A stretch of DNA of 64,000 bases from Amylibacter sp. GTDB lineage: Bacteria > Pseudomonadota > Alphaproteobacteria > Rhodobacterales > Rhodobacteraceae. Under the pieces are notes generated by a model. The model was not told the DNA's origin. It searched no databases and saw only the letters and a program-made list of their open reading frames with translations. Positions 1 to 64,000 of this stretch are shown piece after piece. The position numbers and the translations under genes were made by a program. Every line of letters starts with the position of its first letter. Within the stretch, counting starts at the first letter, position 1. Location: assembly GCA_965206885.1 (NCBI GenBank), contig CBDBLJ010000002.1, positions 18,459 through 82,458 on the forward strand. Reading direction: 5' to 3'.

Positions 1-530
1 TCCAAAACAGCCCAATCGGGTAAAAGCTGCGGAGACACGACACCTTTCTTTTCAGATGTCCGTGTTGTCACAATAGAAATCGGCGTCACTTCGGACCCTG
101 TCCCAGCAGTCGTAGGCACCAGAATCAATGGTAGCCGCTGTCCTGTGACCAAACCAACACCATACATATCATCCAGATGCTGTTTTTGATCTGGATAAGC
201 TAAAAGCGCAATGAGTTTTGCCGTATCTAAGGATGATCCTCCACCGACCGAAACCACCCCATCAACGCCAGCAGCCCGTGCCATTTCAACAGCGCTCAAG
301 ATAACTTGTTCAGGCGGGTCTTCTACCACTGTATCAATGATAAGCACACCTAACCCAGCATCATTTAACCCCATTAAACAGGTTTCAACTAAACCCAATT
401 CGAGGATGGTCTTATCCGTAACAACCGCGACCTTTGAGCCCCCTAACTCTCTCATCAACTGACCGATCTTTGCCGTAGCTCCAACCTCAGAAAGAATTGA
501 ACTCGTTGTTTGAAATTTAAAGGGTTTCAT
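1..530 (-). CDS. Iron-containing alcohol dehydrogenase, 5' part (runs off the window edge; absent from the ORF track)
   Basis: Manual translation from ATG at 530: MKPFKFQTTSSILSEVGATAKIG...VSVGGGSSLDTAKLIA...VPTTAGTGSEVTPISIVT. GGGS.LD.AK and PTTAGTGSE are Fe-ADH signature motifs. Confidence 0.9.
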   Translation of the reverse strand, partial: MKPFKFQTTSSILSEVGATAKIGQLMRELGGSKVAVVTDKTILELGLVETCLMGLNDAGLGVLIIDTVVEDPPEQVILSAVEMARAAGVDGVVSVGGGSSLDTAKLIALLAYPDQKQHLDDMYGVGLVTGQRLPLILVPTTAGTGSEVTPISIVTTRTSEKKGVVSPQLLPDWAVL

Positions 531-2877
531 TTTTCAAGCCTTATATTGAAGGGTCCTTCATAAACTATGACCTATTCGCACTATAAATCCAGAAGATAAA
601 AAATATTCTATTCACGCCCACGCAAAATATGTGCTGGTCGTAGCCTAAGCGGTCGCCATGCAAAAATCAGACCCGTGATAAGCGTAATAAAAACACCTCC
701 AATGATGATTGCAAAAGCAGATATTGGTATGAATTGATACTCTGCTTCCATCACAAAAACCATAACTGCCCATCCTGCAACAACACCTGTCAACAAGGCA
801 ACACCGCCCGCAGCAGCCCCAAGAATTATGGATCGTAATGCAAAGCTTGCAAGAATACGTCCACGAGTTGCACCAAGCGTTTTAAGAACTGCTGCTTCAA
901 ATACACGAGCCGGTTCACCAGCAGCAGCAGCGCCAATTAAAACGACAAATCCACTTAGCAAAGTAATCGCTGCCCCGTAAGATGTGGCGGTCGCAATACC
1001 TTTAAGAGCATCTGATACGCGTGCAATTGCATCACGCACACGAATTGCTGTGATATTAGGATAATCGCCCGCAACATTACGCAATAGGTCAGCTTCTGCC
1101 GCCTCTTCTGCATAAATAGTGGCTATATTTGTATGCGGTGCGCCCGCAAGAGCCCCAGGGTTTAGAGTCAGTACGAAGTTGATACTGGCGTTTGAGAAAT
1201 CAACGTTACGGAAATTAGATATCGTAGCGATTATCTCACGTCCAAGAATATTAACTGTAAGTGTGTCCCCTAGCTTTAAGCCGATTTCCAGCGCTTCTTC
1301 TTCAGCAACACTCACAAGAGGTGGCCCCGCATAATCTTCAGCCCACCAAACACCTTTAGTAACAGTCGAATTATGCGGTGGTAGGGCAGAATATGTTATC
1401 CCCCGATCCCCACGAATAACCCAATGATCACCAGCCACATCTCGTGCATCAACACCGTTAATATGTGTAACAATACCCCGTAACATTGGCGCCGTATCTA
1501 CCCGTGAAACACGTGGATCTTGTTTTACCTTGTCAGTAAACGTAGATAACTGATCGGGCTGTATATCCAGAAAAAAGTATGAAGGCGCGATCTTTGGCAA
1601 ATCTTGTGCAATAGAATTACGCAAATTGGCATCAATTTGACCAACAGAAGCCAACACGGCCAAGCCTAGGCCCAGAGATAGAACAACGGATGTTGTCTCA
1701 CTACCTGCCCCTCCTATTGCCCCCAATGCTAGACGTAATGCTGGGTAGTTGCGGACAATTTTAGTGCGTGCCAAACGTGCAGAAATCCATCTGATCCCTA
1801 TGGCTGACAGGGCCAATGCGCAAAGTGCAATCAAAATGCCAGCGGCGGTCCAAAGTGCAAGTTTCGGAGATCCAGAGTACCACGCAGCAGATGCGATCAA
1901 CGCTATAATTAAGAAAAAGATCAAAAGCAGAAATACAATACGTGGTCTGCCATACAATTGACCAGACGGAGAACGAAACAACGATGCCGCGCGTATCTTC
2001 TCTGCCTGCGAAAGCGGCCAAAGCGTGAAGATCAAAGCGGACAAAACCCCGTAAAGAGCAGCTTCAGCTAATGCTGACAAATGCAGGCCAATTGCAATAG
2101 GAACAGGAAATGCTGCTTCTATTGCCGATGATAAAAGGATCGGTAGAGTTGCACCTAATATCAAACCTAAAGTGATGCCGATCAATGCCATAACTCCTAT
2201 CTGAATAAGATAGGTTAGGAAAATTACTTTCCCGTTTGCCCCCAATGTTTTGAGAGTGGCAATCACAGGTGTTTTTCGATCAAGATATGCGCGTACTGCC
2301 GCAGATACACCAATGCCGCCGACCGCTAAGCCAGCCAATCCAACAAGAACCAAAAAAGCACCAATACGATCGACAAAACGTTGAACACCAGGTGCGGCTT
2401 TGCGTCTATCGTGCCAGCGTGCACCTTTGTTTTTAAAACGATTTTCTGCTTTTGCACTTAAACTTGATAAGTTCGTTAAATCGGGAAGCAAAAGCCTGTA
2501 TTTTGCCTCAAAAATGGACCCAGGTTCGAGTAATCCTGCCCCTCCCAAATCATCCAGAGCGACTATTGTTCGTGGTCCAAGCCCAAAACCTGCGCTGACA
2601 TTATCGGGTTCGCGAACTAAAGCTGCTGATAAATAGAATTCCTTTACACCCAAACGAAACATATCGCCGATAGACAATCCCAACCGATCAATCAAAATCT
2701 GCTGCATAACAGCGCCTGGTGTAGATTTATCCCCTGCTAACGCACGCGCCAACGACATATCGGGCTTTAACAGAACTCTGCCATATAAAGGGTAATTTGT
2801 ATCAACACCCTTAACCTGAGTTAGAGCCCGTTCTGCAGTATTGCCATCGCCAACCACAGCCATAGATCTAAAATCAA

Positions 2878-4232
2878 GGCACTTCTCCGCTTTGTTGAGT
2901 AGATTTAGGATTTCAAATAGAGCATAGATTGATTATCTGGAATGGATGATTGTCTAATTTTGAGTTTGAAGTATTCGGTATCCTTGATGCCTCTGGCTCG
3001 CTTACGGATCATTCCTATACTGACATTACCAGCCTCTATCCTGGCGCTTGTGAGCTTGTGTTTGGCGTAGTTGCAGATGCCCACACAATGTTTCCGTAGG
3101 GATTTCGCGAACTTTTTTAGATAGAGCATCTGTGACTGATCTGCTATCAGGCACCAACGTTCCAGTTGCTCCGCCATCGCCTCAAATGAAGCGGCACTCC
3201 ACAGCAGCTGAAGCTGTTCTTTCAAGACGTAAAGTGCATTCAGGTTGCTATTGCTCTCCAGCAACCTTTGCAGCTTGTCACTTTGTTTTTCACTCAACTT
3301 ATCCGCATTTTTGAGCAACAGATAATGCGTCCCTTTCATCAACTCTTTACCACTTGGATCGGCCTTTCTGAACTCAAGTCGACGCTGATTATGGATAGCT
3401 TTGCTGTAGTTTTTCATGACGTGGAAACGGTCAAATACTATGTCGGCCAACGGCAAGGACTCTCTGACAGCCTTTTGGTAGGCAGGCCCCATATCCATCG
3501 CTACGGCCTTTATTTTGCAGGCTGTATCTGGTTGCAGTTGTTTCAAAAACCTTGAAAAAACCTCGGCAGTTCGGCCTGCTTCAACCCAGATCAGATGACC
3601 GCCAACCATATCGTAGACCACCGTCATGTAGTCATGACCTTTCGCCCGGGCAACTTCATCTACACCAATATATTCCAAGCCAGTTAGCTCTGCAGGATCA
3701 AGCGTAGGGAGAGTTTCAATAAGGTATGCCCTGTCGATATTCTTGACCGTTTCCCATCGTATATCCAAATGTCTGGAAACCGCTTGAATAGACATATGCC
3801 GACATAATCCACTGATCAGTCGGCAAAATCGGTGAGTGAAACGGCACCCTTTATCAACAAAATCACACCCCTCAATGCGGCGTTCGCCCTTGTTAATATA
3901 AACCTGCGCCAGCTCAATCTCGACCACACAAGGATACCCAAAAAGGGGGATGTCGTTTACTTGTCGGCGGACATGCTGGTTGATGCTTCCCTTCTGGCCT
4001 GTAGCAGGGTCTATAGCCCTCCTACGCGCGTCTCGGCTGCAGTGAATGACAATCTTAACACCGCCGTCATCCAGTTTAATTTCATTTACACGTTGCCCTT
4101 TGAGGCCTAAAATATGCTGCGAGATGTTGATTGTCATATACCTGCTCTATGTAAAGTTATCAGAAACCATACATATCAACAGGTTACTTGGCGGTCGGCA
4201 TCTTTTTCTACTCAACAAAGCGGAGAAGAGCC
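2878..4232 (-). mobile_element. ISL3-family insertion sequence, 1355 bp, copy 1
   Basis: 25-bp terminal IRs GGCACTTCTCCGCTTTGTTGAGTAG with 1 mismatch; 8-bp TSD AAAATCAA at 2870..2877 and 4233..4240. Confidence 0.95.
2905..4137 (-). CDS. ISL3-family transposase (410 aa)
   Basis: IGVDE, VAMDM...Y, IVFDRFHVMK motifs and a C-terminal EAGN..I..I.KRARG segment typical of DDE_Tnp_ISL3. Confidence 0.93.
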   Translation of the reverse strand: MTINISQHILGLKGQRVNEIKLDDGGVKIVIHCSRDARRRAIDPATGQKGSINQHVRRQVNDIPLFGYPCVVEIELAQVYINKGERRIEGCDFVDKGCRFTHRFCRLISGLCRHMSIQAVSRHLDIRWETVKNIDRAYLIETLPTLDPAELTGLEYIGVDEVARAKGHDYMTVVYDMVGGHLIWVEAGRTAEVFSRFLKQLQPDTACKIKAVAMDMGPAYQKAVRESLPLADIVFDRFHVMKNYSKAIHNQRRLEFRKADPSGKELMKGTHYLLLKNADKLSEKQSDKLQRLLESNSNLNALYVLKEQLQLLWSAASFEAMAEQLERWCLIADQSQMLYLKKFAKSLRKHCVGICNYAKHKLTSARIEAGNVSIGMIRKRARGIKDTEYFKLKIRQSSIPDNQSMLYLKS

Positions 4233-4501
4233 AAAATCAACAATCTCGGATGTCTTAACACTAATGTCTTGCATCCAATCCCGTTCATCTGGTTCAGCAA
4301 AACGGTAGGTGAATTCGAGCTCGGCATCGCCACCAAGTATAACAGCGCCCTCTTCCACCAATCCATTTTCTATACTCATCTTAACCGAGCCGATGCTTGC
4401 AATAGCTCCGACACCCAAGGCAAGACAGATAATGAAAACCCAGAAACCGCGAAGGCCGCTGCGCAATTCACGGTAAGCAATACGAACAGCAACAGATGTA
4501 T

Positions 4502-5206
4502 TCATTCCGCAGCTTTCTGAGCTTGGATAAGATCGATGCGACCATCAGACAAGCGGACAATACGATCACAACGAGCAGCCAATTCAGTCGAATGCGTTAC
4601 CAGAACGATAGTTGTCCCGTATTTGTCACGCAGCCCTAGTAACAAATCAATAATCACCTGCCCGGTGGTACCATCCAGATTGCCCGTTGGCTCGTCTGCC
4701 AACAAAATATCAGGCCGTGTAGCAGCAGCACGCGCCAGTGCAACGCGTTGTTGTTCACCACCAGACATCTGCGATGGGTAATGATCCAACCTCGCACCTA
4801 AGCCAACGGCACAAAGCTCATCTTTTGCTTGTTCAAACGCATCTTTCACGCCTGCAAGCTCTAACGGTATTGCAACATTTTCTAAAGCCGTCATGGTCGG
4901 AATAAGGTGGAAAGATTGGAAGACAACCCCCATATGATTAAGACGAAACTTGGCCAGCGCATCTTCGTTTAACACCGAGAGGTTCTGTCCCAATGCATAG
5001 ATTGTACCACCTGTGGCCTGTTCTAGGCCTCCCATTAGCATAAGGAGCGATGATTTGCCTGAACCAGATGGCCCTACGAGCCCAAGAGTTTCTCCGCGGA
5101 CAACATCCAAAGTGATGTTGTGTAATATGTCGACGGAACCAGCATTGCCAGATAGTTTAAGATATGCATTCTTTAGAGATAGTATAGGTTCAACCAAGAT
5201 TTTCAT
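4502..5206 (-). CDS. ybbA: ABC transporter ATP-binding protein, YbbA-like (likely start 5206)
   Basis: Walker A GPSGSGKS, signature MSGGEQQR, LLADEPTGNLD; divergent from tesA and overlapping the ybbP start. Confidence 0.88.
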   Translation of the reverse strand: MKILVEPILSLKNAYLKLSGNAGSVDILHNITLDVVRGETLGLVGPSGSGKSSLLMLMGGLEQATGGTIYALGQNLSVLNEDALAKFRLNHMGVVFQSFHLIPTMTALENVAIPLELAGVKDAFEQAKDELCAVGLGARLDHYPSQMSGGEQQRVALARAAATRPDILLADEPTGNLDGTTGQVIIDLLLGLRDKYGTTIVLVTHSTELAARCDRIVRLSDGRIDLIQAQKAAE

Positions 5207-5225
5207 CCTCAGGATTTGTTCTACA

Positions 5226-5891
5226 ATGATATATTGTCCGTTACGCGTATTCTGCAAGCAAACAATTGCGTTACTTTTCATACTCTTTTCCATAACGCCC
5301 GTATTTGCAGCGCCTGTGGTTGTCGCCGCACTTGGTGATAGCCTGACACAAGGTTACGGTTTATCCCGTGAAAATGGATTTGTACCGCAACTGGAAACAT
5401 GGTTGCGTGGTAAAGGTGAAGACGTCAAGGTTTTGAATGCAGGTGTTTCAGGAGACACAACCGCAGGAGGGCTGTCCCGTATAGCTTGGACACTAACACC
5501 TGAAGTTGACGCTTTGATTGTAAACCTAGGCGGGAATGACTTACTGCGTGGCATTAACCCTGCTGCAAGCCGTGCGAATTTGGACAGTATCTTACAAATA
5601 GCCAAGGAAAAGGAGTTGCCAGTGTTGCTTGTCGGCCTGATCGCTCCAGGGAATTATGGGCCAGAGTACAAGGTAGAATTTGACCTTATCTATCGCGAAC
5701 TAAGTCACAAGTATGGAGCATTATTTTATGAAAATTTTTTCATTACGCTTATTGAAAACAGTGATGCTAAAAATCCAAACTACCGTTTCATGCAAAGTGA
5801 CGGTATTCATCCAAATGCTTTGGGTGTGGCAAGAGTTGTAAACGATATTGCCCCCCTTGTACTCAAATTGATTGCTCAAGCTCAGAAATAA
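5226..5891 (+). CDS. tesA: SGNH/GDSL arylesterase / thioesterase I, exported (likely start 5226)
   Basis: Signal-peptide-like N-terminus, ALGDSL, NAGVSGDTT, LGGND and DGIHPN blocks; conserved tesA-ybbAP layout. Confidence 0.88.
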   Translation: MIYCPLRVFCKQTIALLFILFSITPVFAAPVVVAALGDSLTQGYGLSRENGFVPQLETWLRGKGEDVKVLNAGVSGDTTAGGLSRIAWTLTPEVDALIVNLGGNDLLRGINPAASRANLDSILQIAKEKELPVLLVGLIAPGNYGPEYKVEFDLIYRELSHKYGALFYENFFITLIENSDAKNPNYRFMQSDGIHPNALGVARVVNDIAPLVLKLIAQAQK

Positions 5892-5943
5892 CACGCCATT
5901 ATGTAATAATTTAGCTCGGTATATGCCTTTACCATATGCTATT

Positions 5944-6843
5944 TTATTTTGTTGTAGGAACAGATTCCAAAACATTAAGAACTTCCGAATATATCCAGCG
6001 AGAAAATATCTGTGCAAGGCTATCTTCTTGTTCTTCTTTTACGGTAATGAAATATCGATCTGATGCTAAAATCCGATCATCAAGCGGCATGATAAGAGCT
6101 TTCTCCGCAATTGCAGGTGTTGCAAGAAGCAGACTTGTCAACGCCACCCCTGCTCCATTACGTGCAAGGCCAATAGCCAAACCATGGGAGTCAACGAGTT
6201 GAGCAATATTTTGGGGAGGCTCTAAATTAAGCTCATTTGACCACTTTTCCCACGTTTCTGAAGTACCAACAATTTGAATACGTCGTGCGTTACAAATATC
6301 ATCCCAAGACGGCTGCCCATTAAATATATCAGGGGCGCATACCATAACAATGTGGTCATGATATAACTCTTTAGCTCCTTTTCCAGCTGCCTCATAAGAG
6401 CCAAAGCGAATTTCGACATCAGCATCTGAAGCCATAAAATCATCTGGCCATAGTGTACTTTTAATGCGGATTTGTACGCTTGGATAACAATCAAGAAACT
6501 TCGATAAATTTGGCACAATAAAACTTTGAGCAAAGCTGATACTTGCGGCAATTGTAAGTGTATCATTTGATTGATCTGGCTCAAAAGCCGCAGCTACGCT
6601 GGCAAGACCACTGATAGACTCAGTCACATTTGGTAAAATACGGCGACCAGTATCTGTCAGAGCTAACCCTCTGGGCAATCGGATAAATAGTGGCACGCCA
6701 AATCGTTGTTCAAGCAGCCGTACCTGTTGGCTGATTGCCGATTGCGTCAGCCCCAATTCAAGCGCTGCCGCAGTAAAACTAAGGTGCCGTGCTGCACATT
6801 CAAAAGCACGGAACCAAGTTAATGGGGGGATTTTTCTCTGCAT
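5944..6843 (-). CDS. LysR-family regulator, GcvA-like
   Basis: PPLTWFRAFECAARHLSFTAAALELGLTQSAISQQVR helix-turn-helix; divergent from the HD/Rieske pair. Confidence 0.9.
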   Translation of the reverse strand: MQRKIPPLTWFRAFECAARHLSFTAAALELGLTQSAISQQVRLLEQRFGVPLFIRLPRGLALTDTGRRILPNVTESISGLASVAAAFEPDQSNDTLTIAASISFAQSFIVPNLSKFLDCYPSVQIRIKSTLWPDDFMASDADVEIRFGSYEAAGKGAKELYHDHIVMVCAPDIFNGQPSWDDICNARRIQIVGTSETWEKWSNELNLEPPQNIAQLVDSHGLAIGLARNGAGVALTSLLLATPAIAEKALIMPLDDRILASDRYFITVKEEQEDSLAQIFSRWIYSEVLNVLESVPTTK

Positions 6844-6858
6844 AAGCCTCAACTAAGC

Positions 6859-6875
6859 CATTAGTCTTTGTAATG
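6859..6875. promoter_or_regulatory. Candidate LysR box CATTA-N7-TAATG (contains T-N11-A)
   Basis: Dyad 16 bp upstream of the LysR start, inside the divergent intergenic region. Confidence 0.5.
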
Positions 6876-6986
6876 ACAGTGACCTAAATTTTGTCGTTTG
6901 TCAAAATGCAGATTGGCCTGAATACTAAGTTAATATGATGCCACTGGCATTTACCTCTCAGCCACGAATAGCCAAAGGGACGTACT

Positions 6987-7607
6987 ATGGAACAGGTTAA
7001 ATTCAAACAAATGAAGGACGGGGATCAAGAGGACTATGCTTTCCTTGATTGCCTTGAACGAGAATATACAAAAGGTACAGCTGATCGCTTGCTGTCAGCA
7101 ATGGTCGAGCTGGATAAAAGCCTATCAGGGTATCAGGTCACACGGCTTGGACATTCTTTGCAATCCGCAACGAGAGCCTGGTACGATGGTGCTGATGAGG
7201 ATTGGATTGTTGGCGCTCTTTTACATGACATTGGTGATATCTTTGCGCCCCATAACCACGATGAGTACGCTGCAACCATCCTAAAGCCTTTTGTCCGTGA
7301 ACAAGTTTGCTGGTGTGTGCAAACCCACGGAGACTTTCAACTGGTTTATTTTGCCGAACATGTTGGTGCGAACCCAAACAAGCGGGATGCCTATGTTGGC
7401 AATCCATACTTTGATGATTGTGCTGAATTTTGTGAACGTTGGGACCAAGCAAGTTTTGATCCAGATTATAAAAACAAGCCGCTTGAGTTTTTTGCAGACA
7501 TGGTTCGAGATGTCTTCGCCCGCCCAGCATATGACGAAAAGATCATGCAAAAAGGTATACGAAAACCACTAACAAACGCAGCACTTTCTGAAGCTCGTGC
7601 GGAGTAG
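6987..7607 (+). CDS. HD-domain protein of the PhnZ/TmpB-like (COG4341) type
   Basis: GHSLQ...LLHDIGD...HNHDE...THGDF...WDQ places His/Asp residues at the spacing of the diiron ligands of HD-domain oxygenases. Confidence 0.75.
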   Translation: MEQVKFKQMKDGDQEDYAFLDCLEREYTKGTADRLLSAMVELDKSLSGYQVTRLGHSLQSATRAWYDGADEDWIVGALLHDIGDIFAPHNHDEYAATILKPFVREQVCWCVQTHGDFQLVYFAEHVGANPNKRDAYVGNPYFDDCAEFCERWDQASFDPDYKNKPLEFFADMVRDVFARPAYDEKIMQKGIRKPLTNAALSEARAE

Positions 7608-8483
7608 ATAATGAATACAATATCAAAATTAGACTTTACACAATGTCTTCTGACAGCTGATCAAGCATCATCATTACCACCTAGTTGTTATACGTCGCCA
7701 GCTGTGGCCGAAGCAGAAATTAATCATATTTTTCGGCAATCCTGGATTGGTGTGGGGCGTGCAGATGTCGTTGCATCACCAGGGGATTACATAACGCTAG
7801 ACATCGCGGATCAACAAATCATTCTATTACGTGACAACACAGGTCAGCTCCGTGCATTTGCAAATGTTTGCCGGCATCGTGGCGCCCGCTTGATCGATGG
7901 CCAAGGCGAATGTAAAGGGCTTCGTTGTCCGTTCCACTCCTGGTTTTATGGATTGGATGGCAGGTTGGTTGCTGCACCACATATGGAAAAAGCACAAGGG
8001 TTTGATAAAGCAAAAAACAGTCTAATCTCTTACCATGCGGAAGAACGTTTAGGGTTCGCCTTTGTTTGCCTTAATCAAGAGGCACCGCCCATTGATGAAT
8101 ATCTTGGTGATTTTGTGAATATCCATGCACCTTGGCCAATAGAAACATTGGTATCTGTGCGGCGTCAAGAAACAGTCGTTGATTGTAATTGGAAGATGTT
8201 TCTTGAGGTTTTCAACGAATATTACCACCTGCCATTTGTTCATCCAGATACAGTCGATAGCATCTACTCAGCACCCGATCCAGCGGATCAAGTTACTGGT
8301 GCTTTTACCACACAGTTTGGTGCAACAGAAGGAACTGGGGGGTTACTAGAAGATACACAAGATAGTGCCCTACCGCATATGCCCAGCCTTTCAGACAAAA
8401 CTGCCAATGGCGCCCGATATACGTGGACTTTCCCAAATATGACGTTTGCCGCTAATTGTGACGCGCTGTGGTGTTATGAAGCT

Positions 8484-9792
8484 GGACACCTCGATTAACC
8501 GCTAATTCCAGAGGTATTTGATAGGCATTTTTTACGGCAGGCTGCTTTTTGACGCAAAAAAAGCCTGTTTTGTTCCGTTTTATGCGGCATTCATGCTTTA
8601 TGGAGCCGCCTGAGCGGGTATTTCTGAATTCTAGACGGATTCAGGCTGTGGCTTGCCGTCGTTCATGGAAGATGAGACGCTTCATATTGTAGGTTATGTT
8701 GGCGAGTGTCATCTTTGTTGTGGCGCGTTGAATTCCGATGGTTCTAATGGATAAATCCATCGGGCCCTTCTGATGACCAAAGACATGCTCGACACAGGTG
8801 CGAAATATAGAACGTGTCGCATTACCGCGCTCGATGTGTTTGGGCATTGGTTTGCCTTTTGGTTTTTTACGGTGGATGTGGGAGAAAAATCCATTGGCCT
8901 TAAGCCATGCCTCATTGCTCTTGGTGCGGTAAGCTGTATCGGCCCAAACCTTGCCAGAACGATTGTCCTTGGTGAGCACTGACGCCAACTCATGACCGTC
9001 ATAGCGCGCTGCATCTGTTGTTTTTTCACCTCTGATAAACCGAAACTTACGGTCAATGCTGATGTGGTTTTTATAGCCAAAGTGAGGTACGGAAATATCA
9101 ACTAACCCCGCATCTTTCTCACCCGTCTTGGTCGTTTTAGCCTTGCTATACTTGACCATCCACCGTGCGTCGGTGTCCTTCTGTGCCGCCTTGGCTGGAT
9201 TATCAGGCCAGATATCTTTTGCATCTTCGCCAGCCTTGGCGCGGGCTTTCTCGCTTGAAGTCATACGTTGGCGTGGGGCTGCAATCAGCGATGAGTCTAC
9301 AATTTGTCCCCCAGTTTGTTTGTAACCCCGATTACGTAAATGATCCTCAAAGGTTGCAAACAAATCAGTCAACACACCCGCTTGGGTCAACTTCTCCCGA
9401 AACACCCAAATGGTCTTTTGATCTGGCGTCGGCTCCCCAATTTGCAAACCAAGAAAACGCAACCAGCTAAAACGATCGCGGATCAGAAACTCCATCCGCT
9501 CATCACTTAAATTATGCATCGACGCTAATATCAAAATCTTAAACATCATAACCGCATCATAGGGCGGACGACCCCCCTGTGGACGCTCTCCATAGTTAAG
9601 TGCACTTGTCAGTGCACACCGAAACATCTCAAAATCCACATGCTCAGAAAGCGCGACAAGTGGGTCGCCTGTTTTAGACAAACGCTCAAGATGATCAGAA
9701 AAATCAAACAATCCTGCTTCGTGCATCAAAATATCCTCCTGAAAATATTGAATCACAAAATACACCTAAAAGATAGGTTTTTAGAGGTGTCC
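8484..9792 (-). mobile_element. IS5-family insertion sequence, 1309 bp
   Basis: Imperfect 17-bp IR starting GGACACCTC; 4-bp TSD AGCT at 8480..8483 and 9793..9796. Confidence 0.92.
8641..9726 (-). CDS. IS5-family transposase
   Basis: GRPPYDAVMMFKILIL...LSDERME, IVDSSLI, FGYKNH, WADTAY and VEHVFG motifs. Confidence 0.92.
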   Translation of the reverse strand: MHEAGLFDFSDHLERLSKTGDPLVALSEHVDFEMFRCALTSALNYGERPQGGRPPYDAVMMFKILILASMHNLSDERMEFLIRDRFSWLRFLGLQIGEPTPDQKTIWVFREKLTQAGVLTDLFATFEDHLRNRGYKQTGGQIVDSSLIAAPRQRMTSSEKARAKAGEDAKDIWPDNPAKAAQKDTDARWMVKYSKAKTTKTGEKDAGLVDISVPHFGYKNHISIDRKFRFIRGEKTTDAARYDGHELASVLTKDNRSGKVWADTAYRTKSNEAWLKANGFFSHIHRKKPKGKPMPKHIERGNATRSIFRTCVEHVFGHQKGPMDLSIRTIGIQRATTKMTLANITYNMKRLIFHERRQATA

Positions 9793-10059
9793 AGCTTACC
9801 CGATGGGTGCAAACCAATGCAAAGTCATCCAGACATCGTGTTTCCCACCAGAAACAGTCGCCCTACCAGAGTTTAAGGAAAAATCTGCGGCCTATCTCGA
9901 ACGGTTAGATGCCGCACTTGCAGAGGATGTTCCAGCGCTTGTTAATCAGCAACGAGGCATGACATGTCCAGATGCACGCGCAGGTCGTTTTCAACCAGAA
10001 TTAGAACCAAACGTAGCCGCTTTTGCTAAGTGGTATGCGCAACAATGGTCATAATCATA

Positions 10060-10926
10060 TTAACATTGGCGAAGCTTGGTTTTCTTAGCGTTTAAATAAA
10101 CTGGTTTATCAATCATTTTGCCATCGACAACTGTGACGCCATCCCCTGATTTTTCAGCACACTCAAAGGCAGCAATTATTTTTGCTGCTTTTATCAATTC
10201 ATCTTCACTTGGTTCAAATGTTTCGTTTAAAATCTCAACTTGGTTAGGATGAATACAAAACCCTCCAATGACACCACAATCTCTTGCCAAATTCGCACCT
10301 GTACGAAACCTATCGAGGTTCTTAAAATCAGAGATAGAGGCGAGAACACCAATAGCAGGTATTCCTAACGCGCAAGCTGATATAACAACCTGATGAAATG
10401 CAGTTCTGATTAATGCGGAATTCGGAGAACATCCAATTTCCGCAGCGAAATCCTCAGTTCCCAATGACAATGCACACAATCTAGGGTGAACAAAACCATC
10501 AACCTGATTTATAGCAATAAGCCCTGTACTGGACTCAATCTGGCAGATAATTATGGGGTTAGTACCGCCATTTTCTGCAATGCTATCAAGCGCCTCACCT
10601 GTAAGCCGAATATGATCAAACCCAAGCGTTTTCGGCAGAACAACAGCTTCACAGTTGTTTGGAAGCGCTTGTAAATCATCCTCAAACAATTCTGGTTCTG
10701 AATTCACGCGCACATAAAATGGTTTGTCGGCCTCACCCAATATTCTTGCTGCTAAATCAAGCTGCTGACGTGCGAATTGCTTAGAGCCGAACGCGACACC
10801 GTCCTCTAAATCCAGACAGACGGTGCCAGCATTACTAACGGCAGCTTTTTCAACCAGCTTTATCTTATCACAAGGTGTAAATAAAATTGACTTGGGAGGT
10901 ATCCAAAGACCACTCACTTGACCCAT
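10060..10926 (-). CDS. HpcH/HpaI aldolase-citrate lyase beta (CitE) family; candidate (S)-citramalyl-CoA lyase
   Basis: LFTP.D, CLDLEDGV, YVRVN, QIES, GTEDF and CIHPNQV motifs; last gene of the mct-meh-mcd operon. Confidence 0.8.
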   Translation of the reverse strand: MGQVSGLWIPPKSILFTPCDKIKLVEKAAVSNAGTVCLDLEDGVAFGSKQFARQQLDLAARILGEADKPFYVRVNSEPELFEDDLQALPNNCEAVVLPKTLGFDHIRLTGEALDSIAENGGTNPIIICQIESSTGLIAINQVDGFVHPRLCALSLGTEDFAAEIGCSPNSALIRTAFHQVVISACALGIPAIGVLASISDFKNLDRFRTGANLARDCGVIGGFCIHPNQVEILNETFEPSEDELIKAAKIIAAFECAEKSGDGVTVVDGKMIDKPVYLNAKKTKLRQC

Positions 10927-10936
10927 TGCTATATTC

Positions 10937-11539
10937 CTAAACGCCTGCAGGATTTTCTACATCGGCACCAAGTGCTTTCAAATCTTGATAGCGATCGCCA
11001 ATGCGGTGATGCGGCCTGCCGCTGGTTGCAGCACCAAAGGCCACCACCAACTCATCGGGGCCTGGTGCGTCGTAGATCGAAAATTGTACGGTGTGGTAGT
11101 GCGAACGACGCCCCGTATCATTTTTATCCATCAATGGAATTTGGAGCTGGGTATTTGCAGGGCCGCGTGTGTTGGTGAAGCCTAAATAGCCTTTTGCCTC
11201 GACAGCCTCACGGTAGAAATTACCATAAAACAGTGTGTGAATCAGTGCTGATGAATGCTCTATCTCGCAATTCACACCTGACATACAAGCTTTGCCAAAA
11301 GCTTCAATCTTTTCCCCTGACCCTGCAAGATCGATGATGCGGTCCGTTAACAGCTTACCCAATTGAGGGCCGTAATGTTGAATCTCAGGCGTCAAATCTT
11401 CGACATACCCGCGACCAGCCCATGGGTTTTTCACAACAGCAGCCACACCGATCATGCGTAAGATCGGATCGGCGGCTTTACCGCCTTCGACATGAATATC
11501 TTCGTCAAAGGTGACAACTTTTCTTATAATGGATTCCAT
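10937..11539 (-). CDS. Amino-acid-synthesis (AA_synth/DUF1185) family protein of unknown function
   Basis: AAVVKNPWAGRG...EAFGKA...GxxxEIEH.SAL.H...DAPGPDELVV pattern recognised from this family. Confidence 0.75.
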   Translation of the reverse strand: MESIIRKVVTFDEDIHVEGGKAADPILRMIGVAAVVKNPWAGRGYVEDLTPEIQHYGPQLGKLLTDRIIDLAGSGEKIEAFGKACMSGVNCEIEHSSALIHTLFYGNFYREAVEAKGYLGFTNTRGPANTQLQIPLMDKNDTGRRSHYHTVQFSIYDAPGPDELVVAFGAATSGRPHHRIGDRYQDLKALGADVENPAGV

Positions 11540-11552
11540 ATTTATGTCTCTC

Positions 11553-13193
11553 TCACTTGTTTTTTTCATTTGTTTTCTCGCGGGGCATCAGACCTCTGGC
11601 GATGATTTCAGCCTGCATTTCTGCGGCCCCTTCGAATATATTTAGGATACGCGCATCACATAAAACGCGTGAAATTGGTGTCTCAATCGCATACCCATTG
11701 CCGCCATGGATTTGCAACGCATTGTCGGCCGCAGACCAAGCAAGGCGCGCTGCAAGCAATTTTGCCATGCCTGCTTCAACATCACACCGCCCGCCTTGGT
11801 CTTTTTTTCTAGCCGCCATATAGGTGAGCTGCCGCACGCCCATAATTTCGACAACCATCCGCGCAAGTTTTCCGTAAATGCGTTCAAATTCGATTATTGG
11901 TTTGCCAAATTGCATACGGTTTTGCGCATATTCAAAGCCAAGTTCCAAAGCACTCGTTGCCGTGCCTAATGCGCGCGCCGCTGTTTGTATCCGCGCACTT
12001 TCAAAGGTTTGCATCAACTGTCGAAAGCCCTGTCCTTCTTCGCCCAAGACTGACGTTTCAGGTACCTTAAAATCATCAAAGGCAATATCGTATTCTTTCA
12101 TCCCACGATATCCGATGACGGGTATTTCACCACCCGTTATACCTTCATCAGGAAAGGGATCCGCATCGCTGCCACGTGTTTTTTCAGCTAAGAACATGGT
12201 TAAGCCCTGATGGCCTAATTCGTCTGGATTGGATCTGGCCAGAAGTGTCATAAGATCAGAGCGGCTGCCGTGTGTTATCCATGTTTTATTGCCGGTGACT
12301 ATATACTCATCACCATCGCGACGGGCGCGGGTTGATAGTTTTGCAAGATCAGACCCCGTGTTAGGCTCTGTGAAAACAGCAACTGGTAAAATATCCCCAG
12401 ATGCAATGCGCGGCAGATACTTTTGTTTTTGCTCTTCTGTGCCGCTTTTTTGAATAAGTTCGCCCGCAATTTCAGAGCGGGTTCCAAGACTGCCGACGCC
12501 CAGATATCCACTGGACAACTCTTCGGTCACGACACACATTGCAAGTTTTCCAAGCCCTGTGCCACCATATTCTTCTGGGATTGTCAGGCCGAAAACGCCG
12601 ATATCTGCCAGTTTTTGCACAACGGCGTCAGGTATAAGGTCATCCGCCATGTGCCATTGATGCGCATGCGGGATAATTTCTTTGCGGGCGAACTCATGGA
12701 ACTGTTCTGCGATCATAGACAGTGTTTCATCCTGACCGCGTTTACCAAAGGATTGGCGCTGAACACATTCATCTATGATTTCGTTTGAAAGCCTAGCGAT
12801 ACCCCATTTGTTAAAGGCAGCGATGCTTGGATCATCCGAAAAAGATTTGACCAAGTCTTGGGCATCCATATCTTGCGGGCGAATAATCTCATCCTGGCTC
12901 ATCGCAATGCCATGTTGCAATTGCGTGAGGTACTCTGAAAATAATGCCGCCGCGATCAACTGTTCTTGGCGCAGGAACTGGCCTTGCGCTGTCAGGGTCT
13001 CTGACCACTCCAAAGTTGCCGCCAGTGTTTCTGAATAGGCCGACATCCATGCAAACCCATGGCGTATGAATTGACTTTCGGGCGGCAGGGTTTTCGATAT
13101 CACTCTATTTCGAACACTCTCAACATATGCTCGCGTCGATAAAACGGCATCCCGCATCGAAGTTTGCAACCCTTTTAAATCAACAGGTTCCAT
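11553..13193 (-). CDS. mcd: (2S)-methylsuccinyl-CoA dehydrogenase-like acyl-CoA dehydrogenase
   Basis: About 550 aa with the long N-terminal extension (HGFAWMSAYSETL) characteristic of Mcd; FTEPNTGSDL, GNKTWIT, GYRGMKEY and IFEGAAE motifs. Confidence 0.75.
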   Translation of the reverse strand: MEPVDLKGLQTSMRDAVLSTRAYVESVRNRVISKTLPPESQFIRHGFAWMSAYSETLAATLEWSETLTAQGQFLRQEQLIAAALFSEYLTQLQHGIAMSQDEIIRPQDMDAQDLVKSFSDDPSIAAFNKWGIARLSNEIIDECVQRQSFGKRGQDETLSMIAEQFHEFARKEIIPHAHQWHMADDLIPDAVVQKLADIGVFGLTIPEEYGGTGLGKLAMCVVTEELSSGYLGVGSLGTRSEIAGELIQKSGTEEQKQKYLPRIASGDILPVAVFTEPNTGSDLAKLSTRARRDGDEYIVTGNKTWITHGSRSDLMTLLARSNPDELGHQGLTMFLAEKTRGSDADPFPDEGITGGEIPVIGYRGMKEYDIAFDDFKVPETSVLGEEGQGFRQLMQTFESARIQTAARALGTATSALELGFEYAQNRMQFGKPIIEFERIYGKLARMVVEIMGVRQLTYMAARKKDQGGRCDVEAGMAKLLAARLAWSAADNALQIHGGNGYAIETPISRVLCDARILNIFEGAAEMQAEIIARGLMPREKTNEKNK

Positions 13194-13210
13194 TTCTTGT
13201 ACTTCCTTAT

Positions 13211-14056
13211 TTAACATGATGCACTTGCCGACAATCCAATATGGCCATCAGGTGTTCTAACCACTAATTCTAAGCTGCCATCTGGTTGTTTACGCCCTTC
13301 CAACTGAGTCTTTTCTCCTAAAAAAACGGGTGCTTCGGCCCTAAATGAAAAGGCTGTAAGTGGTGCCTTTAGCCAAAGGGTTGCGTAATGTGCCATCATA
13401 ATTGCGTTCAGCGGTGCATGAACCACGCGTTCGGGATAACCCTCAACATGCACTGCATAATCTTTATCGTAATGAATACGGTGAGAATTGAATGTCAGTG
13501 CAGAAAACCGAAACAACAAAACTTCATCAGCTGTAAAGCTCGTAGTGAAATCTGTCTGGTCAGTTGACTTTGTCATATCTCGATCAGGTCGCGCTCCACC
13601 CTCTGATTGCAAATACACTATGGATTGTTTTTCTGTGATTAGAGTACCTTGATGATCCGACAAATCTATATCAACCGTGACTAGATATAGCGTTCCACTT
13701 TTCCCCTCTTTCTTTTCAATTTTGGAAATAGTCTGCTTCTTGCGAACTTCCGAAGTAATAGAGATTTGTCGATGACATTGAATTTTTGACCCTGCAAACA
13801 TCCGCCTTTTGGCAGGCAAGTCAGGCATCAGAACACCCAATTTAGCGTGACCATCAATGCCAATATCTTGTGGTACGACAGCATCAAGATGATACATCCA
13901 ATGCCAAAGAGGTGGTAAAATATGATCTGGACATGAAACGCCGATCGAATTGGCGAGCATCGCAACTTTTTCAAGGCCAATAATTGCTGTGGCTTCTGTT
14001 GTCCGACCTGTCCAATATTTAATCTGTTGTTCAATCGTCACTGTTATTTGCTCCAT
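13211..14056 (-). CDS. meh: Mesaconyl-C4-CoA hydratase / itaconyl-CoA hydratase-like double-hotdog enzyme (start 14056 or GTG 14041)
   Basis: LPPLWHW, RRMFAGS and LLFRFSALTFNSHRIHYD..Y...EGYP..VVHAPL motifs. Confidence 0.8.
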   Translation of the reverse strand: MEQITVTIEQQIKYWTGRTTEATAIIGLEKVAMLANSIGVSCPDHILPPLWHWMYHLDAVVPQDIGIDGHAKLGVLMPDLPAKRRMFAGSKIQCHRQISITSEVRKKQTISKIEKKEGKSGTLYLVTVDIDLSDHQGTLITEKQSIVYLQSEGGARPDRDMTKSTDQTDFTTSFTADEVLLFRFSALTFNSHRIHYDKDYAVHVEGYPERVVHAPLNAIMMAHYATLWLKAPLTAFSFRAEAPVFLGEKTQLEGRKQPDGSLELVVRTPDGHIGLSASASC

Positions 14057-15215
14057 TTCCCAATACATCTTTAAGAACTGCATCCGTATCAGCACCAACA
14101 TGGGATGCAGGTCGCACAGGCTGGCGTTTTTGATTTACAAAATTCAAGGGAGAACCTGATGCACACATACGTCCAATACCGTTTTGTTCAATCTCTTCAA
14201 ACATAGGGTTTTGCAGTGATGCACGGGGGTCACTCTGAACCATTTGTTGGAAACTTTGATAGGGTCCCCAAAGTATTTTGACGTCATCAAACAAATCTCC
14301 AATTTCCGCTAAAGTTTTATTTTGAGACCATTTACTCAGCTGGATAACAATCTCATCCCTCGCGTTATAACGCCCGGCATCACTGTATAGGTTAAGTCCC
14401 TTGCGTTTTTCAATTTCTGACATAGCATCTGCAGTGCCCGTGATTTCCACAAGCGATTTCCAATGTCGGTTTGTCAGAGCTACCAGCATAAGTTGGCGGC
14501 CATCTGAAGTGGGAAGATTGTGACCAAAAGCGCCGTATAAATGGTTGCCAATTGCAGGGCGATCCCGTTGCATAATTTCAGCTTCGCCCATGAAACCCAG
14601 ATTGGAAACCAACGAGTAAGCCACATCTGATAACGCAAGCGTCACATGCTGACCTTCTCCTGTTCTACTGCGATGTCGTTCCGCCGCAAGAATAGCCATT
14701 GCAAGCGTCATTCCCGCGATAGCATCCCACGCAGGGAACACACTATTTACAGGCTGATCCGCCGTAGCATTTCCCGTTGCAAACGGAATGCCCACGGCGC
14801 AATTGACTGTATAATCTACAGCTGCACTCCCATCATTGTGACCTGTCAAACTGACCATAATCAAATCGGGCCGCACTTTACGTAATTCTTCATAAGATAA
14901 CCATGATGGACCCGTTAAGTTGGTCAATAGAATGCCACCGTCTTCACATGAAGATGCTAATATTCTTCGGAAGATATCGCGCCCACCTTCTTGCTTCAAA
15001 TCAAGAGCAACGGATCGTTTACCTTTATTCAGCCCTGCCCAATACAGGCTTGTTCCATTTTTAGTTAGCGGCCATCGGTTATAATCCATCCCGCCACCTT
15101 CGGGGTCAACGCGGATAACTTCTGCACCTAATTGGGACAACGTCAGCCCAGCAAAAGGCGCTGCAACAAAGGCGGATAATTCTAATATCCGCATTCCTGA
15201 CAAAATATCATACAT
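14031..15215 (-). CDS. mct: Mesaconyl-CoA C1-C4 CoA transferase (2-methylfumaryl-CoA isomerase), family III
   Basis: SAFVAAP..G.TL.QLGA.VIR.DP.GGG.DY.RWP...SL.WAGLNKGKRS, VDYTVN and PAWD closely match the recalled Chloroflexus Mct sequence. Confidence 0.8.
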   Translation of the reverse strand: MYDILSGMRILELSAFVAAPFAGLTLSQLGAEVIRVDPEGGGMDYNRWPLTKNGTSLYWAGLNKGKRSVALDLKQEGGRDIFRRILASSCEDGGILLTNLTGPSWLSYEELRKVRPDLIMVSLTGHNDGSAAVDYTVNCAVGIPFATGNATADQPVNSVFPAWDAIAGMTLAMAILAAERHRSRTGEGQHVTLALSDVAYSLVSNLGFMGEAEIMQRDRPAIGNHLYGAFGHNLPTSDGRQLMLVALTNRHWKSLVEITGTADAMSEIEKRKGLNLYSDAGRYNARDEIVIQLSKWSQNKTLAEIGDLFDDVKILWGPYQSFQQMVQSDPRASLQNPMFEEIEQNGIGRMCASGSPLNFVNQKRQPVRPASHVGADTDAVLKDVLGNGANNSDD

Positions 15216-17343
15216 GACTTGCTTTCGGTGTCAGGTCGACGGTACGTGTCTCTCCAGATGTTTCATCGCCATGATAAATAGAGAACCGTCCTTGTTTCAC
15301 TTCATTCACATAACGTCGCAACATAAAACGCGTGGCATCATCAGCTATACGCTCAAATGGAATATCTTCGATTGCGCAGAAATACATTCCCTCAGGTGCC
15401 TTACCACGTGCTTTGCCCCTGTAGTAAATCATGAACTTTCCCGAAGCTTTGTCATCATATGTAGAAAGCATAAAATCGAGGCTAGCGTCTAACTTATCAT
15501 TCTTTAGGTGCTTGGATAATGCAGTTGGCGTTGCTTCAATCCCAAAAATCTGGCTATTTGGCAATGTAAGAGTAGACGCAGTTTCATCACCACAAAACAA
15601 TAACTTTCCATCATTTTCCAGAACGGCACCAACCACTGCACCTGCAGTGCCTTTCGCCGCATTCAACAGTGTTTTGCCACCTTCCAATGAAAAGAACCCA
15701 CCATTGACATAACCAAGTGGTTGCCCCACTTCATATGTGTATTCTTGTACTTTACCGATAAGAATAATGTGATCACCTGCATCGATCACTTTCTCTCTGG
15801 TACATTCAAATTGGGATAACGATCCTTCAATCATTGGCATCCCAATGCTTCCCGTATCCCACCCTACATGTTCGAATTTATCGGCACGGGGTGCAGCAAA
15901 AACCCCTGCTGTATCTTTTTGATCCTCTGACAGGATATTCACAGCAAATCCCTTACTCGTTTCGAAAATTTGCAAACTTTCAGAGAACTTTCCAATACAT
16001 ACCAGAACCAATGGTGGGTCCAAAGAGACTGATGTAAACGAATTTGCCGTAAAACCGCGTGGTGTTCCATCTTCTTCAACCGTTGTCACGACCGTAACTC
16101 CTGTCGCGAAAGTTCCAAATGCATTCCGTAAATCACGCTGTTCTTCTTTGGAATAATGACGAACTTTGGAAGGCTTAAGATATGTGTCATTATCGCCGCC
16201 AAGTCGCGGCGGCGTCTGGGCAATCGGTGTCGGAGCATTGCTGAAATGTACGGGGTTGGCAGCAACGGTCCAAGGTTTTGCGCCCTCAACTGGATGTGCC
16301 ACTTCTGTTAACATACCACGGGCCAACACCTGTGGATCCGCAAAGATGTCTTGAACAGAATTTAATGGGCCAAAGGGCACCACGCCGCCCAACAAATCTG
16401 TAAGTTCTGCTTTGGAAAATTGCTTCGTCCAATCAGCCACAATCGCGTTCAGCTCTTTTGAATTGGCACTGCGAGCACCAATTGATGTAAATCGCGTATC
16501 GTCACGCAAATCTTGCATATTCATGACGCTCGTCAATGTCCGCCAAAAAGAGTCATCTACGATGCCAAGCGCCACTTGCCCATCTTTTGCAGGGAAAAGG
16601 CCAAATAATGCAAGTAGTGGATGACCGTTCCCTTGAGGACCAGGAATCGTGCCATCAAAATCATATTGGTAAATCGCACGCTCGCACATGCTCATCATTG
16701 CATCATACATTGCGACATCAACGAATTGTCCGCGACCTGTTGAATTAACCTGCCGCAAGGCGGCCATAATTCCAAAGGACATCATCATGCCCGTAAAAAT
16801 ATCCCCAATCCCTGGCCCTACTTTAGTAGGGGAATTCGCATCGGGCCCTGTTAACCCCATAATGCCACCCATTGCCTGGGCAACCACATCGTAGGATGGC
16901 CAGCTTTGGTAAGGGCTTTCCCCCGACCGTGGATCACCAAACCCACGGATCGCCGCATAAACCAATCTGGGGTTAATCTCTGCCAGAGTTTCATAGGACA
17001 AGCCAAGACGCTCCATGACACCCGGTCGAAAATTCTCAACAACGACATCCGCTGTTTCACAAAGCTCTAAAAAATTCTGTTTGCCTTCTTTGGATTTCAA
17101 ATCCAATTGGACACTTTTTTTACTTCGGTTCAGGCTTACAAAATAACCAGCCCATTCTTTATTCGGATCGTCATCACGAAAAGGTCCATTTGAACGGCTT
17201 GTATCGCCATTCTTACTTTCAATTTTAATAACCTCAGCACCATGGTCCGCCAGCATCATCGTGCAATACGGCCCAGACAACATACGACTTAAATCCAGCA
17301 CACGTAGGCCAGATAAAACCCCTTGTGTACGTGTATCATTCAT
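15208..17343 (-). CDS. Fusion of a CaiB/BaiF family III CoA-transferase, a flavin reductase and a C-terminal domain (about 711 aa)
   Basis: N-terminal LDLSRMLSGPYCTMMLADHGAEVIKIE...YDVVAQA; after about residue 400, RDLRNAFGTFATGVTVVT...GFTANSFTSVSLDPPLV...AGDHIILIG; no stop codon between the domains. Confidence 0.88.
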   Translation of the reverse strand: MNDTRTQGVLSGLRVLDLSRMLSGPYCTMMLADHGAEVIKIESKNGDTSRSNGPFRDDDPNKEWAGYFVSLNRSKKSVQLDLKSKEGKQNFLELCETADVVVENFRPGVMERLGLSYETLAEINPRLVYAAIRGFGDPRSGESPYQSWPSYDVVAQAMGGIMGLTGPDANSPTKVGPGIGDIFTGMMMSFGIMAALRQVNSTGRGQFVDVAMYDAMMSMCERAIYQYDFDGTIPGPQGNGHPLLALFGLFPAKDGQVALGIVDDSFWRTLTSVMNMQDLRDDTRFTSIGARSANSKELNAIVADWTKQFSKAELTDLLGGVVPFGPLNSVQDIFADPQVLARGMLTEVAHPVEGAKPWTVAANPVHFSNAPTPIAQTPPRLGGDNDTYLKPSKVRHYSKEEQRDLRNAFGTFATGVTVVTTVEEDGTPRGFTANSFTSVSLDPPLVLVCIGKFSESLQIFETSKGFAVNILSEDQKDTAGVFAAPRADKFEHVGWDTGSIGMPMIEGSLSQFECTREKVIDAGDHIILIGKVQEYTYEVGQPLGYVNGGFFSLEGGKTLLNAAKGTAGAVVGAVLENDGKLLFCGDETASTLTLPNSQIFGIEATPTALSKHLKNDKLDASLDFMLSTYDDKASGKFMIYYRGKARGKAPEGMYFCAIEDIPFERIADDATRFMLRRYVNEVKQGRFSIYHGDETSGETRTVDLTPKASHV

Positions 17344-18151
17344 CAGGCAAACCTTTTCCAAAAACTCTATTCAAGAATGTTAATATTGGAGCATTGACGG
17401 CATCAGGATTTTCCATAAGTGCCATATGCCGCAAACCTTTAAGAATCACAGCTTCAGCACTTTCAACTTCATCGGCTATAGCGTGTGTCATTTCAGGGCC
17501 ATTTCCATAATCTTCGTCTCCAGTCAAAACCAATGTCGGACAAGATATTGGTGGATTGGGGCATATTATTTCATCAACCCCTGCCGCCAAAACACGGTAA
17601 ACTGGAGGATAATTCTCAGGGTTATTTGACATAACCCATCCCCGAACCTGCTCCATTACATCAGGATGATCAGCTCTGTAGACATCCGTAAACCAACGCA
17701 CTAATGCGGCTTCCACTGTAGCAGAAGGTCCCTCTTTCGCTGCCAGTTCCACACGTTTGAGAATTGCCGATTGAGCATCATCACTCCGTTTATGTGGCGA
17801 GTTTAGGATCATAAGAGCAGTGGCCCGTGCAGGCGCATCTTGAGCAAAGCGCCGTGCAATCATCCCTCCTAACGAAAATCCAATAATAGCAGCATGATCA
17901 ATTTTACAATGATCCATTAATGTCTGCAATTGTGTCGAAAAAACTGATAGTGATGGTGTTGAATTTGGGGCTACAGCCTCGCCATGCCAATATAAATCAT
18001 ACGCAATAATATGATAGTGTTCCGCTAGCGCAGACACCTGTGATTTCCAAACATCTCGAACCAGTCCCAACCCGTGTATCAATACAACTGTTGGATTACC
18101 CTTATGACCAAATTGCTCAAATGCAGTACCGTCATTTGTCCACTCTAACAT
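17336..18151 (-). CDS. Alpha/beta-fold hydrolase (PcaD/RutD/TgnD-like)
   Basis: LIHGLG, nucleophile elbow GFSLGG, GDED acid region and C-terminal RHM histidine. Confidence 0.85.
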   Translation of the reverse strand: MLEWTNDGTAFEQFGHKGNPTVVLIHGLGLVRDVWKSQVSALAEHYHIIAYDLYWHGEAVAPNSTPSLSVFSTQLQTLMDHCKIDHAAIIGFSLGGMIARRFAQDAPARATALMILNSPHKRSDDAQSAILKRVELAAKEGPSATVEAALVRWFTDVYRADHPDVMEQVRGWVMSNNPENYPPVYRVLAAGVDEIICPNPPISCPTLVLTGDEDYGNGPEMTHAIADEVESAEAVILKGLRHMALMENPDAVNAPILTFLNRVFGKGLPDE

Positions 18152-18154
18152 GCC

Positions 18155-18553
18155 TTAGTCTTTCTTAATTGGGTTATATGCTACGACCTCTACTTCCACA
18201 CGAACATCAACTAATAGCTCACTGACAACAGCGGATCGTGCTGGTGGGTCTACGGGAAAATATTCACCATATACTTGATTAAACCCTGGAAAATCAGAGC
18301 GATCCCGCAGCCAAACCATTGCTTTAACGACACCGTCCATAGAACATTCGGCTAGCTTTAAAGTGTCGTGAATGGCGTCCAAGACCACTTTTGTTTGAGC
18401 TTGAATATCCCCTGACGTCATTGGCTCTCCATCTTGCATAGGGATCTGCCCCGTAAGATATAGGAAATCACCTGCCTGAATGGCGCGCGACAAGGATAAT
18501 GTTCGATTGTTGATCACGACAGGATCACCAATCACTTTTTTCTTTGGTGGCAT
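18155..18553 (-). CDS. RidA/YjgF family enamine-imine deaminase
   Basis: LYLTGQIP, FNQVYGEYF..DPPARSAV with the catalytic Arg present, VEVEVVA. Confidence 0.88.
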   Translation of the reverse strand: MPPKKKVIGDPVVINNRTLSLSRAIQAGDFLYLTGQIPMQDGEPMTSGDIQAQTKVVLDAIHDTLKLAECSMDGVVKAMVWLRDRSDFPGFNQVYGEYFPVDPPARSAVVSELLVDVRVEVEVVAYNPIKKD

Positions 18554-18608
18554 TAATTTTTCTCCCTATTTGATAGGCTATTTAATCTTTGAATTAACAA
18601 CAGAGGTA

Positions 18609-18631
18609 TTTTCGTCATCGTATGTCGAAAA
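18609..18631. promoter_or_regulatory. Candidate operator TTTTCGTCA-N5-TGTCGAAAA upstream of ridA
   Basis: Inverted repeat whose half-site recurs upstream of the SBP gene, cdhR and the ALDH operon. Confidence 0.5.
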
Positions 18632-18793
18632 ATTACACCTCATGATATTTAGTAATACATTTTTTAATTACTGGTCAAAGATGTTGTGCAAATTTCATGC
18701 ATACTGGCATCGTCATAATCCTAAATCTTATCCAAGAACTCTTGTAATTTATCACTCTCTTCTGGCCACATATTTGCGGTTTCCTTCGTACTA

Positions 18794-19674
18794 TAGCCTG
18801 ACGACTCAACTTTGATTCCACTTTTGATTGGAGAATATCTGTTCAGCGGTTTCTCCTGTTTTTCGCCTATGGGCTTTAGCTTGCGCCCATGTATGTTCAA
18901 TTGGGTTATAATCGGGGCTATATGCAGGTAGATATTCAAGGATATGTTCTGCATCCGTGATGATTTTTATTGTGTCGCTACGTCTGTGAAAGCTGGCTCT
19001 GTCCATTACAAGTACTGATCCTTTGGAAAGGACTGGAATGAGCTGATCTTTGAGCCAAAGATTGAAGATATCCGCGTCAACATTACATGCTGTCAGGCCA
19101 ACAGTTAACAAGGTGCCAGCCAAAAGCGCTCCAATAACATTGATCCTCCCTTTCGCCTGCCAATCGTGAACACCCACACAGCGTTTTCCGCGCGGGGCAT
19201 AACCATGGGTGCGTGGCATGTCATGCGCAAAACCACTTTCATCAATATATACAATGGCTTTACCTGCAGCCTCATGGGCCGCTAACCTCTCTTGAAAGGA
19301 CTGCCTGTCGTCGTCGTTTGCCTTGGGGTGCCGCATGGCTTTTTTTATATGTGATCTTCAATTTCTTAAGGGCTTGCCAAATTGCCTTTGGGCAAACATC
19401 AAAACGGTCAGCACGTTCATACTGATAAGCATCAGGATATTTTTCAACATCCTGTGCTAGCTTTTTAAGATCTATTTTACGTATCTTTTTGCGTTCATGC
19501 TGTTTGGGTTCAACCCGTTTAGACCATCGCTTCACCGAGGCTACACCCACGGAGAAACGCTCTGCGACCCGAGCAAAACTCAAGCACTCTTGTTCTTTTA
19601 TCCGCAAAACATGGCGGCGAAATTTAATTGGATGTGTCATGTAACCATAGTATCATAATATTGTCGCTAGGCTA
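18794..19674 (-). mobile_element. IS630-family insertion sequence, 881 bp, intergenic
   Basis: IRs TAGCCTGACGAC / TAGCCTAGCGAC; TA duplication (18792..18793 and 19675..19676) at a CTAG target. Confidence 0.9.
18806..19640 (-). CDS. IS630 transposase encoded in two overlapping frames joined at an A7 run
   Basis: HTH-bearing orfA 19272..19640; orfB with YIDESGF, VMDRASFH and YSPDYNPIE; A7 run at 19340..19346. Confidence 0.85.
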
Positions 19675-19700
19675 TAGGAAAGCTTTCACTTACTGTCGCA

Positions 19701-21806
19701 TTAAACACACTCAGAACCGTCAATTTGGATCAAAGCATCAACGGCAACACAAGATTTTTCATATACAAACAAGGGGTTGATTTCGACTTCAACGATCTGT
19801 TCTACATTATCTAGGACAAATTCAGTTAGCTTTAAAAGGGTCTTACTAAGTATATCCAAATCAACTTTTTTGCTTCCGCGAAAACCGCTAAGAAGTTTGG
19901 AAACTTTTAGCGCGCTTAAACTGCGTCGTATCGTTTCGGAACTAGTTGGCAATAGTATCGTGTTCGCGTCACCAACCAACTCAACTAAAATACCACCACT
20001 GCCCAAAGTCATTGCATAGCCAAATTGTGGATCACGTCGAATACCAACAATCAATTCAGCCAACGGAGCTTTAGCCATACTTTCAATCAAAAACTGATCC
20101 GTGACAGCATCGGCATCATATTTTGCAACAGCATTTGTCATTTCGCTAACAGCCGCAACAATATCAGGCAAAGTCGACAAATTAAGCGTGACAGCGCCAG
20201 CTTCAGTCTTATGCACCAGCTTTGGGCCCATCATTTTAAGAGCAATCGGGAATTCAATTTCATGAGCGACGGTTGGCACTTGATCTACCTGAACACAACA
20301 CCCCTTAGGAACTAACACTCCAGCTTTTTCCAAAATACTTTTGCCCGAAACTTCATCTAATACAACAACGTTTTCGGTCTGAATTGGCGCGACAATAGCG
20401 TCCAATGAATTGGCCAAAATATGTACCCTTGCTTGTTCCCAGTCCGTTGCTGCGGAAATAGCATTTAATGCCTCATGAAGGCCTTGCATGGGGGCGACAC
20501 CAATAGAGATCAAATAATCGCGCGTTTGCTCGTCAATATTTTCAGGCAATGTCGAACATATAGCTGCTGGAATACCGACAGCAGCAGCGCCATCCGCAAA
20601 AGCTTTGGCATCATTTTGATAATAAACTTTAGACTCGTCCAACCCTGGAGCTGGATAATCCTGTACCAGAATGGCAGCGTCGCTTTTTGTACCCTCAAGG
20701 GCGCTCAGAAAAACTGGGGCCGTCAATTCTGGTTGTCCCCATATCGGTGTTGTATAATCTAACGGGTTTGAAACCGTGGCGATCGACGGCAACAGATTGG
20801 TCAAAACAGACACTTCCTTTATCGGGATTTCTGGAAAATCCAACCCAAGGATTTCACCTTGATCAGCCAACATCGTCGCCCCACCTCCTGAGCAGGTAAA
20901 ACCAGTCAATTTTTTGCCTTTCGGCGCCCCTGCAACACATAAATATTTAAGTGTTTCAAGAAACTGTGACGGGTTTGTTACTTTGATAACTCCAGTCCGT
21001 TCAAACAATGCATCATAAAGTTCGTTTGCTCCTGACAAAGAGCCCGTATGGCTAACCGTCAGGGAACTGCCAATTGCTGAACTTCCCGTTTTTAAAGCAA
21101 CGATTGGAACATTCAAAGACAATGATTTTAATGCAGCCTGCTCGAATTTGCGAATATCCTGCAATCCTTCAATGTGAACGCCTATTGCTCTCACTGCGGG
21201 GTTTTCACATAATAAATCAATGAAATCAGCCTGACCCAAAACTGATTGGTTCCCAGCTGAAATCATATGTGTCAAAGGCAAAGAGCGTTGGCTCATCGTG
21301 ATATCAGATGAAAACATCCCACTTTGCGTAATGATAGCGGCCCCATAACCAGGTGCCCCACCACCATGAGCAAAGGGCCAAAGCGCGGAATTATCCAAAT
21401 AATTAATCATGCCGTAGCAATTTGGCCCGATTAAGGCCATGTCGCCCACAGCATTTAACAATTCGGCTTCAGCCGCAATTCCATCTGCGCCAGCCTCTTT
21501 AAAGCCCGCAGCATAGCAAACAACACCTCCAGCACCCATTTCAGCAAGGGCACGCACCGTTTCAATTGCAGCATGTGCAGGCACCGCAAGGAAAACTGCA
21601 TCTGGAGCTTCAGGCAAATCATCAACGGAAGAAACACAAGGAAAACCAGCTAAGGTACTGCGCTTAGGGTTTACGGCCCAATACTGCCCCGTGTAGCCTC
21701 GTCGTTTAGCCTCGCCAATTGCGATAACAGCGTCCGTTCCCCCAATAAAAGCAATGTGGCGCGGGTTCATCAAGCGGTTAAAGTTTTTCCGTAATTCAGG
21801 TATCAT
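19701..21806 (-). CDS. ADP-forming acyl-CoA ligase, fused alpha/beta; candidate gamma-butyrobetaine-CoA ligase (BcoA/B-like)
   Basis: IGPNCYG, TQSG, SAGNQ, VSHTGSL, NPLDY and ATP-grasp HKTEAGAV, EVEINPL motifs; ATGA overlap with the upstream dehydrogenase. Confidence 0.82.
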   Translation of the reverse strand: MIPELRKNFNRLMNPRHIAFIGGTDAVIAIGEAKRRGYTGQYWAVNPKRSTLAGFPCVSSVDDLPEAPDAVFLAVPAHAAIETVRALAEMGAGGVVCYAAGFKEAGADGIAAEAELLNAVGDMALIGPNCYGMINYLDNSALWPFAHGGGAPGYGAAIITQSGMFSSDITMSQRSLPLTHMISAGNQSVLGQADFIDLLCENPAVRAIGVHIEGLQDIRKFEQAALKSLSLNVPIVALKTGSSAIGSSLTVSHTGSLSGANELYDALFERTGVIKVTNPSQFLETLKYLCVAGAPKGKKLTGFTCSGGGATMLADQGEILGLDFPEIPIKEVSVLTNLLPSIATVSNPLDYTTPIWGQPELTAPVFLSALEGTKSDAAILVQDYPAPGLDESKVYYQNDAKAFADGAAAVGIPAAICSTLPENIDEQTRDYLISIGVAPMQGLHEALNAISAATDWEQARVHILANSLDAIVAPIQTENVVVLDEVSGKSILEKAGVLVPKGCCVQVDQVPTVAHEIEFPIALKMMGPKLVHKTEAGAVTLNLSTLPDIVAAVSEMTNAVAKYDADAVTDQFLIESMAKAPLAELIVGIRRDPQFGYAMTLGSGGILVELVGDANTILLPTSSETIRRSLSALKVSKLLSGFRGSKKVDLDILSKTLLKLTEFVLDNVEQIVEVEINPLFVYEKSCVAVDALIQIDGSECV

Positions 21807-22963
21807 GCGCCTAAGGGTCTTAAAATTGATCGTGTTATGATGTGGCGTTGAATTTCCGATGTTCCATCCCAAATACGCTCAATCCGACTGTCGCGCCACA
21901 TGCGTTGAATAGGCATCTCTTCCATCAAGCCCATACCCCCATAAATTTGTACGGTATCATCTGCAACCTTGTGCAGCATTTCAGAACAAAACACCTTAAC
22001 CATCGCTGCATCTTGATCTTCTAAGGTGCCCGCATCTGCACGGCGGACGGCATCAAATACCAACAAATCTGCTGCGCGCAGGCCGATTGTCATATCTGCT
22101 AAACGAAATCCTGTCGCTTGGAAGCTGCCAATAGGTTTACCGAACTGTTTGCGGTTTGCGGCCCAATCTGTGGCCAATTCCAACATGCGCTCTGCCTTGC
22201 CACAACATGTGGCCCCGACCCAAATCCGGCCCATGCCAAGCCATTGACCCGCCAGTTCAAAACCGCGACCTTCTTCGCCCAGAACTTGGCCAGCCCCTAG
22301 ACGTACATCTTCGAAGATCAACTCATAGGTTTTATATCCGCGATTGCTAACGCATTTATTACCTTCGCGAAAAGTCACACCTGGCATATCGCGGTCCACC
22401 AAAAACGCCGTTATGCGTTTGCGAGGGCCGCGCTTGGTTTCATCCATTCCTGTGACAGCAAACACAATGGCGAAATCAGCCATCGTCGGTGCTGAGATAA
22501 AATGCTTGGATCCGTTCAAAATCCAATCATCGCCATCGCGTTTTGCGTTGCTGCGCATACCCATCGCATCGGAGCCTGCTTCGGGTTCAGTCAAACCGAA
22601 CAACTCACGCTTTTCACCCATCACACAGGGGTTTAGATATTTCTCGATCTGATCCCCTTCGCAAGCCATCAACAATTCTGTTGGCCGCGCAATCCAAGAG
22701 TGTAATGCGTGGCTGGTACGACCGAATTCACGTTCAATCACCGCCATTTGCGTATGGTTCAGCCCCCCACCGCCCACTGCTTCAGGCATGTTAGCCGCAT
22801 AAAGCCCTAACTCTTTTGCCTTGGCTTCAATATCACGCCCGATTTCATCAGGCACTTCACCAAGGCTATCCACCATTTCTTCATGGGGGATAACTTCCTT
22901 TTCAAAGAAATTGCGCACGGTATCGCGCAAAAGCTCATCTTCATGGGACATAGGTATGGTCAC
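21803..22963 (-). CDS. Acyl-CoA dehydrogenase; candidate gamma-butyrobetainyl-CoA dehydrogenase (BcoC-like)
   Basis: LTEPEAGSD, NGSKHFIS, RKQFGKPI and RIWDGTSEIQR motifs; context of carnitine genes. Confidence 0.85.
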   Translation of the reverse strand: MTIPMSHEDELLRDTVRNFFEKEVIPHEEMVDSLGEVPDEIGRDIEAKAKELGLYAANMPEAVGGGGLNHTQMAVIEREFGRTSHALHSWIARPTELLMACEGDQIEKYLNPCVMGEKRELFGLTEPEAGSDAMGMRSNAKRDGDDWILNGSKHFISAPTMADFAIVFAVTGMDETKRGPRKRITAFLVDRDMPGVTFREGNKCVSNRGYKTYELIFEDVRLGAGQVLGEEGRGFELAGQWLGMGRIWVGATCCGKAERMLELATDWAANRKQFGKPIGSFQATGFRLADMTIGLRAADLLVFDAVRRADAGTLEDQDAAMVKVFCSEMLHKVADDTVQIYGGMGLMEEMPIQRMWRDSRIERIWDGTSEIQRHIITRSILRPLGA

Positions 22964-23002
22964 GATCTTCTCCTAATTTATAATATTGAGAACTGAGGGG
23001 GC

Positions 23003-23899
23003 TTATCCGATTGGATCTGCACCACGCAGTTTCAATTTGTTGCGCGCTTCTTGCGGCGTAAGAGCTCTACCACCCATGCGCTCGATAATTTCGACGACCC
23101 TCGTAACCAGCTGCCCATTAGTTGCAAGCACACCTCGATCCAAATAGATGTTATCCTCAAGGCCAACGCGAACATTACCACCCATTGCTACAGCAGCGGC
23201 TGCCATAGGCATTTGCATGCGAGAAATACCAAAGCTCGCCCAGCTGGCATCATATGGAATATGATCTTTCATGGCTTTCATGGTATCGATGCTTTGATCC
23301 GCACCCCATGGAATACCCAGACAAATCTGAAACATCGGTGGATCTGCGATTAAACCTTCTGCAATCATTTGCCGTGCAAACCGGATATGTCCCAACTCAA
23401 ACACTTCCAATTCTGGTTTCACACCCCATGATCGTGTCAGTTCAGCCATTTTGCGCAATGTAGGGGGCGTTGAAATATAAATTTCATCCCCATCGCCAAA
23501 ATTCAGTGCTCCACAATCAAGCGAGCAAATTTCTGGCAAGCACTCTTTGATATGTAACAGGCGTTCTTCTGGCCCAATCATGTCAGTGCCAGGACCTGGC
23601 ATTGCGGGATTATCTGCACTTGGTACCCAATCCCCGCCCATACCCGCAGTCAGGTTAATCACGACATCCGTATCACTATCCCGAACGCGGTCCACGACTT
23701 CTTTGAACAATGCAGGATCCCTTGAACCTTTGCCTGTTTCGGGATCGCGCACATGAAGGTGCGCGATTGCTGCACCTGCTTTGGCGGCCTCGATTGCAGC
23801 ATCCGCAATCTCTTTGGGGGTCACGGGAACATGCGAACTGCGCCCAGTAGTATCTCCAGCACCTGTTACTGCACAGGTCACAACGACATCATAATTCAT
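23003..23899 (-). CDS. cdhC: BKACE-family 3-dehydrocarnitine cleavage enzyme
   Basis: TCAVTGAG...[43 protein letters not shown]; lies in a cluster with lcdH. Confidence 0.8.
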
Positions 23900-24574
23900 C
23901 TAATAGTTCTCCCTATTTTTTAATCACTTTGAAAGAGCTACATTTTTGGAGTATAGATTTATCGTCAATTTAATATTTTTTTGACGTATATTTGTACTTA
24001 ATCATATTATTTTAAACGCCATTAACCTTACTATAAACTCGATTATCCTAAGCCTAATTCAACTAGAGAATGTATCCCTTTCCTATCTAAAACCTGTATT
24101 TTTATGAAGTTAAGATGAAAACGCTACTTTGCATTTTGCAAAATAATAGTATTTATCAACTGGTAGATTGGCAGATCTATATGTTATTACTGCCAATCTA
24201 AATAGCTTTAAGGAACAGTTGTCCTACAATTTATGAGAACCACCACCGTTCAGAACTTTTAGCACCGTCCATGGCCCAATTACTCGCGATTACATCTGGG
24301 TGGGAAACCCGTTTATTCAAGCCATGTACAAGATTTGCGAACCCCCATACCACAGCACCACCGTCTTCGTTGTGAAGTTTCTGGCATTCCCAGTACATCG
24401 CTTTGCGCTTTTCGTAATCCAGCTCGCCGCGTGCTGCGATTACAAGCTCATTGAAGCGGTCAGCTGCTGGTGTGCCTTTCCAAGCAGTGTCGTTCCATGA
24501 GGAACCCTCAACACAACAGGCTGAGAACATCCAGTCATTAGTTGGACGGCCTGCCCATGTGCTTGTAACCCAAC

Positions 24575-25790
24575 CACGGCAATCGCTTGAAGATTTCAGC
24601 CTTCACCTTTGATTGCGGCTTTTAGGTAACTATCATCCCAAGCGGCTGTTTTTCTTCGTATTTTCAGACTGGCCGTATCGCCGACTTGCTTGAAGATGTT
24701 GATTGCACTATGTCGCATCAGAGCCATGTTGGCGGGGCCATTTTGGGTCCGCAAGCGCATCAGGTCGTCGTGAAACACCACATCCATCACCCAGTGCAGG
24801 CGATTTTCCACACCCCAATGGGCGCGTGTGGCGCGCAGGAATTGCTTGGCTGAGAGCGGTGCGGAGGACAGATAGTAACGTCGCGAGAAACTGGTTTTAC
24901 CTTTGTGTTTGACCTCGGCCTCGATCATGCCGATAGCGGCGAGGCCTGGAAACCTTGGTGCGCCAGGCTCAGACCGATCAGGGCGCAGCCACTCTACATC
25001 ATGACTGACATAGGCACGACGGATTTCTATCCGCCCATGATCGGCATCGGTGGTTTCATGGGTTTCCAAACCACTGGTCTGGTCGAAATAGAGCCTCACC
25101 TCTTCATGCAGTGATTTTTGGTTGCCTTTAAGCGCCAAAAGATAGTCTGCGCCTTGTGCGAGGATCGCCGCAGCAATACCGTGTTGGCAGCCCATTGCAT
25201 CAATCGTGACCAGCGCGCCTTTCAACTCAAGCCGCGCCAGTAGTCGAGGTATCGCGCTGATTTCATTCTCTTTCTCGTCACAGGATTCTTGCCCCAAGAC
25301 CAATCTCTGACGCGTTGCCCAAGCTGAAACCAGATGCAGGGCGCGGCCATCCTCACCATGCGCACGGCGTGACGACTTGCCGTCAATTGCCACGATCTCA
25401 TCATCGCCATCGCGCAAGGCCGCAACCCAGGAAACGAAGCATTCGCTAAACAGGTCAGCGGGAATCGCGTTCATCACATCATTGAGCGTGTCATGAGATG
25501 GGATCCCATCTTTGAAGGGTAGAAACCCACGCAAGAATTTCAATTTTCGGTCCGCCCATCGGGCTATTTCGGCAAAATCATCAGCACCAGCCATAACACC
25601 GCAGAGCACAATCAGTAGGATTTCGGGTAGTGGATAAACAGTTTTCCAGCTCTGGCGTGGGTCTTCAATGGCAGAAAAATGGTCGAGGATATTGGCTGAG
25701 ATCATGGGAGGCTCCGAATGTCATTTCAATGACCAGAGAATCACATATCACCCGCTAAGGGAATCCCCACTTTTTCAAGCGATTGCCGTG
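24575..25790 (-). mobile_element. ISAs1-family insertion sequence, 1216 bp, copy 1
   Basis: Perfect 17-bp IR CACGGCAATCGCTTGAA; 10-bp TSD GTAACCCAAC at 24565..24574 and 25791..25800. Confidence 0.95.
24596..25705 (-). CDS. ISAs1-family transposase (369 aa)
   Basis: IEDPR...YPL.EIL, VAIDGKSSR, VTIDAMGCQ, LKGNQ and HWGVENRLHW motifs. Confidence 0.95.
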   Translation of the reverse strand: MISANILDHFSAIEDPRQSWKTVYPLPEILLIVLCGVMAGADDFAEIARWADRKLKFLRGFLPFKDGIPSHDTLNDVMNAIPADLFSECFVSWVAALRDGDDEIVAIDGKSSRRAHGEDGRALHLVSAWATRQRLVLGQESCDEKENEISAIPRLLARLELKGALVTIDAMGCQHGIAAAILAQGADYLLALKGNQKSLHEEVRLYFDQTSGLETHETTDADHGRIEIRRAYVSHDVEWLRPDRSEPGAPRFPGLAAIGMIEAEVKHKGKTSFSRRYYLSSAPLSAKQFLRATRAHWGVENRLHWVMDVVFHDDLMRLRTQNGPANMALMRHSAINIFKQVGDTASLKIRRKTAAWDDSYLKAAIKGEG

Positions 25791-27147
25791 GTAACCCAAC
25801 CTTTTCCTTGTTTATTCCAGACATTTGCCCAAAATCCATCATTCGGCAAATTCTTAACAGTGACATCAAGGCCAATACTTCCTAATGATCCCTGAATAAG
25901 TTGCGCAGAGTCTGTGGCGCCTTCAAAAGCTGCATTAGAAGCTAAAAGTTCAAGCTTCGCATCTCCATATCCAGATTTCTTAAGATGGTATTTGGCCTTA
26001 TCAGCATCAAACTCACGTTGTGGTAACTCAGTGTTGTAAAACTCTTGCGTTGGTGAAATATCATGGTCATTTCCAAGACTTCCGTGACCCCGAAAAACCT
26101 TATCAACCAACTCCTGACGTTTGACACCATATTTAATTGCCAACCTAAGGTCCACATTATCATAAGGCGGTGTATCTAGTCGCATGATTGTGTTGCTGTG
26201 CTGCGTACTTGCTGTTTCTAAAATCTTTAAATGCGGTGCCTGCTCTAACAAGTTAACTGTTTTAAGATCAACATGATCCACAGCGTCAATGTCGTCGTTT
26301 AGCAGTGCTGCTTGCCGTGAAGTCGGGTCCAAAAGTATGAGTGATTCAATTTGGTCAAAGTGCGCGCGACCTTCTTTCCAGTAGTTTGGATTACGCTTGA
26401 ATAGAGCCCGAACACCAGGTTCAAATTTTTCAAGGATGTATCCCCCAGTACCGATCCCGTTGCCAACGTTAATTTCACCGTCGCTACCAACTGGTAAAAT
26501 AACCGCATGATAGTCACTTAGCACCCATGGGAAATCTGCGTTCGGAGCCTCCAGTTCCATAATAACAACATAGTCACCCTCTTTACGCATAGATTTAATC
26601 TGAGCAATCAAAGATTTAATCGCTGATGCACTTTCTTCACCGCGATGGCGATTAATAGAAGCAATCACATCATCTGCATTGAAAGTTTTGCCATTGTGAA
26701 ATTCTACACCTTTGCGAAGATTGAATTTCCATGTCTTTGCATCATCTGTTTCGATACTCTCGGCCAACTCACCCTTCAAAGTACCGTCACTCTGCACTTC
26801 TGTAAGATTATCACCCCAAGTATAGTTAATGTTGATCATTGCATTGGAACCCTCGTTAGTCATCGGATCCAAACTATTATTGGTAGAACCAGTCGCAAAA
26901 GCCTGACGAAGTATGCCGCCTTGCTTTGGGGTCGCTGCTTGAGCTGCATCTGCCATTGAAAGCGCTGCGGGTATTGTGATACCAGCAGCCACCATAGAGC
27001 TCATAAATTGTCGGCGGTTAATTGCCCCTGTCACAAATTTTCCCTGTTGAGTATTGATAAACTTATCACGCATTTAGTTTCCTCCCAGATCATGCATTTA
27101 GTTCTATTCGTATACCCTCAGCTTTATCTAAAACCATGAAGCATGCA

Positions 27148-27180
27148 TTTTCGACAAAATTGTCTTCATTCTGTCGAAAA
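27148..27180. promoter_or_regulatory. Candidate operator TTTTCGACA-N15-TGTCGAAAA upstream of the SBP gene
   Basis: Perfect 9-bp inverted repeat. Confidence 0.55.
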
Positions 27181-27675
27181 GACTATGTTCTCAGTTTTGA
27201 GCAACACAAAATTCAATATATTCTCTTTTTCCGTATACAGGTAATCTTTGTTGCTTCTTCTGATCCATCATGAAAAGTGCCAAACTATTTATCGCAGAAC
27301 CATTAAACTCCACCATAATTATATTCATAATTTCCATGGCTATATCGGTAAAAAACAACCCACTCAAAAAGCGCGGTTTATCTTTCATCCCAATTACTTC
27401 GTATCAGGAGGCAAACTCCGATACCCTAAGAAATTGCGAAGAAATGTCATGGCCTTGGAAAAATTATCTGATGTTACGAATAATAAACCTAAGTACGGCT
27501 CGAATATACAAATCAACTTCGGATCCAGTCTAGGTTTCCTTAGGAATGCAGAATGGTTGTTAGATAAAGTATTTATTATCCCTCAATAGATATATTCTAA
27601 ACTTCCAAAGTAATTCACCAATAATTCCCTCTTATTTTTTTCTATATTATGAGAACTCGAATATAAAACATATAC

Positions 27676-27708
27676 TTTTCGCCATATTATATACTATAAT
27701 GACGAAAA
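27676..27708. promoter_or_regulatory. Candidate operator TTTTCGCCA-N15-TGACGAAAA upstream of the AraC regulator
   Basis: Same half-sites and same 15-bp spacer as the site at 27148. Confidence 0.55.
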
Positions 27709-27747
27709 ATCTTACCTTATCACCTAAAATCCATACAAACTGCGTAC

Positions 27748-28818
27748 ATGGACAAACACACAAAAACACCACCACCTGCGCTTAGAATAGCTTGCGTTCT
27801 GATCCCGCGCTTCAATATGATGACCCTAACAGGGCTGCTAGAGCCTGCGCGTATAGCAAACTACCTTTCACCTTATAATTTGTTCACACATGAGTTTTAT
27901 TCGTTTGACGGTTCAGAGGTTTTTGCCAGTAATGGTATGTCAGTGACCTGCACTGAGCCACCCCAAAAACTTGGTCGAAACGATATCATTTTTGTACTTG
28001 GTAGCTGGGGTGGAGAACATTATTCCAATACGAAATTAATCTCATGGCTTAGATTACAAGCCAGATTAGGCGCACGCCTTTGCGCTGTTGAGCTTGGTAG
28101 TTATATTTTTGCACGTGCGGGCCTTTTAGCCGAAAAGGAAGTCACAACTCATTGGTCATACTTGGCAGGTCTTCAGGAGAAATTCCCAGACGTTATTGCC
28201 AAAGAACAAATATATACTGACAATGGGAAAATCATGACATGCTCTGGCGGGACGGCAGGTATTGACTTGATGCTCCATATCATCAGGCAGCAACACGGGG
28301 AGGAAATGTCTGCGGAAATAACAGATCAGATTATGTATCATTCCGCACGCAAAGAAGATGCGCCGCAACGCATATCGCTTGGGGGCAACATTGATACACT
28401 AACACCTAGCGTTCGCGCCGCCATAAGTATCATAGAAACTCAAATCAGCGAACCACCCAGCGTTCCCGAAATTGCAAAACATGTTGGTATTTCTCAACGC
28501 CAACTCGAACGGCAATTCAATAAAGTAATGGGCTGCAGTATTGTTCAGTTCGGGCTTTTGTTCCGGCTTCAACACTCGCGGGCCCTCCTCATATCGACAG
28601 AGCTCGGTATTCGCGAAATTGCCACTGCATCGGGATTTAATTCTTTATCACATTTTGCTTTCGCGTTTAAAAAATGTTTTGGTCGACGGCCCAGCGAATA
28701 CCGTGTTGCTTGGCCAGAACAGGATACTGCCCCGTACTGGCCTGGAACTATGTCAAGATTTATAGATAAGTTAGAAATGAGCCGACGCCTAAAACACGAC
28801 AAACCTACGAAACCTTAG
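27748..28818 (+). CDS. cdhR: GlxA-type (GATase1-AraC) transcriptional regulator, CdhR/GbdR-like
   Basis: N-terminal GATase-like domain (TTHW, TCSGGTAGIDLML) and C-terminal AraC HTH (GISQRQLERQF, SGFNSLSHF). Confidence 0.7.
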   Translation: MDKHTKTPPPALRIACVLIPRFNMMTLTGLLEPARIANYLSPYNLFTHEFYSFDGSEVFASNGMSVTCTEPPQKLGRNDIIFVLGSWGGEHYSNTKLISWLRLQARLGARLCAVELGSYIFARAGLLAEKEVTTHWSYLAGLQEKFPDVIAKEQIYTDNGKIMTCSGGTAGIDLMLHIIRQQHGEEMSAEITDQIMYHSARKEDAPQRISLGGNIDTLTPSVRAAISIIETQISEPPSVPEIAKHVGISQRQLERQFNKVMGCSIVQFGLLFRLQHSRALLISTELGIREIATASGFNSLSHFAFAFKKCFGRRPSEYRVAWPEQDTAPYWPGTMSRFIDKLEMSRRLKHDKPTKP

Positions 28819-29756
28819 GCCGTGTCGCGCAATGCACGAAGAACCGCTACGATTTGTCGGTCACGTTTTGCTGCCATCTCTTCAAATCCACGGTCACCCG
28901 CAACCTCATTACATCCATCAACCATTCGGTCGCGGAGTTCTTTTGTAAGGTCTGGTGCTTCCAACCGTGTCCATGGCAACTTCAATGCTGGTCCAAACTG
29001 GTCAAGGTTAGTTGCCATTCCACCAGCACCACAGGCCACGTGGAATGCCATACATTGACCTTGCGCAGCCATGCGCGGAGCAGGCCCATTCATCAGCGCT
29101 ATATCGATGTCTTCTGGCGTTGCTTCACCATTTGCCACCATATGCAAGGCTTCACGCCACAATGCTTCTTGTAGCCGAGTTGCCACGAAACCAGGGATTT
29201 CTTTCTTCATAATCAAAGGCGCCTTGCCCGCGATCTCATAAAATTCACCTGCCCATCTAACGGCTTCTGGATCAGTTTTCTTACCGCCTACAATCTCGAC
29301 CAGCGGTAACAGATAAGGCGGATTAAATGGATGTCCAATAACTGTACGCTCAGGCGTTGAGCATTGTGTTTGAATATCTGTCATCATCAAGCCAGAAGTG
29401 GATGAGCCGATCACAACATTCGCAGGAACAACTCGCCCTAATGTTTCATAAAGCGCTTGTTTCATTTCCAAGTTTTCTGGTGCACTTTCTTGAATAAACT
29501 GTGCGTCTTTCACCGCCTCTTCCAAATCCGTTACAATCCTCAACCGGTCTCGCGACGCGCTGGGTGCCAGACCAAGGTCGGTTAAACTTCCCCAAGCCGT
29601 ATCAAGTATTGCCATAAAGGCAGGTGTTTCCGATTCATCATGTAGATAGAGCGTTACATCATATCCGCGAGCCAAAAAATGTGCAGCCCATCCACCGCCG
29701 ATGGGCCCGCCACCAATGCTGGTGATGCGGGATATAGTCTTGGGATTGGGATACAT
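28815..29756 (-). CDS. lcdH: L-carnitine dehydrogenase (3-hydroxyacyl-CoA dehydrogenase family), no thioesterase domain
   Basis: IGGGWAAHFLARG, FIQESAPENL, SSTSGL, GHPFNPPYLLPLVE and GFVATRLQEALWREALH; next to cdhC and caiD. Confidence 0.8.
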   Translation of the reverse strand: MYPNPKTISRITSIGGGPIGGGWAAHFLARGYDVTLYLHDESETPAFMAILDTAWGSLTDLGLAPSASRDRLRIVTDLEEAVKDAQFIQESAPENLEMKQALYETLGRVVPANVVIGSSTSGLMMTDIQTQCSTPERTVIGHPFNPPYLLPLVEIVGGKKTDPEAVRWAGEFYEIAGKAPLIMKKEIPGFVATRLQEALWREALHMVANGEATPEDIDIALMNGPAPRMAAQGQCMAFHVACGAGGMATNLDQFGPALKLPWTRLEAPDLTKELRDRMVDGCNEVAGDRGFEEMAAKRDRQIVAVLRALRDTA

Positions 29757-29758
29757 AG

Positions 29759-30562
29759 TTATTCGCCTTTAAAATTCGGTTCGCGTTTTTCAACGAAAGC
29801 GGCAACACCTTCTGCCGCGTCATCTGACTTTAGCATTTTACGATAAGTCGGCATCGGGTCGGTGCGCATTTTATAGAATGCTTGTTCTAGCGGCACACAT
29901 TCAATGGCCCGTTGCACTTCTTTCACGCTTTGCATCGCAAGGGGGGCTGACCATGCAATGGACGCCGCCCACTCGCGCGCTGCTTCCATCAAGTTTTCTT
30001 TCGGCACCACTTTATTAACCAACCCATATTGTGCGGCTTCTGACGCTTTCATACGGCGGCCAAGCAAAAACATTTCCATTGCAATATTATGAGGGATGCG
30101 ACGCGGTAAACGTTGCAAAGCACCTGCATCTGGCACAATACCAAGCGGCATTTCGGGCAACCCAAATTCCACATGGTCGGCCGCGATCAACAGATCACAT
30201 CCCAGTGCCAATTCAAAACCACCACCGATGACCAAACCGTTCAAGGCCGCAATAACGGGTTTGTTTAAGGACCAATTCTCTGTTAGTCCCGCAAAACCTC
30301 CTTCACCGTAATCAGCTGTCTCCCACCAGTTATCCAATTGCATCTCGCCAGAGTTCAATGCCTTCAAATCCCAACCAGCCGAGAATATCTTGTCGCCCTC
30401 GCCCGTCACGATGCCTACGCGCAGCTCTGGATCATCGCGAAGCTCGGCAAAGGCCGCTCCAATGGCTTGGCTCATCGGAATGTCGATAGCGTTCACTTTG
30501 GGTTTATTCAGTTTTACTTCCAGAACATGGCCGTTCCGGGTTATTTCTACACCGTTTGTCAC
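29759..30562 (-). CDS. caiD: Crotonobetainyl-CoA hydratase / carnitinyl-CoA dehydratase
   Basis: FSAGWDLKA, GGFAGLTE, KPVIAA.NG...GGGFELAL and LPE..LGIVPD match the recalled CaiD sequence. Confidence 0.82.
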   Translation of the reverse strand: MTNGVEITRNGHVLEVKLNKPKVNAIDIPMSQAIGAAFAELRDDPELRVGIVTGEGDKIFSAGWDLKALNSGEMQLDNWWETADYGEGGFAGLTENWSLNKPVIAALNGLVIGGGFELALGCDLLIAADHVEFGLPEMPLGIVPDAGALQRLPRRIPHNIAMEMFLLGRRMKASEAAQYGLVNKVVPKENLMEAAREWAASIAWSAPLAMQSVKEVQRAIECVPLEQAFYKMRTDPMPTYRKMLKSDDAAEGVAAFVEKREPNFKGE

Positions 30563-30581
30563 AGGTAGCTCCTTTTTTTAA

Positions 30582-31619
30582 TTATTTAAATGCTGGCATC
30601 ACTTCGTTACAGAACAATTCCAATGATCGTTTCTGCGAAGCCATATCCAAACCAAAGCTTGAATAGAAAATAAATTCATCTACGCCCAAAGCTTCATATC
30701 GTTTGAGTTTTTGGATAACTGTATCAGGAGAGCCAAACATAAGATTTTCTTCCAGCATTGCTGGATCGTATTGCTCACGGCCTTCCAAATCGGACAGTGC
30801 AATTTCCTTGGGGAAGCCATCTTTCACATCGCCAAGATTGCGATAAAGATTTTCGAATTGTCCTAAAACACGCGTGATTGCGTTGATAGCATTGTCGCGC
30901 CCAGCATCATTTTCGTAAACGCAGGCGTGACGCATCATTGCAAAAATTGGATTGGCTTTTCCGCCCGATTTGACGATCGCCTCATCCAAGGGCTTTTTGT
31001 AAAGCTCAGCTTCCTCAAATGGACGGGTGAACGGCCACGACATAATGTTGCAATCATTCTCGATAGCATAATCAAACGTAATCGGAGAACGCGCTGCCGC
31101 CCATAACCGCGGATAAGGTTTTTGAATTGGTTTTGGTACAGACGTAGATGTCGGGAAATTCCAATATTCACCATCATGGGCATAATCGCCCTTCCAAAGC
31201 GCCTTTAGCGCTGGCAGCATCTCTTGCATATAACGCCAACCATCTGATTGTTTTACGCCCGGCATCATACGGTCAAATTCGCGCTGATAAGCACCTGAAC
31301 CAATGCCAAACTCCAATCGCCCGCCGCTGATCAAATCCAAGAATGCAGCTTCACCAGCTAGATTGATTGGGTGCCAGTACGCCGCTGTAGCTACAGCCGT
31401 CCCAAGACGAATAGTATCAGTTTCCCCTGCCCACCAAGTTAAAATTTGAAACGGATTGGGCGCAATTGTCATCTCTAGGGCATGGTGTTCTGCTGCCCAA
31501 ACAATATTGAAGCCACCGCGCTCCGCTAGTTGCACCATCTCGATGGTGTGGCGTTGCAGTTCATTCATATCAACGCTTGCATCCAAACGCTCTAGGTTAA
31601 TTGCTAGTTGAAATTTCAT
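30582..31619 (-). CDS. Luciferase-like (LLM) flavin-dependent monooxygenase, TgnB/HomA-like
   Basis: AEHH...TIAPNPF, RLGT.......WHPI.LAGEAA..D.IS.GRLE.GI..GAY..E..RM.PG resembles recalled trigonelline monooxygenase TgnB. Confidence 0.8.
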   Translation of the reverse strand: MKFQLAINLERLDASVDMNELQRHTIEMVQLAERGGFNIVWAAEHHALEMTIAPNPFQILTWWAGETDTIRLGTAVATAAYWHPINLAGEAAFLDLISGGRLEFGIGSGAYQREFDRMMPGVKQSDGWRYMQEMLPALKALWKGDYAHDGEYWNFPTSTSVPKPIQKPYPRLWAAARSPITFDYAIENDCNIMSWPFTRPFEEAELYKKPLDEAIVKSGGKANPIFAMMRHACVYENDAGRDNAINAITRVLGQFENLYRNLGDVKDGFPKEIALSDLEGREQYDPAMLEENLMFGSPDTVIQKLKRYEALGVDEFIFYSSFGLDMASQKRSLELFCNEVMPAFK

Positions 31620-31635
31620 AATATCTTCCTTTATA

Positions 31636-33117
31636 TCAGCGCATTACAAAAGGATTAGCCATAGGCTCATCCGATGTATTGACCCATATTGTTTTTGGAC
31701 GTGTGTAATCATACATAGCCTGGAAACCACTTTCGCGGCCATATCCTGACCCTTTCACACCACCAAACTCTGCGATTGGGGACACAACACGGTAAGTATT
31801 CACCCAGACAATCCCTGCACGCACAGCATCCGCCATTCGCAAAGAGCGCGCTCCATCTTTCGTAAAGATACCTGCAGCCAATCCATGCTCCGTATCATTC
31901 GCCAATTCGATAACTTCTTCTTCGGTCTTAAACCTTTGAACGCTCAATACTGGGCCAAACAGTTCTGTATCAACGATGCGCATATCCTGATTAGGGCACT
32001 CAATAATGGTAGGCTCATAAAACAGCCCATCCATGCCTTCAGGACGTTTTCCGCCCGCTAGAACTTTACCACCTTCACTTTTAGCAAAAGCAACTTCGCG
32101 CTCGATGTTTTCCAACTGACCAACTGTGCAAAGCGGGCCCATCTGGGTCTCTTCTAACAATGGATCACCGATGCGGATTTGGCGCGTCAATTTCAACATA
32201 TGTTCCAGAAACTCATCCGCAATATCTTCGTGCAAATACAACCGTGATCCTGCCACGCAACTTTGACCCGCAGCCCCGAAAATTCCTGCAATTGAGCCGT
32301 TAACCGCACTCTCAATGTTGGCATCATCGAATACGATAAAGGGGGATTTTCCACCCAACTCCAATGAAACTTCAGCAAAGTTCTGTTTAGAATTATCAAG
32401 GACATGGCGCGCCGCATTGGGGCCGCCTGTAAAGGATATACGCGCGACCAATGGATGTGATGTCAACGCGCGACCGCAAGGTTCTCCATGGCCTGATACA
32501 ATATTCACAACACCTGGTGGAAAACCCGCCTCTTCGATCAATTGGCCAAATTCCAACATAGCAGCAGAGGCATATTCCGAAGCCTTTAATACCACCGTAT
32601 TTCCCGCAGCTAAAGCTGGGCCAATTTTGACAGCCACCAAAAACAATTGTGAATTCCAAGGAACAACTGCGGCAACAACACCTAATGGCTCACGTTTGGT
32701 AAATACAAAAAGATCAGGCTTATCAATCGGCAGAGTTTCCCCGCTAATCTTATCTGCACAACCTGCATAAAACTGGAAAAACTCAGCGATGTATTTCGCC
32801 TGCCAACGTGTCTCTTTCAGCATCTTGCCAGTATCCACTGACTCGGTACGTCCCAATTCTTCCGATTTATCAGCCAATAACTCTGCAAGTTTGCGCAGAC
32901 ATTTACCACGCTCAGTTGGTGTCATTTTGGACCATGGCCCCGTTGAAAATGCCTTATGTGCAGCGCGTACAGCCTGATCAATATCTTTTTCAGTTGCTTC
33001 GGGTACTTGCGACCATATCTCTCCAGTTGATGGGTTGATGCTGTCAAACATCTTGCCATCAGATGCATCAACCCAATTGCCGTCTATTAACATTTTGTAC
33101 TTCTGAATATTTGTCAC
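31636..33117 (-). CDS. Aldehyde dehydrogenase, TgnC/HomC-like
   Basis: VPWNSQLF..AVK.GPALAAG, FTGGP, LELGGKSPFIVF, GQSCVAGSRL, TELFGPVLSV and C-terminal PFVMR, as recalled for TgnC. Confidence 0.85.
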   Translation of the reverse strand: MTNIQKYKMLIDGNWVDASDGKMFDSINPSTGEIWSQVPEATEKDIDQAVRAAHKAFSTGPWSKMTPTERGKCLRKLAELLADKSEELGRTESVDTGKMLKETRWQAKYIAEFFQFYAGCADKISGETLPIDKPDLFVFTKREPLGVVAAVVPWNSQLFLVAVKIGPALAAGNTVVLKASEYASAAMLEFGQLIEEAGFPPGVVNIVSGHGEPCGRALTSHPLVARISFTGGPNAARHVLDNSKQNFAEVSLELGGKSPFIVFDDANIESAVNGSIAGIFGAAGQSCVAGSRLYLHEDIADEFLEHMLKLTRQIRIGDPLLEETQMGPLCTVGQLENIEREVAFAKSEGGKVLAGGKRPEGMDGLFYEPTIIECPNQDMRIVDTELFGPVLSVQRFKTEEEVIELANDTEHGLAAGIFTKDGARSLRMADAVRAGIVWVNTYRVVSPIAEFGGVKGSGYGRESGFQAMYDYTRPKTIWVNTSDEPMANPFVMR

Positions 33118-33364
33118 AAGGCGCTCCCCTATAGTCCGTTGATTCCCATCCTCAATCTGTTTTTGATTTCAGTAATACGATTTTTCGACACTCAATGGCT
33201 AAAAAACATACCTTTGAGATAAAGTAGCGAAAGAATGAACTTAGCTAAATCAGAACCATCGCAACTTAAAACAGCTCTAACAACCGGCTCGCCACGCAAG
33301 TGACAAACAATATCATCGATTTGAGCTATTTAAGAGCCCGTCGAATTTGAGTACAATTATTCAG

Positions 33365-34483
33365 CTACAAAACCAGAGCTTCGCGGCCAACGTCATTTAA
33401 GTCTGGCAATCCAAGTTGAGCCAGTGTGATACTGGTTTCTTCCGCAAGTAGATTGGTCATTTCTTGAAGTCCAGTGTTACCGCCAGCTGCCATCGCAAAC
33501 GAGAGTGGTCTTCCCAAAAAAACAAAGTTTGCACCCATTGCATAGGCCTTTACGACGTCCTCACCGCTTCGAATTCCACTGTCATAAAAAAGCGGGAAGT
33601 CAACTCCAACAGCATCGCGGATTTCCCGCAATGCTAAAATTGCAGGTGGCGCACTATCAAGTTGCCTACCACCATGACTGGACACCTGAATAGCATCCAC
33701 CCCCAGAGATTGAAGTTTGACGGCATCGTCAGCGCTTAGAACCCCTTTGACGACAAGGTTACCTTTCCACCTTTGGCGAATTTTCGACAAAAGCTCCCAA
33801 TTGGCTCCAGCTCGACTACCAGCTCTGTCGAACTCTCCAAAGTCACCGCCAAAATTCGCAAGCTTTGGCTGGCCGTTAAAAAGCTGTGACAAGGACCAAC
33901 TAGGGTGGCAGGCAAAATCTAGAAATTGTGCAGGCCCTATTTTGAACGGCATTTTAAAACCACGCCTAAGTTCGCGTGGCCTTCTACCAACTTCAGGAAC
34001 ATCCACGGTCAAAATAAGGGTTTTGTATCCAGCCGCCTCGGCCCTATCTATAAGTTTGTCTGATCCAACAAGCGAACCGCTGACATACAATTGAAACCAA
34101 GCATTGCCTTCGGCAGCGTTTATCATGTCCTCAAGTGAGGTCGATGCGACTGTCGAAACGCCCACAGGAATGTGGTGTTTTGCGGCGAGTTTTGCCAACA
34201 TCATATCAGCAGAGGGGGATGCAAGATTGCACATTCCCATCGGGCTGATCCCAAAAGGCAGGCCGCATTTCCCCCCAAAAAGAGTAGTGGATATATTGCG
34301 ATGTTCCACATCATTCAGAATACGCGGTTGGAGTCTGAGAGAGTGCAAAGCGTTACGGTTCAATTCCTCTCCATAGCCAGTGCCCGCTGCACCATCTATA
34401 TAATCAAATATCATCCATGGAAGCCGTTTTTTGGCGACCCGATGCGCGTCCTCATACGAATGAATAGTAGTGTCGAAAAGCAT
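33365..34483 (-). CDS. slcD: FMN-dependent alpha-hydroxy-acid dehydrogenase; candidate sulfolactate dehydrogenase
   Basis: FDYIDGAA, SPMG, WFQLY, VVKGVL and SHGGRQLD motifs; in an operon with comDE and a TTT transporter. Confidence 0.7.
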   Translation of the reverse strand: MLFDTTIHSYEDAHRVAKKRLPWMIFDYIDGAAGTGYGEELNRNALHSLRLQPRILNDVEHRNISTTLFGGKCGLPFGISPMGMCNLASPSADMMLAKLAAKHHIPVGVSTVASTSLEDMINAAEGNAWFQLYVSGSLVGSDKLIDRAEAAGYKTLILTVDVPEVGRRPRELRRGFKMPFKIGPAQFLDFACHPSWSLSQLFNGQPKLANFGGDFGEFDRAGSRAGANWELLSKIRQRWKGNLVVKGVLSADDAVKLQSLGVDAIQVSSHGGRQLDSAPPAILALREIRDAVGVDFPLFYDSGIRSGEDVVKAYAMGANFVFLGRPLSFAMAAGGNTGLQEMTNLLAEETSITLAQLGLPDLNDVGREALVL

Positions 34484-34549
34484 GGTTAAGCATTCTTGGT
34501 TGGTTATCGAATAGGCTCACGCCCAAGCAAAAGTTGGCACATTGTTGTG

Positions 34550-35008
34550 CTAAGGTAACGGTACATCAAGCACAAATTTAAACAGGACAAAAAAGGCGAT
34601 CATAATCAATGCACCACACCCCCAATAGAGAGCGGCAATTTTGATGGACCATTGGTCATGCATAGCCGCAATCAGGCCACCAGAAAAGGCAATTATACCA
34701 GCTGGTAGAAAGCCAATAACTGGCATCGTAAAACAGGTAAAAAACATAGCGCCAAGTAAAAACAGGCGACGCCACCATATTCCATGGCCAAATCCACCAT
34801 CGTTGGACGGTTTTAAAAATCGCGTTATGAATGAAATTGCTGCAGTAACGATAAGAACAACAGCCACGGTTTGCGGAAACACTTGGCTGTCTTTGTCTGT
34901 ATAACTGGTTGTGTCATAAAGAGTAATAACACCCGTAATAACAAAGAGAGCCGAGACAATTAACGACCCAATGTCTCCTTGGGATTTCGAGGTAGGTGAA
35001 TTGTTCAT
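34550..35008 (-). CDS. tctB: Tripartite tricarboxylate transporter small subunit TctB (SlcG-like)
   Basis: Four hydrophobic segments, GFLPA and C-terminal LDVPLP; TAATG overlap with the tctA stop. Confidence 0.8.
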   Translation of the reverse strand: MNNSPTSKSQGDIGSLIVSALFVITGVITLYDTTSYTDKDSQVFPQTVAVVLIVTAAISFITRFLKPSNDGGFGHGIWWRRLFLLGAMFFTCFTMPVIGFLPAGIIAFSGGLIAAMHDQWSIKIAALYWGCGALIMIAFFVLFKFVLDVPLP

Positions 35009-36502
35009 TATTCCGTCTCCATAGTGGTTTTCTTTTGCTTCCACGCCATGAAAATCGGTAGGAATAAAGTAATCAGCGTAAATGCAAGAATCGCTTGGGA
35101 AATAGGGCGCCCAAAAAACATACCAAATAGGTTATGGGTCGCAGCTCCGATAATCCAACCTTGAACAAACCCTTGTTCTGCAATGGGGCCAAGGATAAGG
35201 CCCAGAACAATGGGTGACGCTGCAAAGCCAAATCGCGAAATCAGCCACCCGAAGATACCAAGGCACAGCATTATGATGACGTCTGATACACTATTGCGGA
35301 TTGCAAAGGTACCGATGATGGTCATGAAAGCAACTGAAAACTGCCTTTGGGATAGTCACGATAGATTTGTAGGCGTAGCGCCCAATCAACAGTCCTGCGG
35401 GCAACATCAGGATAGTTGCTATAATCAATCCATAGATGAACGTATATACAATCGAACGGCTTTGCTGAAACATCGCAGGGCCCGTGCGTACACCCTGAAC
35501 AAGTAGTGCCCCCAAAACGATTGCATCAGGTGGCGTACCAGGAATTCCAAGCACAAGTGTTGGGATAAAGCCACCGCCAACGGTCGCATTATTAGCTGAT
35601 TCAGTAGCGATAATTCCATCAGGCTCGCCTTCGCCAAATTTTTGATGCGGTTTGGCTGTGCGTTTCGCTTCCGAATAGGCAACTAAGCCTGCGACAGACC
35701 CACCTGCACCAGGTAAAATTCCGACCAGAGTTCCAATTATAGATGAACGGATAAGGTTGAACTTTGAGCGCATGGCAAGTCGGAATGCCTCGCCAATTCT
35801 GACTGATTTGACGTTCTCTTCAACTTGCAAATGCCTGTCGGGAACCGCAACAAGATCAATCAACACGGGAATACAATAAAGCCCGATCAAAGCACCAACC
35901 ACACCAAAGCCGCCGATCATGACCTGACTACCAAAAGTCAGCCGAATGTCTGCGGAAATCTCTGCAACACCCACAGTTGACAGGATCATACCGAACGCAC
36001 CCCCTGCGAGACCTTTCATTAGGTTGCCAGTTGACATAGATGCAATCAGAGACAACCCGAAAATGGATAACCAAAAATATTCAATGGGGCCAAAGGCTAG
36101 AGCAACCTTTGACAAAGGTGGAGCAAGCAAAAGCAGCGCAACAGCGCCCACCATCCCACCAAAAACTGAAGCAAAACAAGCAAGAGCAACAGCGAGATCA
36201 CCATCACCCCGCTTGGCCATAGGATATCCGTCAAATGTTGTTGCAATCGCAGATGGTGTCCCTGGCGTATTCAACAAAATAGCAGCGTAAGCTCCACCAT
36301 AGATGGCCCCAGTATATATCGCACCTAAGAGAATAAGGGCAGAAGCTGGTTCCATGCTAAACGTGATTGGCACCAGAACCGCCAGTGCCATAGTCGCGGT
36401 TAAACCAGGAATGGAACCAACAATTGTTCCCGCAACAACACCAAACAATGCTAACGCAAGATTGAAGGGTGTCATTGCCGATAAAAAGTGACCCAATTCC
36501 AT
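35008..36502 (-). pseudogene. tctA: TTT large subunit TctA (SlcF-like), frameshifted near 35335
   Basis: GSIPGL, GGAYAAILLNTPGTP, ESANNA and LGIPGTP motifs; the C-terminal ~110 aa (…AFMTIIGTFAIRNS…PIVLGLILGPIAE) lies in another frame. Confidence 0.85.
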
Positions 36503-36531
36503 ACGTAATCTCCCAGTTTAACCAATCGCAA

Positions 36532-37485
36532 TTATTTGATCAGCCCAGCCTCACGAGCGTCTTTCAAATACTCTTCAACACGCGCAGCCATAAAATCAGT
36601 CATCCCATCAGCACCGACATCCAGCATTGCAAAACCGCCATCCAGCATCTTTTGTTGGAACGCTGCGTCCGCATTAATTTCAGCGGTCATATCAGACCAC
36701 ATTTTTGTGGTTTCAGCACTTGCAGTATTTGGCAACGCAATGCCACGATAGGCACCACCAGTCATATCATATCCAAGCTCTTTGAAAGTCGGCACGTCAG
36801 GAAACAACGGATGACGCTCGTCCATTGCCACTGCTAGCATACGTACAGCATCCCCTTGCTTGGCACCCACAGTTGTATACCCCCACTCTGCCTTGGTTTG
36901 CTTTCCAAGCAGAGCCGTGACTGCAGCCCCTGTTCCTTTAAACGGTACATAGGTCGTCAGAGTACCTGCCAACTTGTCAAACTTGATTTGTGCCAAATGG
37001 TTTGCACTGGCTTTTCCTGAGCCCGACAGTGTCACTTCGCCTGGATGCGCCTTTGCATCAGCAATGAGATCAGCAAGTGTCTGATAGGGGCTGTCAGCAG
37101 TCACTACAATTGCATCAGGTGTAAAATGAAACATATAAAATGTATTTAAATCCGCAGTCTTAAAACCCACATCTTTTTGCGCAGGTTTGATGATGATATG
37201 GGGCAAGTTTACACCCATGATGGTTTTACCGTCGTCATTTAAACCGTTCAAAGATGCCCAACCGACTGCACCTCCGCCGCCTGGCTGGTAAGAGATTACC
37301 ATGTCTTGGCCGAACTTATCCTTGAAGAATGGCTGTTGAAGTCGCGCGGAAATATCAGATTCTCCGCCAGGCCCAAAGGGTATGACATAATTCACAGGGC
37401 CATCTATATCGGCCAATGCGGGTGTACTAAAAGTTACCGCAATCACAATTGCTACACTTGCTTTTAGGATTGATTTTCTCAGCAT
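36532..37485 (-). CDS. tctC: TTT substrate-binding protein TctC (SlcH-like)
   Basis: Signal peptide; IPFGPGGESD, PGGGG, VPFKG, PDVPTFKELG motifs; RBS GGGAGG before ATG 37485. Confidence 0.85.
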   Translation of the reverse strand: MLRKSILKASVAIVIAVTFSTPALADIDGPVNYVIPFGPGGESDISARLQQPFFKDKFGQDMVISYQPGGGGAVGWASLNGLNDDGKTIMGVNLPHIIIKPAQKDVGFKTADLNTFYMFHFTPDAIVVTADSPYQTLADLIADAKAHPGEVTLSGSGKASANHLAQIKFDKLAGTLTTYVPFKGTGAAVTALLGKQTKAEWGYTTVGAKQGDAVRMLAVAMDERHPLFPDVPTFKELGYDMTGGAYRGIALPNTASAETTKMWSDMTAEINADAAFQQKMLDGGFAMLDVGADGMTDFMAARVEEYLKDAREAGLIK

Positions 37486-37530
37486 ATTGTTCCTCCCTAT
37501 AATGCTGTTCATTCAGTCTTCGTAATTCTG

Positions 37531-38094
37531 TTAGGTATTTCTTTCTTGTAAGGCGGTCATAAAACGATCACGAATAGTCACTGGATCTTTGGTGATTACT
37601 GGGACTGGGATATTACCTGATTGGCATTTACACACGATAATGGTCATCTTATCGCTCGCCAGCGCGTCTCGCATTACATCGGCACATTCTTCTGCTTGGC
37701 ACTCAACAACTGTTTCACAACCACATGCCATGGCAACAGCCGTAAGCGAGGTTTTTTTACCCGCGTAGGTTGGTTGATCCCCAGTTGATCCATAACTGCC
37801 ATTGTCAATGATCAGCAAAATGAAATTGTCGGCTACATTGTTCGCGATAGTCGGCAAAGTGCCGAAGTTTGTTAGAACAGAACCGTCGCCATCTATTGAT
37901 ATCACTTTTTGTTTTTGAGCCAGCGCGACTCCTAAGCCGATTGAAGAAGATAGACCCATCGTCCCCAGCATATAGAAGTTGGTTGGTTGATCGTCCATCA
38001 TATGCATTTCCTGACTGGGTAACCCAATATTACACACGACAAAATGATCTGAGATAACAGGAATAATATCTTTTAAGACTTCAGAGCGGATCAT
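37531..38094 (-). CDS. comE: Sulfopyruvate decarboxylase beta subunit
   Basis: VVCNIGLPSQE, NFYMLGTMGL..SIGLG, ThDP motif DGDGS..........IIDNGSYGSTGDQ. Confidence 0.9.
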   Translation of the reverse strand: MIRSEVLKDIIPVISDHFVVCNIGLPSQEMHMMDDQPTNFYMLGTMGLSSSIGLGVALAQKQKVISIDGDGSVLTNFGTLPTIANNVADNFILLIIDNGSYGSTGDQPTYAGKKTSLTAVAMACGCETVVECQAEECADVMRDALASDKMTIIVCKCQSGNIPVPVITKDPVTIRDRFMTALQERNT

Positions 38095-38096
38095 TT

Positions 38097-38594
38097 TTAG
38101 TATCCTTTCCAGAAAGAGGCATCCGTCAGGATTGCGACTGGTTTGTTGCACATGAATGTGTATTTTAAAATCGAGTCCAATTCATCCGCGTCGGCTTCGT
38201 TGTGAAAATGATAGGTTGGGATATGCAATTGATTTAGCAGGGCTTTGGTATGCACAGCCATTTCCACTTGGCAGGCCACTGGTTCACCTAACTCACCACG
38301 GTAACTGATCAGCATTGGCAAAGGCATTCGGTAAAATTGTGTCAAGGTAACAAGAGTATTTACGGTCACACCAATGGCAGTATTTTGCATGATAATTGCT
38401 GAACGCTTCCCCCCCATAAAGGCACCAGCGCAAATTCCGATGCCTTCATCTTCTTTGTTTGAAGGGATGTGGTAAATATCCTCGCACGTATCAATTTTCT
38501 CGATGACCCCTGCCAGTTGCTTACATGGGACCGTTGTTACAAGTTCAATTTTATTGCTAACAAAATCAGCAACTATTTTATCATCTACCGCCAC
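38097..38594 (-). CDS. comD: Sulfopyruvate decarboxylase alpha subunit
   Basis: TVPC, NKEDEGIGICAGA.MGGK...IMQNT.IG, LPMLISYRGE.GE...CQVEM. Confidence 0.9.
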   Translation of the reverse strand: MAVDDKIVADFVSNKIELVTTVPCKQLAGVIEKIDTCEDIYHIPSNKEDEGIGICAGAFMGGKRSAIIMQNTAIGVTVNTLVTLTQFYRMPLPMLISYRGELGEPVACQVEMAVHTKALLNQLHIPTYHFHNEADADELDSILKYTFMCNKPVAILTDASFWKGY

Positions 38595-38688
38595 AATCGA
38601 CTCCTATTTAACTGTTGATTGCAGTCTTTATTTTCCAATAATTGGTTAAAACCACCAGCTTTTAGCTGGTCAGCTTTAGCGTTATTTA

Positions 38689-38756
38689 CATAAGGTTTCC
38701 TTCCATTTTAAGACCCAGCGTTGCGGTAAGGTCTTAAAATGGAAGGAAACCTTATG
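38689..38756 (+). promoter_or_regulatory. Perfect 27-bp stem hairpin covering the tnpA RBS and ATG (mirrored at 41583..41650)
   Basis: CATAAGGTTTCCTTCCATTTTAAGACC, 14-nt loop, then GGTCTTAAAATGGAAGGAAACCTTATG. Confidence 0.85.
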
Positions 38757-39173
38757 ATCTATTCTACTGGAAGTCATAGCAGATATTATCACAGATACCA
38801 TATCGTTTGGGTAACAAAATATCGTTACAAGGTGCTGCGTGGTGAAATGCGTGAGCGTATTCGGACATTGATACGACAAACGTGCAATGAATTGGGCGTA
38901 CACATTGAAAAAGGCGTATTGTCTACCGACCATGTGCATATGTTTGTGTCAGTCCCGCCGCACGTCCCAATTTCAAAGGTGATGCAACGCGTAAAAGGGA
39001 GGTCCTCATACAAGATACAGCGGGAGTACCCCGAATTACGCAAACGCTATTGGGGGCAACGGTTCTGGGCTAGAGGCTATTTTTCAACGACGAGTGGAAA
39101 TGTGACGGATGACGTTATTCGTCAGTATCTTGAATTACATTCAAAACGTGAACCTACCGACGAAAGTCGGTAG
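38754..39173 (+). CDS. tnpA: IS200/IS605 Y1 transposase TnpA
   Basis: YHIVWVTKYR, HUH motif DHVHM, KGRSS and FWARGYF. Confidence 0.93.
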   Translation: MIYSTGSHSRYYHRYHIVWVTKYRYKVLRGEMRERIRTLIRQTCNELGVHIEKGVLSTDHVHMFVSVPPHVPISKVMQRVKGRSSYKIQREYPELRKRYWGQRFWARGYFSTTSGNVTDDVIRQYLELHSKREPTDESR

Positions 39174-40035
39174 TTGTTCAGTAAAACTAAATTTAAATCT
39201 AACCATATATTTTTACGCATATGTAAAGCGTTACTTTACGTTTTAATGTAACCATGTCAGTTACCGTCATGTCCAAGGGGGATTTCTATGACAATTTCAT
39301 TATTCAAAACATTAATTGCGATCTCTGAATACGGTAGCTTTAGCGCTGCGGCGGATCAGGTATGTGTTACACATGCAGCCGTCGGACAACAAATGAAACG
39401 CTTAGAAGAATCCTTCAATGTTTCGCTTTTTGACCGCACCCTAAAGACACCAAGATTAAACCAGCTAGGCAAAGCATTGGTGCCAAAAGCGAAAGAAGTT
39501 GTGAATGCATATGAGACCATTTTAGATGACGTAACGGGTGACCCGAGATTGATCGGAGAGCTTACCCTCGGTGCTGTCCCCTCTACCATTCGTGGTCTCA
39601 TTCCTAGATCGGTTAAAAGACTGATGGAAATTTATCCCGACCTGCACATTCGTGTAGTTCCCGATCTTTCAGGAAATTTACTAGAGCAAGTCGAGCGTGG
39701 CTCTTTAGATGCAGCAGTCCTAAGTGAACCAACTCGAGTGCCCACTAATCTTAATTGGATGCCATTTGTTGAAGAAGAATTGGTTTTGCTAACCTCATCC
39801 GAAGTTACCGAAAACGACCCTATCCGCATTCTTGCAACGATGTCTTATATCCGACACACTCGGCAAGCCGCAGTTGGCATGTTGGCAGAAGAATGGTTGG
39901 CTAAAAACAATGTCACTGTGCACGACACAATGGAAATGGAATCGTTGGAAAATCTTTCCAGTATGGTTGCACACAATCTGGGTGTCTCGGTTGTTCCCAA
40001 CATTTGCATCCCTGACCCCATCTTTGCCCAACTTA

Positions 40036-40966
40036 GAGTCTGGCCGAAAACTATTTCAATGATTTCAACCCCTTGCTAATCGCCGTGTGACCATTCTGAT
40101 ATGGGCGATGAGGAGCCAGCTTTCAGCAGAAGCAATGGATTTCTCCCAATCTTTTGCCAATCGGCGGCACCGCCCCAACCAGGCAAAGGTGCGCTCGACA
40201 ACCCACCGTCTTGGAATGAGTTCAAATCCCACAGCCTTGTCACTGCGCTTTAAAATTTCGATAGTCCAACAGCCCATATTTTCTAAAGCTTCTCGTAATT
40301 TTGGCCCCGCATATCCTCCATCGGCAAACACATGTCGGAGTTTGGGATGGGAGTAGTAGATAGATTTGAGGACATCAACGGCCCCATCTCGATCTTGAAT
40401 GCCCGCACTGTGGATGATAAATCCGATCAACAGCCCGATGGTATCTGTGATGATATGGCGCTTACGGCCGTTTATCTTTTTCCCTGCGTCGTAGCCGGAA
40501 ACACCACCGCTTTCTGTCGTTTTAACACTCTGGCTGTCAATAACACCTGCACTTGGACTGGCTGCGCGACCTGCCAATTCCCGCGCCTTGATGACAAGCG
40601 TATCGTTGATCCGGTACAACACGCCATTGTCCCGCCAGTCGTAAAAATACTCCTGTATTGTAGTCCTCGGCGGGAAATCTTTCGGGATCATTCGCCACTG
40701 ACATCCCGTGCTCGCCATGTATTGCACTCCGTCCCACACATCGCGCATTTCGGTTGTTCTGGGCCGACCAACCACATTGGATTCTGGCAGCAGTGGTTCA
40801 ATTATTGCCCACTCTTCGTCCGTGCAATCACTTGCATAACGCCCATTGTTTCGCTCATATAGGGGGCGAGTAATATCAGTCCAAGCCATAAAATTCTCCA
40901 TCTTATTTGATAAAGAGAGTGAATCACAACTTACTGATATTACTCAACTAGTTTTCGGCCAGACAC
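40036..40966 (-). mobile_element. IS5-family (IS1031-like) insertion sequence, 931 bp
   Basis: 18-bp IR G(A/T)GTCTGGCCGAAAACTA; 3-bp TSD TTA at 40033..40035 and 40967..40969. Confidence 0.93.
40065..40889 (-). CDS. IS5-family transposase
   Basis: YASDCTDEEW, TGCQWRMIPKDFPP, VIDSQSVK, GRKRH, ADGGY and RWVVERTFAW motifs. Confidence 0.93.
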   Translation of the reverse strand: MAWTDITRPLYERNNGRYASDCTDEEWAIIEPLLPESNVVGRPRTTEMRDVWDGVQYMASTGCQWRMIPKDFPPRTTIQEYFYDWRDNGVLYRINDTLVIKARELAGRAASPSAGVIDSQSVKTTESGGVSGYDAGKKINGRKRHIITDTIGLLIGFIIHSAGIQDRDGAVDVLKSIYYSHPKLRHVFADGGYAGPKLREALENMGCWTIEILKRSDKAVGFELIPRRWVVERTFAWLGRCRRLAKDWEKSIASAESWLLIAHIRMVTRRLARG

Positions 40967-41158
40967 TTAGAAAAATATCTCTGGGCCCTAAAGTAACCTC
41001 GCGCACTCTTGGGGTTTTAACACGTGTAGATTGTTCCAAGGTAAAACTGGTCCAACGGCTTCTGGATCAAATATGTTCAACGTTAGAAGAGCATAAAACA
41101 AATGAGGCGATATAAAATTATTTTTTACATAATATTAAATAACTTTGTTTTGCTTAAC

Positions 41159-41704
41159 TGAACAACTACCGACTTTCGTCGGTAGGTTCACGTTTTGAAT
41201 GTAATTCAAGATACTGACGAATAACGTCATCCGTCACATTTCCACTCGTCGTTGAAAAATAGCCTCTAGCCCAGAACCGTTGCCCCCAATAGCGTTTGCG
41301 TAATTCGGGGTACTCCCGCTGTATCTTGTATGAGGACCTCCCTTTTACGCGTTGCATCACCTTTGAAATTGGGACGTGCGGCGGGACTGACACAAACATA
41401 TGCACATGGTCGGTAGACAATACGCCTTTTTCAATGTGTACGCCCAATTCATTGCACGTTTGTCGTATCAATGTCCGAATACGCTCACGCATTTCACCAC
41501 GCAGCACCTTGTAACGATATTTTGTTACCCAAACGATATGGTATCTGTGATAATATCTGCTATGACTTCCAGTAGAATAGATCATAAGGTTTCCTTCCAT
41601 TTTAAGACCTTACCGCAACGCTGGGTCTTAAAATGGAAGGAAACCTTATGTAAATAACGCTAAAGCTGACCAGCTAAAAGCTGGTGGTTTTAACCAATTA
41701 TTGG
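41159..41704 (-). mobile_element. IS200-family element, copy 2 (inverted relative to copy 1)
   Basis: Reverse complement of 38635..39180; identical TnpA translation in the ORF track. Confidence 0.88.
41166..41585 (-). CDS. tnpA: IS200/IS605 Y1 transposase TnpA
   Basis: Translation identical to 38754..39173. Confidence 0.93.
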   Translation of the reverse strand: MIYSTGSHSRYYHRYHIVWVTKYRYKVLRGEMRERIRTLIRQTCNELGVHIEKGVLSTDHVHMFVSVPPHVPISKVMQRVKGRSSYKIQREYPELRKRYWGQRFWARGYFSTTSGNVTDDVIRQYLELHSKREPTDESR

Positions 41705-41705
41705 A

Positions 41706-42173
41706 AAATTAACAGATCACCACGGAAAGATACGAACAGACGAGAGTTTTGACGACAAATGGATGTTAGTCTTTTTTGGATTTACCAATTGTCCTGATAT
41801 TTGCCCCGTTGGGCTATCAACTATTGCGCAAACCTTGGATGATCTCGGCACAGCATCGACACAGATACAATCGTTGTTTATCACTGTTGACCCTCAGCGT
41901 GACACCCCATCTGTCTTGGCCGATTATATCCCCCAGTTCCACCCAGATATTCTGGGGTTGAGCGGAACAGCCAAACAGATTGATCGCACTGCAAAATCTT
42001 TCAAGATTTTTTATGGAAAAGTTAAAGAGGCAACGGCACCAGACGGTTATACGATGGAACACAGTTCCTCGATGTTTTTGTTTGATCCGAAAGGTGAATT
42101 CGTACGCCTATATGATTTTAATGCGACCAGCGATGAAATACTTGCCGATTTAAAAAGCCGGATGGATATATAG
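41706..42173 (+). pseudogene. SCO1/SenC copper chaperone lacking its 5' end
   Basis: The frame extends upstream of the ORF-track start (KLTDHHGKIRTDESFDDKWMLVFFGFTNCPDICP...YTMEHSS) to the IS200 end; no start codon or membrane anchor remains. Confidence 0.8.
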
Positions 42174-42293
42174 CGACACGTCGTCAAATGATGGGTCTTC
42201 TGTACATTCGATTGAAACTCTACCTACCAAACCATAAACAAAGTTGGGAACTACTTTATGTTTAAAAAATTTCTACACATTTGTATGCTGAGT

Positions 42294-43509
42294 CACGGCA
42301 ATCGCTTGAAAAAGTGGGGATTCCCTTAGCGGGTGATATGTGATTCTCTGGTCATTGAAATGACATTCGGAGCCTCCCATGATCTCAGCCAATATCCTCG
42401 ACCATTTTTCTGCCATTGAAGACCCACGCCAGAGCTGGAAAACTGTTTATCCACTACCCGAAATCCTACTGATTGTGCTCTGCGGTGTTATGGCTGGTGC
42501 TGATGATTTTGCCGAAATAGCCCGATGGGCGGACCGAAAATTGAAATTCTTGCGTGGGTTTCTACCCTTCAAAGATGGGATCCCATCTCATGACACGCTC
42601 AATGATGTGATGAACGCGATTCCCGCTGACCTGTTTAGCGAATGCTTCGTTTCCTGGGTTGCGGCCTTGCGCGATGGCGATGATGAGATCGTGGCAATTG
42701 ACGGCAAGTCGTCACGCCGTGCGCATGGTGAGGATGGCCGCGCCCTGCATCTGGTTTCAGCTTGGGCAACGCGTCAGAGATTGGTCTTGGGGCAAGAATC
42801 CTGTGACGAGAAAGAGAATGAAATCAGCGCGATACCTCGACTACTGGCGCGGCTTGAGTTGAAAGGCGCGCTGGTCACGATTGATGCAATGGGCTGCCAA
42901 CACGGTATTGCTGCGGCGATCCTCGCACAAGGCGCAGACTATCTTTTGGCGCTTAAAGGCAACCAAAAATCACTGCATGAAGAGGTGAGGCTCTATTTCG
43001 ACCAGACCAGTGGTTTGGAAACCCATGAAACCACCGATGCCGATCATGGGCGGATAGAAATCCGTCGTGCCTATGTCAGTCATGATGTAGAGTGGCTGCG
43101 CCCTGATCGGTCTGAGCCTGGCGCACCAAGGTTTCCAGGCCTCGCCGCTATCGGCATGATCGAGGCCGAGGTCAAACACAAAGGTAAAACCAGTTTCTCG
43201 CGACGTTACTATCTGTCCTCCGCACCGCTCTCAGCCAAGCAATTCCTGCGCGCCACACGCGCCCATTGGGGTGTGGAAAATCGCCTGCACTGGGTGATGG
43301 ATGTGGTGTTTCACGACGACCTGATGCGCTTGCGGACCCAAAATGGCCCCGCCAACATGGCTCTGATGCGACATAGTGCAATCAACATCTTCAAGCAAGT
43401 CGGCGATACGGCCAGTCTGAAAATACGAAGAAAAACAGCCGCTTGGGATGATAGTTACCTAAAAGCCGCAATCAAAGGTGAAGGCTGAAATCTTCAAGCG
43501 ATTGCCGTG
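42294..43509 (+). mobile_element. ISAs1-family insertion sequence, 1216 bp, copy 2, without TSD
   Basis: Same IRs and same transposase as copy 1; flanks TATGCTGAGT and GGCTAGGTGT do not match. Confidence 0.93.
42379..43488 (+). CDS. ISAs1-family transposase (369 aa)
   Basis: Translation identical to 24596..25705. Confidence 0.95.
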   Translation: MISANILDHFSAIEDPRQSWKTVYPLPEILLIVLCGVMAGADDFAEIARWADRKLKFLRGFLPFKDGIPSHDTLNDVMNAIPADLFSECFVSWVAALRDGDDEIVAIDGKSSRRAHGEDGRALHLVSAWATRQRLVLGQESCDEKENEISAIPRLLARLELKGALVTIDAMGCQHGIAAAILAQGADYLLALKGNQKSLHEEVRLYFDQTSGLETHETTDADHGRIEIRRAYVSHDVEWLRPDRSEPGAPRFPGLAAIGMIEAEVKHKGKTSFSRRYYLSSAPLSAKQFLRATRAHWGVENRLHWVMDVVFHDDLMRLRTQNGPANMALMRHSAINIFKQVGDTASLKIRRKTAAWDDSYLKAAIKGEG

Positions 43510-43645
43510 GGCTAGGTGTAATGCCATGATGCAGCATTGATCTACGCCATGAGGCCGCGATCATAGAGTGTGCAGGCGATTTCACATCAATCGCATACCG
43601 TACTTTTTCTGAATGTTCTTGATAGGCTTCCGCCAAGTCAGTCAT
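43510..43645 (-). pseudogene. 5' remnant of a GAF-domain (AcoR-like) regulator cut off by ISAs1
   Basis: RBS GGGAGA, then MTDLAEAYQEHSEKVRYAIDVKSPAHSMIAASWRRSMLHHGITPS up to the IS end; I..SW.RS...G..P is typical of AcoR-type N-termini. Confidence 0.6.
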
Positions 43646-43727
43646 GTAATTCTCCCAAGTAGGATCAAACCATGAGCCGAGTTAAAAATCAATATAGCTT
43701 CAGATTACATTATATTGAGTTGAATCA

Positions 43728-44282
43728 TCATCCATCAACCATTGTTTTCAAAACATCCGTCCAAACTGAAACTGTTGTATCTAGATTTTCCGCTGCAAAC
43801 GCAGAAACACCAACAGCACGTCGCAAAACATCAAACCCAACAAAATGAGCTACTATCAAAGCTGCACGTTGCTCTTTATCTTCCCCATCAAGCCATTCCG
43901 CCATTTCAGATATAATAACTTTTTCAATTCGCTCTTTTAGATGTGGACCAATGGTTTCAGAACTTAATGATTTGACAATCACCATCGTTAAATCAAGATC
44001 ATCATCATAGGCTTTGGTTGCAAAATGATGGGTAATATTCTCACAAAATTCCTCTTTTGAACCAACCAAGAGGCCCTCAAACGTGATGTGCCCATCAATT
44101 GCTTCATAAAACAGTTTTTCTTTGCCACCGAAATACCGATTAATCAAAGATGGGTTTACACCGACTTCACTGGCAATTTCTCGAACGGAAGCAGCATCAT
44201 AACCTTTACGGGAAAAAGAACGTTGAGCGGATGCAATGATATCAGAACGTGTTGCTTCTGCATTACGTTTTCGTTCACTCAT
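43728..44282 (-). CDS. TetR-family regulator
   Basis: TRSDIIASA...FSRKGYDAASVREIA...GVNPSLINRYFGGKEKLF. Confidence 0.9.
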   Translation of the reverse strand: MSERKRNAEATRSDIIASAQRSFSRKGYDAASVREIASEVGVNPSLINRYFGGKEKLFYEAIDGHITFEGLLVGSKEEFCENITHHFATKAYDDDLDLTMVIVKSLSSETIGPHLKERIEKVIISEMAEWLDGEDKEQRAALIVAHFVGFDVLRRAVGVSAFAAENLDTTVSVWTDVLKTMVDG

Positions 44283-44296
44283 ACTTTACGCTCCAA

Positions 44297-44316
44297 AAGT
44301 AAACACCTGTTGACTT
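44297..44316. promoter_or_regulatory. Candidate TetR operator AAGTAAACA-CC-TGTTGACTT overlapping a TTGACT -35 element
   Basis: Dyad with 8/9 matching arms in the tetR-iorA divergent region. Confidence 0.55.
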
Positions 44317-44397
44317 GCGTGAATTGCTTTAATAACTTCCATGATAAATGACATAGAAAACCATATAAATCCACTCTAATACATCACAGAGGCTAAG

Positions 44398-44859
44398 ATG
44401 ATCAAACTCACCGTAGATGGTACAAAACACGAATTAAACGTAGAGCCCGAAATGCCATTACTTTGGGTTTTACGCGATGAATTGAACATCACTGGTCCTA
44501 AATATGGGTGTGGTATTGCTCAATGTGGCGCTTGTACTGTGCATATCGATGGCGTCGCAACAAAATCTTGTCAAATTCCTATTGGTGATCTGGACGGCGA
44601 AGTGACAACCATCGAAGGTTTAGGCACACCAAAAGCTTTGCACGCGGTTCAAGAAGCATGGGTGGAACACCAAGTGGCACAATGTGGATATTGCCAATCT
44701 GGGCAGATCATGGCCGCTGCATCTTTTTTGGCAGAAACACCAAACCCAACAGATGCAGACATTGATGACGCTATGTCCAGCAACCTATGTCGTTGTGGCA
44801 CCTACCCACGTATTCGTGCTGCGGTGAAAGCCGCCGCCGTTAAATTGGGAGGCGCATAA
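44398..44859 (+). CDS. (2Fe-2S)-binding subunit, isoquinoline 1-oxidoreductase alpha-like
   Basis: [23 protein letters not shown] and NLCRCGTY. Confidence 0.92.
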
Positions 44860-44861
44860 TC

Positions 44862-47102
44862 ATGGGCCGTATAAAAACAATCGCAAGACGGACATTCCTT
44901 ATCGGCTCTGCTGCCATCGTTGGCGGCGTCGCTTTTGGATATTATGCTTATAAAAAGCCTATCGCAAACCCGTTGTTAGATAATCTAGCCGAAGATGAAG
45001 CCGCAATAACGCCTTATGTCCGTATTGATCAATCGGGTGTCACTATCATCACGCCACGCGCTGATAAAGGCCAAGGCACCTATTCCATCCAAGCAGCATT
45101 GGTTGCAGAGGAACTTGATATCGCATGGGAAGATATTCAGGTCGACCCTAGTCCACCAAGCCCTGCTTACTATAATGCAAAAGTATTAGGAGAAGGTCTT
45201 CCCTTTGCTGCAGTTGACGACAGCTTTATAGCACGCAACGGTCGTGCCTTTGGTGGCGTATTAGGAAAACTACTTGGGATCCAAATAACAGGTGGATCCA
45301 CAACGGTTCCTGATGCCTATGAAAAAATGCGTATTGCTGGTGCTGTTGCGCGTGAAACTTTACTACTGGCCGCAGTAAAACAATCTAGCATTGCGCGCGA
45401 TCTACTGACAACCAAAGATGGCGCTGTAATTCTACCAGATGGCACATCCTTGTCTTATACCTCTTTAGCGCAAACAGCGGCACAGATTGATCCCCCCTCA
45501 GAAGTGACATTAAAACCTGAAAGCGAATGGCGCTATATTGGCAAAGAAATGCCGCGTATTGATATTCTTGCCAAATCTACAGGTACTTTAATCTATGGCA
45601 TCGATATGAAAATGGACGGCATGGCTCACGCATCTGTACGTACAAACCCACGTATTGGCGGCGGTGTGAACAGTTATGATGACAGCGCTGCACAAAAAAT
45701 GCGCGGTGTACAAAAAATCATCCCTATCACAGGTGGCGCTGGTGTTATTGCAGATAATACATGGCGTGCTATTCAAGCTGTGAATGCTATTGAGTTCGAT
45801 TGGAAGGAGGCACCCTATCCTGCCACATCCGATGACTTGTGGAGTAAAGTGGCAACGTCTTTTACCTCTGATTACCAAGATAGCCAATTCAAAGATGAAG
45901 GCGATATTGATACAGCCTTAAAAAATAATGACGTTTTAGAAGCCGAATATCGTATACCATTTCTAGCACACGCCCCCTTAGAGCCTATGAACGCTATTGT
46001 GTTGTTGAAAGATGCGCGCTTGGACATTTGGACAGGTACACAAATTCCGTTAAATATGATGGAAACAGTCGAAAAAATGACTGGGTTGTCGGCAGAAAAC
46101 ATTCATATCCATGTGCAAATGATGGGCGGCAGCTTTGGTCGACGCCTAGAGGATGATTATGTCCGCCAGACGATTGAGCTGGCCCAAGCAATGGAAGGCA
46201 CGCCCATTAAAATGACATGGTCACGTGAAGAAGACATGACACATGATTTTCCACGAACCCTGCAAATGTCACGTGCCAGTGGTACTGTAAAAGACGGTAA
46301 AGTCGAAAGTTATGACCTTGCGATAGCTGCCCTTTCAACAACAGAATCTCAGCTTGGCCGCCTTGGCCTGCCAGCTCTAGGTCCAGATACAGCAATTGTT
46401 GCAGCGGCTTGGGATCAACCCTTTGCCATACCGAACCACCGCGTCACAGGTTACCGCGTACCAGCAATGGTGCCTGTCAGTTCATGGCGCTCTGTTGGTG
46501 CATCAGGTAACGGTTTCTTATATAATGCGTTTCTAGATGAGTTAATACATGCCGCAGGCGCAGATCCATTGATGGAACGTATCCGTCTGTGTAACCACGA
46601 TCAATCACGTAAAACACTTGAAACCATTGGTGAAATGTCCAACTGGGGCAGTGATTTAGGACCAAACCGTTTCCGTGGTCTTGCCTTTACAGTCTCCTTT
46701 GGTGTTCCTGTGGCGGAGGTGATTGAAATTACGAACACCGAAGATGGCATTAAACTAGATAAAGTCTTTGTTGCTTGCGAAGTGGGCAAGGTTTTAGACC
46801 CCATAAACTTTGAGAACCAAGTCCAAGGTGGTGTGATCTGGGGTCTTGGGCATGCTATGGCTGCGGAACTAACCTATGATGATGGAATGCCAGAACAAAC
46901 CAATTATGATGGGTTTGAAGCAATGCGACTATATCAAGCTCCAGAAATCATCGTGCGTGGTTTGGAAAATGGTACCGAAGTGCGTGGCATTGGTGAGCCA
47001 ACAGTGCCTCCAGCAGCACCAGCTTTAGCAGCAGCAATCTTTGCGGCAACAGGCGAACGGATACGCGAATTGCCAATGAGCAATACGATTGATTTCGTGT
47101 AA
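44862..47102 (+). CDS. Molybdopterin-binding subunit, isoquinoline 1-oxidoreductase beta-like, Tat-exported
   Basis: RRTFL twin-arginine motif, KGQG, TGGSTT, GGSFGRR, WRSVG and GIGEP.VPP motifs. Confidence 0.9.
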   Translation: MGRIKTIARRTFLIGSAAIVGGVAFGYYAYKKPIANPLLDNLAEDEAAITPYVRIDQSGVTIITPRADKGQGTYSIQAALVAEELDIAWEDIQVDPSPPSPAYYNAKVLGEGLPFAAVDDSFIARNGRAFGGVLGKLLGIQITGGSTTVPDAYEKMRIAGAVARETLLLAAVKQSSIARDLLTTKDGAVILPDGTSLSYTSLAQTAAQIDPPSEVTLKPESEWRYIGKEMPRIDILAKSTGTLIYGIDMKMDGMAHASVRTNPRIGGGVNSYDDSAAQKMRGVQKIIPITGGAGVIADNTWRAIQAVNAIEFDWKEAPYPATSDDLWSKVATSFTSDYQDSQFKDEGDIDTALKNNDVLEAEYRIPFLAHAPLEPMNAIVLLKDARLDIWTGTQIPLNMMETVEKMTGLSAENIHIHVQMMGGSFGRRLEDDYVRQTIELAQAMEGTPIKMTWSREEDMTHDFPRTLQMSRASGTVKDGKVESYDLAIAALSTTESQLGRLGLPALGPDTAIVAAAWDQPFAIPNHRVTGYRVPAMVPVSSWRSVGASGNGFLYNAFLDELIHAAGADPLMERIRLCNHDQSRKTLETIGEMSNWGSDLGPNRFRGLAFTVSFGVPVAEVIEITNTEDGIKLDKVFVACEVGKVLDPINFENQVQGGVIWGLGHAMAAELTYDDGMPEQTNYDGFEAMRLYQAPEIIVRGLENGTEVRGIGEPTVPPAAPALAAAIFAATGERIRELPMSNTIDFV

Positions 47103-47115
47103 AGGATCAAACTAA

Positions 47116-47147
47116 ATAAGATTGCGTGTGATAGTACGCAATCTTAT
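47116..47147 (+). terminator. Hairpin after iorB with a perfect 12-bp stem
   Basis: ATAAGATTGCGT-GTGATAGT-ACGCAATCTTAT, 14 bp after the stop, with A/T-rich flanks. Confidence 0.55.
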
Positions 47148-47235
47148 AAACATTAAATAAGTCCACTAAGTAATTATTAATTAACAATAATAAACAAAAA
47201 TTGACATTCTCACCGCTTTCAGCCTTTTTAAGGGA

Positions 47236-48948
47236 ATGGCTCGCGCAACAGTAAAAAACTCTGAATACTCTTTGGCTCTCATCTTGCTATTTGCAGCTGG
47301 GGTTATCTTGGCTATTTTTTACTCCATCGCAGCTCAGACATTTGAAAACATCGAAAAAACGCAAAGCCGTTCCAAACTGGCATTATATCAAAGCACGATT
47401 GAAAATGAACTTTTGCGCTTGCAGCACTTACCTTCTGTCATTGCGAGTAATCCTTTAGTCTTAGATGCCTTAAAAACACACAAATTTGATACACTAAACG
47501 CAAAGCTTTTAGATATTTCGAATGCGGCACGTGCCGAAGCGATATATTTGATGATGCCTGATGGTTTAACAGTTGCCGCATCAAATTACAAAAAAACACA
47601 GACCTTTATCGGACAAAACTACGGGTTCCGCAGCTATTTTAAAGACGCGATGAAAGGCAATAACAGCACATTCTTTGCGATTGGGGCGACGACATCAAGA
47701 CCTGGGTATTTTCTTGCATCCCCCATAATATCTCAAGGCAAGATACTGGGTATTCTCGCTTTGAAGTTAGACCTAACGGCCTTGAATAGAGTATTGGAAG
47801 AAACCAACGATCTAATTTTTGTCACAAATCCTGACGGTATTGTCGTTCTGTCATCCAAACCTTCGCAACATTATAATGCAATCACCAGAATTACAGCTAT
47901 ACGAATGGAAAAAATCAAGGCAGAGCGACAGTTTGGCAAACGTATCATTGGGCAAGTCGACTGGAATTTAGATGGTGAGACACATGTATCGTATAAAAAT
48001 GGTAATTATTACCTTGCCAGATCAAATATTAATGGCACCAAATGGACACTCCATTATTTAGTAGACACATCGGCCGCTCGACAAAAAGCGCTGGGGATCG
48101 TTGCTGGCGTCGCCATTATTATGACTTTAAGCGCGTTGGCTTTTGTCTTTTGGCGCGTGCAACGTGTACGCCGCGCTCTGACAGCATCCATCGAAGATCG
48201 TAAAAGGTTGCAACGTGAAATCGAAACACGGCGTCAAGCTGAAGCTGATTTGAGAAACGCACAAAAGGAATTAAAGCGCAGCAGTAAAATGGCGGCATTA
48301 GGCCAACTTTCCGCCTCTGTCACCCATGAATTAGGCCAGCCAATTTCTGCCATGAAAAACCACATTACAGCAGAAGAGATCACAGCTGGCACACTATCCC
48401 CCGTAATGATCCATTTATCTGGCATCCTCGGGCGTATGGAAAACATCACACATCAATTGCGCTTTTTTTCCACATCTGGCGCAGAAGCAAGTACCGCTGT
48501 TTCGCTACCAGATGTCATCAATAACGCTTATGAATTAATACGCCATGACTGTGAACGCCATAACGTGACATATCAAACGCACGGGTTAGATCAGGATTTA
48601 CAAACATGGGGTAATCAAACCCGTTTAGAGCAAGTTCTGATCAATCTAATGAAAAATAGCATCAAGGCAATGTCCGATCATACCTCAAAGAAATTGGATG
48701 TATTTCTATCCCAAACAGATGAGCATATCCTAATTAAAGTCAGTGATACAGGCCAAGGGTTGCAAGGACAAAGCCTAGATCAAATCGTTGAACCATTCCA
48801 TACAACCGCTTCATCTGGCGAAGGTATGGGGTTGGGTTTAGCAATTTCCACATCTATCATTCACGAACATACAGGCACATTGGATGTCACCGAAAACCCA
48901 CAAGGTGGTACCTGCTTCACTATCTGCCTGCCAAAATACATCGAGTAA
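47236..48948 (+). CDS. dctB: C4-dicarboxylate sensor histidine kinase, DctB-like
   Basis: Two TM segments around a Cache domain (GQNYGFRSYF, GATTSRPGYF); H-box HELGQP, N-box RLEQVLINL, G-box GMGLGLAIS. Confidence 0.85.
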   Translation: MARATVKNSEYSLALILLFAAGVILAIFYSIAAQTFENIEKTQSRSKLALYQSTIENELLRLQHLPSVIASNPLVLDALKTHKFDTLNAKLLDISNAARAEAIYLMMPDGLTVAASNYKKTQTFIGQNYGFRSYFKDAMKGNNSTFFAIGATTSRPGYFLASPIISQGKILGILALKLDLTALNRVLEETNDLIFVTNPDGIVVLSSKPSQHYNAITRITAIRMEKIKAERQFGKRIIGQVDWNLDGETHVSYKNGNYYLARSNINGTKWTLHYLVDTSAARQKALGIVAGVAIIMTLSALAFVFWRVQRVRRALTASIEDRKRLQREIETRRQAEADLRNAQKELKRSSKMAALGQLSASVTHELGQPISAMKNHITAEEITAGTLSPVMIHLSGILGRMENITHQLRFFSTSGAEASTAVSLPDVINNAYELIRHDCERHNVTYQTHGLDQDLQTWGNQTRLEQVLINLMKNSIKAMSDHTSKKLDVFLSQTDEHILIKVSDTGQGLQGQSLDQIVEPFHTTASSGEGMGLGLAISTSIIHEHTGTLDVTENPQGGTCFTICLPKYIE

Positions 48949-48951
48949 AAC

Positions 48952-50292
48952 ATGACCAAAGCCCCACAATACCGCATCCTTGTTATTGATGATGATAAAG
49001 AAATGCGACTATCGCTTGTACATTTGCTGGAAAGCACTGGATGGGCAGTGGAAACAGCGGCAACTGCTGTTGGCGTTGAAGCTTTGATCGAGGCCACCCT
49101 ACCCGATGTAATTTTAACAGATGTTCAAATGCCAAACCGTACGGGCCTACAACTCCTCATCGAGCTCCCTATGGATATCATGCCCCCCTTAGTCTTGATC
49201 TCTGCACATGGTGATATCCCAATGGCAGTCGAGGCTATCCAAAACGGTGCTTACGGCTTCTTAGAAAAACCGTTCGAGCCTCGAAGATTACTAACCATCT
49301 TACAACACGCAGCGGAACAACATCAGCTACAAGAAACGACAAGCCGTTTAAAAGCACGGCTGGCAGATTTATCAGGATTGAACCGCGTATTCATTGGGCA
49401 ATCTGATTTGGTCAATTCTGTTCGTGAAACCGTTCTAGACTACAGCCATCTTGAAGCCTCTGTCTTAATCTTAGGTGAAACAGGTACAGGCAAAGAGGTC
49501 GTGGCAAAAGCCATGCATGATATTTCAGCACGCTCAGATAAGCCCTTTGTAGCTGTGAACTGTACTGCTATTCCAATCTTAGATTTCGAAGAGATGTTAT
49601 TTGGGCGCAAAGGTCATATCCAAGGGTTGGTCAATAAGGCCCAAGGCGGTACATTATTTTTAGACGAAATCATATCCGCACCCATTGAAATTCAGATGAA
49701 GCTTTTGCGCCTTATAGAAACAAAGGAGTTCATCGCTTTAGGGTCAGACACCACAAAAATCGCCGATATCCGCATCATAGCAGCTTCAAGTGAAGATCCC
49801 GATGTCGCAATTTCTGAAAATCGCTTACGTAAAGATTTACTCTTCCGCTTAAACGGTTTTACTGTGTCTTTACCAAGTTTACGCGAACATAAAGATGACA
49901 TCGTATTGCTCTTTGAGAACTTCATAGCCGAATTTTCCCGCTTATATGAAATGCCACCAACGGTTCAGACCGCCGAGGATGTTGCCGCTTTATTAGGCCA
50001 TGATTGGCTTGGCAATGTTCGGGAACTGCGTTCTGTGGCTGAACGCTGCGTTTTGGCTTCGAAGCGCGGCGCAGGTGGTGCTGCTAATGCATTAAAAGAT
50101 CCTGAAATCATTACAGATATACCCGAGAATTTACGCGGTGCTGTTGCCGCTTTTGAACGTGCTCTTATTACCAAATCGATAAGAGCCCACAAAGGCAAGA
50201 TGGATGTGGTTGCTGCAGCCCTAGGTATAGGTCGACGTACACTTAATGAGAAGATCGTTAAGCTAGATCTTGATAAAGACGCCATTTTATAG
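48952..50292 (+). CDS. dctD: DctD-like response regulator (receiver-AAA+-HTH) lacking the GAFTGA loop
   Basis: Receiver ILTDVQMP, Walker A GETGTGKE, Walker B TLFLDEI, W.GNVREL and Fis-type HTH. Confidence 0.82.
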   Translation: MTKAPQYRILVIDDDKEMRLSLVHLLESTGWAVETAATAVGVEALIEATLPDVILTDVQMPNRTGLQLLIELPMDIMPPLVLISAHGDIPMAVEAIQNGAYGFLEKPFEPRRLLTILQHAAEQHQLQETTSRLKARLADLSGLNRVFIGQSDLVNSVRETVLDYSHLEASVLILGETGTGKEVVAKAMHDISARSDKPFVAVNCTAIPILDFEEMLFGRKGHIQGLVNKAQGGTLFLDEIISAPIEIQMKLLRLIETKEFIALGSDTTKIADIRIIAASSEDPDVAISENRLRKDLLFRLNGFTVSLPSLREHKDDIVLLFENFIAEFSRLYEMPPTVQTAEDVAALLGHDWLGNVRELRSVAERCVLASKRGAGGAANALKDPEIITDIPENLRGAVAAFERALITKSIRAHKGKMDVVAAALGIGRRTLNEKIVKLDLDKDAIL

Positions 50293-50293
50293 C

Positions 50294-50341
50294 CTGCGGA
50301 AATCCGCAGAGCAGATAAAATACATTGCGCAATTTTCCTCA
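50294..50341. promoter_or_regulatory. Tandem DctD-type binding sites upstream of dctP
   Basis: CTGCGGAAATCCGCAG at 50294..50309 matches the core of the rhizobial DctD site TGTGCGGAAATCCGCACA (recalled); a weaker TGCGCAATTTTCCTCA lies 32 bp downstream. Confidence 0.7.
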
Positions 50342-50417
50342 ATCACCCTATCCTTATTTATAGGTTATAAACCCAATTGATCGTACTACGATTCATTTAT
50401 CGTTCTGGGAGGAACTC

Positions 50418-51425
50418 ATGAAGAACACTTTGAAAGTGGCTGTCATTACAGCCGTTACCGCATCCTTTGCAGGTGAAGCTATTGCTGAAACAACGTGGAA
50501 TGTGTCCGTATGGGGCAAACGCCGCGCGTTTACAGAGCATGTTGAGAAGCTGGCTGAATTGGTTTCAGAAAAAACTGCTGGGGACTTTAAACTGAACATT
50601 TCTTACGGTGGCCTATCTAAGAACAAAGAAAACCTAGATGGTATTTCTATTGGCGCGTTTGAAATGGCACAGTTCTGTGCTGGCTATCACCGTGACAAAA
50701 ACCCATCTATCACAGTGCTTGAGTTGCCATTCTTGGGCGTTTCGTCCTTAGAAGAAGAGCGCAAAATCAGTCAAGCCGTTTATGCACACCCAGCCGTCCA
50801 AGCCGACCTTGCACGTTGGAATGCAACATTATTGATGCCATCCCCACTACCACAATACAATTTGGTTGGTGTCGGTGATGCGCCAAAAACATTGGCAGAC
50901 TACAAAGGCCTAACAGTACGCGCGACAGGCGGTATAGGTAAAGCAATGGCAGCGGTTGAAGCAGTCCCAACATCCATGTCGGCCACAGAAGTACGCCAAG
51001 CGCTTGACGGCGGTGTTGTTAAAGCGGTTGCATTCGCACCACACGCACACATGTCATTTGGCACGGTCGAAACTGGCAAGTGGTGGACAACAAACTTGAA
51101 CCCAGGCACAGTGAACTGCCCAGTTGTTGCAAACACAGATGCGCTTGCTGCTTTAAGCGATGCAAACCGCGATGCGCTTCTTGGCTCAGTTGACGAAGCA
51201 TTAGACTACTATATCTCCACGTATAACGGCAAAACGATGGATGCTTGGGGCCCAACATTGGAGGCCAAGGGTATTGAAAGCGTCACTTACAGTGACAGTG
51301 AATTGGCTACATTCAAAGATACTGTTGCTGGCCCTGCTGCTGCATCTTGGATTGCAGACAACACAGCCAAAGGCCTGCCTGCACAAGAGTTATACGATCT
51401 TGTCACAGGTATGATTGGCAAATAA
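50418..51425 (+). CDS. dctP: TRAP transporter substrate-binding protein
   Basis: Signal peptide, DGISIGAFEM, LELPFL, KGLTVRA; precedes dctQM. Confidence 0.88.
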   Translation: MKNTLKVAVITAVTASFAGEAIAETTWNVSVWGKRRAFTEHVEKLAELVSEKTAGDFKLNISYGGLSKNKENLDGISIGAFEMAQFCAGYHRDKNPSITVLELPFLGVSSLEEERKISQAVYAHPAVQADLARWNATLLMPSPLPQYNLVGVGDAPKTLADYKGLTVRATGGIGKAMAAVEAVPTSMSATEVRQALDGGVVKAVAFAPHAHMSFGTVETGKWWTTNLNPGTVNCPVVANTDALAALSDANRDALLGSVDEALDYYISTYNGKTMDAWGPTLEAKGIESVTYSDSELATFKDTVAGPAAASWIADNTAKGLPAQELYDLVTGMIGK

Positions 51426-51493
51426 GCCGAGCCCAAACAAAAATAACCTGTCGCGCATTTGCGCGGCAGACATTTTGAAAACGGAACATCTCC

Positions 51494-52117
51494 ATGGCTT
51501 CTCATTCATCCGTCTTGACGGACAACAGCTTGCTGAGCAAGCTGGATCAACGTCTCTATAAACTCGAAAGCGCCTTTGCCCTCCTCAGCGGCTTAGCGGT
51601 TTTCTCTCTCATGATGTTAGCCGTGATTTCCGTCACAGGCCGCCATTCCATCAATCAACCGCTCCCTGGTTATGTCGATTGGATCGAACAAGCCATGCCA
51701 TTAATCGCCTTTATGGGTGTCGCTTATACACAACGCAATGGCGGTCATATCCGTATGGATATCCTCGTAAGCTTTCTAAAAGGCCGTAGCCTTTGGGCGG
51801 TCGAATTTATCACAGCCTTCCTAATGCTCGCCGTTATGCTCCTCCTCATATGGGGTTCATGGGCACATTTCGGCCGCAGCTTTGATTTTTCTGCCCCATT
51901 GTGGAGCCGTGACAGTTCAATGGATATCGCCCTACCGCTTTGGCCTGCAAAACTCTTAGCTCCCGTAGCCTTTAGCGTTTTAGCACTCCGCTTAGCATTG
52001 CAACTCGTGGCTTACGCACGCGCATTTAAAAACAATGAAACCAGCCCTGTGGCTGTACCTCTTATCGAAGACGCAGCAACACAAGCTGCCAAAGAAGCCG
52101 ACACGGTTTCGGGCTAG
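51494..52117 (+). CDS. dctQ: TRAP transporter small permease
   Basis: Four TM segments and GGHIRMD. Confidence 0.88.
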   Translation: MASHSSVLTDNSLLSKLDQRLYKLESAFALLSGLAVFSLMMLAVISVTGRHSINQPLPGYVDWIEQAMPLIAFMGVAYTQRNGGHIRMDILVSFLKGRSLWAVEFITAFLMLAVMLLLIWGSWAHFGRSFDFSAPLWSRDSSMDIALPLWPAKLLAPVAFSVLALRLALQLVAYARAFKNNETSPVAVPLIEDAATQAAKEADTVSG

Positions 52118-52126
52118 GATAAAATT

Positions 52127-53530
52127 ATGGAACCTATTGAAATTGGCATTATTGTCAGCCTTGGCCTTTTGGTCGTCGTCATCTTAGGCATGCGCGTGGC
52201 TTTTGCCGCTGCCATTGCAGGTGTTGTCGGGCTTATCTGGATATTTTGGGCAAAAAAAGGCTACTCAGGTGATAGTTTCTTCTGGGCCTTAACAGTTGCC
52301 GCAAAAACGGCAGGGCAAGTTCCCCATTCAAAAGTATCATCACAAGCACTCTCGCTGATCCCGACCTTTATCCTCATCGGTTATCTTGCCTATTATGCTG
52401 GCCTGACTAAGGCTTTGTTCGAAGCTGCTAAGAAATGGGTCGCGTGGCTCCCAGGCGGCTTGGCTGTCTCAACAGTTTTCGCCACAGCAGGTTTCGCAGC
52501 AGTATCAGGTGCCTCAGTTGCCACATCTGCCGTGTTTGCTCGCATCGCGATCCCAGAAATGCTGGCCTTAGGGTATGACAAACGTTTTGCTGCTGGCGTT
52601 GTTGCAGCAGGTGGTACACTTGCCTCTCTTATTCCGCCATCAGCAATCCTTGTAATTTACGCAATCATCGTAGAACAAGATGTTGGTATGCTCTTACTCG
52701 CAGGTTTTGTGCCAGGTGCATTTTCTGCAGTGATCTATGGCATCTTAATCGTAGGCTTGGCTCTGACGTTCAAAAATTTTGGGCCACCTGTATCAGGCTT
52801 CACTTGGAAGGAACGCTTTACAGCCCTACCACCTGCCTTGCCAATCTTTGCGGTTGTCGCGATCATTATCTTATTTGTCTATAACCCATTTGGTGGCGAT
52901 GCATGGGGTACTCCTACAGAAGGCGGTGCAATCGGAGCCTTTATCGTTTTTTGTATGGCTCTTTATAAAGGCATGCGTTGGACACAACTAAAAGATGCCT
53001 TAATGGAAACCGCAAAGCTGGCGGTGATGATTTTCACCATCATCTGGGGGGTTTTGATATATGTACGCTTCCTAGGTTTTGCCGATCTTCCATCTGCCTT
53101 CTCTCATTGGATCACGTCACTTGATCAAAGCCCAATGCTGACACTCGTATTCATCTTATTAGCCTACGCGATCTTAGGTATGTTCATGGATGCCATTGGT
53201 ATGCTTTTATTAACCTTACCGATCACTTATCCAGCTGTCATGGCTCTAAACGGCGGTGAATTCGTCTCTGCTGCGGATAGTGCATTCGGAATGTCAGGTC
53301 CAATGGCTGGTATTTGGTTTGGTATCTTGGTCGTGAAAATGGCAGAGTTTTGTTTGATCACTCCCCCCATCGGCTTGAACTGCTTCGTGGTGGCGGGCGT
53401 TCGCGATGATTTGAGTGTACAAGACGTATTCAAAGGCGTCACACCATTTTTCATCGCAGATGCGATTACAATCGCAGGTCTAGTCGCCTTTCCAAGTATC
53501 GTTTTATGGTTACCATCTCTTGCTGGATAA
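52127..53530 (+). CDS. dctM: TRAP transporter large permease
   Basis: SGASVAT, AAGGTLASLIPPS, TPTEGGA, ITPPIGLN. Confidence 0.9.
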   Translation: MEPIEIGIIVSLGLLVVVILGMRVAFAAAIAGVVGLIWIFWAKKGYSGDSFFWALTVAAKTAGQVPHSKVSSQALSLIPTFILIGYLAYYAGLTKALFEAAKKWVAWLPGGLAVSTVFATAGFAAVSGASVATSAVFARIAIPEMLALGYDKRFAAGVVAAGGTLASLIPPSAILVIYAIIVEQDVGMLLLAGFVPGAFSAVIYGILIVGLALTFKNFGPPVSGFTWKERFTALPPALPIFAVVAIIILFVYNPFGGDAWGTPTEGGAIGAFIVFCMALYKGMRWTQLKDALMETAKLAVMIFTIIWGVLIYVRFLGFADLPSAFSHWITSLDQSPMLTLVFILLAYAILGMFMDAIGMLLLTLPITYPAVMALNGGEFVSAADSAFGMSGPMAGIWFGILVVKMAEFCLITPPIGLNCFVVAGVRDDLSVQDVFKGVTPFFIADAITIAGLVAFPSIVLWLPSLAG

Positions 53531-53543
53531 CTCCTGAAAATAC

Positions 53544-53572
53544 ATAATATTATCCCATTGGGGTAATATTAT
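53544..53572. repeat. 29-bp near-perfect palindrome between dctM and the ABC operon
   Basis: ATAATATTATCCCA-T-TGGGGTAATATTAT, 13/14 matching arms. Confidence 0.7.
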
Positions 53573-53692
53573 TGTCAGATACAAAAGTGTTACTTGCCAC
53601 GCTGATCGCGACCTGCATAATCAATCAAATGTGAAGAATATGTGATCAGCAGAATCACGCGATTACCGTTCAAGAGTTTACGGCAGGAGATA

Positions 53693-55465
53693 ATGGAACC
53701 CATAATTGAAGTTAAAAATCTTACGATCGGTTTCGGTACCGCTGAACCTACGATTCAAGATGTTAATTTCTCTGTCCGAAAGGGTGAAACACTTGCCATA
53801 GTTGGGGAGTCTGGCTCCGGTAAAACTCTCAGTTGCCGCGCTATTTTAGGGATATTACCTAGCACCGCTAAAATCTATTCTGGTGAAATAATTTCGACCA
53901 AGAATACAGCACAGCAAGATCTGCTTAAACTCAATGAAAAACTATTTCGCAAAGTTCGTGGCGATAGCGTTTCTATGATTTTTCAAGAACCCATGCGATC
54001 CTTGTCTCCTTTGCACAAGGTCGGTCATCAAGTCGCTGAAGTACTAGAATTGCACCGCTCGCTTTCCCCAAAAAAAATCAAACAAGAAGTCTTAGCGCAA
54101 TTTGAACGCGTTGGTTTTCCTGATCCTGAGCGCGCCTATGCATCATATCCTTTTGAAATGTCAGGCGGCATGCTGCAACGTGCCATGATTGCAATGGCGA
54201 TGATTGCAAAACCTGACCTCTTGATCGCTGATGAACCAACAACAGCCTTAGATGTAACCACTCAAGCCCAAGTATTGGGCTTAATCAACGACCTCCAAAA
54301 AGAAACAAATATGGCTGTGATCCTTGTAACCCATGATTTGGGTGTGGTCGCGAACATGGCAGACAAAGTCGTTGTGATGAACAAGGGTCGGATTATGGAA
54401 AGCGGTGTGGCCAAAGATATTCTATCCGCCCCAGCACACCGCTATACGCAAAAATTGTTTGCCGCAGCACCAATCATTCCAATATCGAATGAAATCGTTC
54501 CCGCAATTCCACACGATGATCTGATCCTTGATATGAAGAACATCAGCAAAACCTATATGTCGCGCAGCAGTGCACCATGGAAACCCGCATCACAGATACA
54601 AGCGGTCCGTGGCGTGGGTTTACAACTGACACGTGGCAAGACTTTGGCGGTTGTTGGTGAATCTGGATCAGGGAAATCGACCTGTGCTCGCATAGCATTA
54701 GGGGCAGAATTACCCGATGAAGGTAGCAACGTAAACTTTTACGCAGAACCAAACACCACCCCTGTTGATGTAAGTACGCTTACACGCGCGGAACGCAGTA
54801 AATTCCAGAAACAAGCACAAATGGTATTTCAAGATCCATATTCATCCCTCAGCCCGAGAATGCAGATTGTGGACACGCTTATTGAGCCTTTGAAAATCCA
54901 TAATATCGGCACAAAGCAAACGCGTCTTGATCGCGCAAAAGAAGTGTTAAAACTAGTGGGGCTGGATACATCTATTCTACGGCGTTATCCGCACGCTTTT
55001 TCTGGCGGACAACGTCAGCGCTTATCCATTGCGCGGGCTTTGATGATGGAGCCAAAACTGCTGGTTTGCGATGAACCTACTTCGGCTTTGGATGTATCTG
55101 TACAAGATCAAATCCTTGATCTGTTGGAAGAGATACGAGATGCACGCCAATTGTCTTATCTGTTCATCTCGCATGATTTAGCAGTGGTATCGCGTATTGC
55201 GGACGAAGTTGCTGTGATGCGTCAGGGCCGTATTGTTGAGCAAGCGCCACCTAATACACTCTTTGCCAACCCAAAACACCCTTATACAAAAGCCTTAATC
55301 GCTGCCCAGCCAGAACCAGATATCACGCGACCGATTGATTTAGGCCTTGTGGCTTTGGGCGCAGGTACATCAAGTTCATGGGCTGATAACTTCCGTTTTG
55401 AAGGTGATGATGCTCCTCCCTTACAAGAATTGGAACCGGGCCATATGGTGCGCTGTCATGTTTAA
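53693..55465 (+). CDS. Dipeptide/oligopeptide-type ABC ATP-binding protein with two ATPase domains
   Basis: Two Walker A motifs (GESGSGK), MSGGMLQR and FSGGQRQR; RBS AGGAGA before ATG 53693. Confidence 0.9.
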
Positions 55466-57374
55466 AATCAAAACTCTATTCATAACAGCATGTCTGACGC
55501 TTAGTGCTACCTTGGCACAGGCACAGACGCTACAAGAAACGTTTTTATTCAAAGACCAAGTCGCATCTGGCGAGTTGCCTGCGATCCAGAAACGATTACC
55601 AGACGCCCCTTTAATCGTAGAGTTGCCATGGAAAGGACGATCATATGGCACTCAAGGTGGTACATTACGTACAATGATCACACGTTCCAAAGACACACGA
55701 CAAATGGTTGTCTATGGATATTCCCGTTTGGTGATTTACAATGAAAAATACCAATTAAAAGCTGACATTCTAGAAAACTTTGAAAACGAAAATGATAGAA
55801 AATTTACACTGCGTTTACGTAAAGGACATAAATGGTCAGATGGCGCACCATTTACATCCGCTGATTTTAAATATTGGTGGGTAGATGTTGCAACCAACAA
55901 AGAACTTACGCCATCAGGCCCATCAGATTTCTTATATGTTGACAAAAAATTACCCACAGTCACGTTCCCTGACGCGTTAACCATTGTTTATGAATGGAAA
56001 AACCCAAATCCACAATTTTTACAAACCTTGGCACAAGCAAGACCACCCTTCATTTTTCGCCCTGCGCATTATCTAAAACAATACCATGCGGATTATGCAG
56101 ACCCAGAATATTTGGCGAAAGCCGTCGCAAAGAAAAAGGTCCGCAGTTGGGCATCGCTACACAACAAGCTTGATAATATGTACAAGTTTGACAATGCAAC
56201 ATTACCAACCTTGCAACCCTGGATCGTGGATAAGAAAAGCACAAAGAACCGTAAGCTATTTGTGCGAAACCCATATTACCATCGCGTCGATAAAAACGGC
56301 ATACAACTCCCCTATATAGACCGTGTAGATATGAATGTTGTTGGCCCTGGTCTTGTAGCCGCAAAAGCCAATGCTGGTGAAATTGACCTTCAAGCGCGTG
56401 GGTTAAGCTTTAAAGATATCTCCATCTTAAAAAAAGGTGAGAAAGATGGTGGAAAGTACAAAACCTTACTCTGGGCGAATGGAACAGCCTCTCAAATCGC
56501 AATTTACCCAAACCTAAATTTTGCAGATAAAACATGGCGTACTGTTATGCGTGATGTCCGCTTTAGGCGCGCATTATCAGTGTCTATTGACCGAAAAATG
56601 ATCAACCGCGTATTGTATTTTGGATTAGCCAAAGAAAGTTCCATGAGTGCGTTGCCGCGCAGTCCTTTCTACAATGCAAATGATCGTGCTGCTTGGTCAC
56701 AATTCGACCCAGAACTTGCAAATGAAATGTTGGATGCAATGGGACTTACCAAACGCCGCCCTGATGGTATTCGTTTAATGTCTGATGGACGCCCCGTGCA
56801 GGTCGTCATCGAAACACCTGGTGAACGCCAAGAAGTCGAAAACGCCTTATCAATCATCACCGATACATGGCGTGATGTGGGTATCAAACTCGTTGTACGC
56901 CCATTGGAACGCGATATTCTTCGCAACCGCGTTTACTCAGGGGCTACAATGGCTGCTATTTGGTTTGGCTGGGACAATGGGTTACCACAACCCTATACAT
57001 CCCCCGCATATTTGGCCCCACGCCAACAAGAATTCTTTGCTTGGCCTAAATGGGGCCAGCATTACCAAATGCACGGTAAAGCAGGATATGAAGTGGATAT
57101 GCCTGAGCCAGAGAAATTACTGAGACTATCTTTAGACTGGGATCATGCATCTGATGTCATTACCCGATCAAAAATTTGGACAGAAATGCTAAAAATCCAT
57201 GCGGATCAACAGTATGGCATTGGTGTTTTAAGTGAAGCTCCGCAACCTGTTGTCGTTTCTAATCATCTGAAAAACGTACCAAAAGAAGCTGTTTGGGCAT
57301 GGGATCCAGGGGCACATTTTGGCGTATATCGCATGGATGAATTTTACTTTGACAATTTAGGAACGGCGCAATGA
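55458..57374 (+). CDS. Family-5 ABC substrate-binding protein (large AgpA-like type; likely start 55458)
   Basis: Signal peptide MFKIKTLF...AQA, LR.G.KWSDGAPFTSAD, RNPYYHRVD..G.QLPYID. Confidence 0.85.
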   Translation: MFKIKTLFITACLTLSATLAQAQTLQETFLFKDQVASGELPAIQKRLPDAPLIVELPWKGRSYGTQGGTLRTMITRSKDTRQMVVYGYSRLVIYNEKYQLKADILENFENENDRKFTLRLRKGHKWSDGAPFTSADFKYWWVDVATNKELTPSGPSDFLYVDKKLPTVTFPDALTIVYEWKNPNPQFLQTLAQARPPFIFRPAHYLKQYHADYADPEYLAKAVAKKKVRSWASLHNKLDNMYKFDNATLPTLQPWIVDKKSTKNRKLFVRNPYYHRVDKNGIQLPYIDRVDMNVVGPGLVAAKANAGEIDLQARGLSFKDISILKKGEKDGGKYKTLLWANGTASQIAIYPNLNFADKTWRTVMRDVRFRRALSVSIDRKMINRVLYFGLAKESSMSALPRSPFYNANDRAAWSQFDPELANEMLDAMGLTKRRPDGIRLMSDGRPVQVVIETPGERQEVENALSIITDTWRDVGIKLVVRPLERDILRNRVYSGATMAAIWFGWDNGLPQPYTSPAYLAPRQQEFFAWPKWGQHYQMHGKAGYEVDMPEPEKLLRLSLDWDHASDVITRSKIWTEMLKIHADQQYGIGVLSEAPQPVVVSNHLKNVPKEAVWAWDPGAHFGVYRMDEFYFDNLGTAQ

Positions 57375-58396
57375 TTTTACTCCGCTTTGCAATTTTCCGT
57401 CTCTTGACGATGTTGATGACACTTTTGTTAGTTTCAGCTCTGGTTTTTATCATCATAAATCTACCGCCAGGTGATTATTTAAGTAATCAAATAGAAGAAC
57501 TACGTGCAACGGGTCAAAGCGTTAGTGTGGCAAAAGCAGAGTTTTTACGACATGAATATGCTTTAGATAGACCTGTTATAGAACAATACTTTATATGGAT
57601 CGGTGCAATACCTGGCCCGCATGGGTTTTCAGGGTTGTTACAAGGTGACTTTGGCTGGTCATTCGAATTTGACCAACCCGTCGCAGATATTGTTGGTCAG
57701 GCACTTTGGTTAACAGTTTTGGTAAACCTTGCAGCGGTTCTGTTTGTCTATCTTGTTGCTTTGCCCTTAGGTGTAATAGCTGCAGCTCGTTCCAAAACAT
57801 GGGTCGATTACACATCAGCTTTCGTTGGTTATTTAGGGTTGGCTACGCCTAATTTCTTATTAGCACTGATCCTTTTCTATTACGGCCATCGGTATTTTAA
57901 TCTTCCTATCGGTGGGTTGATGTCGCCAGAGTTTGAAGGCGAAGCTATGAGTTTTGATAAAATGAAATCCATCTTGCTTCACTTAATAATCCCAACCTTT
58001 GTGATCGGAACATCAGGTGCCGCTGCAATGATGCAAAGGTTACGCGCGAATATGTTAGACGAATTGAGCAAACCTTATGTGGAAACCGCACGTGCAAAAG
58101 GAGTGCCACCAGCAAAGTTACTTGCAAAATATCCGCTGCGTGTCGCGTTAAATCCATTTGTGGCTGACATCGGAAACTTATTACCATCAATGATCTCAGG
58201 TTCTGTTCTTGTATCTGTTGTTCTTGGCCTTCAAACAATCGGGCCCGCATTGCTAACAGCCTTAAAGTCACAAGATCAATTTCTAGCAGGTTTTATACTT
58301 TTATTCGTAGCCCTACTCACTTTGATTGGCACAATGATCTCTGACGTTTTACTTATGTTGCTTGACCCTCGGATCAGATACGGAGGGCGCAAATAA
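57371..58396 (+). CDS. ABC transporter permease (OppB-like)
   Basis: LPPGDY, GDFGWSF, ELSKPYVETARAKG, LDPRIR. Confidence 0.9.
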   Translation: MILLRFAIFRLLTMLMTLLLVSALVFIIINLPPGDYLSNQIEELRATGQSVSVAKAEFLRHEYALDRPVIEQYFIWIGAIPGPHGFSGLLQGDFGWSFEFDQPVADIVGQALWLTVLVNLAAVLFVYLVALPLGVIAAARSKTWVDYTSAFVGYLGLATPNFLLALILFYYGHRYFNLPIGGLMSPEFEGEAMSFDKMKSILLHLIIPTFVIGTSGAAAMMQRLRANMLDELSKPYVETARAKGVPPAKLLAKYPLRVALNPFVADIGNLLPSMISGSVLVSVVLGLQTIGPALLTALKSQDQFLAGFILLFVALLTLIGTMISDVLLMLLDPRIRYGGRK

Positions 58397-59550
58397 TGGC
58401 TATCCTTCCTGACGGTCGTTATGTCGACGATGCACCTTATGAAGAAAACGAAAATATCAGTGCTCCAGATCGTCCTGACTTGGATGCACCCAACTGGAAA
58501 TTGGTATGGCGTAGATTTAAACGGCACAAACTGGGCTTAGTGTCAGGTTTATTTTTACTCTGCGCCTATCTCATGCTTCCAATCGCAGGCTTCATTGCAC
58601 CTTACACTCCGAATGAGCGTAATGCAGAGCATCTCTATGCTCCCCCGCAAGGGATACATCTCTTTAATGATGGGAAACTCGTAGGCCCCCATGTTTTGCC
58701 GACAACAGCCAAGGCTGATTTGGAAAACTATCGTTGGCTTTACACAGTCGATGAAACGCGCCCGATGAAATTAGAGTTCTTTTGTAAAAGAGACAGCTAT
58801 AATCTGTTTGGTTTATTCAAAACCAATCGTCATTTATTCTGTGCACCAGAAGGTGCCACTATATTCCTATTGGGCTCTGACCGTCTGGGCCGCGATGTAT
58901 TTTCACGCATTTTATATGGCGCACAATTATCGCTTACCGTTGGCTTGATCGGGATCACCGTGTCATTTATATTAGGTATCGGCTTTGGTAGTATTGCTGG
59001 GTATTTTGGCGGTAAAGTCGACTGGGTCATTCAGCGATCCATTGAAATCCTACGTTCCTTACCTGAATTACCGTTATGGTTGGCACTCTCTGCCGCGGTA
59101 CCATCTCATTGGGGGCCAGTAGCAGTCTTCTTCATCATATCAATTATTCTAGGTATATTAGACTGGCCTGGATTGGCCCGTGCCGTGCGATCAAAGTTCT
59201 TATCATTACGTGAAGAAGAGTACGTAAAAGCCGCTGAAATGATGGGAGCATCCCCAGCACGTGTGATCCGTCACCACTTGTTGCCGAATTTCTCCAGCCA
59301 CTTAATAGCCAGCGCAATGTTATCCATTCCCGCTATGATACTTGGTGAAACAGCACTGTCATTCCTTGGATTGGGATTGCGTGCACCAGCAGTCAGCTGG
59401 GGTGTCATGTTGAATGATGCTCAGAACTTAGCCGCGATAGAAATATACCCGTGGACAGCCACACCAATGTTAATGATCGTACTGGTTGTTCTCGCGTTCA
59501 ACTTCCTTGGTGACGGCTTACGTGATGCATTAGACCCGTATCAAAACTAG
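58396..59550 (+). CDS. ABC transporter permease (OppC-like)
   Basis: LGSDRLGRDVFSR, REEEYVKAAEMMGAS, FNFLGDGLRDALDP. Confidence 0.9.
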   Translation: MAILPDGRYVDDAPYEENENISAPDRPDLDAPNWKLVWRRFKRHKLGLVSGLFLLCAYLMLPIAGFIAPYTPNERNAEHLYAPPQGIHLFNDGKLVGPHVLPTTAKADLENYRWLYTVDETRPMKLEFFCKRDSYNLFGLFKTNRHLFCAPEGATIFLLGSDRLGRDVFSRILYGAQLSLTVGLIGITVSFILGIGFGSIAGYFGGKVDWVIQRSIEILRSLPELPLWLALSAAVPSHWGPVAVFFIISIILGILDWPGLARAVRSKFLSLREEEYVKAAEMMGASPARVIRHHLLPNFSSHLIASAMLSIPAMILGETALSFLGLGLRAPAVSWGVMLNDAQNLAAIEIYPWTATPMLMIVLVVLAFNFLGDGLRDALDPYQN

Positions 59551-59776
59551 GAAAGACAACAGTTAATCACTGTTGTCTTTCTCACCTGCTCCACCTTCCA
59601 AAGCCTCTTCATCCACCCCTGTGAGAGCAGCACCTGCTATGGTTTTCTTTTGCGTTTCAGTTAGGTTTTGTGTGTTGGTATCATCCGCCAATCGTACAGT
59701 CACTTCACGGTGTGCAAACTTGATACCTTCACGCGCGAACAGGTCACGAATTTCCTGAAACACACGTTTACGAATG

Positions 59777-59906
59777 GTAAGCATCAAGGGAACCCCCTCT
59801 ATTTTGGTTTGATTTGAGATGCGATTATTGCGCGAGGCTGGCGGTTTGGTTGGCGCGATATGAGGATTTTTCTGATGAGCAAGCGACGGGCTGGGCGAGG
59901 TTCCAA
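59777..59906 (+). repeat. Left arm of the 130-bp inverted repeat (partner 63178..63307)
   Basis: Ungapped manual alignment gives 120/130 identities, with the first 32 bp perfect; the arm includes the tnpA start region. Confidence 0.9.
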
Positions 59907-60240
59907 ATACACGGATGATTTTAAGCGACGGCTAGTGGCGGAGAGCCAAGGTGATGGCGTGAGTGTTCCGATGGTCTCGCGGCGTCATGATGTGCCACCC
60001 CGCCGGATTTACGCGTGGCGCGGTGATGCGCGGTTCCAGCCGGACGCGTCGGGTGATACCGGCTTCATACCAGTCGAAGTGGCAAACAGTGATACTGATG
60101 TTTCATCTGTGCTGCCAGAAGCGCAGCTTACAACCAGTCCCCAGATTGAGATCACTTTGGAGAATGGGCGCAAGCTGAGCGTGAGCGGTGGGGTTGATGC
60201 GGGCTTTGTGCTGGAATTGGCGCGTGGGCTGGCGGCATGA
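59875..60240 (+). CDS. tnpA: IS66 TnpA (HTH accessory protein)
   Basis: [12 protein letters not shown]...GVSV..VSRRHDV...[19 protein letters not shown]; ATGA overlap with tnpB. Confidence 0.88.
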
Positions 60241-60584
60241 TCCCGGTACTGGCGGATGCAAAGATCTGGCTGGCGGCGGGGGTGACTGACATGCGGCGCG
60301 GGTTCAACGGTCTGGCCGTTCAGACCGAGCAGGTTCTGGGGGGGGATCCTTACTCCGGCCATCTGTTTTTGTTCCGAGGGCGACGCGGTGATCAGATCAA
60401 GATGATCTGGTGGGATGGTCAGGGCGCGTGCCTGTTTACCAAGCGCCTTGAACGGGGTCGGTTTATCTGGCCCTCTGCTCAGGAAGGTAAGATCAACCTG
60501 AGCCGTGCGCAGCTTGCGATGCTGATGGAAGGTCTGGATTGGCGTATGCCGCTCAAGACATGGCGACCCAAGATGGTAGGTTAG
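60237..60584 (+). CDS. tnpB: IS66 TnpB accessory protein
   Basis: [51 protein letters not shown]. Confidence 0.95.
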
Positions 60585-60654
60585 AGGCAATGTTTTATGG
60601 GTATTTCTGACGTTTTGGGATTCCCATGAGGCCCTTGATTTGGTAAGGAGTGGC

Positions 60655-62340
60655 ATGAGTAAGACCCCTCCAAATCTGGCTGATTTGCCCCCTGACGTGC
60701 AGGCGTTTGTGGCCGCACAAGCGGCGGAATTGGCTCGTAAAGACGCGGAGTTGTTGGGGCTGTCGTTGAGCCATGCCACAGCGCAAAAGCGCCTTGAAAA
60801 TGAGATGGAAGCGGCTCTTGCTGCGGAGCGCGCCGCCCATGCGCTTGCCATTATGAGCAGAGATACCCTGATTGCCGATCTGCGCCTGCAATTGCACGGA
60901 CATAAAAAACATCGCTTCGGTTCAAAGTCAGAAAGCAGCACACAGCTGGCGCTGGCGCTGATCCTTGAAGATCTTGAAATCGAACAAGCCGCTGAGACGG
61001 ATGATGAGAATGGGCCCTCTGACGCTGAGACCACAAAGCCGCCGCGTACCCCGCGCAAGCGCAAACCTTTCCCCAAGGGGCTCAAGCGGGTCAAAAAGAC
61101 CATCACGCCCAGTGATGCTTGCACCGACTGTGGTGGCAGCTTCAAAGTGCTCGGGACAGATGTGATGGAAGAACTGGAATATGTGCCCGGCCATTACGTC
61201 GTAAAACAACTTGAGCGCCCACGACTGGCCTGCACCTGTTGTGAGAAGGTGGTTCAGGCCGAGATGCCAAGCCGTCCTATTCCCAAGAGCTTTGTCGGCC
61301 CTGCGTTGATGGCCCACATCTTGTGCTGCAAATACGGCTATCATCTGCCGCTGTATCGACAGAGCCAGATGTTTGAGAATGAAGGCATCGATCTGAGCGG
61401 GTCGCTCATGGCCAACTGGGTCGGCAAATGCACTAAGCTGTTGGAGCGCGTGGCTGATGCCATCCGGGATCACGTTTTTGAGGCGCAAGCGATCTTCATG
61501 GACGACACCACGGTCAAACTGCTCCAAAAGGGCAAGGGACGCGGTAATAACAAGACAAAAACCGCGCGGCTCTGGGTCTATGCCAGAGATGAGAGCGCCT
61601 GGGCGAGCGGCGCACCACCGGCGGTGTGGTATCAGTTCTCCACCAACCGGGGCGCAGAACATCCGAGCAAACATCTCAAGCCCTACAAGGGCTATGCCCA
61701 TGCGGATGCCTATGCTGGGTATAATGACGCCTATCGGACGGGGCGCGTCAAAGAGATGGCCTGCATGGCCCATGTTCGGCGGGATTTTTATAGCCTGTTT
61801 GAAAGTCTGAAGCTGCCCGTGGCGGGCGAAGCCGTTCTGCGCATTCGAAAGCTCTATGATGTTGAGGCACAAGCGCGGGGTCTGGCGCCTGCTGAGCGCG
61901 TGGCCCTGCGTCAGGAATATGCCAAGCCGATCTTTGATGAGTTGGAAATCTGGCTCAAGGAGCAGCTGGGCAAGATCTCCGTTAAGACGCCGCTGGCCAA
62001 GGCGATCAGATATGCGCTCGCGCGCATGCCAAAGGCGCGGCCCTATCTCGACAATGGCTTTCTGGAAATCGACAACAACACAGCCGAGCGTGCGGTGCGC
62101 CCTGTGGCCGTTGGACGTAAGAACTACCTGTTCATGGGATCAGAGGCAGGTGGAAAATCCGCCGCCATAGCCTACACCCTCATCGAAACCGCCAAGATGA
62201 ACAACGTCAATCCCGAAGCCTGGCTCGCATGGGTGCTCGAGCGCATCCAGGATCATCCCGCAAACCGTATGCAAGATCTCCTACCGTGGGCCTATCAGGA
62301 GATGATCGAGGAGCGGGAACAAAGCGTTATAGCGGCATGA
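60655..62340 (+). CDS. tnpC: IS66 TnpC DDE transposase
   Basis: Leucine-zipper-like region, FGSKSE, zinc-finger C..CGG and C..C, KYGYHLPLYRQ, FMDDT, CMAHVRR, IDNN.AERAVR. Confidence 0.95.
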   Translation: MSKTPPNLADLPPDVQAFVAAQAAELARKDAELLGLSLSHATAQKRLENEMEAALAAERAAHALAIMSRDTLIADLRLQLHGHKKHRFGSKSESSTQLALALILEDLEIEQAAETDDENGPSDAETTKPPRTPRKRKPFPKGLKRVKKTITPSDACTDCGGSFKVLGTDVMEELEYVPGHYVVKQLERPRLACTCCEKVVQAEMPSRPIPKSFVGPALMAHILCCKYGYHLPLYRQSQMFENEGIDLSGSLMANWVGKCTKLLERVADAIRDHVFEAQAIFMDDTTVKLLQKGKGRGNNKTKTARLWVYARDESAWASGAPPAVWYQFSTNRGAEHPSKHLKPYKGYAHADAYAGYNDAYRTGRVKEMACMAHVRRDFYSLFESLKLPVAGEAVLRIRKLYDVEAQARGLAPAERVALRQEYAKPIFDELEIWLKEQLGKISVKTPLAKAIRYALARMPKARPYLDNGFLEIDNNTAERAVRPVAVGRKNYLFMGSEAGGKSAAIAYTLIETAKMNNVNPEAWLAWVLERIQDHPANRMQDLLPWAYQEMIEEREQSVIAA

Positions 62341-63170
62341 TCGGCCCCCGTGATTCAGCGGCACTCCCAGAGCAAGGGGATCTGTTTGAAGAGCGCGGGA
62401 ATTGGCAAGGGCCAGATACCTCACAGCACGACTTGGGCGTTGAAAACCTTGAAGGCTTGTCCGACAAAGACCTCGTCGAGAAGACGGCAAAGGCTACACT
62501 GTCCAACGTCGACCTGCTGTGCGCCCAGATTGTGGAACGGGGCTTGGGAGATATAGCCGTTCCGGGTCTCGTCGCGCTTTGGAACCGGTTTAAGGGGTTC
62601 GGAATTGCGACCCCTTTACCAGAACAAAAGCTTGCCTTGGAAACTCTTCGCGCCATTGGGAATGAAGCTGCAAAAAAAGAAATCAGCAAGATCCTTGGCG
62701 CACAGGACTTGCCCGACAGCTTGCTCCCGTTTGTGTTGCAAGCCGCTGTGAGCGTGGGCTTGAAGCTGCCTCAGGCACAAATCTTGCCATGGCTGGAACA
62801 CGGCGCACCAACAGTCCGTGCCCAAGCCTTCATCCTTATACAATCGAACAGCCCACAGCGAAGCACCTTGGAAATCGGGTTCAGCGACCCAGACCCTTCA
62901 GTCCGACGAACCGCTCTGACAGTGGCGGGGAATCTGGGCCATATCAGCGCAAGGGCAGGATTGCTTGCCGAGTTCCGGAAAAATCCAACCAGCCAAAAGA
63001 TCGAAGCGCTTTTAACTGTCGCCGATGACGACATCGTTGTTGAAATCGGAAGATACGCACTGGAAAATCCGCCTCACCGGTGCCTCATCGCAAGTGAACT
63101 TGAGGCTCTGGACACACCCAAAGCCCGAAAGCTGGCCCAACGAATCAACGATCAGATAATGCAGCGTTGA
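62337..63170 (+). CDS. IS66 passenger gene: 277-aa alpha-helical HEAT/PBS-lyase-like protein with N-terminal QGDLF
   Basis: ATG overlaps the tnpC stop (ATGA); HEAT-like units LEHGAPTVRAQAF and FSDPDPSVRRTAL..AGNLG; stops 7 bp before the right repeat arm. Confidence 0.75.
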   Translation: MIGPRDSAALPEQGDLFEERGNWQGPDTSQHDLGVENLEGLSDKDLVEKTAKATLSNVDLLCAQIVERGLGDIAVPGLVALWNRFKGFGIATPLPEQKLALETLRAIGNEAAKKEISKILGAQDLPDSLLPFVLQAAVSVGLKLPQAQILPWLEHGAPTVRAQAFILIQSNSPQRSTLEIGFSDPDPSVRRTALTVAGNLGHISARAGLLAEFRKNPTSQKIEALLTVADDDIVVEIGRYALENPPHRCLIASELEALDTPKARKLAQRINDQIMQR

Positions 63171-63177
63171 TGTTTAC

Positions 63178-63307
63178 TTGGAACCTCGGCCACCCCGTCG
63201 CTTGATCATCAGAAAAATCCTCATATCACGCCAGCCACATCGCCAGCCTCGCGCAATAATCGCAGCTCAAGTCAGACCAAAATAGAGGGGGTTCCCTTGA
63301 TGCTTAC
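63178..63307 (-). repeat. Right arm of the 130-bp inverted repeat; a diverged IS66 left end with a tnpA stub
   Basis: The minus strand reads ATG ATC AAG CGA CGG GGT GGC CGA GGT TCC AAG TAA (MIKRRGGRGSK*), versus [12 protein letters not shown] in the real tnpA. Confidence 0.85.
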
Positions 63308-63347
63308 TACGAATGCTCCATTGGTCCCCTGGTTTGGTCATAAATTT

Positions 63348-64000
63348 GGCACTTCTCCGCTTTGTTGAGTAGATTTAGGATTTTAAATAGAGCATAGATT
63401 GATTATCTGGAATGGATGATTGTCTAATTTTGAGTTTGAAGTATTCGGTATCCTTGATGCCTCTGGCTCGCTTACGGATCATTCCTATACTGACATTACC
63501 AGCCTCTATCCTGGCGCTTGTGAGCTTGTGTTTGGCGTAGTTGCAGATGCCCACACAATGTTTCCGTAGGGATTTCGCGAACTTTTTTAGATAGAGCATC
63601 TGTGACTGATCTGCTATCAGGCACCAACGTTCCAGTTGCTCCGCCATCGCCTCAAATGAAGCGGCACTCCACAGCAGCTGAAGCTGTTCTTTCAAGACGT
63701 AAAGTGCATTCAGGTTGCTATTGCTCTCCAGCAACCTTTGCAGCTTGTCACTTTGTTTTTCACTCAACTTATCCGCATTTTTGAGCAACAGATAATGCGT
63801 CCCTTTCATCAACTCTTTACCACTTGGATCGGCCTTTCTGAACTCAAGTCGACGCTGATTATGGATAGCTTTGCTGTAGTTTTTCATGACGTGGAAACGG
63901 TCAAATACTATGTCGGCCAACGGCAAGGACTCTCTGACAGCCTTTTGGTAGGCAGGCCCCATATCCATCGCTACGGCCTTTATTTTGCAGGCTGTATCTG
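63348..64000 (-). mobile_element. ISL3-family insertion sequence, copy 2 (partial, runs off the window)
   Basis: Starts with the same IR as copy 1; transposase 3' part 63375..64000; one synonymous difference noticed (2914 C versus 63384 T). Predicted TSD ATAAATTT. Confidence 0.93.

Follow-up and report, generated by a model that had tools for sequence, protein, structure and literature searches.

An open reading frame in the window, by which the whole analysed stretch of 64,000 nucleotides of Amylibacter sp. DNA is meant, has been found to be the built-in fourth gene of a mobile IS66 element. The gene, here called ORF4, overlaps the stop codon of the transposase gene tnpC, is predicted to be expressed with the unit, and encodes a disordered tail with a conserved short motif followed by a HEAT-like solenoid. 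As the best explanation of these features it is tentatively proposed that the tail docks to the beta clamp (DnaN) of the host and the solenoid holds a partner, which would tie transposition to the clamp. The links between insertion sequences and the replisome of the host are understood only in part. If the proposal is true, a separately encoded, TnpC-coupled clamp adaptor provides a clean genetic handle that would bear on whether contact with the clamp governs how often IS66 transposes, which targets it chooses (plasmids, lagging strand) and which hosts it can use. Should ORF4 be mere cargo, the element is still a well-documented IS66 transposon with an unusual, deeply integrated passenger.

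The four-gene element

The element and its genes comprise the following features, with positions referring to the window.

59769-59776, no strand: left copy of the target-site duplication TACGAATG, the same 8 bp following the right end
59777-59912, forward strand: left inverted repeat, 136 nt, 91% complementary to 63172-63307 according to a repeat finder
59860-60240, forward strand: tnpA (HTH_Tnp_1), PF01527 at E 7.7e-10, alternative start at 59875
60237-60584, forward strand: tnpB, IS66 Orf2-like accessory protein, PF05717 at E 5.6e-39, ATGA overlap with tnpA
60640-62340, forward strand: tnpC, IS66 DDE transposase, PF03050 at E 5e-95 plus LZ, zinc-finger and C-terminal IS66 domains
60943-60960, forward strand: QLALAL, TnpC residues 102-107, candidate clamp-type hexamer Q-L-x-L-x-L downstream of the leucine zipper
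62337-63170, forward strand: ORF4, 277 amino acids, clamp-motif and HEAT-like solenoid protein, its start ATG overlapping the tnpC stop (ATGA)
62337-62441, forward strand: disordered N-terminal tail of ORF4, residues 1-35, AlphaFold2 pLDDT below 50, column entropy high except at the motif
62373-62399, forward strand: linear motif Q13-G-D-L-F17-E-E-R-G21 with invariant Q, D, L, F, R and G, and with QGDLF at its core as putative motif for beta-clamp binding
62454-63167, forward strand: HEAT-like alpha-solenoid of ORF4, residues 40-277, 15 helices at pLDDT 80-92 in AlphaFold2
63164-63177, forward strand: relic of an older right terminus, GCGTTGATGTTTAC, enclosing the ORF4 stop TGA (63168-63170)
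63172-63307, reverse strand: right inverted repeat, repeating the left 136 nt in inverted orientation, with the working terminus at its outer end
63308-63315, no strand: right copy of the target-site duplication TACGAATG, matching the left copy

The element extends from 59777 to 63307 (3531 bp), starts with GTAAGC and is bordered at both ends by the identical 8-bp duplication. It belongs to IS66 by its ends, which are GTAAGC inverted repeats flanked by an 8-bp target-site duplication as also seen in IS66 elements of Paracoccus, and by its three-gene set, for which PF01527, PF05717, PF03050, PF13005, PF13007 and PF13817 all scored above their thresholds. The left repeat terminates in GTAAGCATCAAGGGAACCCCCT, an IS66-type end, and its arm reaches into the start of tnpA; a 22-mer of the terminus occurs once at either end of the element and nowhere else. 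The reading frame of tnpC opens with TTG at 60640, and an alignment of TnpC homologues points to ATG 60655 (MSKTPP...) as the likely start. The gene fragment split by the insertion gave no significant Pfam match.

The ATG of ORF4 at 62337 overlaps the TGA of tnpC at 62338-62340 as ATGA, tnpA and tnpB are joined by an ATGA at 60237 in the same way, and GCGGCATGATC is common to both junctions. No promoter-like site was found between tnpC and ORF4, and the listing of open reading frames contains no fifth gene inside the element, hence no adjacent antitoxin-like partner. A longer frame of 313 amino acids starting from ATG 62229 was dropped, as nearly all full-length homologues start at the methionine of the ATGA overlap; the gene calls of a few homologues (P0006, P0019, P0036) run longer. 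At its other end ORF4 stops at 63170, directly before the right repeat arm at 63172. In five lineages (L008, L015, L018, L019 and L022) the element terminates exactly at ...CGT TGA TGCTTAC, the element of L001 and the contig of L003 terminate at ...TGTTTAC, and in every lineage examined the terminal repeat either encloses the stop codon of ORF4 or begins right next to it.

All close homologues of ORF4 (51-99% identity, Rhodobacterales) are part of a tnpA-tnpB-tnpC-ORF4 unit with the ATGA overlap, except for one solo copy; the overlap is present in 22 of 22 IS66-linked loci with the motif and missing only in this solo copy. The four-gene unit moves as a whole, with perfect 8-bp duplications at eight independent insertions. 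Five further copies of the element share its termini, four of them with 3531 bp and one with 3525 bp, all with perfect 8-bp duplications. In addition, an ORF4 protein with 99% identity occurs on 18 contigs of a single metagenome, where one copy has inserted into another. Purifying selection acts on ORF4, with dN/dS ratios of 0.13-0.35 compared with 0.07-0.15 for tnpC. The two proteins have diverged together down to about 50% identity, the correlation between their pairwise identities being r = 0.93.

The preliminary description of ORF4 had claimed an overlap with the tnpC stop like that between tnpA and tnpB, a gene filling the space up to the right repeat and built into the element, QGDLF at residues 13-17 of a likely disordered tail, and a helical HEAT/PBS-lyase-like body with no catalytic motif. 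Coupling, position, motif, disordered tail and fold have all been confirmed. Both junctions were verified in the sequence, the distance to the repeat arm is as given above, and the status as a built-in gene is borne out by the ATGA, which all IS66-linked homologues share even at 51% identity, by the stop codon at or in the repeat, by the mobility of the unit and by the common divergence with TnpC. The translation and the AlphaFold2 confidence below 50 agree on the tail, and the structural model, the PDB profile search and Foldseek agree on the body. Its question whether QxDLF is conserved can be answered positively, Q, D, L and F being invariant in close homologues and QLDLF being the consensus of the wider family. 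Clamp interaction of insertion sequence proteins, which it took as known, is documented for peptides of IS66 TnpC and other transposases (PMC3971601, PMC4549789).

Cargo slot and wider family

IS66 elements with a passenger gene behind the gene for their DDE transposase have been termed tIS66, an example being ISPa75-fosZ (PMC12888890). With ORF4 lying within it, past tnpC and ahead of the right repeat, the present element falls under this definition and shares with tIS66 the tnpA-tnpB-tnpC backbone, the GTAAGC termini, the 8-bp duplications and an extra gene that moves with the element. This position is known as a general slot for cargo, as it holds sugE in a Sulfitobacter relative which is 83% identical in DNA, and fosZ and other passengers in tIS66 (PMC12888890). 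It is possible, though rather unlikely, that ORF4 is cargo and not machinery, i.e. a tIS66 passenger captured from a chromosomal or plasmid gene family, which would bind the clamp but have its benefit outside transposition. Its role might then be to modulate replication or repair, or to act in the conflicts of mobile elements, phages and hosts with each other, and it would be kept for a benefit to the carrier of the element or to the persistence of the element, not to the transposition reaction. That this slot takes unrelated passengers favours such a role. Passengers of the usual kind, in contrast, show no translational coupling with the transposase gene and do not run into the terminal repeat; sugE starts 33 bp past the tnpC stop and has no overlap, whereas ORF4 shares the ATGA with tnpC and has its stop in or against the repeat. 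ORF4 also differs from other tIS66 passengers in being a putative replisome-binding scaffold instead of a resistance or metabolic gene. Two further differences, which likewise speak against cargo, are its divergence in step with TnpC to about 50% identity and the presence of a distant member of the same rare family in a second IS66 lineage. Among the most similar pairs ORF4 has a lower dS than tnpC; this suggests an exchange of the cargo module between backbones and is more easily reconciled with cargo.

The wider family was collected by an exhaustive profile search, which yielded 236 clusters of proteins of about 270 amino acids at E<=1e-10. Most members are free-standing genes in varied neighbourhoods, and IS66 was absent at 25 of the 28 metagenome loci which had enough upstream sequence. 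Because most members are free-standing and lack IS66, transposition is not the basic function of the family, and this majority again argues for cargo. So does an intact solo paralogue (L013), which has parA and a toxin-antitoxin-like pair as neighbours. For the free-standing members no conserved operon partner was found, the upstream genes being as varied as a response regulator, Uma2, DUF7713 and unknowns. The only recurring neighbour is a PLD-nuclease together with a P-loop protein, at eight of 63 free-standing loci, and several other such loci lie amid insertion sequences, group II introns, toxin-antitoxin genes and restriction genes; both settings count in favour of cargo. Against cargo, the PADLOC defence models gave no significant match. 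A tblastn search with ORF4 and one distant relative against 72,556 plasmids returned no match. One lineage-specific synteny, with genes for an FKBP and a cation-efflux protein, was also observed at free-standing loci.

The second IS66 lineage is a distant one, with TnpC 40-47% identical, and holds a family member with QPDLF between tnpC and the right repeat. An identity of about 45% for TnpC as against about 28% for ORF4 fits the clade-A trend. IS66 may have captured the gene twice independently or once in ancient times; the divergence fits both, and only the neighbour-joining tree points to two captures. The preliminary description had put forward, as a hypothesis, a scaffold that targets or times transposition at replication forks, or else a clamp-binding toxin/addiction or anti-defence factor, and had named homologues that are mostly chromosomal housekeeping genes unlinked to IS66 as a finding against it. 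Linkage holds for the close homologues with the exception of one solo copy and fails for most distant members, as the 25 metagenome loci illustrate, so that the finding against it has in part been made. What stands of this interpretation is the built-in gene, the conserved motif and the solenoid; what does not stand is a family specific for IS66, and the slot has turned out to be a known one for cargo.

The N-terminal tail and the clamp

By translation, ORF4 begins with M-I-G-P-R-D-S-A-A-L-P-E-Q13-G-D-L-F17. In 23 homologues column entropy is zero at Q13, D15, L16, F17, R20 and G21 and reaches about 2 bits or more in the flanks. Clamp-binding motifs usually reside in disordered regions, and ORF4 shows what is expected from the sequence of a clamp-binding protein, namely a consensus peptide in a disordered location, conserved amid variable flanks. 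QGDLF matches four of the five positions of the clamp consensus and deviates at the tolerant position 2, where the window's ORF4 has Gly and relatives have Trp or Pro; the QLDLF of the family matches all five. QLDLF has been reported as the strongest consensus clamp-binding peptide (PMC11139829). In clamp peptides position 2 can be substituted, and binding is helped by acidic residues that follow the motif (PMC11139829; PMC4703070), while replacement of the Leu at position 2 reduces affinity (PMC11139829).

Nearly all members of the wider family have an N-terminal Q-x-D-L-F, most often QLDLF. Among the distant members the motif occurs in 96 of 105 at a median start residue of 10, and the exact QLDLF in 48. 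Q-x-[DSN]-L-F is present within the first 60 residues of 85 of these 105 proteins, compared with a mean of 0.065 and a maximum of 1 per set of 105 shuffled sequences. Throughout the family L and F do not vary, Q and D are each conserved in more than 90%, and R20 and G21 are not conserved. Binding of ORF4 to the clamp is strongly suggested. Clamp-binding motifs are short and degenerate, and the invariant R20 and G21 of the IS66 clade lie outside the clamp consensus, so that one may think of Q-x-D-L-F-x-x-R-G as a docking peptide for another partner (its own solenoid, TnpB/TnpC or a host hub), with a convergent or coincidental likeness to QL[SD]LF. We consider this improbable: about half of the distant members carry exactly the optimal clamp peptide, the two additional residues are not conserved in the wider family, the motif is located at a disordered terminus as in Hda, and the tolerated substitutions, with position 2 free and Q, L4 and F5 fixed, match the mutational data on clamp peptides.

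The clamp-binding motif of Hda is N-terminal, and ORF4 resembles Hda in having a clamp-type peptide in the first 10-20 residues, before the folded domain. Hda is an AAA+ protein, however, whereas ORF4 is a HEAT-like solenoid and has no nucleotide-binding or catalytic motif. An accessory protein of Tn7, TnsE, binds the beta clamp and steers insertion to replicating DNA, as Parks et al. are said to have reported in 2009. By analogy, ORF4 would likewise be a putatively clamp-linked transposon accessory protein separate from the transposase. Tn7 belongs to a different class of transposon, however, and no relationship of ORF4 to TnsE in sequence or fold was found with Pfam, NCBIfam, PDB or Foldseek. 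Binding of Hda to the clamp is covered in a review (PMC11139829). The polymerase cleft of E. coli beta binds peptides of IS66 TnpC as well as peptides of eight further transposon families, and the clamp motif of IS66 elements is located now in TnpB, now in TnpC (PMC3971601). A stronger beta-binding motif increased the transposition rate of IS1634 in vivo (PMC4549789). ORF4 has the Q-L-x-L-F/L type of peptide in common with the transposases (IS66a TnpC/TnpB, IS5, IS30, IS91, IS200, IS1380, ISL3, IS1634), but in the present element the best motif is in a separate protein of its own, which has a large solenoid and whose family also exists outside transposons.

In the proposed mechanism ORF4 would be translated by termination-reinitiation directly after TnpC and thus be made with the transposase at the same place and time. 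Its tail would dock in the hydrophobic cleft of a DNA-loaded clamp and its solenoid would hold a partner, most plausibly a TnpC/TnpB/TnpA complex or else a host factor. In this way IS66 transposition, or gap repair or replication after strand transfer, would be tied to clamp-marked, newly replicated DNA. According to the TnpC alignment the candidate hexamer of TnpC is conserved among relatives, where it reads QLALEL or QLVLEL whether or not ORF4 is present, and a beta-binding motif at a comparable position of IS66 TnpC has been described by Gomez et al. 2014 (PMC3971601). Since a Q-L-x-L-x-L hexamer is present in TnpC itself and the dimeric clamp offers two clefts, TnpC and ORF4 could share one clamp. 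ORF4 cannot be essential to the IS66 mechanism, as most elements of the family move in the absence of a gene of this kind and TnpC already has a candidate motif.

That the hexamer makes competition possible also underlies a distinctly improbable alternative, a regulator or brake which competes with TnpC, host polymerases or Hda for the cleft and damps or times transposition or replication, or which, if made in excess, mildly arrests growth or acts in the manner of an addiction factor. E. coli is inhibited in its growth when a short QLDLF peptide is overexpressed (review PMC11139829), and a tuned, weaker affinity could be reflected by position 2, which is not Leu in either IS66-borne clade (G/W; P) and mostly Leu in free-standing members. 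Yet the element contains no antitoxin-like partner, it has multiplied to many copies (on 18 contigs of one sample) with no visible counter-selection, solo and free-standing copies persist, and a conserved solenoid of about 240 residues exceeds the needs of a cleft-blocking peptide.

The clamp-tied fourth gene may be seen in a wider frame. It is conceivable, if doubtful, that proteins of about 270 amino acids with a QLDLF tail and a HEAT solenoid form an unrecognised, widespread family of DnaN-clamp adaptors, which IS66 has recruited as a replisome-coupling subunit analogous to TnsE, either at least twice or once anciently with later escapes and domestication. Such a subunit would determine the place or the time of insertion and would aid work across hosts, as the clamp cleft is conserved. 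With the family, a sizeable group of uncharacterised bacterial proteins with an optimal clamp-binding peptide has been uncovered, which if confirmed would be a new class of partners in the DnaN interactome.

The solenoid body

Pfam searches with ORF4 gave only HEAT_2, below threshold with 24.0 bits against a cut-off of 27.7, and NCBIfam and PADLOC scans gave no match; some homologues have a precomputed PF13646 match. PADLOC on two relatives of ORF4 yielded marginal repeat-type matches only, none significant. The paired antiparallel helices of a HEAT-like protein are seen in the model, although the Pfam score stays below the gathering cut-off. Profile and fold searches of the PDB matched alphaRep, HEAT and ARM solenoids, alphaRep with a profile E of 1.9e-7, and Foldseek with the ORF4 model gave E 4.5e-4 and TM 0.49-0.60, and TM 0.57 for CpcE/F. 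Only generic solenoids came up in the PDB, Foldseek and BFVD searches; an AlkD-like glycosylase, a TnsE fold or a toxin fold was not among them, and the viral BFVD search had no match at E<=0.001. PBS-lyase-type HEAT-like repeats (alphaRep, CpcE/CpcF) are thus the best matches of ORF4 in both sequence and fold, but a lyase context is lacking and the similarity is one of repeat architecture only. The most conserved internal block of the family, L81-W-N-R-F-K-G-F-G89 ... P95-E-Q97, lies within the solenoid. The calculated pI of the solenoid is near-neutral, so that binding of a protein fits better than binding of DNA.

An IS66 element with an integrated fourth gene

The gene that follows tnpC in the IS66 element of the Amylibacter window, ORF4 (277 amino acids), is a co-transposed, translationally coupled gene under selection. 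The element is composed as follows.

59777–63307: complete IS66-family element, 3531 bp
59860–60240: tnpA, HTH_Tnp_1 above the Pfam threshold
60237–60584: tnpB, PF05717 above the Pfam threshold
60640–62340: tnpC, DDE_Tnp_IS66 with leucine-zipper, zinc-finger and C-terminal IS66 domains, above the Pfam thresholds
62337–63170: ORF4, its ATG overlapping the tnpC stop as ATGA

The left end starts with GTAAGCATCAAGG... and the right end is the reverse complement of the same string. The terminal 22-mer occurs nowhere else in the window beyond these two ends, and an 8 bp target-site duplication, TACGAATG, is found on either side. When membership of the IS66 family and of the tIS66 class (IS66 with a passenger gene) was tested, the element belonged to both; its backbone is an ordinary IS66 and its architecture that of a tIS66. 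The ATGA overlap is also used between tnpA and tnpB, GCGGCATGATC is common to the tnpA/tnpB and tnpC/ORF4 junctions, and no sigma-70-like site was found between tnpC and ORF4. According to the repeat finder the right repeat arm opens at 63172, two bases past the ORF4 stop. The preliminary description, which had given the ATGA coupling, an ORF4 reaching up to the right repeat and QGDLF at residues 13–17, was correct throughout. As the element is higher in G+C (0.55–0.61) than its flanks of peptide-ABC-transporter genes (0.43–0.48; window 56000–64000) and all named relatives are Rhodobacterales, it has the appearance of a recent acquisition, from another lineage, by a host of lower G+C. About 70 bp past its right end lies an ISL3-family transposase fragment (63375–63968, minus strand; PF01610, E 5e-50), and the short ORF interrupted by the IS66 (59563–59787, minus strand) gave no significant Pfam match.

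A word-indexed search with ORF4 retrieved 37 proteins, mostly of 272–278 amino acids, many of them on contigs of 3.4–4.0 kb, the size of the element itself. The order tnpA-tnpB-tnpC-ORF4 was present in every retrieved context of homologues with 51–99% identity and was confirmed in a tblastn survey of 25 loci, the exceptions being truncated relics and one solo copy. According to genome records the homologues belong to Rhodobacterales (Tateyamaria, Roseovarius, Paracoccaceae and one Pseudovibrio fragment). Five further copies of the window's element are bounded by perfect 8-bp duplications (GATTAGCT, GTTCGATG, CCTTTTCC, CCTGAAGC and GCTGTATC), the last of these copies sitting within tnpC of another copy, and in two further lineages the element has its own duplications (CACAAGGT, GATTGTTG); the whole four-gene unit transposes. 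The dN/dS of ORF4 (0.13–0.35) indicates purifying selection, less strict than that on tnpC (0.07–0.15). The ATGA overlap in 22 of 22 IS66-linked loci with the motif, the ORF4 stop in or against the repeat, co-transposition and the correlation between pairwise identities of ORF4 and TnpC over eight lineages (r = 0.93) together show that ORF4 is an integrated, co-inherited fourth gene, as had been proposed. In the closest lineage pairs (the window versus the relatives' loci L001 and L003) dS of ORF4 is 0.23–0.36, below the 0.74–0.83 of the adjacent tnpC, which suggests that the ORF4 cargo module was exchanged by recombination between IS66 backbones. Beside a Mu-like prophage in the metagenome ERZ25069296 the window's element occurs in tandem and nested copies (L045, L046), and the same 99%-identical ORF4 is found on 18 contigs of varied coverage, some of them plasmid-like with repC, parB and virB4.

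In five relatives (L008, L015, L018, L019, L022) the element terminates ...CGT TGA TGCTTAC, so that the terminal repeat (GTAAGCATCAACG in reverse reading) includes the stop codon of ORF4, and in L017 the repeat begins directly after the stop. The same terminal string persists as GCGTTGATGTTTAC in the window (63164–63177), L001 and L003. Beyond this relic terminus at the ORF4 stop, the window lineage has the left 136 nt repeated in inverted orientation, and this copy is the present working end. It appears that inverted copies of the left end served to rebuild right ends (window 63164–63307; L002, L009, L012, L004), the copy being a 45–49-nt version in L002 and L009. The 136-nt copy takes in the tnpA start region, and an inward antisense transcript across ORF4 could be driven from it. 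In Roseovarius loci ORF4 is abutted by an inverted tnpA-tnpB-5'tnpC block.

Fold of ORF4 and the motif in its tail

The body of ORF4 is a HEAT-like scaffold, and its predicted disordered tail has a motif that matches the optimal clamp peptide throughout the family. An AlphaFold2 model based on 26 homologues reached a mean pLDDT of 79, with 15 helices in residues 40–277 (pLDDT 80–92); residues 1–35 are treated as disordered because their pLDDT is below 50. A profile search of PDB sequences matched alphaRep designs only, built as a consensus of PBS-lyase-type HEAT-like repeats (best E 1.9e-7), and Foldseek against the PDB found alphaRep, designed armadillo proteins, importin-alpha and CpcE/F lyase (E from 4.5e-4, TM 0.49–0.60). 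Pfam HEAT_2 scored 24 bits, under its threshold of 27.7, NCBIfam and PADLOC gave no match, and Foldseek against the viral library gave none at E<=0.001. No catalytic motif was recognised, and the calculated pI of the folded part, 6.4, fits a scaffold that binds proteins better than a surface that binds DNA. The tail and the helical, HEAT/PBS-lyase-like body without catalytic motif had both been anticipated.

Translation places QGDLF at residues 13–17. Across 23 full-length homologues Q13, D15, L16, F17, R20 and G21 are unchanged; QxDLF is conserved at its four named residues, position 14 being either G or W. The flanking residues are among the most variable of the protein (column entropy about 2 bits or more), and an invariant motif amid variable flanks characterises a short linear motif within a disordered tail. 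Among 105 full-length distant members 96 have Q-x-[D/S/N]-L-F, starting at a median of residue 10, with the variants QLDLF (48), QPDLF (15), QGDLF (10) and QFDLF (5); the exceptions are mostly truncated gene calls. Within the first 60 residues 85 motifs were observed, versus a mean of 0.065 per 105 shuffled sequences. In a family-wide alignment of 61 sequences only L16, F17, R68, R161 and L209 are invariant, Q13 and D15 exceeding 90%. QLDLF is the consensus clamp-binding pentapeptide and according to several studies the strongest binder; Gln1, Leu4 and Phe5 are critical, position 2 can be substituted with loss of affinity, and acidic residues downstream aid binding (PMC11139829). QLDLF has also been built into Pol III alpha with the aim of tighter clamp binding (PMC4703070). 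Taken alone, the tail is probably a DnaN binder.

Possible role in transposition

Tn7 TnsE targets replicating DNA via the clamp. Peptides of IS66 TnpC and of eight other transposon families bind the polymerase cleft of E. coli beta, and the motif shifts in location between IS66 proteins, lying in TnpC up- or downstream of the leucine zipper (Gomez et al., PMC3971601). A stronger beta motif in IS1634 leads to more transposition in vivo (PMC4549789). TnpC of the window has QLALAL directly after the leucine zipper (60943–60960); the hexamer reads QLALEL in relatives and is kept with and without ORF4. Residues 92–97 of tnpB, QLAMLM, are likewise of the Q-L-x-L-x-L type. In the proposed mechanism ORF4 would be translated beside TnpC through reinitiation, its tail would dock onto the DNA-loaded clamp and its solenoid would hold the transposition complex or a host factor, and insertion, or repair after insertion, would be coupled to newly replicated DNA. 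The whole of this scheme is offered tentatively, with somewhat less than even confidence.

The interval from tnpC to the right repeat is already known to take cargo. Passengers occur in 7 of 25 Pseudomonas IS66 entries of ISfinder, as in ISPa75 with fosZ downstream of the transposase (PMC12888890), and most IS66 elements are without an ORF4-type gene. On plasmid p3SUD7 of Sulfitobacter sp. D7 (L026; NZ_CP020697.1, locus 3001–6005) an IS66 shares 83% DNA identity with the window's element over the stretch between the left end and a point 30 nt short of the tnpC stop; it carries the SMR efflux gene sugE in place of ORF4, 33 bp past tnpC and followed by a short right repeat. What is new compared with known tIS66 is the kind of gene carried, how deeply it is integrated (the ORF4 start is fused to the tnpC stop and the ORF4 stop lies inside the repeat) and the recurrence of the passenger family in two IS66 lineages. 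That ORF4 is a clamp-binding cargo with a benefit unrelated to transposition is somewhat less probable than the proposed mechanism. A partner other than the clamp for the motif is distinctly improbable; by sequence comparison the substitution pattern of the family agrees with the mutational data on clamp peptides. Expressed MGPRQLDLF peptide inhibits growth of E. coli (review PMC11139829). ORF4 as a competing brake on the clamp is the least probable reading.

The wider family and a second IS66 lineage

When 1.84 billion cluster representatives were searched exhaustively with an HMM, 800 proteins passed E<=1e-3; stricter cut-offs of E<=1e-10 and E<=1e-30 left 236 and 64. Almost all have 255–300 amino acids and match the profile over its full length. 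Their sources name them only 'hypothetical' or 'HEAT repeat protein', and our literature search found no paper that links clamp-binding motifs to HEAT repeats. A further new feature is that a large family bearing a canonical clamp motif at the N-terminus exists without annotation. The preliminary interpretation finds support in part: ORF4 is integrated, its motif is conserved and close homologues are IS66-linked, but exclusivity to IS66 fails. Contexts of distant members are mostly without IS66, and IS66 genes were absent from 25 of 28 loci with at least 1.5 kb upstream, drawn from 80 soil-metagenome loci of one sub-clade.

A different IS66, its TnpC 40–47% identical to the window's and its ends reading GTAAGCGCCCGG..., carries a QPDLF-type member about 100 nt past tnpC, inside the right repeat (L063, L072–L074, with L099 and L106); QLELRL was read by eye after the leucine zipper of its TnpC. 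A neighbour-joining tree nests the window's clade and its sister L013 among free-standing proteins of one main branch and the second IS66 clade in the other, which suggests that the family was captured twice by IS66. The alternative is one ancient capture followed by repeated escape; as ORF4 evolves about twice as fast as TnpC, this would yield similar identities. Under either history a random association of the family with IS66 is unlikely.

L013 (Paracoccaceae MAG OZ252048.1, 4968–5789) is an intact solo paralogue of ORF4, with 273 amino acids, QWDLFGERG and the start context ATGG. It adjoins parA and a HigB/HigA-like (toxin-antitoxin-like) pair, no IS66 remnant was found at this copy, and the same genome also holds three complete four-gene elements. 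One distant member lies within a two-component-system region, another between group II introns, toxin-antitoxin and restriction genes, and others have neighbourhoods that are rich in IS elements or contain cobalamin or sulfatase genes. Comparison of the contexts brought out no conserved operon partner; in one lineage synteny with an FKBP isomerase and a cation-efflux protein is stable. A protein of about 695 amino acids with an NgoFVII-like PLD nuclease domain and a P-loop/Walker-A motif adjoins free-standing members in 8 of 63 loci (L049, L064, L067, L075, L077, L087, L103, L109; soil metagenome, several sub-clades), and the two may form a two-gene module.
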